DNA of 64,000 nucleotides from Octopus vulgaris. Taxonomy: Eukaryota. Of the stretch, positions 1 to 64,000 are shown piece after piece. The position numbers and the translations under genes are program-made. The notes beneath the pieces are model-generated. The model saw only the letters and a program-made list of their open reading frames with translations, was not told where the DNA came from and did no database searches. The stretch lies in contig OX597830.1 in the NCBI GenBank assembly GCA_951406725.2, positions 51,584,001 through 51,648,000 on the forward strand, written 5' to 3'. Positions within the stretch are counted from its first letter, which is position 1. The number at the start of each line of letters is the position of its first letter.

Positions 1-200
1 TTTCTCTTGGAGTTATGAATTGAACAATGATAGATTTAACTGCTACGAAAAAGCATAACAAAAGTCCGCTGTTGGCTATATGAATCGATTGGAATCATAT
101 TGGAACGATCTGCAACCAGAATTAAATCATTTACTGCGAAGCAACTACGCCAACAAGCAACATTTGTAGAACATAGAAATAAGTTTAGTAACTGTAACTT
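1..200 (+). mobile_element. Degenerate N-terminal fragment of a Dong/R4-clade non-LTR retrotransposon ORF
   Basis: Frame 2 reads FSWSYELNNDRFNCYEKA*QKSAVGYMNRLESYWNDLQPELNH then shifts to FTAKQLRQQATF, resembling the W..E.N..CY...GY..R....W.....T.Q.L..QA N-terminal motif of R4/Dong elements. Confidence 0.5.
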
Positions 201-360
201 TATTTAAAAATTCGAAACTTAACCTTCTTCCCAACTCTATAAAATAAAACGAAAACGTGAATAATATAAGACCACCGTGTGGTTTCGCAGCTAACGACAT
301 TCCAACAGAATCCATAGTGTCTGCCAGCCAAACTACATTACTGGCTCGAGTAATATACAT

Positions 361-628
361 ATATGTTAATCCAAACATGAAAACACAAAGAGAAAACACG
401 ACGTGAGAATGTGGAACAAGTATAGTGTTATTGGACGTTCAGGAAAGGAAGGAAAGAAGGAGGATTTAACGTTTCGAGCGGAGCTCTTCGTCAGAAACAT
501 AGGAAAAGGAAAAATCCAAGGAAGGGAAGACATCGCCAACGATACACACGCGGTCACATTTTGAATAGCCGGAAGGGAATGGGTGAAGAAAAAGTTCTTT
601 CAAAGAAAAGAGAGTGCAAGAGAATGAG

Positions 629-664
<36 letters not shown>

Positions 665-746
665 TTCCTGAGCGTCCAATAACACTATACTTGTTCCACA
701 TTCTCACGTCGTGTTTTCTCTTTGTGTTTTCATTTTTGGATTAACA

Positions 747-750
<4 letters not shown>
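361..750 (-). mobile_element. Penelope-like element terminal (pLTR) fragment with an inverted partial copy across a (TA)n tract
   Basis: 361-445 recurs inverted at 665-750; same family at 19455-19660 (+) and 29316-29560 (-); carries a hammerhead motif. Confidence 0.65.
464..498 (-). ncRNA. Minimal type-I hammerhead ribozyme motif
   Basis: Minus strand gttt-CTGACGA-a-GAGC-tcc-GCTC-GAAAC-GTT-aaat: core boxes, stem II, palindromic ACGU stem III, stem I gttt/aaat. Confidence 0.65.
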
Positions 751-789
<39 letters not shown>

Positions 790-799
790 AAAAAATATA

Positions 800-1137
800 T
801 ATAAAAATACAAACTGGGACAAGAACGCAAAACATTCAAATAGACGACACATAAAAACGGACGGGTCATTCGAAGCCTCTAATCTTCAGTCAGGAACCGG
901 ATCATCCTCGCAATTTCGGTTGATTAATCTTGAGATCGCTCCGATCCGGCCAGCTCCAAGGAAAAACTAAGCTACAAGCATTAGATTTCTTGGAAAAAGG
1001 ATCGAATGTATACGAAACAAGGACAGAAAAACGGACGATGCCACACGAATAAAAATACAAAAAGCAATAATAATAATAACAGGGCAAAAACAACAGGTGT
1101 CTTTCGACTTTAGACAGTTCAACTTAGCTTAGCTGGC
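800..1137 (-). mobile_element. Interspersed repeat (probable second Penelope-like terminal family) beside TA microsatellites
   Basis: Homologous copies at 20345-20720 and 31760-31900, all abutting (TA)n; strand inferred from a hammerhead-like motif. Confidence 0.5.
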
Positions 1138-1199
1138 ATACACATACATACACATTCACACAAACATATATATCTATTTATATATATATATATAAATGT

Positions 1200-1271
<72 letters not shown>

Positions 1272-1300
1272 ATGTGTGTATGTATGCATGCATCTATGCA

Positions 1301-1347
<47 letters not shown>

Positions 1348-2190
1348 GTATGTATGTATCTCAGTATATATCTATTCATGTATGAGAAGTTGGCATGCCA
1401 AGAGTGTTTATCTTTCATAGATAAGGTTACTGGTCTATATTCTAAAACTTTTGCCGTCTATCGTGCGGAAATCCGTTTAGTGATAAAAGTTGATAAACTG
1501 AAACTCTATAGTCCTGTTGACCTCTCTTTTGCTCTCCACGATAGTATTCTATAATAAATAGACCATTTGTAATTGTTTCATGTATCAAATAAATTTCATT
1601 AATAGATTTAATTTATTTATAATTGTACAAACCACTAGAACATTGGGTGAGCCCATCGTAATCTTTATAGTGCATGTGTATGGGGTTGTGTATGTGTGTG
1701 TGTGTATCTGTGTGTGTGGGGATTATGTGTGCGTTTGCGATTGTCTGTGTGTGTGTTGTGTTGTGTTGTGTGGGTGTATGTGTGTGCTGTGTTGCGTGTA
1801 TGTGTATGCATGTGTATGTGTTTTGTGTGTATGTGTGAATTGTGTGTGCGTGTGTGTTGTGTGTGTTTGTGCTTTGTGTGTGTGTGTGCTTTGGGTGCGC
1901 GTGTGCACGCGCGAGCGTACATTTATTAACTTTCACAAGGAAAAGTTTGGCAGTAATTTCGAATTTTCGTCTTGCTCGGCCTCCATTAGACTGTCCTATG
2001 AAGTTGCGTAGACCGAAAGTTTGAAGTCACTTTCAACTTGTTCCTCGTAGGACTTCAATAAACAATTACTCTACTAAAATATATTCAGTAATCCTTCAGT
2101 TTAAGATTAACTTAAAACCAAACATCAATATATATCAGTGTGTGAGTGTGTGTGCGTGCGTGTGTGTGTGTGTATGTTTATATGTATGTG

Positions 2191-2229
<39 letters not shown>

Positions 2230-2520
2230 TTTGCAAACAATTGGTACATGCAAGTGCTGCCAGTGAAAAGCTCCACATGCTGAAGCCAGCAAGTGTATAA
2301 GGTTATCAGGAGAAAATGCGCGCCATTTCGGGGCCTACCTCTCGACGGCATCATTGCTCACTGGCCCGCGGAATTTTGTTTTCCCACGAGAGTAGATTGA
2401 TGACGTGAAATGCATGATTGCATGATGTTTCTACTAATGTTATCTAATTATTTCGGCATTATGGTGAAACGCATGTATGCACTATAAAACTTTGAATATC
2501 GCAAACTATTATTATTACAA

Positions 2521-2970
2521 AGGCGGCGAGTGGATAGAATCGTTAGCATGCTCGGCCAAATTCTTACCAGCATGTCCTCCGTCGCTAAGCTGTGAGTTCG
2601 AATTTCGCAGAGGACCACTTTGCCTTTCATCGACTTGAAAGTCGATAAAATAAGTACCAGCTCAGCACTGGTGTCGATGTGATCGTATTACCCCCACCCC
2701 CACCCGCTAACTCCAATTTCAAACCCTGTGCCTATCGTAGAAAAGATTATTGTTATTAGTAGTATTATAAAAGTGACAAGCTGGCAGAATCGTTAGCACG
2801 CCGGGAAAAATACTTAGCGGCATTTCGTCCGTCTTTGCGCTCTGGACTCAAATGCGGCCTGGACCGACTTTGCCGTTCATCCTTTCGGTATCGATAAAAT
2901 AAGTACCAGTTTAGCATTGGCGTCGATTTAATTGACTTAGGCCGCGTCTCCACGAAATTACTGTCCTTGC
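2521..2970 (+). mobile_element. Two tandem copies of the major tRNA-derived SINE (ggcggcgagctggcagaa head; central ctttcatcctttcggggtcgataaaataagtaccag resembling the Meta/MESC domain)
   Basis: A/B-box-like head plus conserved central block repeated >20 times, e.g. also 4745-4955, 10040-10230, 16707-16920, 29560-29790, 39777-39950, 41050-41260. Confidence 0.85.
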
Positions 2971-3003
2971 GCTAATGCGCGCATGCATGTGTTTATGTGT
3001 GTT

Positions 3004-3064
<61 letters not shown>

Positions 3065-3209
3065 ATGTGTGTGTGTGTGTGTGTGTCGTGAAGGATTTCC
3101 TCATCGGATCTTTGCAATACATTTGACTTTGAAGATTGAGTCACCCTATCAATAAGTGTTGCAATGTACGTTTTAAATATCATTACACACACTCACACAA
3201 ACAAACATA

Positions 3210-3262
<53 letters not shown>

Positions 3263-4093
3263 ACACAAGCACGCGCACACATTATTGCAACATTTGATCT
3301 ATTTCTTTAACAATAGGAGCTGTGCAGTTTCGGTCGCAAGTAATGATACCTCCATCTCCAAGAGTACCTGTTCCAGTAACTATAGCAATAAACACCTACC
3401 TCTGAAGTACAAACGGAACTGGCAGAAAATCAATAACGACAGCATCAGACGTGTCAGCCAAGAAATATTCTCTGATGAAGGCGATTATATTTTTATTCCA
3501 CGCAAATCAAGTAAGACATTCTGACCATTCTTCTTCCTTTTATATTGATGTGTATTTTTCGGGGCTTTTTTCGTCTTCATTTTATTATTCTTTTCGCAAT
3601 TCTATGGTACAATGCGACCACGCGGTTTCGTTTACTGTTTCATAAACACGCACCTTACGGGAGGTACAGAATTAATGTGGATGTAGTAAGCAGTCATGTA
3701 TATGTATATGAACGTATATGTATATGAACGTGTATGTGTGCATGCGTGCAAGTGTCTGCGTTTGTGTGCATGTGTCTATACACTCATGCCTACATGTGTA
3801 TATATGTGCGTGTGTGTGTGTTCTCTTCGTTGTTTCGTTCAAAAGAGATCGATAGAATAAGGTCTAGGCCTATGAAAAATCTCCTGGCCCGATGTCTTTG
3901 ACTAAGCACCATTCAAGGCGGAGCGGTGCCCCAGTATGGCCACAGTCAAATGACTGAAACAAGTAAAAGATCAAAGATAAAAGATGCATTCTCATTGAAC
4001 ATCTAATATTTGATTTTCCTTTCTTTTTCAGAACGAGCAAATCATGAACCAGACCAAACACCGAACATTTCTTGGGACTATACTTTCTGAATT

Positions 4094-4500
4094 TCATGTA
4101 TTTGGTAAAAGAAAATTTACTGCTTTCATGTATACTCCATCAAAAGCCATTTGCCACTTCGCTTTGAGTTCCACGATTGGGTTATTGATAATTGGTTCAA
4201 ATGCCAAAAAAAACCCTTGTCTCAAGAGAAAATTGCAAAAGCTTTTCATGTCTTCCAAAGACGGAGCTGATCCTGACGGAGCTGATCCTGACGGAGCTGC
4301 TCGTTGCTTCCGGTCGAGGGATAGCTTGAAGTCGCATCCGGCCCAACACTGGAACTCGTCGTTCCTTCCAGTCTGCAATTGCTCGTTACTTCGAGTCCAG
4401 GAAAAGCTGGTAGTTGCTTCCGATTCAACGTTCGGGCTCGATGTTATTTGCAGTCCAGGAATAGAGCCCCACGTTGCTTCCGGGTCATCATGAGAACCGA
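4094..4500 (-). other. Unassigned GC-richer open frame containing a 15-bp tandem repeat (SGSAP x2.6); possibly a retroelement ORF1 remnant
   Basis: Open on both strands; gacggagctgatcct repeated at 4260-4299; no recognisable motif. Confidence 0.2.
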
Positions 4501-6335
4501 GTAAGGGGTTACTTATTGAAAATAAATGAAAAAGACTGAGGATAAGAAAAGAAAATATGAAAAATAGAAAAAGAAACACTTTGAAGAAATTTCTTATATC
4601 CATTCTTTTAAACAAATTCTACAATGAAGTCGACGCTCGGTTGAAGAAACAGACAGGAAAATGACAGCTTAAAGAAATTTCCCGAAGTCTAGTTTGGAAC
4701 ATTCCGTATTAAACAGCAGTTATCGATGTATTGACTGCCATTTAGACGGTGAGCTGGTAAAATCATTACCACATTGCACAAACTGTTTACTGGCATTTCG
4801 CCTGTCCTTATGTTCTAAGTTCAAATTCCTCCGAGATCGACTTTGCCTTTCATCCTCTTAAGGCTGATGAAATAAGTACCAGTCGCGCAGTCGGGTCGAC
4901 GTTATCGACCAGCCCCTCACAAAAAAAAGCAGGTCTTGCACCTATAATAGAAATGACTATCATTGTTGTCATTTATTTGCACTGTCATGTCTGTGACAGA
5001 TTTTGAAATCTTTGTTTACTTTGGAATTATTTTCCCGCATTAAAGAGTAAAACAAGAACCGTATCTCAGTTCTTTACAGATTTCCAGATAGTTGAAATGA
5101 AACTTCATAGAATAAAAACAGAGTTTTATTCTAAAGAATATGGTACGTAAAGGAGAAATAAGAACTATTGATTACTCCAACCAATCAATACAGATCGAGT
5201 TGGAGAGAAAAAAATGTTTCCGTCCTGGTAACCAGACTACATATACCTTGATATGGAGTTAAAGACTAAACTGTCTCCTACAATTAGAAACCCAAACTGC
5301 TGATTCACCCAACAGAATCTCCAATGAATATGGAACAAAGATCCGGTACAGATACTGAAACATCATTCTGCTGGCCTCCAATAGGAAAGCGATGAATGAC
5401 TGGATGGTTATTGGACAAGCATCCTGGAGATCAGTGGTTTCCCCTCTGGTCATGGGCACTATACTGTGCCTATAATCGAGGCACCAAACATTCACCGGCT
5501 AAATACCCCTAACTAAATGTAAGTAGCAGCAAATGGAATCGTACATTGTTTCGAGCTGGATCAAACACTCTACAGTATTGACAATTGCTTCTCAAATTAA
5601 CGATGCTGAGTTCACATCGCCATAGAAGCCAAACAACCGAGAATTACCACAAAATAATGGTGCACTAAACATTTGAACTTCTGATTGGAAGCTCAAATGT
5701 CCCGTTGTGAATAATGTTTTCGTTCTTCGTCCACATTTGTTTAGATTATAAGAGGTAAATCGTCTACAATTGTAAATTCAAATCATCATGCCTGTAACGC
5801 TCTAACTGTTTACAATATAACGGCACGTATTCTTTGTCGGTACTGAAAGTATTGTCTATATTAAGAACTGTTATTTATTTGAGTTTATGTATATAATAAG
5901 AGTTTATATATGTAACGAATATTATAACGTTCTGAGGTCGGCCAGTTCTTTACTGTAACAACTAAAGTGACTAGACAAAAAAAAAAACAACTTCATTTTC
6001 TGTATATCTGTACTTTTACTACGAAACTGCCATCGAGTGGTCCGTCATGTAATGTTAAAGATGGTAAACACTTTAAAAATTATGAAAAAGAGAAAAAAAT
6101 TACTCAGATTTGACATTTGCTATCTCATATCACCTTTGTTACTTCCTTTGAATACCTGATCACAATATAATGGACAGGAATAAGTAACAGAAATTGCAAT
6201 AATCATGAAGAACAATGCTATAACAACTGATAGTTATCATGATTTACCAAAAACCAAATGGATCATCTAAAGAATAACACACAGGCGCAGAAAAAAATTG
6301 GTAAATATAACATTTTAATATTATGTAACTTTCGA

Positions 6336-6520
6336 AGGTGGCGAGCAAGCAGATTCGTTAGCACTCCGAGTAGGACGCTAGGCAGCAGTTCATCCGTCTT
6401 TGCGTTTGAACTCAAATCCCGTCGGGATCGATAAAATAAGTACCAATTGAGGCCTGAGGTTGATGTAACTGACTCAGCCCCTTCCTTGTGTCTGCTATAC
6501 TTGTGTCAAAATTTTAAACC
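6336..6520 (+). mobile_element. Major tRNA-SINE monomer with target-site duplication
   Basis: Flanked by the direct repeat ttatgtaactttc (~6321 and ~6525). Confidence 0.75.
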
Positions 6521-7182
6521 AATGTTATGTAACTTTCCAGAGATTCGGTTGTTGGTTTGCGGAAGTAATGGAACACAAAATAAAATATCTAGTAGTACTG
6601 TTTTAAAGAGTAGATAGAGGTGGAGAGCGGTAGTGCCTATGATACCTTTCCACTGAAACACTGACACAAATGGAAGTGGGCCACGGAAGAAAGAACTATA
6701 ACCTGTAGATTATCCTTAGACAAGAGACAGGGCTTTCATATTTACAGCATAGTAAACACTGTTGAAGATATTCAAAACTCACTGGGTGTGAAAGTTGAAC
6801 AAAGAGTGAGCGACAGAAGTAGAGGATAGGAACGTTTAACCTGAAGATCACAGTGGTAGTGAAAATGTCCATATTTATTTATTACCAAATAAAAATTCTT
6901 TTATTTGCTAATATAGAGCTAGAAACCATGGTCCACGAGATAGATGGTAAATGTTTTTATTTTTCATTTCCTTCGAAATTTATCCCTAATAGTGGTTTGG
7001 ATTTTGGCTATTCCTTCTAGCGTGCTAGGTGTCCTATGATGGTCACCTCTTACGTGTTTAAATGTACACTGTATTTATATGAATAATATATAGTCTATTG
7101 ACTAGTTTTCTACATACTAGGCCAAACATTTCTAAATTCTTTTCTTACCCTGATATTTATTAATTATTAATTATATATATAA

Positions 7183-7186
<4 letters not shown>

Positions 7187-7272
<86 letters not shown>
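7187..7272. repeat. (AAT)n/(ATT)n back-to-back microsatellite
   Basis: Read directly; self-complementary arrangement. Confidence 0.95.
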
Positions 7273-7568
7273 CATTTTCTGAATCACTTTCACTCGCACT
7301 AGACTCGCGCGCACGATCACAAGTAGACGCGATCGCCAATTCACAAGCACTCGTACACAGACTTGTAGACGTTTTCCAAAAACAAATCTTGAGTTGCTTG
7401 CTTAGAAGAAGCCTTTTTTTGCTCTATAAATTTCTGGGGAAAGGCATTTGTTATGGTAGTAGAAAATTTTGCATTTGGTTCAAAATTTGGATCTTGTGCT
7501 TGAACAATGAAAACTCGTAAACCTGATGTCTCGTAAAGCGGGTCCTCGTAAAGTGAAGTGTTACTGTT

Positions 7569-7624
<56 letters not shown>

Positions 7625-8678
7625 CATTCGTTCTGCGCGCGTGAGTGCGTGTATGTGTGTATCTGAAGTTTTCTCATCCGGAAGGCATACTATTTTCTTT
7701 CATCTTCTCTTTCATTCTTTTGTAACAGATGAGAAACTTGAAGTGAAGATTTGTAAGATCTTAATACCAACCAAGTCAGTAATTGAGCGTTTTTGTCAAG
7801 TCCTTCGAAGATTGAAAATACCATCAAATCTAAAAATCAGAAACTGTTAAAATATCAAGCCTTCTATCTTGGATTTACATTACGAATGGTAATTTCGTTG
7901 GCGAAAAAGATAACTGATGAAAATATTTTCAATTTCTACTTGACGTAAATATTTCATGACTTCAAAAGTTGGTGAAGTTTGCAATTGCACTTTGGTGCAC
8001 CGTCTACATCATGTGATATTTTCATTAAATCAAATAGAAACGGACTAGACATTGAATTCCCGATACCTGCAATCGAGGGACATAATATACGAACAACTTT
8101 TGACACATGGGCTGACGGCCAGCGTCTAACTACCCTTTGTAGAATCGGAAGAAATCTCCGTAAGTTTGTATGAATATGCATACAGATATATTCACATATA
8201 CATTATGTATTTTCATACACACAAACATAAACGCAAACACACACACTCACACACACACACACACACACGCACACACTAATGACTTAGACAACGACAAGAC
8301 AACGAAATCTGTGATTAATTTTGATGTCAGAGTGACTTGCAGATTTTGCCAGAAGTTGAAATTCTCACCTTTTTTTTTAGCTCTGATACCATGTGTTCAT
8401 GAGAATAGTTACGTGAAAGGTTTTAAAATGCCATTTGCGACGAACACGACAAACAAACAAAATCAACCAATATTTTGTACTAAAAGGCAAAATCATGAGT
8501 AGACGTACCCCTCCCTTGAATAATGAAAGTCAGCCTTGAGAAGCATATGTGATCATAGACATCGAATCCACTACGCTTGGACACCATATCTCATTCATAT
8601 CATATCTTGGAAATCGAACTTCACTGTTCACGTCACACGAACTCACGCACACGCACATACATATGCATACACACAAAC

Positions 8679-8720
<42 letters not shown>

Positions 8721-8939
8721 CACACAGTTGTTATTTTGTTGTGATTTTGAAGGAATGTTAAGAATAACAACAGTATATTTACCACTACCACTGGGAGTAG
8801 GATTCATTACTTAAAGTAAACTGAAATTTTGATTAGGGTGGCAAGTGCAAGCTAGCCGGTGTCTCAAGCAATTCAACGGCTAAAGTGAACTTCATGTTCC
8901 GCTAGGTGAACTTGAAGTCCCCGTTAAAAGTAATTTTAC

Positions 8940-10750
<1,811 letters not shown>

Positions 10751-12711
10751 TAACGTTCCACACGCTTTTTAAACTCTGAATACATTTACGTTTATATATA
10801 TATTATTTTTTTCCTTAGATTATATTTTATTTTAAGAGAAAATATTATCATGTTTATTATTATTTATTTTGAAATTGATTGATATGCTTTTATCTTGTAT
10901 TGTAATATTTTTTTTTTATTTATTACTATTATTTTGTTCTGATACCTTAAATGCGATTTGTAAAAAGGAGAAGTGTAAATGAAAAGTAATGTTAAAATCT
11001 AGGAATAAATAAAAATCTTTTATAAATAAAATATCTCAAATTTTTTGTGCTGTTTTGTTTGTTTGTTTGTTTTTTTTTGTTTTTACTCTCAAAGTGATTT
11101 CTTGTCGGTGACGACAATGAACTTTTCCCTGTGTGACAGACTGAATTCCTACTTGTGGAATTGGCCCATAATTAGTGCTGGTCCCTTTTTCGTAGATGTA
11201 TGTAGGATTAATGTAATTTTCAGTCCAAATCAGTATGAAATAATATTCAACCATCGAAGCCGGGACCTCCGTGATTCCTGTACAATACAGAGGGGAGGGG
11301 GGTAAGAGATAGAGGAGAAAATATCGTTGTCGGTTGTTGGTTAGTATTTTATTTATCGACCTCAAAATTAGAACACAACACTGATCACGGTAAGAAATGA
11401 AGTTTCATTTCAGAGAGACGAAAGAATCCTCCTTTTCGTCGTTAGAATTCAATTAATTTGCAATCTTCTTATTCTTGAAGAACATGCAGAATCGGAGAAT
11501 GATTATGCTAGCAAAAAGAAAGGCACTCCAGATATATGTAGATAAGTTGGTTCAGAAATTTTTTTTAAAAGTTCTATTGAAATACATTCTATCAGATTTC
11601 TCTTATTTTTATTTTTATTCACTTTTGCAATTTCGTTTCACTGTTTTTTTTTGTTTGTTTTTTTTTCAAGAATCGGAATTATAAATAAACAAACTTGAAA
11701 ATGCTTAAAATATATTAAATTTATATGAAGATTTCATTAAAAGAATAAATTGAAGACATTTGAAATGCATGAAATCAGGAAAGTAGCAATATTAAAATTT
11801 ACAAGAATATTATCAACAGCTTCAGTGATAACATCAACAAACTCGAAAAAGAAAAGCAACAAAATATTTGCAAAACTGAAAAAATTAAAAACTCCAAATA
11901 AAAAGCAATAAGAGATTCATATTTTTTTAATTTTAATCTGTCAAGCACACACACAAAGAAAAATAGCAGAAAAAACAGATACGACAAAATGAACAACAGT
12001 CAGATAAAAACAAAAAAAAATATATGCAAACGGTTTTAGAAATGCAAAAAAAAAAAAGAAGAAAAAGAACAGCGCAGGTAAAGTTAAAAAGCTTAACATA
12101 AATATTTCTTAAAAAATACTAAATTACAACAAATTCAACATTGAAACTATCAAACAAATTTGAAAGAAAAATACGCAGCAAGTTGTGTTTTCACTGAAAA
12201 CTACAAAATGGCGTCTTTACAAGTGGTTTCCTTTGAAAATGTTATATTGAAAATATATTTTGCCTGTAGATATAGCTATTGACAGAATGTGAGATATCTT
12301 CACATTTTCTGAACACATAGAGATGGTGTTGGAAATAGATTTCAAATAAAACTGGTCTGTTACTCTTCTTATGTTGTGTCGAAATTCAGCCATGTTTTAT
12401 CAACAGCAACGTTTGCTTTTTTTTTCTTCTCTGTCGATTTATTTATTTATTCGTGTGTGTGTGTGTGTGTTTATTAAGAAATGCGACTCTACATTTTCTT
12501 TTAAACAACATATTCAATGTACACTTTAATATGATGATTCTGTCAAATAGCTAACGGTTCACACCATGCAAATACATTGCCAGACGCTTATGAATTGGTA
12601 TGACATTGGTATGACTTGGATATGAAGTAGGTTATATTTCTATTGTGTGTGAATACATACATATACATACATACATACATACATACATACATACATACAT
12701 ACATACATACA

Positions 12712-12785
<74 letters not shown>

Positions 12786-12889
12786 CATATATACATATAT
12801 ATATGTATATATGTATATATATATATATGGGGTGGGGATTATACATATATGTATGAATGCGTGTACTTATGTATGCATAAAATCATAAA

Positions 12890-12934
<45 letters not shown>

Positions 12935-12956
12935 TAAAATGATTTAAAAACATATG

Positions 12957-13005
<49 letters not shown>

Positions 13006-13296
13006 TACAGGCATTTGTCTTTGAGTAGCCTTGTGCGTTCGTGGTTTCGCTAGCACATGCGCGCGCGTGTTTCTAAGAACAAAACACAGATGCTTGAGAA
13101 TATGATAATGGATTTTTACATATAAATTATGTGTGTACGCCTTGATGGCTGAGTGATTGCCTGCTTCTATGTTCGTGTAAGAGGGAATGTTTTCGTTTTC
13201 GATTTACTCTGGAAATAAGCATTGAAGCACTTTCCAGGAGAGAATGAGTGAAGCGTTTTGATATCGAAGTGTGTCGGGAATGAAAGGACTGTGTTT

Positions 13297-13346
<50 letters not shown>

Positions 13347-13443
13347 TTAATAAATATATCTGTGTATTGGTAGTGGATGGAGTGTTTTTGAGAGAGATGT
13401 TTTCAGAGCTACATCTACGGATATTAGTATGATAGATTGTATA

Positions 13444-14025
13444 CAGGGTGTTCAGACTAAATTTGACGATATTTTATGCCTCCTTTTTTTTCAGGGACAG
13501 CTTGATATATCGGTGAACAGTCAATGGCCTTGGTAAGCGTAAAGACTAGATTTGAAGTTTAGAAAAAGTTAACTGACATGGAGAACAGAAATCCATCTGA
13601 ATATTGGAAGAGAATTTGATCCAGGTATCAAAAGACTGGCATCATGATTGCTGCCTAATGCTGTATGAACATGCTAAAGACTGTAAAATACGACATAGGC
13701 AGCAGCAACGGAACTTTGCCCAGCGAGAGGGAACGCAGCAGACATTCTTACTTTACGCAGGACTTTATCCCACAACTAATGAACAGGATCTTCGCCTCAA
13801 TACAGACTGCTACATGAAGCTGGTACAGATTATAATCAATCCCTACCTGGAGAGAATTGCTGCTGAGAGGCCATATATATGGTCTCAGAAGTAAGAAGTG
13901 GTTGTCAGAGAATTTCTACGACTTTACCAGCCCAAGTTTTTAGACCCTAAATTCCCTGATTGTAAGCCTGTAGATTACTATGTGTGGGGAGCGGTTGAGA
14001 AAGACACCAACTGCTCTACCAACGT
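13444..14025 (+). mobile_element. Tc1/mariner-superfamily relic (left TIR plus catalytic C-terminal fragment)
   Basis: Starts TA|CAGGGTGTT; translates LRLNTDCYMKLV..PYLERIAAERPYIW and DCKPVDYYVWGAVEKDTN (WPPxSPDxNPxDYxVW motif). Confidence 0.75.
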
Positions 14026-14099
14026 CATATATATGTATGTATATGTGTGTGTTCTTGTTCAAATGACTTCAAATTTTAACAGCATGTGTAGAAACAGGT

Positions 14100-14728
14100 C
14101 AATATTTTGTTTAAGCATTGATATGTTTGTCATCAGGTTTAGAAATAGCATTCTTTGGAAGAGAAAGGGCGTTTCGTGTGTTGGAGTATGCTCGAACACA
14201 ATCATGCAGTTAGAAATTTCTCTAGAAAGTCACCAATGGCAATGAAGATTTGGACTTGGTAGAAGGAATTTAAAGAGGAACGCTGTCTGTGCAGAGCAAA
14301 AAGATCTGGACGACCACTTACATCAGAAGAGACGGTTTGGCGCGTCCTGAGGAACTGCTTGCTAATAAAACCGTACAAGCTGCACATGGGGCTATGTGAA
14401 GGGCTATGTCCCGCCTCTTCCTGCAAACCTAGCGGAAGTCGAGCAGAGAATCACTATCGCATTGTAGACTGTTACCCAAGACATGCTGCAGCGTGTTCGG
14501 GAGGAGCTGGACGACCGACTAGACGTGTGCTGTGTCTCAGGCGGTGCATATATTGAACATTTGTGAAATCGCTCATGGAATCAATATACCTTTGAAATTC
14601 TCATTCAAATTTGGAGGCATAAATCTTACGTTACTCAACATTAAGCCTGTTTAGTTTCATTTGCTTCGAGTATGTAGTTTCTGTGATATTTACATCTCAA
14701 ATGACATCAAATTTGTTGAAACACCCTG
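14100..14728 (+). mobile_element. Internally deleted Tc1/mariner element with DUF4817-type HTH N-terminus and right TIR
   Basis: VLEYARTQS..IWTW*KEFKEERCLCRAKRSGRPLTSEETV joined to WGYVKGYVPPLPANLAEVEQRI..MLQRVREELDDRLDVCCVSGGAYIEHL*; ends AACACCCTG|TA. Confidence 0.8.
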
Positions 14729-15714
14729 TATATACACACACACACACACACGTATATATATACGCATATATACATGCATCCATTCATATATATATATATG
14801 ATCTTTTGTTTATATTCGATTACTTTTCAGTGTTGCTTTAACCGAATTCTGTTACTTTTGCGCATTTAAGGATCCAGTAATTCGAGGAAATACCATTCGT
14901 CTTTATCATTTCCATTTAATTAAGCTAATTGAAATATTTCCTTCGTATGTACCATGCTTTTGGAACTTCAAATGAATGACATTTCTGCAGAACTGTGAGC
15001 ATCTGCTAAGTTCAACTGTTACTGCTAACTTCTAAAGAAGTGGTAAAAAATGTTTTAATACGACCATATTTTCAGGAAACGTCTAGAAAATATCTAATTT
15101 ATCATATTTTATTTTACACCATTTTAATAATTATATTTTCTGTCAAAAACATTTTTAATGCGTTAATTTTCTTTTTAAGCTAAGCCACCTTCGAGACTCC
15201 ATTAACATGAAATGCAAAGAAAAAATTTGATGAAAGTTTGTCAAAAAGAATTCAACTACTTTGTTAACTTATCAAATACTTGCAATAGATATGACTTATA
15301 CATACGTGCATGCATAAGACCTATACATGCGTGTACAAAAGTGTACATATATGCACACAGACACACACACACACACATACACACGTATATGTAACTTTTA
15401 GAAAATCACGTTTTTTCATTGACACGATCTTACAAGTATGGTTGGTTTAAAACAGTCTTCCACTTGTAATGGCTTCTTCTCATTCTGATTGAAAGAAAAA
15501 ATATTTCTGACATTTTCTGTTATTTATTTTTTTTTTATACATTCAGAGCTCAAATTGCAGTTAACATAAAGCCTTGTGGGTGGGTGTTTGGTTGGATATT
15601 GGAGTCTGTATTCTTTATAATGATGAATGTTCTATAGACAAATCTAAGATGCTGTCTTGGAGAAATTGAATCAGGGATTTATGGTGAATTCTCTTTATGT
15701 TATCGCTATTAATA

Positions 15715-16068
15715 TTATTATTATTATTATCATTATTGTTGAGTTAGAGAGCAGTGCAGCCATCAAAGTGACAATGGAATAAAATATACGAAGCTCCATA
15801 TACCCATCATGGCTACCCATCTGATAAGGGTACACCAGGCAAATGCATCACAACCATATGTACGCGTCATGGTGATCTCATATCAAGATAAAGATCCCAT
15901 GATCTTACAGGAGGTGCCCAGTTAGAATTTTCTTCAGGTTTAGTAGCCTATCCCACTCAAAAGGTCCCTGAATAAAGGCTGTTTAAAGATGATGAACAAA
16001 ACGCCCACGTTTCCAGGCGTGAATATATCCAAACCCCAAAGAATTCCTCTCTACACATGGCTATGATA
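15715..16068 (-). mobile_element. Interspersed repeat ending in (TAA)n, probable LINE 3' UTR
   Basis: GC-richer block whose minus strand ends ...ctctctaactcaacaataatgataataat. Confidence 0.4.
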
Positions 16069-16243
16069 CATTATTTACATTGTTTATATTATTTACATTT
16101 GATGAATATTTGTCCTCATCTTGTTTGTTGTTAACACAACGTTTCGGCTGATATACCCTTCAGCCTTCTTCAGATGTCTTTCAGAAATTTCGAACCTGGG
16201 TTCTCATCCCTAAAGTATTTTTCTATCTTATTATCATTATTAC

Positions 16244-16303
<60 letters not shown>

Positions 16304-16503
16304 CATCATCATCATTATTATTATTATTATTATTTTATGTTTGACTTTTGCTTTATATTTGTACAAGTTTGCTCCAAGTCTCACCCAGAGACCTCAAAAG
16401 ACAACAACTTAGAAGTTCATGTTGGTATTGTGCCTAGGCTTCCATATATTTGGTTTTGTACAGTGTTGTTCTAGAGAATGTTTAAGAAACCATAAGAAAA
16501 TTA

Positions 16504-16574
<71 letters not shown>

Positions 16575-16680
16575 CAACAACAACAACATCGAAAAATACC
16601 TTAGGAATGAGAACCTGGGTTCGAAATTTCCCCAAGACAACTAATGAAGGCAGGAGGGTATATCAGCATAAACGTGGTCT
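16068..16680. mobile_element. Penelope-like inverted pLTR pair enclosing (TTA)n, a Dong 3' UTR (16334-16503, -) and (TAA)n
   Basis: 16139-16230 is the reverse complement of 16586-16675; 16334-16503 is the reverse complement of ~22575-22750. Confidence 0.7.
16133..16178 (-). ncRNA. Type-I hammerhead ribozyme motif
   Basis: gacat-CTGAAGA-a-GGCTGA-agggtata-TCAGCC-GAAAC-GTT-gtgtt; 6-bp stem II, stem I gacat/gtgtt; a dead copy lies at 16636-16680 (+). Confidence 0.7.
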
Positions 16681-16966
16681 GCCTATAGTAGAAAGAATTA
16701 TAATGAAGGCGGCGAGCTGGCAGAATCGTTAGCAAGCTGGACAAATGCTTAGCCATATTTCGTGCGAGGCTACGTTCTGGGTTCAAATTCCGCTAAGGTC
16801 AACTTTGCCTTTCATCGTTTCGGAGTCGAAAAATTAAGTACCATTTACACACTGGGATCGATGTAATCGACTATTCCTCTTCCCTAAATTTCAGGCCTTG
16901 TGCCTATAGTAGAAAGGATTATTATCATTATTTTCACTTGAAAATAGTACGTTTTGGACGTATAAA

Positions 16967-18387
16967 TCTACTGCACTGTGTCGGAAATTAATGACTGCAC
17001 ATTGTACCGAATAATGATGTTCTGAATTGTGTTATCTAATCTGTACTGTACCCTGCGTCAGATAATTATGAAACAACTAAGGTTATATTCTATACTGTAC
17101 TCTGTATCAGACAAACAATACTGTATTGTTTGTGAAGACACACTATACTGTACAGGGCGTCGGAGAAATATATTTTACAGAAATGTTTGCCAGATACTAT
17201 ATTTCTTACCGTGCGCCGGAACGAAAGTGCTTTAGTGTGTTGAAGAAAACATACTTAGATGTACTTTGTGGAAAATGCGTTCAACTAGTTACTGCCATAC
17301 TTATACTTTCTGCTCGAAGGTTATCCTAGAGAGACGGCAATGAAGCAATGAGTCCAATATGATAACTTATGTTAGGAAGGAACCAGAGAAAGGTGTGATT
17401 AGTCTTAAGCAGAAAGAACTCAAGAGATAGCCGAGGGGCATGAGCAAGAGAATCTCAATCGGACAGATGAAATGATGACGGCAAATAGCAACAGATCAGC
17501 AAGGGATTCGAAATGCTACCGAGTCACCTCGACAACGGACTATCCTGTTGGCGCGTCTTTTTAAAAAGGCTTCAGCTGCAAGGGCTACCAAGTCAGCTCA
17601 ACAACGGACAATCCATTTGGCGCGTCTTGCCAAAAATGTCTCAGCTGCAGACACTCCACAAGAGCACAGAACCCTAAGGAAGCGTAATGCTGTAACTACT
17701 GCTGCTGCAAGGGCTTCACAGTCAGCGCAACAACGCACAGCCCGGAGGGCACGTAATGCTAAAACTACTGCAACTGCACGGGCGTCAGAGTCACCAGCAC
17801 AGCGCATCACTCGAAGGAAGCGTAATGCTGATACTACAAATACTGCAAAGGCCGCAGAATCACCAGTACAGCGCAGAAATCGTCAGGCTTTGACTGCTGC
17901 TTTAATGACCAGTGCAAGGGCTTCAGAAACGGATGAACAAATGACAATGCGACTTCAGACCAATGCAAACTTGAAGGCTCTGCGTAGGAGAACATGAAAA
18001 CCATTGTTCAGTCGGTGGGCCTTTTATCATACATGACTTTCATTGAAAAAAGCTTCAATGCGGTCAGGCATTACATGTAACATAACTACATGCTACAAAA
18101 CGATTCAAGTAAGATATAGAATTCCTAATATCTACTGCAACTGCGATCGCATTTCATGGACTTTCATTTATTACTAACTGCCAAATTTGTGTTAAAAAAA
18201 CAAACTTTATTTATTACTTAGTTTGCTTCATACCATATAATAAATTGCTAACAAAATTGTTAATTATACATTTTACGTTTATCAACTTGAAACGACTTCT
18301 AACTGCGAGCTAATTCAAATTAAACCGTCCAAAGGAGTGCGCCATTATAATAAATTACCCCGTCCAAAGGACGGGGGCGTTTGCTAG
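16967..18387 (+). mobile_element. Non-autonomous Helitron
   Basis: 3' hairpin CCCCGTCC-aaa-GGACGGGG (18358-18376) followed by CTAG|T (18384-18388); candidate A|TC 5' end at 16967 (less certain); internal STPR repeats. Confidence 0.7.
17479..17997 (+). pseudogene. STPR-like 23-aa repeat coding remnant (Helitron Rep-helicase N-terminus)
   Basis: ARASQSAQQRTARRARNAKTTAT / ARASESPAQRITRRKRNADTTNT / AKAAESPVQRRNRQALTAALMTS / ARASETDEQ..: exact 23-aa period; stops upstream, no Rep or helicase downstream. Confidence 0.7.
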
Positions 18388-18409
18388 TGCATATCTATGT
18401 ATTTACGCA

Positions 18410-18877
18410 TGCATATACGTATATATACACACACATATACACGCACACATATATATCAGCCAACATACACACGTAGACACATACACATAAATACATAGAT
18501 ACATACATGTGCATATACATTTTTACATATATATATCCATACGTATGAACATAATACTCATATGCATATACGTATATATACACACACATATACACGCACA
18601 CATATATATCAGCCAACATACACACGTAGACACATACACATAAATACATAGATACATACATGTGCATATACATTTTTACATATATATATATCCATACGTA
18701 TGAACATAATACTCATATGCATATGCGTATATATACACACACATATACACGCACACATATATATCAGCCAACATACACACGTAGACACATACACATAAAT
18801 ACATAGATACATACATGTGCATATACATTTTTACATATATATCCATACGTATGAACATAATACTCATATGCATATAC
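18410..18877. repeat. Three near-identical ~153-155-bp tandem units of cryptic CA/TA sequence
   Basis: Anchor tcagccaac at 18456, 18609 and 18764. Confidence 0.9.
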
Positions 18878-19452
18878 AGGTATGCACTTACCTACGCAAA
18901 CACACACGCATAACCACAGACACAGACACAGACATACATACACATATGCATATATTCAAACAAGCTGTACAGCTCAGTCACGTCATCAGTCGATGATTGA
19001 TGCTAACACATCGTTACCAGTAGATTACCTAGTCATAATTCAATGTTAAAGTGTGGAAGCTCTTTGTTAAGTACGTAACAAATTAGCGTATGTAAATTTA
19101 TTATGTTAGATATGTGCTGTACTACAAATGCTCAACGTAACGTAGTCAGGGGATTGTTTTGGTTCGTAACATAGTGTAAAAATAAAACAATAAGATAACA
19201 TTAAACATGTACAACTTAAATAGGACAGAGAAAATAAAATACAATTACATGACGTATTTTACAGTTACCTCATCCTTTACTCAACCTTCTTTTGTCTCTA
19301 GCCCTCTATCTTTATCTTTCTTTCTTTACTCTCTCCTTACCCCTCTCTTACTCTCTCTTTCTCTCATTCTCTCACTCTCTCTCACTCCCTTAATGGAAAG
19401 GTCGTGGATTCGATTAGTGGGCTGGAGTGCCATTGCGTCCTTAAGAATGGCA

Positions 19453-19657
19453 GACCGCGTGTGTACCATTGGCTATTTTTGCCCTCCGTCTTCCCTTACT
19501 TGGATCTTTCCTTCTCCTATGTTTCTGACGAAGAGTTCTGCTTGAAACGTTAAGTCCTCCTCCTTCTTTCTTTCCTTTCCTGAGCGTCCAATAACACTAT
19601 ACTTGTTCCACGTCCTCGTGTTGTGTTTTCTCTTTGTGTTTTCATGTCTGGATTAAC

Positions 19658-19660
<3 letters not shown>
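19453..19660 (+). mobile_element. Penelope-like pLTR copy with hammerhead motif at 19521-19555
   Basis: gttt-CTGACGA-a-GAGT-tct-GCTT-GAAAC-GTT-aagt; homologous to 366-560. Confidence 0.65.
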
Positions 19661-19698
<38 letters not shown>

Positions 19699-19866
19699 GC
19701 GCACACATACACACACATGCACACGCACGCACGCACACTCACACACATAGATGTATGCATGAGTGTATACATATATATATATTATTACTATTTTATATCA
19801 TGTTCTCTATATATATATAAATAAATGCATACACATACACACATGCACACACACACACAAACACAT

Positions 19867-19911
<45 letters not shown>

Positions 19912-20260
19912 CATGATGGATTCTCCCGTTGAAGACACGGTATGCAAGTTCGACCTGCACGAATGATTCGTTTATAGTGATCAAATGTTCATGCCGCACA
20001 TTAGCTCGCTCCCTCCATGAAATCGATGTTGTATAAATAGATCAACACATCAAGTGTCGAAGGGATCACAGAGCAGTGTGAGATGAAGTATTTTGCTCAG
20101 GAACACAACTCACCACTTGTTCTAGAAATTGAAAGCACGACTGCCAGATCGTGAGCGCAACACCCTGACCACCAAACCTTCGCCGTCGTATGTATGTATG
20201 TATGTATGTATGTATGTATGTATGTATGTATGCATTTATATGTAGATGTATATATATATG

Positions 20261-20345
<85 letters not shown>

Positions 20346-21019
20346 AGAAAACAAAAAAGGAACAAGAATGTAACAGGCGACAAAAAAAACATCCGGACAG
20401 TTAGACGATACAAAAAGGACAGGCAAAAACAAGGATGGGTCATTCGGAACTTCCTATCCTCAGTCGAGTTTCAGATCATCTTTGCAGTTTCGGCCGGTTA
20501 AACTCCAGACTGCTCCAGTCTGGCCGGCCCCACAAAATCTAAGCTAAGCGCACTAGACACCTTGGAAGAAAGCAAACGAATGTATACGAAAGAAGCACGA
20601 AAAAAAAAAACGGAGAAGGAAACACAATTACAAATACATAAAACAGTACATTAACGACAGGTGCCTTCGATTAAGGAGGAATTAAATTAAATTGGCGTGT
20701 GTGGAACATATGAGATGAAAGTCATGGGAAGGAATATAAGAGATGCTACACGGATCGTAGTCAAACCAAGAAAGAAAGGGCAGGCTTGGCGGAACACAGG
20801 TCACGTGGAAGGAGAGGAGAGAGATAGGGGCAGTGGGATTGAAAAATTAGGTAGGGACGAGAAAGAGAGAAAAAGAAAAGAAAGGGACAGAGTGAGGTAA
20901 AAGAGGAGGGTAGTTGAAAATGAAGGGAAGGCCCATAAATGTGAGAGAGAGGGAGTGAGAAAAAGAGAAGTAGAAAGAACGTAGAAAGTGCAAAGGGGGC
21001 TAAATGAGTAGAAGAATCG

Positions 21020-22155
21020 TACAGTCTTTGTACCTGTAGATTATAAAGCAAGACATGACAGAGTCGGTCAGTATTTACACTGGACAATATGTTGGCATTA
21101 TAAAATCAAAACCGCTGACAAATGGTATAAACACCATCCTGAAGCTGTGACTGAAATGGGTCGATTCTCTGGGACTTCTCCGTACATACCGACAAAACTA
21201 TAAAAGCTAATAAACCGGATATTATTATAAAAGATCAGACAAAAAAGGTGTGTTTATTAATTGACATGAGTATTCCTTGCAATCACAATATAGCGGCGAA
21301 AGAATTTGACAAGATTAGTAAATATAAAGACTTGCTGATAGAGATTGAAAAAAATGTGGCATCTCAAGGCGACTACAGTAACAGTGATTGTAGGATCTCT
21401 AGGAATGATAAAAAAAAAGGTACTGAAACCTATTTGAAAATGATACCAGGCTTACCATCCCTACAGGAAGTGCAAAACATGGTGTTAACTGGAACGACTC
21501 ATATACTGAGAAAAGCATTATCGCTATGAAAACAACATCCATTCATGAAATTTTGCTTATTAATTTGTTTTTAATACATAGTTCACCTGTGAATTTGCGT
21601 GTGTAATCTGGGAAAGTATACAATGAGCTTTTCTGCCCTAGGTGTACGGAAAACACCCGGCCAGAAACGGAAGAAAATTTGAAGAAAGAAGGAAAAAAGA
21701 AATAATATTAAAAGGTAATGGACGACTGAGACTTTGACTTCCTGACAGACAAGGTATTAGAGAACCGAAGGCCGGATATAATACACTTTAGGAGAGACAA
21801 ACAAGAGTAACTAATGGTGGACGTGCGAGTAGACCAACATGTTATGAAAGAAAGAAAAACATCGGAGACCTAAGAATTGAGATGGCTAAGATGTAGCAGC
21901 TACCAGAGTCAAATATAAAGGTCGTCCCTGTTGTCATTAGAACATTGTGTTCAATACCTCCCAACCTGAAGTAACATCTGGAAATTTTAGAAATACCCTA
22001 CAATCTATGTGTATTGCAGAAATCGGCATTACTTGACATTTCATGCATATTGCGCTGAGTACTATCTGTCTGAGGTTCTTGTTGTGACAAACACCCGGTA
22101 AACATAATATCTTCAATCAACAACATCACGGAATTGGTTACTGTACGACGTCTTC

Positions 22156-22203
<48 letters not shown>

Positions 22204-22309
22204 CCTACGCAGAACACTTTCCATACAATAACCATCAGAGCATCACAACAAATCACAGCACATACCTAAGGCACACAGAGCTGCGCTATAAAAATAAAAC
22301 TACTGAATG

Positions 22310-22353
<44 letters not shown>

Positions 22354-22355
22354 CC

Positions 22356-22392
<37 letters not shown>

Positions 22393-22775
22393 AAGACTAA
22401 AACAATACCTGTTGTCATAGGTGCCCTGGGAATGATAGCAAAAGTAGTTGATTGCTACCTAACTCAGATACCAGGAAACCCCAAAATGGCAGAAATTCAA
22501 AAGATAGTGCTCATGGGAACTGTCCATATTCAACGCAAAATACTTTCCATGTAATCTCAAGTTTTAAAACAAACACATAATTTTCTTATGGTTTATTAAA
22601 CATTCTCTAGAACAACACTATGTATAAAACCAAATATATGGCACCTTAGGCACAATACCAACATGAAATTCTAAGTTGTTGTCTCTTGAGGTCTCTGGGT
22701 GAGACTTGGAGCCAACTTGTACAAATATAAAGCAAAAGTCAAATATAAAATAATAATAATAATAATAATAATATA
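21020..22775 (+). mobile_element. Four stacked 3' ends of distinct Dong/R4-clade (RLE endonuclease) LINEs separated by (TAA)n
   Basis: YKARHDRVGQYLHW..KPDIIIKD..CLLIDMSIP..KYKDL..HILRKAL (21020-21710); ENRRPDII..VVPVVI..LQKSALL (21715-22155); LRRTLSIQ* (22204-22310); TIPVVIGALG..IQKIVLMGT (22393-22750). Confidence 0.8.
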
Positions 22776-22808
22776 AATGATGATGATGATGATGATGATG
22801 ATGAGAGG

Positions 22809-22862
<54 letters not shown>

Positions 22863-22872
22863 GTGATGATGA

Positions 22873-23620
22873 TGTTATTTATTTGCCACCAGGACGCAGG
22901 AGTGAGAGAGACGATACAAAGACAAAGTGTGGGACTTTACGTATAATGAAATGATAAATTAAATATATAGAGAAAAAGAATAAGTATGCACGGTGTACAA
23001 TGAAAAGGAAGGGAAATATACATAGTATACAAAGGTTGAAAAGATGGGGGAGTACCCTCTCCCCCTATCTTTCTTCTACTCAGATGTCTATACTTAGAGA
23101 GTTAACATCCACACTTGCCATTTTTGCAGCTTACACCTTTCAATAAACTCACTCGAGGACAGCACTTCTCTCTCCACTCTCAATTTCCTTTTCAAGTAAA
23201 ACTTGAGAAAGTCGATGAGGCCTGTGGAAAGAGGACTGTATCTCTCATCATGTCTTTCAATCTTGTCCACCAGACAAACTCTTTCGACACAGACACCAGA
23301 CAAAGGAAAACAGCTTTGCCTGCCCGGTTGAAGGAGGGCGGCAAGGCAATCATCATTATGGACTCGGTCAATAGAGGGATCTGTCCCACATGTTCGACAC
23401 AATCCCACATGTCAGCGATGCTCGGACACTTAACGAGTGCGTGCAAGATGGTTTCGTTACTCTGTGCGCATCTCGGACAAACCTGTCTGACAGCGTATCC
23501 GTGCCTGTAAAGTTTACCTCGAACCGGTAGCGCTCCCATCCATAATAATTCTCGATCAAAATATCCCCCGGAACAGACTGACCCAGAGAACGTCGTAGCA
23601 CTTCTCCGCCACTTATCCTC
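22873..23620 (-). mobile_element. Tx1/L1-clade LINE 3' end (zf-RVT CCHC domain), frameshifted, tailed by (CAT)n
   Basis: GALPVRGKLYRHG..CPRC..ETILHALVKC; AATAAA then (CAT)n at 22778-22872 on the minus strand. Confidence 0.8.
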
Positions 23621-23640
23621 TATAAATTGCTAAATCAGAA

Positions 23641-24436
23641 CAAGGGGCTAAACACAGAGGGGACAAACAAGGACAGAGAAACGGATTAAGACGATTATAT
23701 CGACCCCAGTCCGTAACTGGTACTTATTTAATCGACCCCGAAAGGATGAAAGGCAAAGTCGACCTCGGCGGAATTTGAACTCAGAACGTAGCGGCAGACG
23801 AAATACCTATTTCTTTACTACCCACAAGGGGCTAAACACAGAGAGGACAAACAAGGACAGACACACGGATTAAGACGATTATATCGACCCCAGTGCGTAA
23901 CTGGTACTTATTTAATCGACCCCGAAAGGATGAAAGCCAAAGCCGACCTCGGCGGAATTTGAAATCAGAACGTAGCGGCAGACGAAATACCTATTTCTTT
24001 ACTACCCACAAGGGGCTAAACCCAGAGAGGACAAACAAGGACAGACACACGGATTAAGTCGATTACATCGACCCCAGAGCGTAACTGGTACTTAATTTAT
24101 CGAACCCGAAAGGATGAAAGGCAAAGTCGACCTCGGCGGAATTTGAACTCAGAACGTAGCGGCAGACGAAATATCGCTTAGCATTTCGCCCGGCGAGCTA
24201 AGGTTTCTGCCAGCTCGCCGCTTTAATTACAAATATACAACTCCATTGTACTGAAAGCATAAGGTGGGTAGTCGATGAAATCGACTCTAGTGCGTAACTG
24301 GTACTTTTTCAGTCGACCTCGAAAGGATGAAAGGCAAAGTTGACCTCGGCGGAATTTGAACTCGGAACGTAGCGCCAGACGAAACACTGCTAAGCATTTC
24401 TCCCGACGTCGTAACGACTCTGCCAGCTCACCACCT
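23641..24436 (-). mobile_element. SINE trimer (184-bp units) plus an adjacent monomer
   Basis: Junction gaaatacctatttc at ~23800 and ~23984; full head at ~24220. Confidence 0.9.
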
Positions 24437-25729
24437 TACAAATATATATTATATTATTAATGATTTCTTTATCTATATATTATAGTAATATGAGTTACGT
24501 AAGCGTGAGGGAAATTCAAATACAATGAGTTCTTAAACAAGATGCCTTTTACTCCAACAACCCTCAGTAAGGAAGTTAGTTTAACTGTTTAATAAATAAA
24601 TAAATCTTGTTTTATTGTTGAAGCTGAAGATATGTAAGGAGCTGAATGGTTGGTTTTTCCTTTCATACCTGATTATATTTGTTTTATTATTGTTATTATC
24701 ATTTACAAATGTTTTCCTTGTTTCGTTGACCTTCAGTTCATGAGATTGCTGGCTCTTATAAAATAATGCACAACTATACTCTTGACAAAACAACTTTATA
24801 GTTAACCTTGAAAACTGACCAATGAGAGTTGACAATTCCTTACTTTCTAGCTGACACACTCAAATAGACACACATACACGTGCGCGCCGTGTACACACAT
24901 AAAAATACATACACACATGTATATTTACATACACAGGTACGTACATAGATGCATAGACATTGATATTTTTTACTTGATTCACACACATACATACAATGGA
25001 AGTCGTAAAAATGAAAAGATTTCCAGTAGATGGGAAATGAAATCGGTCGTAGGATGGCGGTTTCGATTCCCAAACCGGGCGTTGTGAGTGTTTATTGAGC
25101 GAAATGAAATTGGTTTCTGTAATCAAGTGAAATGGGAAAAGTGGGGTACCCGGGAATTTAGTCGCAAAAGTACAATTTGAGGGTCAATGTTCCAAAACTA
25201 ATAATTATTTTTATAATAATAAGTGAGAGAGGGTGAAAAATATATATACTGCGGAACATTTTTAGTCTGTTTACCATTCTGTTGAAGTAGTTGAAAAAAA
25301 GGGCCACTTCCGAGTAGCGTTTGCCTAAGTCTGATTCTGTTACGGTGCATCTTTGGCGAGTATTTTCTGCTATAGTTTCTTGTCAACCAAAACATTGAGT
25401 ATAAAATTTGGTAGACTGGAATCTATGGAAAACTGTTAAATGACATGTAATGGGGTCTTTTAATTTTTTTTTTATCGTACAATTCCTTCCTTATTCAACA
25501 CGGCCATCTAATCTGTGGGTGCTTTCATCACACACCTTTCTGTCGCAGGTAATCTGGTTTTAGGATATTTCTTCCCTTCATACAAACAATCCCAGAGTTT
25601 CTGCCAAACGGTTATGGACGTCGCATTTCTTCATGTGATTAAACCTGAAGGCATATAACATTAAACCACTCTTATTGAAACATAATTTCTCTGTAAATTG
25701 ATCTTACCGCAATAACTATCAGCGTAACA

Positions 25730-26138
25730 GAGAGGACAAACAAGGACAGACATAGGTATTAAGTCGATTACATCGACCCCATTGCGTAACTGGTACTTAA
25801 TTTATCGACCCCGAAAGGATGAAAGGCAAAGTCGACCTCGGCGGAATTTGAACTCAGAACGTAGCAGCAGACGAAATACCGCTTAGAATTTCGCCCGGCG
25901 TGCTAACGTTTCTGCCAGCTCGCCGCTTTAATTACAAATATGCAAATCCATTGTACTGAAAGCACAAGGTGGGTAGTCGATTACATCGACTCTAGTGCGT
26001 AACTGGTACTTATTCAGTCGACCTCGAAAGGATGAAAGGCAAAGTTGACCTCGGCGGAATTTGAACTCAGAACGTAGCGCCAGACGAAACACTGCTAAGC
26101 ATTTCGCCTGACGTCGTAACGACTCTGTCAGCTCGCCG
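25730..26138 (-). repeat. Local duplicate of 24024-24434 (SINE-spacer-SINE)
   Basis: Shared spacer ctttaattacaaatat..ccattgtactgaaagca.aaggtgggtagtcgat in both copies. Confidence 0.8.
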
Positions 26139-26816
26139 CTTCTGACTGTACAAAGAGTTAACTCATTTACCGAAGGTGATGGTTCTCTTCATCACTTCCT
26201 TTTTTTACCCAAACATGTATGTGCATAAAACTATGTCATTGTGATAACGGTCACTGTTAATGATTGATTATTTATATTCTAATCATAGTGGCGTACGCGA
26301 TAAATTCCACTCGAACATTATCAAATCAGTCCTACCCTAAACCAAGGTGATTCATCAAATGCTAATGCTGTTACCGGATACTGAAAACAATTGCAAAAAC
26401 AAAAACAAAAAAAGAACAGCTAATATTATCAAACGATAACAACTAATATTTCAGGAATGTATTCTTCTATTATATCAGTCATTTATTCTTTTACTTACTT
26501 AAATTATTGCACTGCACCCATGCAGGACATACGTGCACATGAATAAGCATACCTGCACATTAAAACATATATCAACAAAACTGATAAGTTAAATAATTTT
26601 AAACGAACGAACTACGAAGTTTTCCATCGAAAGGGTTTTCGTGCCAACATCTGCACGGTATCATTTATAATTTTATTAAGATATATTCGTTAACACACAC
26701 AGACAAATCGCAAAGTGACATCATTTCTCCGCGCTTATCATTCTGAGTTCAAATGCCACCGAGGTCGACTTTGTCTTTTATCCTTTCAGAGTTGGTGTAT
26801 CTATGTGTGCAAGTAT

Positions 26817-26886
<70 letters not shown>

Positions 26887-26894
26887 TATATATA

Positions 26895-27120
26895 TAGGGA
26901 GAGTTTACGAAAAAAAAAACAAAAGACGAAGACAGGTGGTGTACAAAAAAAACAGATGTATTAGTATAACGCTCAGGAATAGAAAAAGTCTTTTACGTTT
27001 CGAGCCTACGCTCTTCTACAGAAAGGGACACAGAAAAAACAAGAAGAGAAACGAGGAGGGGAAAAAAAGGAGAAAAAAAGGAGAGAAGGTAAGGAGAGAA
27101 AAAAAGAGAGTATATATATA
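26895..27120 (-). mobile_element. Penelope-like pLTR with variant hammerhead motif (26990-27025)
   Basis: cttt-CTGTAGA-a-GAGC-gtag-GCTC-GAAAC-GTA-aaag; a degenerate paralog lies at 32595-32790 (+). Confidence 0.55.
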
Positions 27121-27650
27121 TATACATAGGAGGAGGGCTGAAATGTTCCCGACTTTAAAGTTAACACGAAGGGCCTGGCTGGAGGCAAAAAGTAACGAGT
27201 CCTTTAACAGGGCTTAGAAAGACTGAAGGACCGCTGAAATGAGTTTGTGAATCTGGGAGAGGAATAAAAGCATAATTAACTGATCCACCTCTATTTACTC
27301 TTAGCCAAAGCCAAGAATATTTCAGGACCCCCAAGGGTAAAAAGGGGGTAAAAAGTTCATAGTATTTGCGTAAGCGTGCTTGTCCATACCTACACATGTG
27401 AGCCCGCACACCCACGTGCGTCCGCCTGAAAGTATACATTCATCCACCCAAACTTGAAAACGTACACATCCTCACTCCTTCGCCAAATGTATATGTACAT
27501 ACATACAAACCCACACCCACACACGCACACAATACTTTACTCCCTCCCCTTACTTAGCGGTCTTTCAAATAACTCTTTTGTCTTAATAACGGTCAATCAC
27601 ACAGTAATTTCCCTTTGGATAACGGTCATTTTTCATAGCATTTTTCCGAT

Positions 27651-27722
27651 GGCCAGATAACTGAAGAGATGGCGGCTTGGTTTTCCACCTCGGCATCCGA
27701 AACTCGAAGTTTTATCATGGCT
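27651..27722 (+). ncRNA. Type-I hammerhead ribozyme motif with extended stems
   Basis: ggccagataa-CTGAAGA-GATG..CATC-c-GAAA-CTCGAAG-TT-ttatcatggct; stem I ggcca.gataa/ttatc.a.tggct. Confidence 0.6.
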
Positions 27723-29042
27723 ACCGAATAATTGTCACATATTACATTTACAGATAAATTCCTCTATTTACATAATATCGCGGTCTCTTTCATTCTTTTG
27801 TTATCTTACCAGAGAGAGAGAGAAGACGGACTTTCAGTTTCCGTGAACCAAATCCACTCATAAAGCTTTGGTCGATCATCAACTATACTAGAAGAATATT
27901 GCCCAAGGTGTCACATAGTGTTAACTTAACCTTCAACCGTGTGACTGGGAACCAAGCATGGTTCTACTCGGCCACGACAGTACTTGTTTATGTATATTTG
28001 TTTTGGTTATTTTCACTATTTCTAATATTCTACTCACAGGGATTGGTACAGCACCCAGAAACTGTTGTGATTACTGGGCAGAAATGTTAAGCTTGTTTTG
28101 GGGCCTGCTAAAAATCCTATTTCTGTTTATTAAAGACGATGGAAAAATTATTTTGAACGTATTGTAAACTTTTTGAAGGCAGTAGTCAGAAAGAAAGTTA
28201 CCCTCTCGTCACGTATCAGCGACGAGAGGGAGAAGGAGGAGTAAGGAAGAGGGAACGGTGAAAGGAAGAGAAGAATAGGGAAGGGTGGAAGAGAAAACCA
28301 GAAAGGATGAAGAATAAGAGAGGGAGAGAGACAGGCAGGGAGGAAAAGTAGGCATATTCACTCACAAGTCTTTGGTCGGCCCAAGGCTTAGGTCGGCCCA
28401 AGGCTCTAGTACAAGACACTTGCCCAAGGTGCCACGCAATGGGACTGAACCTAGAATCATATGGTTGGTAAGCAAGCCCTTTACCACAATAACACTCCTG
28501 CGCCTATGTACATATATGTATATATGTATGTGTATGTGAATATATGTGTGTGTGTGAGAGAGAGAGGGGGGAAAGAGTGTGTGTGTTTGTGTGTGGGAGA
28601 GAGTGTGTATGTGTCCGAGCGTTGAATCTTAAACATCAGCTAAGGAAAATCACATGTGTAACCAGCCATGAAAAACAAATCAGTAATACAAAGAAATAAA
28701 ATGCCAGTGCCTTTAAAACAGCAACTACCTTATCAGTACCAGAATCCCCATCCCACTACCTCTACACTTTTGAAGCAATGTGCCAACAGCCCTTCAAAAA
28801 CAACACGCCCTGATAAGCTCAGTGACTAATACTAAATTCAGGCCACTACAGGCAAAGAAGATGTTCCTGAAGCCGAGGATTTTAAACTTACAGAGGCAAT
28901 ATTTACATATCGCCTGACGAAAAACAACAACTACACCTCATAATGCAGAGAAACAGTTGTATAATTAAGACCTACACTCCTGGAGAACTACGTGATTAAA
29001 AAATAAATGTCTGTACCTCTTCTTGTTGACTCCAATTTTTCC

Positions 29043-29098
<56 letters not shown>

Positions 29099-29315
29099 AC
29101 ATAACGTACATTCTAGGATACACACATATATATACAGACTTAATTTTCCACATGCCTTGTATGAGAGTTATCAAGAAATTTATGAATGTTGTTTTCTAAT
29201 AATGACTTCGGAATTTGGTTAGTTAATGCATTTATCATTCTTCTTTTACAATTGCTTAATTTGAAGACTTTGGTGTGTCCTGTACGGTCACTTGAGTCAT
29301 TTATGATATATATGG

Positions 29316-29560
29316 TAAATCCAAAAAAGAACAAACACAAAAAAAAACAACAACTCGAGGACGTGGTACAATTAATGTATTAGCAGATGCTCAGGAAAGG
29401 GATGAATGATGGTTTAACGTTTCGAGCAGAGGCTCGTCTTCGGAAACAGAGGAAAGTCCAACAGAAGGGAAAACGGAGGAAGAAAATCGCCAACGATTGA
29501 CATGACCGAAAGGAAATGGGTGAAGAAAAAGTTCTAAGGCAGGAGAGTGTAAGAGAAGGA
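29316..29560 (-). mobile_element. Penelope-like pLTR with hammerhead motif (29412-29447)
   Basis: gttt-CCGAAGA-c-GAGC-ctct-GCTC-GAAAC-GTT-aaac. Confidence 0.55.
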
Positions 29561-29789
29561 GGTATGTTTGGCGGAAACGTTAGCACGCCGGGCGAAATGC
29601 TTAGCAGTATTTCGTCTGTCGTTACGCTGTGAGCTCAAATTCCGCTGAGGTCGACTTTGCCTTTCATCCTTTCGGGGTCGATTAAAAAAGTACTAGTTAC
29701 GCACTGGGGTCGATATAATCGACTTAATCCGTTTGTCTGTCCTTGTTTGTCCCCTCTGTGTTTAGCCCCCTGTGGGTAGTAAAGAAATA

Positions 29790-31244
29790 GGTATGTTTGG
29801 GTATGTGCGTGCGTGCAGGTCTGTCTGTGCGTGTGTAATAGCACGTGTGTGTGCGTATATGTGTGTATGTGTTATGTGTGTGTGTGTGTGTTTTTGGCTG
29901 TTTATATGTGTATGTGTGAGTGAACTTTGTGTCGCTTACTGTTGTAGGAATAATTTAGTAGTAGGAGTGGTTGTCTTTTGTGTGGTGTGTTTTTTTCACA
30001 TGTGCGTAGGGGAATGGTCAGTACAAAGGTGTTGAACTGGCAGTTTGAAGTATGTGTGTGCGTATGTATGTACGTGTGTGCGTGTGTGTGCGAGTGTGTG
30101 CGTGTTTTGTGTGTAGTATGTGCATGCGTATGTGTGTGCGTATGTATGTACGTTGTGTGTAGTATGTGCATGCGTGTGTGTGCGTATGTATGTGTGTAAG
30201 GGCGTGTGTGTATGTGTGTGTGCGTAGGGTTATGGGAGGGGGTTGCGTCTGCGGAGTATATGTGAGTTTCTCTGTGTATATGTGCGTGCATGTGTTTGCG
30301 TATATGTGCGTGTGTGTATATGTCCATGTACGTGTAATTGTGTGCGTGTATGTATGAGTGTGTGTAAGGTATATGTGAGTGCGTCTGCGTGTGTGTGTAT
30401 GAGTGTGAGTGAATATATATATGTGTGTGCGTGTGCGTGTATGTGCGTGTGTACATGTGTGCATATGTGTTTGCGTGTGTGTGTATGAGTGTGAGTGAAT
30501 ATATATGTCCAAGTGTTTGTGCGCGTGTGTATGTGTGTGTGTTTGTGTGTGTGTGAACGAGGGGTTGTGTGTCGAGGTAGATGTGCGTTTTTGTTCGTAT
30601 ATGTCCGTGAGTGTGTGTATGTATGTGCGTTTAGTTCCGTGTACGTATGTGCGTGCATGTGTGTATGTGTGCGTATGTGTGCAAACCTGTGCGCGTGTAT
30701 GTGTGTATGTGTGTGTGCGTTTGTGAACGTGTGTGTATGTTGGTGCATGTATGTGTGTGGTGTGTGAGCATGCTGTGTGTGCAGTGTATGTGTGAGATAT
30801 ATGTGCATTGATGTATGTGCGCGTGTGTGTATGTGGGCATGTGTGTGTATGTATGCGTGTGTGCGTGCGTGTGTGTGCATGTGTTTCTATGAAGTTGTGC
30901 GTTTGTGAGTGCTTGTATGGGTTGTGTTGCGTGGAGGTATATGTGCGTTACTCTGTGCGTGCGTGTGTGTGTGCGCGTGTATGCGTGTGTGCGTGTGTAT
31001 GTGCGTATGTTTCTGTGTGTATGTGCATATGTGTTGTATGTGTGTGGTCTGTGTATTGTATGTATGTGTATGTTGTGTGTGTTGTATGTGTGTGGTGTGT
31101 GTGTTGTATGTATGTGTATGTTGTGTGTGTTGTATGTGTGTGGTGTGTGTGTGTTGTATGTATGTGTATGTTGTGTGTGTTGTATGTATGTGTGTTGGAG
31201 GTTTATGTGCGTTCATATATGTGCGCGGGTGCATGTAGTTTTTC

Positions 31245-31275
<31 letters not shown>

Positions 31276-31330
31276 TGTGTGTGTGTGTGTGTATACGTAT
31301 GTGTGTGTGCATGCTTGCGTGTGTATAGAG
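29790..31330. repeat. ~1.5-kb degenerate GT/GC/AT alternating purine-pyrimidine tract with internal tandem copies near 31030-31190
   Basis: Read directly; source of many spurious V/C/Y and H/T ORFs. Confidence 0.95.
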
Positions 31331-31687
31331 ATAAAATAAAATATAATGAAATAATATTGATAGGGGATAAAATAGAAATGACTACAATTATAAAATAGCG
31401 CAATTAAAAAGTTAAACAATACGACAGAAAGAAAAACGATACAAAAAGATGATAGAGGAACCGAGAAAGGGCAACAGGGAAAAAAAAGTAAGAGGGCAGA
31501 AGGAAGGATAAAGTAGGATGAACTGAGATGACATAAAAATAAATAAATAAATAAAATCACAAAAAATAAAAAAAGTGTTTATTTTTTTAAAGGCGGTTTT
31601 AGAGACAAAAAGGGATTTGTATTGAGTCCGAAAGTCCGAAAGAGATATTTGTGTTCGTAGATTAAAAATGTAACGCTGATCCAGGCG

Positions 31688-31690
<3 letters not shown>
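31330..31690 (-). mobile_element. Penelope-like GIY-YIG C-terminus and 3' region remnant
   Basis: RLDQRYIFNLRTQ...FGLNT resembles the EQ..IF.L.T..P.GLN end of the PLE endonuclease. Confidence 0.4.
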
Positions 31691-31742
<52 letters not shown>

Positions 31743-31946
31743 TGTATGTATGCTTGTATAAAAATACAATCTGGGACAAGAACGCAAAACATTTAGGAGA
31801 TGATACAAAAAACACGGACGGGACATTCGAAGGCTTCAATCTTCAGTCGAGAACCAGATCATCCTCGCAATTTCGGCTGATTAATCTTGAGATGGCTCCA
31901 ATATACAATATATATATACACAATATATATAAATATATAAAATATA

Positions 31947-32016
<70 letters not shown>

Positions 32017-32207
32017 CTATCTATCTATCTATATATATATATATATATATACATACATACACACAATATATATAAATATATACAATAGATATATTGCATA
32101 TATATATAAATATATATATATATTGCATATATATATATAAAATATACATATATACATATATGAAAATATATATACATATATACATATACATATATATACA
32201 TAAATAC

Positions 32208-32239
<32 letters not shown>

Positions 32240-32783
32240 CTGTGTGTCTGTGTTTATCCCCCAACATCGCTTGACAACCGATGCGGGTGTGTTTATGTCC
32301 TCGTAACTTAGCGGTTCGGCGAAAGAGTCCTATATAATAAGTACTAGGATTACAAAGAATAAGTCCTGGGGTCGATTTGTTCGACTAAAGGCGGTTCCCC
32401 TGTTCTAAATTCGGCACTGCATACATGCATACATATATATCCATTCACACACTACAGAAGCACCAACGGAAATCTGGCAGTACGTATAATACTACAGCTG
32501 GATAGCAATGACTGAAATTTGAAGGTTGTGATGTTTATACTGTACTCTACTACGTTCTTAACAGAATATAAGCTAACTATATATATTATTTTTTCGCCAT
32601 GATAGATCGCTAGCCACTACACATTCTTTATTTTCTCTCCTTGTTTCTTTCTGTGTTCCTTTTTGTGGAAGAGCGTAGGCTCGAAACGCTCAAGACTTTT
32701 CACTTCCCGAGCGTTAAACCGATACATCTGTTTGTTGTCTACATCACTTGTCTTCGTCTTTTGTTTTTCTTTTTGTGAATTCT

Positions 32784-32842
<59 letters not shown>

Positions 32843-33169
32843 CATATGTGTGTGTGTGTGCGCGTATGTGTATGTGTGTGTGAGTGTGTGTGTTTTGAGT
32901 GTGTGCATGTGTGTCTTTGTGAGTGTGTGTATTTGTATTTTTATGTGACTTTAGGTAGATCTTGCCGCTATTATTTTCAGGTAAATCAATGACGTAGAAT
33001 CTCGTCCGCCTACTTGGTATGAATGTATATTTCATCACACCTGTAAAAGTTTCATATTTTGAATGTTTCTGCTTTTCAAAGAAAATTTGATAAACTAATT
33101 CTCATGACGGGGCGCCACTATAAACTTGTTTGGTTCGTTTAGATCCCCGTTAAAAAAACAAAAACAAAG

Positions 33170-33335
33170 TAGGAGTGGCTGTGTGGTAAGTAGCTTGGTT
33201 ACGAACCGAACCACATGGTTTCGGATTCATTTCCACTGCATGGCGCCTTGGATAAGTGTTTTCCACTATAGCCTCGGACCGACCAAAGCCTTGTGAGTGG
33301 ATTTGGTAGACGGTAACTGAAAGAAGCCCGTCGTA

Positions 33336-33400
<65 letters not shown>

Positions 33401-33622
33401 GTGTGTGTGTGTGTGTGATGTGTATATGTTTGTGTGTCTGTGTTTGTCCCCCAAAAATTGCTTGACAACCAGTGCTGCTGTGTTTGCATCCCCGTAACTT
33501 AGTGATCCAGCAAAACAGACCGATAGAATAAGTACTAGGCTTACAAAAAGTAAGTCCTGAGGTCGATGTGCTCCAGCATGGCCACACTCAAATGACTGAA
33601 ACAAGTAAAAGAGTAAAAGAGT
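33170..33622 (+). mobile_element. Second tRNA-derived SINE family with internal (TA)n(TG)n and gtaaaaga tail repeats
   Basis: Head ggagtggctgtgtggtaag..ttggataagtgt, tail atggccac..tgactgaaacaagtaaaagag; other copies or fragments at 3840-3980, 20050-20190, 27828-27960, 28360-28505, 32240-32400, 34090-34290, 43100-43250, 52440-52880. Confidence 0.85.
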
Positions 33623-33981
33623 AACCCATTCTCTCGATGACATTAATATTTCGACTTCACACGCTCTTTCCAAACCGTGTAAATCTTGGTGAAGTGTTTA
33701 CAAACTTCATTTATTAAAGGAGGCTGCTGGGCACTGAATGAAATGACATGGTGTATACATTGAATTAATAATAAATGCACCATACACACAAACAAAACAG
33801 AAAATCATACACACATACATACAAGTTGTATAAGAAAAGTGTTTTGTACAGAAATACGTTTAGTTTTTGAAACTAGAATACGTGAACGTATTAAATGTTG
33901 ATGCCTACTCTCGAGCTTTTAAGGTTTATTTATCTCAGTGATTGGACTGCGGCAATACAGGGGCATCCCCACTGAAAAGTT

Positions 33982-34058
<77 letters not shown>

Positions 34059-35011
34059 ATGTATGTACGTATATCTAAGTATGGGTGTTTTTGTGTCTAC
34101 GTACCTATTTAACACTTGACAACCGGTGTTGGTGTTTTTGAGTCCCAGTAACCTAGCAGTTCGGCAAAAGAACCGACAGAATAAGTACGAAGATTAAAAA
34201 TTTAGTACTGGGATCGATTCATTCGACTAAAAATTCAAGGCGATGCTCTAGCATGGCCGCAATTAAATGACTGAAACAAGTAAAAGAAACGATATAGAAT
34301 CATATGAAGAAAGTGGTTTCCTATTCCGATGGAAGTCAAGTCACGTCACTGACACAATTAATGTCCTTCAGAAGATAAATCTCACAAGATCCAAATCTGA
34401 TCTCATGGAACAGACAGCAGAATGAGATATCTTTGAGGGAGAATATGCATTAATATTTTTGTTTTTACAAGTTTGTGACTGAGTTAAAATATTGATTTCA
34501 AATGTTGGCATAAGGCCAGCAATTTCAGGGAAGCAGTTAAGCCGATTACTTCGGCCCCAGTGCTCAACAAAAGTCGACCCCGGCAGTATTTGAACTCAGA
34601 ACGTAAAGATGGACGTAAACCGTCCAGATCAATATCAGAGGTTCGCCGAAATACTGGATAATAATTTATTGTTTGAAAATGCTACAAAATTTATGTCTTT
34701 TTTTCCCACAGGACTGAGAGCTAAACATAGGGGGGACAAACAAGGACAGACAAACTTGTATTTATTTAATCAACCCCAAAATTTTGCCCAGCGTGCTAAC
34801 ATTTCTGCCATCTCACCGTTTTCTCTACCATTATTATTACCATCATTATTATTGCCAGTACCATTTCCATTATTATACTACTGCAAATGTTATGACCAAC
34901 GCAGATCATTATTCTTACTGTTGTTTTTTCACCGTGTGGATATCTTCTGAAGACATGATAACAGTGTAGTCGTTATGACTGTCCTTTTATGAGTTGTTGC
35001 GGATGTTGCTG

Positions 35012-35390
35012 CTGTGGCTGTTGAGCGAACGGTCTTCGTCCTAGAGCTCGCAAGATGGGAGAAGTCTGAAACGTGGTCCTTTGCTATTCATAAGACCCGC
35101 AGAAGAGAAGGCAGGTCAACCCCCGACACCGAGAATATCGACGGATGGATGAATGCGCATCTAGGCTCAGCGGTTGCGTAGGAAGTCGGGGACAAGAAAC
35201 AGGAAGAAAGAGGGAGAGAAGGTTGGGGCGAAAGAGTACAACAGGGGTCACCACCACCCCCTGCCGGAGCCTCGTGGAGCTTTAGGTATTTTCGCTCAAT
35301 AAACACACACAACGCCCGGTCTGAGAATCGAAACCGCGATCCTCCGACCGCGAGTCCGCTGCCCTAACCACTGGGCCATTGCGCCTCCAC
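35012..35390 (-). mobile_element. Full-length tRNA-SINE (head A + tail X) with 14-bp TSD
   Basis: TSD tgcggatgttgctg 34998-35011 / tacggatgttgctg 35391-35404; A box tggcccagtggttagg, B box ggtttcgattctc. Confidence 0.85.
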
Positions 35391-35847
35391 TACGGATGTT
35401 GCTGTCGTTGGGGGCTGACAAAGTTAAGCTTACTGGCTTAACTATGGAGGAAGAAAAGCCCCATTAGCCTATAAATAGATTCAATAGATGTTGACAGGGA
35501 ACCAACAAAGCAGTGCTTGCACCCATGTGGTCACCAAAGGTCAAAATATGTGATTGGAGCTGCACGAGCTACTCAGAACGTGAAGACGGATGAAATGTTG
35601 ATAACCATTTCGCTCAACGTGGTAAAGATTTTGCCAGCCTGCGACTGGCTGGGTTTAAAAAATACTCATAGTGATATTTACTGAAGTATTACAATAAAAT
35701 AAAGATTACCACAGACATCTTATACAGTTTATCCTTAATTTTAAAACAGAGACTGCTGTAAATAACCTGTAAATAATTTTTTTAATTATTTTTACAAAAA
35801 ATTAATAATTTTTATTAAGGTAGTAATCTGTTCAATATTGTTGCATT

Positions 35848-36230
35848 AGGGAGGCGAGCTGGCAGAATCGTTAAGCACGCTGGGCAAAATGCTTAGCCGT
35901 ATTTCGTCTGCCGCTACGTACTGAGTTCAAATTCCGCCGAGGTCGACTTTGCCTTTCATCCTTTCGGGGTCGATTAAATAAGTACTAGTTACGCGCTGGG
36001 GTCGATATAAACGACTTAATCCGTTTGTCTGTCCTTGTTTGTCCTCTCAGTGTTTAGCCCCTTGTGGGTAGTAAAGAAATAGGTATTTCGTCTGCTGTTA
36101 CTTTCCGAGTTCAAATTTCGTCGAGGACAACTTTGCCTTTCATCCTTTCGGGGTCGATTAAATAAATACTAGTTTGTCTGTTCTTGTTTTTCCCCTCTTT
36201 GTTTAGCCCACCTGTGGGCAATAAAGAAAT
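35848..36230 (+). mobile_element. Major SINE dimer
   Basis: Junction aaagaaataggtatttcg at ~36073-36090. Confidence 0.9.
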
Positions 36231-38576
36231 ATATATTGTAGCATTTTCACACAATGAAATATCCAGTATCTCAGCGAACCTCTGATAATGGTCTGGACTG
36301 TTTACTTGTTTATTTTTCGTATAACAACCGAAAAATCAAGGTGACCGTTTAGCTATTCATATTTTCAATAAACTCTTTTTTTCTCTCACACCCCTAATGC
36401 TCTTGAGAAAGTCAGATATTCCACATAATGACAATTCATAAATTTCTTTATCTGAATATTATGATACACTGATAAGAATCATTTTGTTCATAACAGAATA
36501 GCAGAAAGTTTTTGTGTTGATTTGCAAGTCAGGAGTGATATAGCTGTGATAACAAAAAAAGGTTAATTTGCAACAACTTGGTTCTGTTTTCGATTTCACT
36601 GTAGGGCATAAAATTTATGCTCTACAATAATATGGGGACGAAATGGCAGAGTCGATTGAGCGTGGTATAGAACATTACTTTTCAAACTCAACATTACTTT
36701 TCATCACCAGAATCTATACATAAAAAAACCCAGTCAAGTAATGGATTCGATTTTTGACTGTTTATCTCTCACTCTTTCTTTCTTTCTCTCCTTCTTTCCC
36801 TCTCTCTCCGAATCGCCTTCGTGAAAGGGCCAAGAAAGTAGAGGTTACATCATCACAGAAACAAAACATTCCCCTTTCCCTCTATGGACACAAGAAAGAA
36901 AGAAACCTAAAAAAACAAAACACAGAAACAAGGTTTTTATGAGATTATGCTAGAAGTAGGAAAATTTCTCACCAACTCTATTGTTATGTCATAAAGAATG
37001 AGGATCGCGTTTATACGTGTAGTCCAGAAAAAAGACACAATGGTCAAGGTCGGATAAACGGTTGAATCATGGGTTAATTTTCAATACGGATCTAGCAATC
37101 AACAGCTGTGAACATATCACAATGGTTAAAAGAAAAACAGTTTTCATAATCTTTCATATACAATAAAAGAACAAAACTATAACCCATACAATGAAAAATA
37201 TATTAAAATATAAAGCATTCAATATATAGTGTTAAAAAAGCTGTTTTTGTCTTCATAAGAAAGCTTTCCATACTGACATGTGAAAGTTGGTGTTACAAAC
37301 ATTTATGAATTCAAATGAAACAAAGTCAACTTAAAAGTTGTTGAAAAAAAATTCAAAAATTAACTAAGAAACAGCAAAGATGGGGCGAGTCAATAAGGGA
37401 GGTTCCACATCATGATGGCGCATTCACATTTACACAAACATACATACATGCATGCATGAATACATACATATATACGGAAATGGCGAAATAACTTACTTTG
37501 ACCAGGAAAACCTGTGTAGTTGTATTTAACAAGATTTTTGGTTTTTATTATAACACCTTTAGTTTCTCCCCTGATCGAGTGCTTTTCTACATGAAGCTTT
37601 ACCTCAAAATACATACATACATACATACATACATACATACATACATACATACATACACACATACATACATGCATGCATTCATACATACATACATACATAC
37701 ATACATACATACATACATACATACATACATACATACATACATACATACATACATACATGCATACATACATTGTTAGATGAATTTTACATGGCAGACTATT
37801 CGACAAAATGGTTTGATCATTTCAGCACTACAATGAAGAATTTTGAAAAAAATTTCATATGGAGGACAATAAAACCTTAGGAACTCAACAGTCCTTTGTT
37901 TTGCACATGTAAAACATCGGTTAACAGAAGAATTGGTAAAAAAAGAAAAAAAAGCAAGAATGATCTAAATAGCAGGAGAGATGGGGCGAGCCAATGAAGG
38001 CGGCTTTATATAGCGGTCAAACACAGTAGAAGTAACAGCTAATCTCCTTTAAACCACAACCGACTGGTAAAACTGGACAATGTTGTCCTAGATACAGAAA
38101 TAGTCTAGATGGTCTTGGCTGGAATGCCTTTCGTTATAAATCTGTGAGGTTAGTACGGTAAACAACAACAACAACTATATAGACGAACTATCGAACGTAT
38201 CAGCAATCGGTATTTGTGGTCTGCCAGATACCTGCCACATTCTAACTAGCTCGATTTAGCTGTAAATAGGCAGCAGAATATATGTATGCAACAAATTTTT
38301 ATTTGATATTTATTTGATAATCTCTCACAATAGAATCCATTAATATTTTTATTGTTGCTGTAATTGTTATTTCTGTTGTTGCTGCTGCTTTTAGCCACAG
38401 GTTAACCACGATCAACAAGACCTATGATCAAAGACGTTCAAGCCACCACCATACCATCTTTATGTCAGACTCACCAAGCACTCATCATGAGAAAGATCTG
38501 GCTAAAAGTCACATGATCGAGTAGATACACTCCTATTGGTTGGCATTCAATGAAGTCTTCTAACGATGCTAATAAA

Positions 38577-38676
38577 GTTCTATATTTAAGAGATGGGGAA
38601 TTATGTACATTATTTACATTATTTACAGTTGACGGATGAGAACATATATCCGTCAACTGTAAATGATGTAAATAAT
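38577..38676. mobile_element. 100-bp Penelope-type terminal insertion: 30-bp fold-back with 12-bp TSD
   Basis: Arms 38608-38637 and 38648-38677; TSD gatgctaataaa 38565-38576 / 38677-38688; arm resembles 16070-16110. Confidence 0.65.
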
Positions 38677-40149
38677 GATGCTAATAAACTTTAGAATTAA
38701 ATAAATATCATTCAATCTCGCTCCGATTTCAATTTGTTGTTTTACATAATTCTACAACGTACCCATAACTGGAAATTTACCAATGTTATGTGCTTTTGGC
38801 GTGGTGATATGTTTTTTTTTTTTGTCACAATAGAGATTCACGAGTTCCTCACATGTTGATGTTAAGAAGAGCTTGGACTCTAGGCGTTCCAGCTGTGATA
38901 ATCTAGTTTTTACATGCCTAATTCATTGAAGTCTATATTTAGTAATATGTCCTTTCCAATTTGAAACACTGGTTCACGGAAGATTAGACTACTACTTCTA
39001 AGGAAGGTGTTAGTAAAACGTATCAAACTAATCTAGTCAAGAGAATAACTATTTATTATGAAGTAGAGTGTGAAAGAGTTATTTAAAATTTAATTAGTAA
39101 ATGACAAGCTAATTATTAATTTGTTCTCATGACATGTTTAAATTCTTATCTCTCATTTCTTCTGTTGTTTGACAAAAATTTATTACATGTTTATACTTCC
39201 TAATAAATATAGTTTTACTTGTGAAAGTAATTCTTTAAATCCCCAAACAACATAATTATAAGTTTATTTAGGACATGTTTTATGATATCCATTTTGAACC
39301 CCACAGATATTTCTCTTCAACCGATCATATTTTCGAATGTGAACATCAATCTACGAACAGCACCAGCTTTCAAGAAACCGCATCCTTTACTTCCGACTAA
39401 ATTATGGTAATAAATGTTTGAGAACTGAATTGATGTTCATTCTAAACACAAACCGGTTCATTGATTTGATTTTCACAGCATATAGTAATAATTAATTAAG
39501 CGTAAAATAATTTATAATATTCTTCAATATAATTACTAATTGCAGAAACAAAATATCATTTATGTTTGTATTTTTTTCAGCAAATTGTTGCTTATGGTGG
39601 TTATCATTTTGAAGCCGTGTTCACAATACAGCAGCTCATCTCTACTAAAGATTAATTCGCGCGTTTTAAGCTAATAGCTTCTATTTCTGATTTATAAAAA
39701 GCGAATGCGCATTACGCGTCCTCATTTCAATATAGATCTATGTTTCTATGTAAATAATTAAAAGAAAATAAATTAAGGCGGCGAGCTGGCACGACGAAAA
39801 AATTCTTAGTTCTGAGTACAAATTGCACCGAGGTCTACTTGGCCATTGTACTTTCGGGCTCGGTAAAATAAGTACCATTTGAGCACTAGGGCTGATGTAA
39901 TCGACTTATCCCCTCCTCAAAATTTCTGGCCTGGTACTAAAATTTGAAACGAATAATTAAAAATTTACATGTATCAGCTGGAAGATGAAATAAGATGCTG
40001 CAATTTGTTAACAGCGCAGAGATAAATTTGAAACAATCCTTCTGTGTATGAAACCTATTCTTTACTTTACAACCATAATGGTTCTGTAAGCAGGTCTCCC
40101 GTGGAAAAAATTATATCATAATGTTTGTTGGATTTTCACCCAACTCCTT

Positions 40150-41030
40150 ACTATACTAAATCTCCTCCACACCTAACGCCCTCCACTTGACCAGCCTCAC
40201 CACCAATGTTATGCATACTCGGTACGCGTGCATAATTTATTAATTCGAATCATCAAGTCTATCCAACCTTACAAAGTGCCTTCCATCATTTCCAAACAAT
40301 ACACTTCAGAGGTAGTCCAAACCTCACAAAGATCTCTAATCTTTCTTTCTTCTACTCTTTCTCTCTTTCTAACTTTCCCGCCTTTCAGTAATTATATCCT
40401 GATCTTTAGAACAATGCTGCAGCGTACCCATTCCGATGAAGATAATCTTTAATGACCCTACCAACAACCATATTAGGACACTCCTCGATACCTCCCAATA
40501 ACTTTAAAACAACCATCAGTAACAATCTTCGCCAACATCTCGAATCTCTCCCCTTTTTCAAGAACATCAGTAAGATTTCCACTTCATAAGACCGAAGGAG
40601 ACCTCTTCCTTTATGCGAGCTCTAATACTAAAGAAATAGATTACAATTCAGGTTGGTTTCCAGAGCAGCAAAACTTTCGATCATGTCTGAATCGAGAATT
40701 TCTGGATCTATCTTTGAAATTCATGTGTACTTTGTCTCTTGGAACTGTGGTTTCTACCAGATTACTCACTTGTGTTGAGTGTTGAACGAATTTCCTATAA
40801 CTTACACTCTGTTAGTCCTAGAGTGTGCTCGACTTCGGCTTTGTTTCTCATACACATCCTTCTTCCACCCGACATGCTTGCCATCACCGCCAACAACAGT
40901 GACTCCTACACATTTGATATAGTCCTCTAGTCCTCTCTAATCTTCCTTACCTTAATTTCAACCACATCGAAACTAGACACTCTAAATGGGTCGCTCTTAT
41001 CTACTACAACAGGAAAACAGACAATTAATA
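40150..41030 (+). mobile_element. Old Penelope-like reverse transcriptase remnants
   Basis: C-rich coding-like sequence with FL.LNFNHI...YYNRKTD, similar to the PLE FLD...Y.K.TD motif; fragmented. Confidence 0.3.
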
Positions 41031-41589
41031 CAAATATTAAGGAAACATAAGGCGACGAGCTGGCAAAATCGTTAGCACGCCGGGAAAAATGCTGCTAAGT
41101 ATTTCTTCCGTATTTACGTTATGAGTTCAAATCCCGCCGAGGTCGACTTTGCCTTTCATCCTTCCGAGGTCGATAAAATAAGTACAAGTTGATTACTGGG
41201 GCCAATGTAATCGACTTAGCCTCTCCCCCGAAATAGCTGGGCCTGTGCCAAAATTTGAAATCAATATTAAGAAAACATCATCATCTACACCACTCTAAAC
41301 ATGAAATGACATAGAGCGAGAACTCTTAGGGTCTATTATAAATGTTAGTTCTCACTATTTTGGAGGATCTAACATGCAACATAACTAAATATACATCACA
41401 AAGAATGGCCGTGCGACGCCAGAAAATAATTACTCTCCAAAGTTCAGAAGAGAACTATTATGAAGGTTTGATTCTTCACCGTGACAGTATCGTTGTAACA
41501 TACAAAAAATCTTAGGCAGTTACTAAGACAAGACACCAGTAAGATGAGTCGCCACTTCATCACGACGTCACTATATCAATATAGCGGTT

Positions 41590-42797
41590 TCAAATTTTGG
41601 CATAAGGCCAGCATTGTGGTGAGGGGACAAGTCAATTCCATCGGTCCTAGTGCTCAACTGCTGCTTATTTTATCGATCCTGAAAGGCAAAAATCGATCGG
41701 GGCAGAATTTAATATCAGAACGTAATGAGGGACGAAATACTTATTTCTTTACTACCCACAAGGGTCTAAACACAGAGAAGAAAAACAAGGACAGACAAAC
41801 GGATTAAGTCGATTATATCGACCTCAGTGCGTAACTGGTACTTTTTTAATCGACCCCGAAAGGATGAAAGGCAAAGTCGACCTCGGCGGAATTTGAACTC
41901 ATAAAGTAACGGCAGACGAAATTCCTTTAAGCATTTTGCCCACCGTACTAACGACTCTGCCAACTTGCTGCTTTGATTTGCTAAATCATTATATTAATAA
42001 TTTAAGTCGTTCCATGAATGTCATTATTCCACCACACCAACTCCACATCGATCGAGTTTCATTCTAACGAGAAATACTACAGTAACACAATAACTATACT
42101 CATAATTTAACGCCACATATTCTCACGTGTGATCTAGAATAAGAGTTGGTAAATAAAGGAATTTTCGTCCTAAAGAGTATTGGTGGTAATTGGCTGAATA
42201 GAAATGTCTAGCTGTTTCTAAATAGATATCATAAACAAGTTCTATACAAGTTCGAGGGACAGGCAGTAGAATGAAAAAAATAAGTTGCAAGCCTTTGATT
42301 TTACAATTTCTGCGACTGTTTATCATATCCGTTACATTCACTGAAATTTGTACTACAAAAGGAAGTCCACGACAAACATTTCATAACGAATCTAACTTTA
42401 AAAACAGACTCTCCTACAGAACTTTTATATTGCCTGTATTTAACGACAAAAAAGGCGGCGAGCTGGCAGAATCGTTAGCACGCCGGGCGAAATGCTTAGC
42501 GGTATTTCGCCTGCCGCTACGTTCTGAGTTCAAATTCCGCCGAGGTCGACTTTGCCTTTCATCCTTTCGGGGTCGATAAATTAAGTACCAGTTATGCACT
42601 GGGTCGATGTAATCGACTTAATCCGTTTGTCTGTCCTTGTTTGTCTCCTCTGTGTTTAGCCCCTTGTGGATAGTAAAGAAATAGGTATTTCGTCTGCCGC
42701 TACGTTCTGAGTTCAAATTCCGCCGAGGTTGACTTCGCCTTTCGTCCTTTCGGGGTCGATAAATTAAGTACCAGTTATTTGTGGGTAGTAAAGAAAT
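41590..42797. mobile_element. Major SINE dimers: 41590-41970 (-) and 42453-42797 (+)
   Basis: Same head, central block and junction as the other copies; the unique sequence between them is not part of the elements. Confidence 0.85.
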
Positions 42798-43280
42798 ATG
42801 TATTTAACAACAAAGATAAATTTCACACGACAAACCTCTGATATTGATCTGAGTAGTGTGCGTGTCTATTTTTCACGTGACAACCGAAAAATCAAGGTAA
42901 ATGTTAAGCTTTTCATATTTTCAATAGATTCTATTTCTCTCACACCCGTAATGCCCTTGAGAAAATCAGAGATTTCGCTCAATTACAATTCAGAAACTTC
43001 TTTATTTGGAATTTATGACAAGTTTATTACAAATAGAAGAATTGACACTTCCGTTATTATGATAAAGTTGCTGTGCTGACTTGCAAGTACGCACTGACGT
43101 AGGTGTGGTGATGAAAAGATCACTTCACAACAGCGGGGTTCCGGGTTTGATTCTATCACACGGCACCTTAGACAAATATGTAACCTCAAACCGACAAAGG
43201 CCACAAGTACAAAATTTGGTAAACAGAAATTGTATGGAAGCCCGTTTGCAAGAATATTGCTGTTCTTGGTGCGGTAGAAT

Positions 43281-43850
43281 TTACTCGATGCCCTGTTTAA
43301 CATCTTTACCTTGTCCGTGGACGCTTTTGAGGGACGGATTCACCCCTGTTGTAAGAATTCGGGTAAATTTTAGTACAGTTTCATATGACCATTTTCCCTT
43401 CATTCCACCATTTGAAAAGTCATTAATAAGAGTAGACGCCACTACTGTTCCATGTCTGACGAAGCCATTAAAAGAAATAACTATATTCATATCTTGCTTC
43501 TCTAATATGACATTCAATGTCTTGTCTTCATATTTCCCGTTTAAGCCCACCTTTTTCACCTATTTTTGGCCGTCCAGTAACTTAGCAAGGTTAACCTTCT
43601 TACTAGTTGGTTTCATTGCTCCTGCAAAAGTCCTTCTTCCTTCCAACGCCATATCCAATCTGTTGACCGCTCTCGCTAGTTCCTCCTCCGAAGCCGACAG
43701 GTCCGACTCGCTGAGGTCAGAACACCTGTTCCTCCTTGCCATTTCTCAAAAAAAAAAAACACCGCTGCGAACAGCAAAAATCCAAACAACTATAGGAAAC
43801 AAATACAACCTTGAACCATTCAACCTACACAGACGAAAAAACGTGAAGCA
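43281..43850 (-). mobile_element. Probable LINE (Tx1-like) 5' UTR plus ORF1 N-terminus with one in-frame stop
   Basis: ORFs 43560-43742 and 43281-43559 are contiguous in frame (MARRNRCSDLSESDLSASEEEL..RTFAGAMK..*VKKVG..); T-rich leader upstream. Confidence 0.4.
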
Positions 43851-43859
43851 TCACACACG

Positions 43860-46712
43860 GCGTACTGACGAATCTGCCAGCTAGCCACCTTACCATCAAT
43901 AATAATAATCCTTTCTACTAAAGGTCCAAGGCCTAAAATTTGGGAGAAGCGGACTAGTCGATTACATGACTCCAGTGTTTCACTGGTAATTAATTTGTCG
44001 ACCTCAAAAGGATGACATACGAAATCGACCTCCGGAGAATTTGATCTCAGAAGATAAAGACGGACGAAACGTCTCTAAGTATTATTTTACCAGCTCGACG
44101 CCTTCACAATAATAATCTTTTCTACTAAAGGCACAAAGCTTGGAATTTTAAGGTAGCGGACTAACCGATGACATCGACCCCAGTGTTTCACTGGTACTTA
44201 ATTTATCGACACTGAAAGGATGAAAGGCGAAGTACCAGTTACGGTGGATCTTGAACTCAGAACATAAAGATGATAAATATGCTACTAAGCATTTCACACG
44301 ATGTCGTAACGATTCTACTAGCTTGCAACTTTAGCCAATAAAAATGATATTAGGTATATGTAGAGGGGACGAGTTTGAACATCAAGGTTTCCGGTATAGG
44401 TGGTGAGTGCGGGAAATGGGTGAACGCATATTGGAGGACAAGTTTTCAACGTTGAATAGACAGAAAGGATGAAAGTAAGTAAAATAGAAATAATAATGAT
44501 CCTTTCTACTCTGGACACAAGGCCTGCAATTTTGGGGCTCGGACAATTACTTCGTCCCCAGAGTGCTTATTTTAACTTGAGGTTATTTTATCAACCTCGA
44601 AATGGAAAGTCGACATCGACGGAATTTGGACTCAGTTTGAGGGATGGGGGAAGGAAAATCGATAATAGCACCTCCAGTACTTCAAAGTTACGTTATCGAC
44701 CCCGAAAGGATGAAAAGAAACTTCAATATTGGCGGGGTTTGAAATCAGAACGTAACCAATTGTAATATATGGTATTCAATCTTTTGTCCGAGGCAGTTAC
44801 CACTCTGCCAAGTTCGCTACCTTTCTACAAGAGAAAGTAATCTTTTCTACTATATGCCCAATGCATGAAAATTTGGCGGGAGGGGAGGGGCAAGCCAATT
44901 ATGTCGATTCGGTGCTAGACGGGTAATTATTTTGTCAACCAGAGGAGGATGAAAGGCAAAGTCAACATTACAGGAATTTGAACTCAGCCTATAAAGGCAA
45001 TTTTGCCAACAATGAGAGTAGTTACTTTTGTATTATTTATATATTGTGCCAATACTTTAACACAATTGGAACTTCAATTCAGAAGAAATCTGAGAAAATG
45101 CAAAGAAAATAAGCACAATAATAACAACGTTTAAAGTGATTGTGGTTTTGAAAAGGTTTCATAGAATTGTCTCAATGTCGATATCTACCCAGTTCAAATT
45201 AAACGAATATTTCATGAGAAATTTATCAATATATCTATTTTTCAAACCTTTATTCCCATCACTATGAGTGTGGGTGTGTATGTATTTATATATTCGTACA
45301 TACATATATTGTTATCCGATTTTACATGGTGAATAGTTGGACAAAAGTGTTTGATATTTTTTGTTTTACGAAGAATTATAAAGGAATCTATAGAGAGCAG
45401 ACAATGCCTTTGAGGCTTACCAGTTTTGAGTTTAGCACGTGTAACGCATCTATCGGCCAACGGAAGAGTTGAAAACAAAACATCTGAATACCAAGGAACA
45501 TAAGAGCAACCAGTAAGGGAGAACTTCGGTGATGGCTACACATAGTAGAAACGCCAGCCAAATCTTCGTACAAAATTTCATCTTTTTGTTTAGATATGAT
45601 GGTCAAATTGAACAATGCAGTCGTAGAAATGGAAGCAGATGAGATGATTGAGACGGATTACCTCTCATTATAAATCTATCATTGTTATCAACAATAAATT
45701 GCACAGTATCTATGATTGTACAAAAATAGACTGAACAGTAAAAAAAATGTGCTATATGTCTACAGTGTCCCACTGTATCACATGTGTTCCCTCATTGTAT
45801 TACATTCATATAGAAATATTTGCACAATATAGACATTGCAGTATGTTGCAGAGATTTCATCAGGGGCCTAACCGTTTGAAGTGGACCTGTGGATAAATAA
45901 TAACCCTTTCTAATTTTTTCTAGTTTCAGCGCAACACCGGCGGTGGGTGAAGGAAAATCGATTCAATCGCCTCCGGGACTTCAATGTTACTTTGTTGACC
46001 CCGAAACAATGAAAGGCAAAGTTGACCTCGGCGATATTGAAACTCGGAGTGTACATTCGGAAGAAAAGCCGCTAAGCATTTCACCCAGCATGATAACGAT
46101 TCTTTTCTACTCTAGACACAAGGCCCGAAATTGTGGGGGAGGGTGTTAGTCGATTAGATCGACCCCAGTACGAAACTGATACTTAATTTATCGACTCCGA
46201 AAGGATGAAAGGCAAAGTCGACCTCGGCGGATTTTGAACTCAGAACGTAAAGACAGACGAAATACCTATTTCTTTACTACCCACAAGAGGTTAAACACTG
46301 AAAGGACAAACAAGGACAGACAAACTGATTAAGTCGATTATATCGACACCAGTGCGTAACTGCTACTTATTTAATCGACCCCGAAATGATGAAAGGCAAA
46401 GTCGACCTCGGCGGAATTTGAATTCAGCATGTAGAGGCAGACGAAATACCGCAAAGCATTTCACCCGGCGTGCTAACGTCTCTTATTTCTTTATTGCCCA
46501 CAAGGGGCTACACAAAGAGGGGACAAATGAGGACAGACAAACGGATTAAGTCGATTATTTCAACCCCATTACGTAACTGGTATTTATTTAATCGACCCCG
46601 AAAGGATGAAAGGCGAAGTCGACCTCGACGGATTTTGAACTCAGAACGTAACTGCAGACGAAATACTGCTAAGCATTTCGCCTGTCGCGCTAACGTTTCT
46701 GCCAACTCGCTG
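43860..46712 (-). mobile_element. Clusters of co-oriented major SINE copies (43860-45000 old and degenerate; 45900-46712 younger multimer)
   Basis: Repeated atcgaccccgaaaggatgaaaggcaaagtcgacc blocks. Confidence 0.85.
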
Positions 46713-49490
46713 CTTTTATGTATGTATGTATGTATGTATGTATGTATAAAACGTTTCTTTCAGTTGCTTGGATCGTGTAAATTGCAATCGGACATTACAT
46801 GATCCCCCAAATTTCCACACGTGTAGAGAATTAAGTATTTCAATATTCACCTGTAGGCATTCTTGGCTAAATATGCCTAGAATATTTTGACATGCTGCAC
46901 ATCACTAATCCTGCTGCGAAGGCATGAAGGCTTTACTAATGCATTTCATTATTTCTGTAAAGCTTCAGAAATTTCCCGTCAGTTCAATAGGTAGTAGGTA
47001 AATATTTAATTTTGACTTATATCGCTTCAAGAAAGATAACGGCTTTATTTGAATAACTGAAATCCACGTGCCTCCTTCGCCACTGTCACTTCATTAACCA
47101 CTCCCGTCAATAGTTCGAAGAAAACTAATACAATGGCTCCATGATAAAATTACAATGACGTCACTAGATCAACAGCAAATCAATGTTCAACATATTCCAG
47201 TGACGTTATTCAACACCTACAATGTTATCAGTAATTCTACTTTACACACCCATAGAGTCGGGTGCAGGCTAAGAATTAGGGCTTACAAATGAACTAATTC
47301 TCATATGAAGGAGAGCTCTTGGGAACTCGGCCAGTATCCGGAAATTAGAAGAATGATATCATAAAGAAAAAAAACTAGAACCGTATACACTCTCATTTGA
47401 AAGGAATTTATAAATCTTTTTTTTTTTTTACAGAACCGGATTTATTTGTTCAATTAGAGAAAAAGCGCTTTAATTGAGTTTTGGGGGTTATCTCATACCC
47501 GCCATGATCAGAATTATGACACGTGGGGAGTCAGCCTCACAAATAGGTGCTCGACATATCTTTTTCTTCCTACGCTCTTTTTTTGTTTTTCTTTTGACCA
47601 TTTCGATATTTTGTTTGTATGAGTGGTGGGAGGTTATTGTTATGCAACTTGGTCAGTGTTCACTCAGAATAGTTTGAGCCAGCTCCAGCCAGAGACTACA
47701 AAATCAAGAAAATACACCGTTATGTAGCTGATGAGGATATCTCTTCCATCTTTGCCTTGGCCCTTGGCAATTGCAGTTGCATCAATTGATAGGATGCTTT
47801 CAAAATATTTATATTGCTTATATTTTACTGTGCATAAGCGAGCATTGTTGATCTGGGTGAGAGATATAAAATAGATTTAGAGTAGAATCTCCCAAGTTAT
47901 TATACTCACTGGTTACGATGCCCCAAGTTATTCCATTCACTGACACTCCATATTTAATTTAATTTGATTTATTAACATTTCAGGGTTCTCTTTTTTTGCG
48001 TTTTTTTTCATTAGAATTAGAAATCTATATGAAAATTGTTCTAATCTTTAAGGTTATAATTTTGATTTATTATAATTTGTTGTCTTATGATATCAAGTAG
48101 ATATCGAGTCTTCAGAGTAAAGCTCGGACGATATTGTGCAGTAGATACCCCTGAGTGTATTGTATCAGTAATTAGGTTTATTTGTTAGAAGTAGCAACCA
48201 AATCTTCCTCAAATCAAAGTTTTGTTATTTTAAAGAAGAAAGAACACAAGAGATGATATAACAAGCAAATCAAAGTTTACTAAGAGAGAGCCTCTGTTAG
48301 GCAACTTGACTTGTTAGAATTAGCAACCAAATCTTTCTCAAATCGCAGCTTTGTTTTCTTAAAATATAGTTTTTATTTAAAAAAAAGACGAGTTTTTTCT
48401 TATTACTCCTGGTCATATGTCTGCTGTAACAGGATAGATACGTAACTAAACCACAGCCCCCGCCACAACAACAACGTAACAGACGACAGTTCCTCTTACG
48501 TGAGTATTGGATTTCATTAGTGAAAAGTGGTATTGTTATTACAACACTGACCGAGGTGGTCAAATAGACAAACAGGTTTCCGTCATTTATTGAAACTCTA
48601 CTCAGGTCTACGACAATTCTGATCGCTTTCGCAAATAAGATATGATACATACTTTAAATTTGATGAGCCTCAAGAAGAAGAGATGTAAATATGAACAACA
48701 CATTTAGAAATATCTATTCTATTATTTCCATGTGATCGTTTATTACTTTTTGTTTGGGAATTCACACACGTTATACAATGCAAATTAGTATAAAAGATGA
48801 TATAAAAACAGAATAAATACAACGCTGACAAGAACGGAGAAGGTCAATAGTCGATAAGGCGTCAAATAATAGAAAGCAGCAAAAGTTGATTGTCAAGTGC
48901 ATTGTTATTAAAACTTGTGGTTTGTTTATTAAGACTTTCAATGTCATTACTGTCAGTTTTTGTACTTCCTTTTTAAAGCAGTGCACAATGGATTAGAGGA
49001 CTGCTACCTCGCTTCCACCACACCATCCCACCACTTTCATCTATAATCAGATGTGGCCTGTTATTTCTCAAAGATAAATGATACATTGACAAAAGGGACA
49101 ATTGCAGCTCCCAGTGACACGTTCCAAATATTCACGTAATGTCAAGAACAATTTTTTTTTGTAGATCCATGCAATAATAATTAAGATTCTATGAAAGTGA
49201 TTGAGAAAAAAAAATTATCTGAATATTTCAAGGTTGCCTGTGTTATTGACGAAAGGCGACTTTAGACATTGATACAAATTCCAATTTGGCAACAATCTCA
49301 GGACAGCATTGGTAAACATTGTACCCTAAAGAATAAGTCAGCTTTCAAAACAAGAAAATATCAAACAATTGACGACCATTAAGTAATCAAGAGTTGGAAT
49401 ATATTTTATTTTTCTCGAGTATTGGTCACTGCTTATCTACGAGAGAGACTGTACCTTATCACGTGACTTGTTGAATAACAGACTTCAAAG

Positions 49491-49906
49491 CGTAAAGTAT
49501 AATAGCCATCTCAATATGGCTAACCACTAAGGGTGGGTGTTACTGTAGCTTTTAGCCCCAGGAGATCATCATCTCCAGCTGGCTTTAGGCACACTATCTA
49601 TGCCCTTGTGGTATTTGCAAAGGGAGGTCATCCCTCTCTCGTAAACCTAAGTGATACGCACGGACTGCAGTTTCGAGGTATTTGCCTCTTGTCAACGCAC
49701 GGTAATCACCGGTTTACGATGAAAAGGAAGACTTGTTTGCAAATACTTATGGGTTTTTCTAGTAACTTCCGTCACCATAAGGGCACAGATAGTGTGCCTA
49801 AAGCCAGCTGGAGATGATGTTCTCCTGGGGCTAAAATCTACAGTAACACCCACCCTTAGTGGTTAGCCATATTGAGATGGCTATTATACTTTACGTTGTA
49901 GAGCGG
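49491..49906 (-). mobile_element. Palindromic ~405-bp element with 122-bp inverted arms and a central hammerhead motif
   Basis: Arms 49491-49612 and 49774-49895 (4 mismatches); direct repeat agacttcaaagc 49480-49491 / 49907-49918. Confidence 0.8.
49657..49701 (-). ncRNA. Type-I hammerhead motif with palindromic stem III; core box altered (TTGACAA)
   Basis: cgtgcg-TTGACAA-GAGG-caaata-CCTC-GAAA-CTGCAG-TC-cgtgcg. Confidence 0.7.
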
Positions 49907-50229
49907 AGACTTCAAAGCAAATTCTTAAAAAGGTGGTGCGGCACGACTGGAGAGCCTTTCAACCTAATATCGTTAACTAGTGCGCTAAATAACAGCAATA
50001 AAATTATCCTAAGTCGTCAGATCAATTCCTCAGCAGAATCCCACTTTGTGACCCTTGAGCAAGGTACTTAATTTCATGTTTCTCCTGTTTACTCAGCTGT
50101 AATGAGTACCTGTTAGATGCTGGTGCTGCAGCATCTAAATGGTGGCAGTTTCATGTTAGCAACGTACAGAGTCCTAGTGGTGCATAAGAGTGATGGTCTT
50201 CTCAAGAAAACTATAGGTGTTGATAAGGA

Positions 50230-50705
50230 TGAAGTAACTGGTCTCTTTCGGAAGCCTTTCAGGCCGCTTCTATAATGGATAATTTCCAGAAATCCTCAGC
50301 CTGGTAATGCAACTGAAGGAGCACTACCGGTTCGAGCTAAACTCTACAGACACGAAAACTATTATATACGTGTGGAAGATCCAGAAGGGACATCTAAACA
50401 TCGGCATTAAATCGAATTTTAATGCTCAAACTGGTAGGTACTGTCAACTTCCAAATATGCCATCTTCAAACTCGCGAGCAAAAACATTCTACTGTACCAG
50501 TTTAATATTCAGAATTCCTCAAGTGTTCAACTGCTTGTCCAAAACGATTATGAAAGGGACCTCTACTGAAACTTTCAAAAACATCATTAGATGAACTCCT
50601 AACGATACCAGACCAACCAACAAACTATTCAAGGATACAATCAGGTGAGGTCAGCAGCCACAAACGCGACCATCGACCAACTTTCAATCATAAACCGACA
50701 AGAAA
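50230..50705 (+). mobile_element. CR1/L2-group LINE 3' coding end
   Basis: IIYVWKIQKG..TGRYC..PQVFNCL..FKNII..IPDQP motif typical of mollusc CR1-like C-termini. Confidence 0.7.
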
Positions 50706-50852
50706 ACTAAAAAAAAAAGATTAGATTAAATTAAGGCGGTGCTCCAGCATAGCCGCAGTCCGATGATGGAAATCATTTAAAGGAATAAAAGACAGAATTA
50801 TTTTTATGTTATTGTCATCATTATCACATAATAAACAAGTAGTCTGCAACAA

Positions 50853-51013
50853 TAGGTGCAGGAGTGACTGTGTGGTAAGTAGCTTGCTTACGAAACACAT
50901 GGTCCCAGGTTCAGTCGCACTGCATGGCACCTTGGGCAAGTGTCTTCTTTATAGCCTCGGGCCGACCAAAACCTTGTGAGTAGATTTGGTAGACGAAAAC
51001 TTGAAGAAACATT

Positions 51014-51064
<51 letters not shown>

Positions 51065-51533
51065 GGGCTCCCAAATAAGGATGCCAAGTGCTAGGGACAC
51101 AAAAAAGGGATAAATTCATCGAGAGTGAAAATCAAAAACAGTTACCATTAACGATATATCCCGGACTGATCAGTTTCTACCTCTTTCTAGCAAAACAGAC
51201 AGAATATGTTTGCTAAGGCCGATTTCATCAGCGAGACGCCTTTGTTAATACGAGATGCACAGAGCGTTAGACCATGTGTTGATCTAAACAATTTGTAAAC
51301 CTTAACTTTTCAAACTTCTGCGCAGACGCAAAATCTACCCGGTGATATAGGGCATGCCGGGAAGAAAAATTACGAACAAATCTATCAAGTAATATGTGAA
51401 TATAATCAAAAAAGGGTAATAACATAGATTACTACCAGTGGCCCAGCACAAAAGACGAATTAGTCATTAGACAAAATATTATTCATATAGAAATATGTGC
51501 ATCTCGAATTAACAAAGGCGTCTCGCTGATATA

Positions 51534-51600
<67 letters not shown>

Positions 51601-52028
51601 CAGCGAGACGCCTTTGTTAATTCGAGATGCATATATTTCTATATATTTTCTCCCACTTTTTCTTCGGTTGGCCTGCTCGCTTAGCCAGCGGGGTGGCGTC
51701 ATTCGAAGGCTAAAACAATGCGAACGCATTGTGACCAGCGATGTGTAACAACATCTGATAGTCTGGTCGGTCACGTGATATCACGTGACGTGATATATAT
51801 ATATGTATGTATTAAGTGCGTGTATATGTTTGTGTGTCTGTGTTTGTCCCCCCAACATCGCTTGACAACCGATGCTTGTGTGTTTACGTCCCCGTAACTT
51901 AGTGGTTCGGCAAAAGATATTGATAGGCTTACAAAGAATAAGCTCTGGGGTCAATTTGCTCAACTAAGGGTGGTGCACCAGCATGGCCACAGTCAAATGA
52001 CTGAAACAACTAAAAGAGTAAAAAGACT
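50853..52028 (+). mobile_element. Second-family SINE split in its (TA)n by a nested Penelope-like insert (51060-51650) and a short retroposon tail (51664-51795)
   Basis: Head at 50853-51015 and tail at 51810-52028 match the intact copy at 33170-33622. Confidence 0.75.
51158..51237 (-). ncRNA. Type-I hammerhead motif with perfect core and long stem II
   Basis: gtctcg-CTGATGA-aatcg-gcct-tagcaaa..tttgcta-gaaag-aggt-a-GAAA-CTGATCAG-TC-cgggat. Confidence 0.7.
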
Positions 52029-53398
52029 AACACAGAAGGTCGTACTGTCACGCACTGACTTATTTCCTTCCGCCTTAGGTCCTGAGATGTGACAGGGTTA
52101 GCAGTTCCACTACTTGTCAGTATTTTGGCTAAACCGCCACAATTTGGTAAATACTTACAACCCTAGAATCTGTTTACTTGTAGCAGAAGGAAACTTTTCA
52201 TTGTAAGGTTGTAAGTTCCTGGAAACAAGGTATCTTTGTTAACCAGAATGTGAAAATGAGACGCTCCACTGGATTACAGGTAATAAAATAAATGTATATA
52301 ACAATTAACAGAGCGGTGTGGTAAAATCACAACTTAAAAGCTATGAATTATACGCTGACAGTTAAACAAATAAAGACTTGTAACTCTTATAAGAACCTAT
52401 TTGTCAGCGACATAGTTTTTTTTTACGCTCCATTTCAAGGAAACATGACCAAATTATGACAAACATTTCAGCGAGTAAGCGTATGATCAGTCATGATGGG
52501 ACACCACTTTAAAGAGTTTAGTCGAACAAATCGATCCCAGTATTTATTTTTCAAGTCTGGCTCTTATTCTATCGGATAAATTTCTTGACCTGCTAAGTTA
52601 CGTGGATGTATACTAACCAACACCGGTTGTAAGAGACAACCCCAATCCGAAAAATCACACGCATAGATATGCACATACATACACACACATGAATATGTGT
52701 GTGTGTGTGTGTGTGTACGACAGGCTTCTTTTATTTACCGTCTACCAAATGTATTTACAAGACTTTGGTCAGCCCGGGCCAATAGTAGAAAACAGATCAA
52801 GGTACCATTCGATGGAACTGAACGCGAAACCTTGTGGTTGAGAAGCAAGCTTCTTACCACACCGGCACGCCTACGCCTATGTATTGGTTTCAGATTTTGT
52901 CACAAAGCCAGCAAGTTCGGGAGAGAGCGGTGGTAAGTCTATTATATTGACCCCAGTGCTCAACCGGTTTTTATTTTATCGACCCCGAAAGGAAGAAATG
53001 AAACTTCGTTGTTTGGTGGAACTTGAACTCAGAGCGCAAAGACGGCCAATTTGTCGCTAAGCCTTTTGCCCGACGTGCTAACGACCGTGCAAGCTTGCCA
53101 CCCTCCGGAGCCTAAGTTTATATTATAGTAACCTATTTAAACATACTTACTCTTCCTTCAAAACTAATTAATCAAGGACTAGTGACAGATATAATTCCAA
53201 TACGTTTTAAAACAGTGTTGTGCTCTATTTCCCCCATATAAATATCTATGTTCTTTCTAACACATTTGGGTTAGCAGACCCAAAATGTCTGCTGTACAAA
53301 TATCGTTCTTGTTTTTGTTGTTATTGTTATTGTTCGTGTTGTTGTTCACGTTGTTGAGTAACACCAGGTCTACCGTGATCGAAAAGTGCTAGAAACAG

Positions 53399-53472
53399 CA
53401 CTTTTATTTATCCAGACACTTTTATTTATCCGGACACTTTTATTTATCCAGACACTTTTATTTATCCGGACA
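53399..53472. repeat. 18-bp minisatellite x4 with alternating ccaga/ccgga (36-bp higher-order period)
   Basis: cacttttatttatcc(a/g)ga read directly. Confidence 0.95.
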
Positions 53473-54065
53473 TGGTGTAACCTGTAATTTATTAAGGGAA
53501 TGAATCGCAAATAATTCCTTATTTATGCAAACCAGATTCCCAAGTTTAGTGAGATCTTTAACTTTAGAAGCTATAAGAACAACGACACTCATTGTAGACA
53601 GTTACATACGGATGCACATTTCTAGGAGAGATTTTCAAGGCTTTGAATTCGGTTAGACCGACCATTCTCCGTCTACAAAGAAACACTATAAACAAAACAA
53701 AGAAAACGACGTTTACAATTAATCGTTTAATTAAGCACGAATTTTCAAGTTAATTACTCTAAATTAACTCTTAAGTATTATTACATTGAAACAAACGCTG
53801 GTTAACTTGTCATGGATTAGTGTAGTTTAAGATAACCATATTCAAAGCATCCTTCCTTTTCAGAATATATAGTGTGATTTATAGGAAACGTGGATTCTAT
53901 TTCGAACCGAATGCGCCCTCTGACGGCAACATTGAGGTGACTTCTTTGTTTCAGGAAGCAACCGAACTAAAATGAGTGAAGATAGAATATTTAATACTTT
54001 ACTGTATTTTATAGACTCTGGTATCAAACTGAATAAGATATGAGTTTAAATGTGTTTCTTTAATG

Positions 54066-54615
54066 TGTTGTGTCTGGGGAGAGTCATTCTCTTTTTGTGC
54101 CTTATTATGTAACATACTCACCGGTAAAATTTCCACTTTTTTTTTCTTATTTTTATTGTCCTAAAATTTTCGTTGCGTCTTGCAACCTTTTCAATAGAGA
54201 GTCAAAACTATTGAAAAGGTTGCAAGACGCAACGAAAATTTTAGGACAATAAAAAAAAAAAAGAAAAAAGTGGAAATTTTGCCGGTGAGTGTGTTACATA
54301 ATGAGGCACAAAAAGAGAATGACTCTCCCCAGACACAACAGAATATGCTTCAACACACGAACTCATATAAAGAATCTTTCAAACCAAATCCAACAACGAA
54401 ATATAATAATCTTTAATGTGTGTTATACCAAAAAAGGAAATAACAGAAAACATGTGACGTAGTGACGAAGTGAAATGCAAACTACGATCGCCGACTGAAG
54501 ATAATATGCTAGTCTGTACCATATTTCCGCTAATTGCTTTGGGTGTCCTTGTAGTCGCGAGTAGACGCAGATTTACTGAGGTGTTGACCCAGCGAAAAAT
54601 CCTGGTTGTGACGGA
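54066..54615. mobile_element. ~132-bp near-perfect fold-back (10-nt loop) with a ~275-bp one-sided extension
   Basis: Arms 54066-54197 and 54208-54340; extension boundary approximate. Confidence 0.7.
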
Positions 54616-55986
54616 AAGAAATGTTTCTTTATTACCCACAAGGGGCTAAACATAGAGGAAACAAACAAGAACAGACAAACGAATGAAGTCAATTACATCA
54701 ACCCCAGTGCGTAACTGGTACTTAATTTATCGTCCCCGAAAAGATGAAAGGCAAAGTCGACCTCAGCGGAATTTGAACTCAGAACGTAACGGCAGTCGAA
54801 ATACGGCTACGCATTTCGCCCGTCGTGCTAACGGTTCTGAGAAATGGAGCTGTGCTGGCTCTGGTTCCTAATGACAAAATGGCAAAGTTGACCCCGGGCA
54901 GATTTTAGCCAGAATAATTATCGCTCTCCATTCCCTTGACCCTCTAACGACTTTGGTACTCAGTCACCTTCATTGAAAGAAACTGCGACGCTACATTAAA
55001 ACATTGTGATCTCGCGTATTAGTTTGTAGCCAAGTTTTTAATATTCTCTTCATATGATCCTTGGAAAAATACGAACGTGTTACTGTACTCTTACAATTAT
55101 CCCATCATCACTTCAAAATGTATGAAACATTTGAGTCCAATCCAAAGACGTCAGAAACAGATATTCTCAGTTAAAAATTAAGCCCCTAAGTTACGTTTAT
55201 TTATATATTTAAATATTTATCTTATTTATTTATTTGTAGAGCCCCCAGCCAAATGTACGTATGTAAAAGTAAATTGGTATAAATGTTGTGCTCACGGATA
55301 AGGTAGGCGTGCTTAAACTATAGGTTCGATTTCCATTTGAATCAGTTCCCTGACTTCTATTATTGTTGTTTAACCTCAAGTCAACCCTGTTCGAGCTCAC
55401 CTATGGTCGGAAACGTTCCATCCATGTCTATACTATCATCTACATTATCGAAAGTTTCATTCCCTTCTTTTAGAGGGAACGTGATTTGAAAGTATATGGC
55501 TGCTATTTCTAACAAATCGGGCTCTCACGTACTGAGGTCTCCCTGTTATTGTTCGTGTTCAGCTCTATGTTATCCCTCTTGAAGGAGACCTATGATCAAA
55601 GCATTCCAGACATGTCCATTCGTCCTTTGATGGCACGATACACCCTAAACCACGTTATTCAGTTTGTCCTGAAGTGCAATTTGAGAGAGATTTGGCTACT
55701 ATTTCTAGCAGAATGGTTGTCCATGTCGATGCTCGTTCAATGGTTATTACCCATTTTCTGTCGTCGTTCTCATTGCTCTTGCTGTTGGTGTGCCTACCTT
55801 GATCATCTTTCCATTTTGTAAATGAACGGTGTGTCCTTTGCGTAAAGCCGTAGCTTTATTTTTGAAAGAAATTTGGTTGCTATGGTTAACAGGCTGAATG
55901 AGCCATAGCGGTTACTAAGCAAGTTATTTGCAGAGCATATTAAATGTTAAGAGGCTGAATAGTAGCCTTGGAATTGAAAACTTACT

Positions 55987-56380
55987 GGATGGGATGGAAG
56001 CACTCCGTCGGTAACGACGATGAGGGTTCCGGTTGATCCGAATCAACGGAACAGCCTGCTCGTGAAATTAACGTGTAAGTGGCTGAGCACTCCACAGACA
56101 CGTGCAACCTTAACGTAGTTCTCGGGGATATTCAGCGTGACACAGAGAGTGACAAGGCCGGCCCCTTGAAATACAGGTACAACAGAAACAGGAAGTAAGA
56201 GTGAGAGAAAGTTGTGGTGAAAGAGTACAGCAGGGATCACCACCATCCCCTGCCGGAGCCTCGTGGAGCTTTTAGGTGTTTTCGCTCAATAAACACTCAC
56301 AACGCCCGGTCTGGGAATCGAAACCGCGATCCTACGACCGCGAGTCCGCTGCCCTGACCACTGGGCCATTGCGCCTCCAC
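55987..56380 (-). mobile_element. Full-length tRNA-SINE (head A + tail Y) with 12-bp TSD
   Basis: TSD tgaaaacttact 55975-55986 / 56381-56392; tail ends ccatcccatcc on the minus strand. Confidence 0.9.
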
Positions 56381-57208
56381 TGAAAACTTACTAACTCTTG
56401 TAGAAACAATTGATAACGATGCGTGTGAGTGAGAAGTATGATAAGGGATAGCTCAGAGTTTGAACCTGTATTACAGACACACTTGAAATACGACAAATCT
56501 TACAATGAATAGTTCTTGATAATTACTTCTTGTAACAAGGAGGGGAATTTCAGGGATTATCTAACGGATAATCTCATTGATATACCCCTGTTCCATATAG
56601 AGGGTTGTTGGAGCCAGATTTGATACATTGTCAAGAATGTGACCTGATTTCACGTCCGACGCAAGGAGAGAGAGAGAGAAAGTGTCAGAGAGATAAAAAG
56701 TGACACAAAGAGCGAGAGACAGACAGACAGACAGACAAAAGCAGACAGAAAGAGAGAAGAGGAGGGAGGGAGGGAATAGAGAAACTGAAGTGTCTGTACA
56801 AGCTATGGGCTAGCATAAATGATCGCTTAAAAATGCGCACATCCAAGCACACGCCATAAACACACCACTGAAAGCACTCGCGCTCTAACCAGTCTTTCTA
56901 TCTTCGTCTACACAACATTTACTGCCACTTCAACGTTTCTCAATTTCTTTCAAGTTGTTCTTATGTCTACACACTAAACACACAAATACAATCATTCTTT
57001 TATAAAGTCCCTCGCTTCCTTCCGTTTCACAGCCATAATATTACACCTATCAGACATTAGGATACGCATAGCTACAATGTTTCACCTGCCAGCCGCCATA
57101 CTACAGTATTACTATACTGACTAATATATAATACGATTTATTACTGTATTACCACAGTGATTGACTATCAGACGCCATGCTAAAGTGTTGCTATAACGAC
57201 TGATATAT

Positions 57209-57633
57209 ATTTCTTTACTACCCACAAAGGGCTAAACATAGAGGGGTCAAACAAGGACAGACAAAGAGATTAAGTCGATTACATCGACCCCAGTGCGTAA
57301 CTGGTACTTACTTTATCGACCCCGAGAGGATGAAAGGCAAAGTCAACCTCGGCGGAATTTGAACTCAGAACGAAACGGCAGACGAAATGCCGCTAAGCAT
57401 TTCGCCCGGCGTGCTAACAATTCTACCAGCCCACCGCCTTTATATATATATTTTTTTACTACCCACAAGGGGCTAAACACAGAGAGGAGAAACAAGGACA
57501 GACAAAGGGATTAAGTTGATTATATCGACCCCAGTGCGTAACTGGTACTTAATTTATCGACCCCGAATGGATGAAGAGCAAAGTCGACCTCGGCAGAATT
57601 TGAACTCAGAACGTAACGGCAGAAGAAATAACC
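57209..57633 (-). mobile_element. Two major SINE units bracketed by a probable TSD
   Basis: actgatatat at ~57199 and ~57634. Confidence 0.8.
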
Positions 57634-59006
57634 ACTGATATATCAGACGCTACAATAGAGTAAGAGCACAGTGGCAGCATATCAGACTGGTGCTGATTTA
57701 TTGTAATGATTCACATAGATGATATACCATAATGTACGTACAGTGATTCTCATATCTGACGTTATACTAACAGTCGCCATATTATGATGTTCATCTCTGA
57801 CACCCTTAGTTGGTAACCTATTATTAGCGACTCCTGAAGTTGAGTTAAGATCCTTCGGAGTCGCAGAACTTTCACAATGAATACTAAAATTTGTGTGATT
57901 TGTTAATTGAAGTTTACAAGGAAAATTAAACAAAAATTGAACACAGCCTAAACTTGGTTTTTGTTCGCTTTTTGTTTCATAATTTCAGTTTACACTGAGA
58001 ACGACGACATATCTTGATGCTTAATATCGTAAAATCCTTGTCGTTGGTGTACATAAGGATTTGTAAAATGTTTCTATATTTTACTGTCAATGCTTCGTTT
58101 AATGATTGGTAGTGTTTCGTGTCCCGCTATACCTGGTGCCAGGTTATCACAGTTATTTTTCAAAGTACAATTCGAAATAGTTTCTTTTTTGTGTTATACA
58201 AAAGTGAAAATATTTCCCCGTGGAATAAAAGTGGTTACATCTATCGATACAGAAACGGAACAAAACAATGCGGAATTAATAGTTCCTTCAGGTTTTGATT
58301 GCAACAACACAATTCGTTAATGTGTGAAGTTGTAAAGAAGCCAGCAAAAAAGTACAACTAATCTCTTCTTTTTCGTAATACAAACTTACTTTTGCTTCAA
58401 GATATAAAGAGCACTGTCCAGTCCGCTTAATATATTGCGGATATTTGGCGAAAGAAAATAAACTAAGAATCTAGAAAAACTAAGAAGGTATCTCGGGAAT
58501 TTAGATTTGCCTCTTACGCAGATAAACTTTTATGATTTTCCGAAATGTTTCTAAGTCTTCTAAAGTCGAACAAGCAGTTTTTTGAGAAACATAAACTGGT
58601 TCCAGAAAACTTCTAAATAATATCATATGAAACATCATACTTAATTACAAATGTTAAGAAACAATACATGATTGTCGAAAAATTTGTGTTGCTAGGAGGA
58701 AGATTCAACGACTTTATACACGAAAAAAAAAACTCTGTAGACAAAGTGAGAAAAACTGCCCCATAAAATATAGTATTTAATATAATTACAAATAAAGTAG
58801 AAAATATCATTTTTTCCAAAGTAAAGTAGCAAATATGAACATGCAAAACTTATTTAAAGATTTAAAGGAAAAAACAATCTGCGATTCCTTTTGGCAGACG
58901 AATCGCCGACGTTCAGAGAGATATTCGTATGGAAACAACGTATGCGAATTCCGCTTTCTCGACCAAAAGAGAGACGTACAAATGAAGATTCTTTCTTCAA
59001 AACACA

Positions 59007-59059
<53 letters not shown>

Positions 59060-59061
<2 letters not shown>

Positions 59062-60135
59062 GAAGGTGAGCTTAAAAGTTCATAGGTTGACTATGAAAAA
59101 GTGATACTAGTACCATAACATGTCGTATGCATTAATTTTTAAACCCTCTTATTAATGGTTGCATTGTTTCTTTCCAGGTAAACTGATATCTGAGTGTTCA
59201 AAGAAGATTCCAAATGTAAATGGTAGCGACTTCGTTTGAAAAGGGAAAAAAAAGCATTGTAGTGTTATCAAGTAGCTGCAGAGAAAGGGTTTATGCCCCC
59301 CAATGCACTTTCATGCTGATATGCTTGCTATATTTGGGGATGACATTCCAGCTTCATAAACAGTGCAAAACTGAGCAGCTGAATTTAGGAGACAAAGGAG
59401 AAAGTCTTGAAAATTACCTGCAGTCTTGATGTCCTACAACTCCCACCAGCAAGGAAAACATTATTCGTGTTCACCATATGCAGATGGATGGCAAGCTATC
59501 GACTATGAATCAAATAGCCATTGCTATTGCATATCCTATGAAAGAGTTGAGAATATCCTGCGCAAAGAACTTGGCATGATGAATGTTTCTGCACGGTAGG
59601 TGCCACATCTTCTGACACATCATCAAAATGGGTTCCATGCTTTGAACCAGAGAAAAAAGACAATATATGCAACGGCAACGAAACACCCCTACTCACCTGC
59701 TCCCATGAAGGGCAAGGTCGTTTCAGCTGAAGGGAAGGTAGTGGCCTCAGTTTTTGTGGGAAGCAAAAATCAATTTTGTATATTTTCAGTGGATATTACA
59801 TTGCCAAAATGCTGAGTTAGTTATTAAAAGCTATCAACACCAAACGCCCAGGAAAACTGTGAAATGGGATTTTGTTTTTTCAGAACAGTGCTCCAGTATA
59901 TAAGTCCTTGCATGACTATGACTTTTGAACTGGTTCCACAGTCTCCCTATTCCCCTGATTTGGCCCCATTTGATTATCATCTGTTAGCCAATAAGAAAAA
60001 AAAACTTGACTGGGAACTAGTGTCGCAGTAATGACGTCATATATGCTGTTGATGAATGTTTTTACCGACAGGATGAAAACCTCTTCACCAATACGATCCA
60101 AACACTGCCACATCAATGAAAGAACTGTATCAACG
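59060..60135 (+). mobile_element. Degenerate mariner (DD34D-type) transposon
   Basis: ILRKELGMMNVSAR*VPHLLT (WVPxxL), EGKVVASVF, FELVPQSPYSPDLAPFDYHL (YSPDLAP); TIR-like cgaaggtgagcttaaaagttc after TA repeats. Confidence 0.85.
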
Positions 60136-60139
60136 AAGG

Positions 60140-61200
60140 ACTGAGTGTTGTCGTTCTAAAGAAGCGCATCCTTCCACCAGTGAGGTCGCTTCAGCTGGAT
60201 TCCTAAAAAAAAAAGTTTCCGCCGGTTACGACGACGAGGGTCCCAGCTGATACGATCAACGGAACAGCTTGCTCGTGAAATTAACGTGCAAATGGCTGAG
60301 CATTCCACAGACACGTGTACCCTTAACGTAGTTCTCGGGGATAATCAGCGTGACACAGAGAGTGACAAGGCTGACCCTTTGAAATACAAGTACTACTCAT
60401 TTTTGCCAGCTGAGTGGACTGGAGCAACGTGAAATAAAGTGTCTTGCTCAAGGACACAACGCGTCGGCGGGAATCGAACTCACAAACTTACGATCATGAG
60501 CCGAATGCCCTAACCACTAAGCCACGCGCCCTCACCGCTGGATTCCTACGTTGATCATGTAGTTGTTTCCAAGCATTTTGTAGTGCTGTAGCCCTTCCCC
60601 ATCTCTCCAAATGCTGATTATTATCTTGTGTGGGTGCAGCTCTGACTTGGCTCGAGATGTAGCTTTCTTATCAGGATTCAGCCATTCTTTCCTCCACTTT
60701 ATATTCACATAAAAACGCCATTTTATCATCACCGGTGACATTGCGGCAAAGAAATCTGTGTTTGTGTTAATGAGTTGACCGTTATTGAACAAGCAAACTG
60801 GCGACAATAGAGACGTGCTCTAGTTTGTCTCTTTCATTCAGAGCGTGAAACTCATACACCGACTTTTAGGATCCTACTCACCGACAGAAGCTGACAGGCG
60901 ACAAGATCAGGAAATCCTCCCACGTGCTGGATCAATACCCACGTAGATTGGTGCGGACCCTCGTGGATGAGCTCGTTTAATTGATCTCCATGGAACTGCA
61001 CGTGCCTTTCGGAACACAAAGAGTTTGTGAGGTAGAATTTCCCGTCCTTGAAGCGAGAGAATCGTTTCATTGCATTATTTTAAGTGAAAGCGTTTTTTTG
61101 TGTACACAGTACAAATGTCTCAAGAGACTTAGCAAGTTTGGACTCTTGAGTGAAACTGAAGAACAGCAGTATTCATCTTTTTTTTCTACTTGACCCTCCA
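60140..61200 (-). mobile_element. Second degenerate mariner (Mos1-like) interrupted by a SINE
   Basis: FSRFKDG..; KWRFYVNIKWRKEW..SELHPHKIIISIWRDGEGLQHYKML; continues LKRP..LL*NDN beyond the SINE. Confidence 0.8.
60206..60536 (-). mobile_element. tRNA-SINE (head B + tail Y) with 12-bp TSD
   Basis: TSD gctggattccta 60194-60205 / 60537-60548; head contains gtgtccttgagcaagacactt. Confidence 0.9.
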
Positions 61201-61294
61201 CCGTCATATGTCTGAAATTCAAATCTAAAAAGACGATAAATAAAAGTTGTAGAGGAAAACTAGAGCTACACAAACCATATAACACCACAATAAA

Positions 61295-61335
<41 letters not shown>

Positions 61336-62014
61336 AAGCTGTTCGATTCGGATTCCTTACTATTTGAAGTTACATAGGTTTTCAAGGAATTGAGTCATAA
61401 GCTTTGCAAACTTTCAATAAAATTTATTCTTTTTAGCTCTTAACAGGAAAACAAAGAATACGACCTCCTCTCTCTACTACCAAACATAGAAAGAGATCTT
61501 GTAAAAGAAGTTGTTTATTAGGAAATTAGAGAAAATATATATTGGGAAAATATCTTTACAGGAACATTTTTAAAATAAAAATTGTAAGTGTAAAATATAA
61601 TTTAATATTTTTTGCTTTTGTTTTGGTGGGTGAGGAGTGTGTACCTATATGAAGTTGAGATTGCACCACTTTTTTTTCTGGATTCCTTGAGTGGAGGGAA
61701 ACAATAATAAAAAAATTCGTGTTCCGAGGCTAACCGAAGTTTATTGGCGTCTTTAAAAAAGCAATTAAAGATATTAAGTCGTATGATTATATAGTTTTCT
61801 ATGGATTGTTATAATAGATTTGGATATATAAGCCTGCTATTATGTGTATACGGCTTGTATAAATACGTAGGCATCTCAAAAAGAGTAAATTGACATCGTT
61901 TTTGAGAGATTTATTTCTCCTTTCTTGTTTCGAAATTTGCTGGTCGAAGAAGAGGTTTCCTCCTTCCTGCTCTGCAATAGTACCCAAGCTGGTGGTGATA
62001 CCTCAGAGAAGTAC

Positions 62015-62612
62015 AAGGCGGCGAGCTGGCAGAATCGTTAGCACGCTGGGCGAAATGCTTAGCGGTATTTGGTCTGCCGCTACGTTCTGAGTTCAAATTC
62101 TGCCGAGGTCGACTTTGCCTTTCATCCTTTCGGGGTCGATAAATTAAGTACCAGTTGCATACTGGGGTCGATGTAATCGACTTAATCCCTATGTCTGTCC
62201 TTGTTTGTCCCCTCTATCTTTGGTCCCTTGTGGGTAATAAAGAAATAGGTATTTCGTCTGCCGCTAGGTTCTGATTTCAAATTCCGCTGAGGTCGGCTTT
62301 GCCTTTCATCCTTTCGGGGTCGATAAATTAAGTACCAGTTGCATACTGGGGTCGATGTAATCGACTTAATCCCTATGTCTGTCCTTGTTTGTCCCCTCTA
62401 TCTTTGGTCCCTTGTGGGTAATAAAGAAATAGGTATTTCGTCTGCCGCTAGGTTCTGATTTCAAATTCCGCTGAGGTCGACTTTGCCTTTCATCCTTTCG
62501 GGGTCGAAAAAATAAGGAACAGTTGCCTGGGGTCGATATAATCGACTTAATCCGTTTGTCTATCTTTGTTTGTCCTCTCTGTGTTTAGCCCCTTGTGGGT
62601 AGTAAAGAAATA
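62015..62612 (+). mobile_element. Major SINE trimer with a single 18-bp TSD
   Basis: Junctions at 62248 and 62432 (184-bp period); TSD gatacctcagagaag(t/c)ac 61997-62014 / 62613-62630. Confidence 0.92.
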
Positions 62613-63265
62613 GATACCTCAGAGAAGCACTTTGACTCATGTGGAGTTGCTCGGAACCATCGGCTGCCTTGCAACGGCGATTATTTTCGACAATCCACTT
62701 GGCAGACCCAAAACATGTCAGAGGTCTCAGGTCAAGCTGAGCGGGATTTTGGTGATTCCTTTCTTTTGCTGATGTTAATTTTCCTTGGAATTACTCTGTT
62801 GACTGGGGCAAGAGAAATATCAACAATTTGTGGAATCTTGCACCAGCTATGTCCATCATCAAGATTGCCCCACAATCACTGGATCGGGAACGAAATTTGC
62901 TTAGTGGGTGCAAATCCAAGTCCAAAATATTTGCAAACAAGGTTCTAACGTCCTTTAATTTTGTTTTTCTTTGAGAAGAAACCTAACTTCAAGCTACGTT
63001 TTACAGATAACTGTTTTCTAGACCTGAAAAAAGTAAGTAGGTGTGTAAATTTTGATTTTGCGCCTACAAACACCGCCCACAATATTCCTTCTTTGAAAGT
63101 CGGACAACTCTTTTATTTCTAGTGTCTGCAACGTGGCTATATGCTATAAACAATTAATATACTGTAAATTGAAATGGAAAACGATAATGCATTACGTTGT
63201 GTCAGCACAAATAAAACGCTATAACGAGAATGTCACTTTACTTTTCTGATGTCTGTATATGAACA

Positions 63266-63660
63266 GGCGGCGATCTGGCAGAAACGTTAGCACGCCGGGC
63301 GAAATGCGTAGCCGTATTTCGTCTGCCGTTACGTACTGAGTTCAAATTCTGCCGAGGTCGACTTTGCCTTTCATCCTTTGGGGGTCGATAAATTAAGTAC
63401 CAGTTACGCACTGGGGTCGATATAATCGACTTAATCCATTTGTCTGTCCTTCTTTGTCCCCTCTGTGTTTAGCCCCTTGTGGGTAGTAAAAAAAATAGGT
63501 ATTTCGTCTGCCGCTACGTTCTGAATTAAAATTTCGCCGAGGTCGCCTTTGCCTTTCATCCTTTCGGGGTCGATAAATTAAGTACCAGTTGCATACTGGG
63601 GTAGATCTAATCGACTGACCTTCCCCCAAATTTCGGGCTTTGTGCCTAGAGTAGAACAGA
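63266..63660 (+). mobile_element. Major SINE dimer whose two units have different tail types
   Basis: Unit 1 ends gtgggtagtaaaaaaaata; unit 2 ends cccccaaatttcgggctttgtgcctagagtagaa. Confidence 0.85.
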
Positions 63661-64000
63661 AAAGGATGTCTGTATACACACAAAAACACATTTGTGTGTG
63701 TGTATGTATGTATGTATGTAAGTATGTATGTATGTGTGCACATGCACCGCAATAATGGATGTCATGGTCTGATGGTCTCTGAAGAGTATTCGTGGAACAT
63801 AAACGTAAGTTGACGTAAATAGTTATTTAAAGTTAACTACTTTGCTTCCTTTTTATAGCTTTCTTTTGTTAATAGACCCCCCACACACACACACACACAC
63901 ATTATTTTTATGTTCGTTTCAATACGTGAATGAGTCAAACTTCGGGTGAAATAAGGGTATAGTAACAAACATAAATAAAGCCTTGGACGTTAAATATAAA

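Follow-up and report, generated by a model that had tools for sequence, protein, structure and literature searches.

Penelope-like elements (PLEs) leave a recognizable signature at their insertion sites, consisting of truncated tandem copies, an adjacent inverted copy and a one-sided tail of 30-40 bp (Craig et al., 2021; PMC8557442). A PLE protein has been shown to cleave the two strands of the target and to extend them, and two internal reverse transcriptase (RT) start sites bracket the tail (Frangieh et al., 2024; PMC11167929). Craig et al. also note non-autonomous Chlamys elements arranged head-to-tail, and thus non-autonomous riders of this machinery are already known. PLEs carry hammerhead ribozymes, among which a U3-A8 core pair has been described, and pairs of hammerheads lie 100-700 bp apart on opposite strands (Cervera and de la Pena, 2014; PMC4209133). 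In an anole PLE, swapping the 3-8 pair partly rescues cleavage, and PLE insertion in vitro is reported to be unaffected by ribozyme mutants (PMC11167929). Hammerheads are also found in the retrozymes of animals; of nine Xenopus retrozyme dimers, eight are reported not to cleave in vitro (bioRxiv 10.64898/2026.07.22.740005). In the studies cited below, the case for PLEs mobilizing animal retrozymes rests on co-occurrence and repeat similarity; here we describe a family in Octopus vulgaris whose insertion scars point in the same direction.

Results

The window analyzed here, a 64-kb stretch of the O. vulgaris genome, contains a palindromic locus that the original prediction had described as a viroid-shaped element with a hammerhead at its apex. 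Its parts are all present. The minus-strand rod has arms of 122 nt (49491-49612 and 49774-49895; 97% complementary), and further inner pairings, such as GTATTTGCAAA/TTTGCAAATAC at 49611-49621 and 49736-49746. A 12-bp direct repeat (49480-49491 and 49907-49918) brackets the rod, and an 11-nt overhang (49896-49906) is present on one side. When folded, the minus strand indeed forms a rod-like structure (-292 kcal/mol; z = -30 against 100 shuffles). The locus contains no ORF of at least 120 aa and lacks the RT and GIY-YIG domains of an autonomous PLE, and the 64-kb window holds no second copy of the element. The features of the locus are listed below; unit positions are numbered from the predicted cut with an accuracy of about 2 nt, since the reference begins with a unit of 357 bp.

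49480..49491, plus strand: left copy of the target-site duplication, 12 bp; its last base could equally be the unit end
49492..49775, minus strand: 5'-truncated monomer copy of about 0.8 unit, from unit ~243 via the cut site (0) to ~171
49611..49746, minus strand: irregular stalk prolonging helix I (the inner pairings), intrinsic to the monomer; its core-proximal pairs are counted in the alignment
49657..49701, minus strand: type I hammerhead motif with a 6-bp helix I, predicted from motif and covariation
49707..49720, minus strand: empty target site of a Tx1-like LINE and predicted transcription start region
49762..49775, minus strand: remnant of an snRNA-type promoter-like motif, whose first four bases (ATCA) are missing at the inversion junction
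49774..49906, plus strand: second, inverted 5'-truncated copy forming the right arm, unit ~50-183
49896..49906, plus strand: overhang of 11 nt, the shortened beginning of the family's ~46-nt tail
49907..49918, plus strand: right copy of the target-site duplication

The window element consists of two head-to-head truncated copies, and hence its long arms are the overlap between them. The left copy shows 95.8% identity to the monomer of an array on C4 and stops at the 'short' 3' end of the family; the long end of the locus lies at unit 183, versus the usual ~220. The two copies meet at a 2-nt microhomology (49774-49775). A 21-mer spanning this junction matches the 2.8-Gb genome once, at its own locus, versus 675 matches for a control 21-mer from the normal unit. 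Moreover, about 60 nt of the unit are missing from the rod, and its promoter motif is not intact. The rod is a single insertion of two oppositely oriented partial copies and not the mobile unit itself; its shape represents no novel type of element and is ordinary for a Penelope-type insertion, and the 11-nt overhang is a shortened Penelope 'tail'. The idea that the rod or viroid shape is the element is therefore not supported, since the junction is unique and arm lengths vary as they do among Penelope inversion products. The window copy is likely dead, a transposition dead end: the promoter motif is cut and a single ribozyme remains in less than one unit (0.8), short of what an active retrozyme locus holds. 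Its proposed inactivity is thus retained on the grounds of short length and the cut promoter motif, but not on those of the hammerhead core, from which it had originally been deduced.

A dispersed repeat that recurs in tandem about every 184 bp is also abundant in the window (23640-24450, 46100-46720, 62015-62616 and elsewhere). Open frames matching the Pfam families STPRs and zf-RVT, at 17479-17994 (plus) and 23195-23629 (minus), are probably transposon remnants. An (AT)n tract lies within perfect inverted arms of about 25 bp at 51505-51624 and gives rise to spurious Rfam miRNA matches.

We searched the 2.8-Gb genome with the element and scored the best 40 of 3710 first-look candidates. At C4:13.62 Mb (L026) the unit is repeated head-to-tail with a period of 355-357 bp, with one hammerhead per unit and nine hammerhead sites; dispersed copies exceeding one unit also exist. 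The monomer is short and non-coding, shows no LTR structure, and lies between target-site duplications longer than 4 bp (about 7-15 bp). It is highly self-paired, both when folded as a linear molecule (z = -4.4) and as a circle (z = -6.0; 61% paired), and the inner pairings noticed at the window locus are a family-wide feature of the monomer. Contigs from four runs presumed to be RNA cover the unit, and start, cut, strand and circle are not readable from contigs of this kind. As judged from its DNA sequence, in which form it is known here, the family belongs to the non-coding animal non-LTR retrozymes, a class whose definition includes circles, and carries a predicted hammerhead. Two loci (L067 and L090) contain another tandem unit, a distant relative of the first, whose hammerhead-like motif has the core CCGAUGA/CCGAUGC and a palindromic helix III.

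The insertion footprint was examined in a position-ordered sample, in which the first 30 matches of the control 21-mer correspond to 26 insertions. Besides the window locus, an inverted 5'-truncated partner was found in 13 of these 26, which our script classed as divergent inverted pairs and in which the shorter segment measures 128-337 bp, and in two more that it missed, as the internal stalk makes their segments overlap; by this test, no inverted partner is present in the others. While the 5' ends are scattered, the 3' ends are confined to two fixed positions near 174 and 220, about 46 nt apart, so that a one-sided tail results, of which the window locus has just 11 nt. In the position-ordered sample 34 of 43 segment 3' ends fall at unit 165-178 or 214-226; among 35 similarity-ranked loci, 51 of 59 segment ends fall at 169-177 or 216-226. 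Inverted pairs make up 22 of these 35 loci, a set biased towards the shape of the window copy, and 14 of the 22 have one arm ending near 174 and the other near 220. Arm lengths differ between loci, target-site duplications in non-repetitive flanks vary between about 7 and 15 bp, and nine of the 26 position-ordered insertions adjoin (AT)n.

The two arms of a locus resemble each other (95.5% identity) more than they resemble other loci (92.4%), and this holds for 28 of the 29 loci compared (four of 33 were dropped as out of register); the window arms have three minority alleles in common. The notion that the arms derive as a rule from different parent copies is therefore not supported, L051 being an exception. 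The arms start at unrelated positions, and thus simple fold-back does not explain them. We infer that two primings on one template lineage account for both the similarity of the arms and their unrelated starts.

At the window locus, helix I of the predicted hammerhead pairs 49696-49701 with 49657-49662 on the minus strand. The core UUGACAA (49689-49695) is followed by a 4-bp helix II with a 6-nt loop and then GAA, helix III is the palindrome ACUGCAGU (49664-49671), and C17 lies at 49663, which places the predicted cut between 49663 and 49662. Searching 47000-53000 against Rfam (E <= 10) returned no match to a hammerhead, only microsatellite-driven miRNA noise, and the ribozyme call rests for this reason on motif and covariation. 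In a 24-row alignment, picked to span variants (one row covers just part of the structure), 91% of cells pair and both partners vary in eight of 30 pairs, among them 3-8, two in helix II and two in the palindrome of helix III. The covariation score was reached by 0 of 500 shuffles, a control that ignores relatedness. Positions 3 and 8 change together in this alignment (U-A 14, C-G 9, U-G 1); 61 motif rows, comprising regex matches only and with a few loci counted twice, gave U-A 42, C-G 14, U-G 5 and C-A 0. The switch at 3-8 may have happened just once or a few times within a set of related subfamilies. Since UUGACAA is the majority core of the family, with U3-A8 in place of C3-G8, it is not a sign of inactivity. 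Of the claims made for the hammerhead, the type I motif is thus supported by its conserved core, one per unit, and by covariation in the family, though not by Rfam; the reading of TTGACAA as the mark of a broken copy does not hold, this being the commonest core, in which 3 and 8 covary. Our literature search found no cleavage assay of a U3-A8 hammerhead; among the articles it listed, PMC4209133 alone mentions this pair. The lowest-energy fold of the isolated motif (-21.3 kcal/mol) lies 3.6 kcal/mol below the active fold (-17.7), and the helix III palindrome self-pairs at -11 kcal/mol; these modelled energetics and the self-pairing palindrome would suit cleavage as a dimer.

Two autonomous PLE families are candidates for the machinery that moves the unit. 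One is very young, all 150 scored matches being 99-100% identical, and its tandem unit of 4.4 kb has a 784-codon frame for RT and GIY-YIG, the GIY-YIG part of which scores just below the Pfam cut-off and, in one fragment, above it. The other has a 781-codon frame. In both, the hammerheads are of the U3-A8 type with a palindromic helix III, there are two 3' ends, and the flanks are (AT)n. Their DNA shows no resemblance to the monomer, and hence we regard them as candidate drivers and not as parents: three loci of the young family showed no significant similarity (best E 0.36), nor did 30 GIY-YIG loci (E >= 4.1). Since no autonomous PLE with significant DNA similarity was found, it is the footprints that point to the kind of driver. 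Two other leads were discarded: CTCGT, which the tails of the unit and of both PLE families have in common, is too short a motif to carry weight, and a body common to L038, L053 and L060, at first a candidate for the autonomous parent, proved to be a LINE. In the young family, the coding region of L144 (373-9901; C9:10.67 Mb) and L146 is divided between overlapping frames of 446 and 784 codons, a pattern suggestive of programmed frameshifting or of an intron. In the window, motifs resembling minimal hammerheads, with C3-G8 cores and a palindromic ACGT helix III, are located at 468-494 (minus), 16138-16173 (minus) and 19524-19551 (plus) and are probably PLE terminal repeats.

The LINE common to L038, L053 and L060, which diverge from the unit at 313, measures 5.3 kb and has two ORFs, with a zinc knuckle in ORF1 and APE, RT and zf-RVT zinc-binding domains in ORF2 (Pfam), and a fixed target. 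The label 'Tx1-like' is presumptive and refers to this architecture; a protein homology search with the LINE returned homologues without clade names. We scored the best 40 of 153 candidates of a search with the LINE and fetched the 30 best loci. In 27 of the 30 the LINE passes straight into the unit, a short way 5' of the hammerhead, and one more has only the upstream half and the duplication, so that 28 occupy one fixed unit site; the remaining two (L067, L090) lie at the equivalent position of the second hammerhead-like tandem unit. The 5' junction was seen in 28 loci, of which 24 show the upstream half of the unit, mostly with a locus-specific duplication of about 14 bp; L067 has the duplication in the second unit, and L065, L076 and L090 have none. 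Where the 5' end was seen, the LINE is mostly full length (L061:1155-6437, L062, L063, L094-L113). Such locus-specific duplications of the unit's own sequence on either side of the LINE identify the unit as its target. Moreover, across 26 loci the 3' ends of the LINE are 96.6% alike versus 74% for the downstream targets, hence the insertions are independent and targeted. The corresponding site in the window copy is empty. Our literature search found no Tx1 element that targets a retrozyme or a hammerhead.

The LINE site also appears to coincide with a start of transcription. The motif ATCAGT is found at -57 to -59 in 20 of 20 U1 genes. Counting from the start of the LINE target, 46 of 49 unit matches, the second family included, have ATCAGT or ATCAAT between -57 and -61; nine of the 49 are units of one array, eight of them with ATCAAT. 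The LINE site is thus a predicted snRNA-type start, the putative promoter being a short positional match of 6 nt. In the array at C4:13.62 Mb, eight of nine units have ATCAAT and not ATCAGT. Two individual loci deserve mention. The inverted arm of L063 has a U3-A8 ribozyme and the copy beyond its LINE a C3-G8 one, so that this locus mixes two subfamilies. At L076 (C2:52.66 Mb) a LINE is truncated against an inverted tailed arm, its far end lies at 174 and the upstream target half is absent; it is as if PLE machinery had moved a joint transcript of LINE and unit, although a later deletion may also explain the arrangement.

Discussion

Taken together, we consider it highly probable that the window insertion consists of two opposed 5'-truncated retrozyme copies, likely written by a PLE reverse transcriptase and endonuclease. 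Tandem copies would be transcribed from an snRNA-type promoter inside the unit, and RNA of unit length would be released by the hammerheads, which probably act as dimers paired via the palindromic helix III; this RNA may circularize. In an AT-rich target the PLE protein would then nick the two strands at points about 12 bp from each other, and each nick would prime cDNA at one of two template sites separated by about 46 nt, the template being either the same RNA or sister transcripts. These cDNAs would stop at different points and join at a microhomology, leaving back-to-back arms, a one-sided tail and a duplication.

Other explanations have to be weighed against this reading. The insertion footprint equals that of PLE ends, and Xenopus retrozymes are reported to resemble pLTRs (bioRxiv 10.64898/2026.07.22.740005); the 355-bp unit might thus be the detached pLTR of an unfound autonomous PLE and its copies 5'-truncated ends, the more so as genome searches that score the best 40 candidates could miss a rare parent. 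Long copies, though, continue at their 5' side into a further unit and not into an ORF, a pure array exists, the sole shared body found within the unit is the LINE flanked by a duplication, and the ribozyme has the canonical 6-bp/4-bp geometry versus the minimal PLE form, so that we regard this origin as unlikely. It is considerably less probable still that the palindromic rod is itself a mobile, viroid-shaped element, despite its very stable fold and the occurrence of several loci with similar junctions (unit ~240-250 with ~40-60) in a set selected by similarity. The window junction is unique where a replicon of unit length would be multicopy, arms vary and are missing from about half of the insertions, and the rod itself is incomplete in both its unit sequence and its promoter motif.

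Just as improbable, in our view, is that the machinery of the Tx1-like LINE moves the unit in place of a PLE. The LINE does lie inside the unit, and the two could be co-transcribed, but the unit is the target of the LINE, with locus-specific duplications, LINE ends are much more alike than the targets downstream of them, and only one of the 26 position-ordered insertions contains the LINE; the inverted footprint with two ends matches PLE families instead. Least credible of all is a MITE or another DNA transposon with long terminal inverted repeats, to which inverted arms and a flanking duplication would at first sight point: instead of fixed terminal inverted repeats and a fixed short duplication we found arms of varying length, asymmetric ends, arrays running head-to-tail, truncation at the 5' side and duplications that differ between loci. 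The last three of these observations agree with the original prediction that the locus is a non-coding retroposon, most likely mobilized by a Penelope-type RT, and no MITE.

A wider scheme may be put forward tentatively, with the balance of probability somewhat against it. The unit would be the hub of a three-layer parasite system, in which a hammerhead RNA driven by an snRNA promoter is pasted by Penelope enzymes via twin priming from two sites, a Tx1 LINE settled at its start takes over the promoter and the ribozyme-cut 3' end, and LINE-plus-unit transcripts are in turn moved by Penelope enzymes, of which L076 would be an example. Regardless of this scheme, the footprint names two template positions (~174 and ~220 nt past the cut) that are testable with purified PLE protein. 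The presence of C3-G8 and U3-A8 ribozymes in one family background provides a natural comparison. Additionally, U3-A8 copies would escape descriptor or Rfam screens, and repeat annotators may label loci of this kind MITEs.

Like the Tx1-clade LINEs Tx1 (in Tx1D), Keno (in U2 genes) and Tx1-Mar, the LINE described here is an APE-RT LINE that occupies one site of a multicopy repeat with a duplication of about 14 bp (Kojima, 2015; PMC4494074). It differs from them in that its target, at other copies of the family and not at the window copy, is a hammerhead retrozyme at a predicted start site. A compensatory U3-A8 core is common to our family and to the hammerheads of the Schistosoma PLE Cercyon (Cervera and de la Pena, 2014; PMC4209133), but the Cercyon motif is a minimal PLE hammerhead, whereas helix sizes are canonical here and both core types occur in one family. 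With insertions of endonuclease-bearing PLEs, as described by Craig et al. and Frangieh et al. (PMC8557442; PMC11167929), the family shares 5' truncation, partial tandems, an adjacent inverted truncated copy, a one-sided tail, AT-rich or microsatellite targets and a hammerhead upstream of the RT start sites; unlike them, the unit has no ORF, its tail is ~46 nt long versus 30-40, and the whole unit measures 355 bp. Li, Clavereau and Pollet (2026; bioRxiv 10.64898/2026.07.22.740005) argue from co-occurrence and pLTR similarity, and no pLTR parent was found here. Our family resembles the animal non-LTR retrozymes described there and by Cervera and de la Pena (2020; PMC7229834) in its non-coding monomer (170-400 nt in those retrozymes) and the single type I hammerhead that this contains, in occurring as both tandem and dispersed copies, and in a GC content under 50%, duplications longer than 4 bp, a self-paired fold and the presence of PLEs in the same genome. 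The words 'inverted' and 'opposite' do not occur in PMC7229834. What sets the octopus family apart from these retrozymes is the U3-A8 core in most sampled copies and the full PLE footprint of its dispersed copies, with an inverted partner, two fixed ends and a tail.
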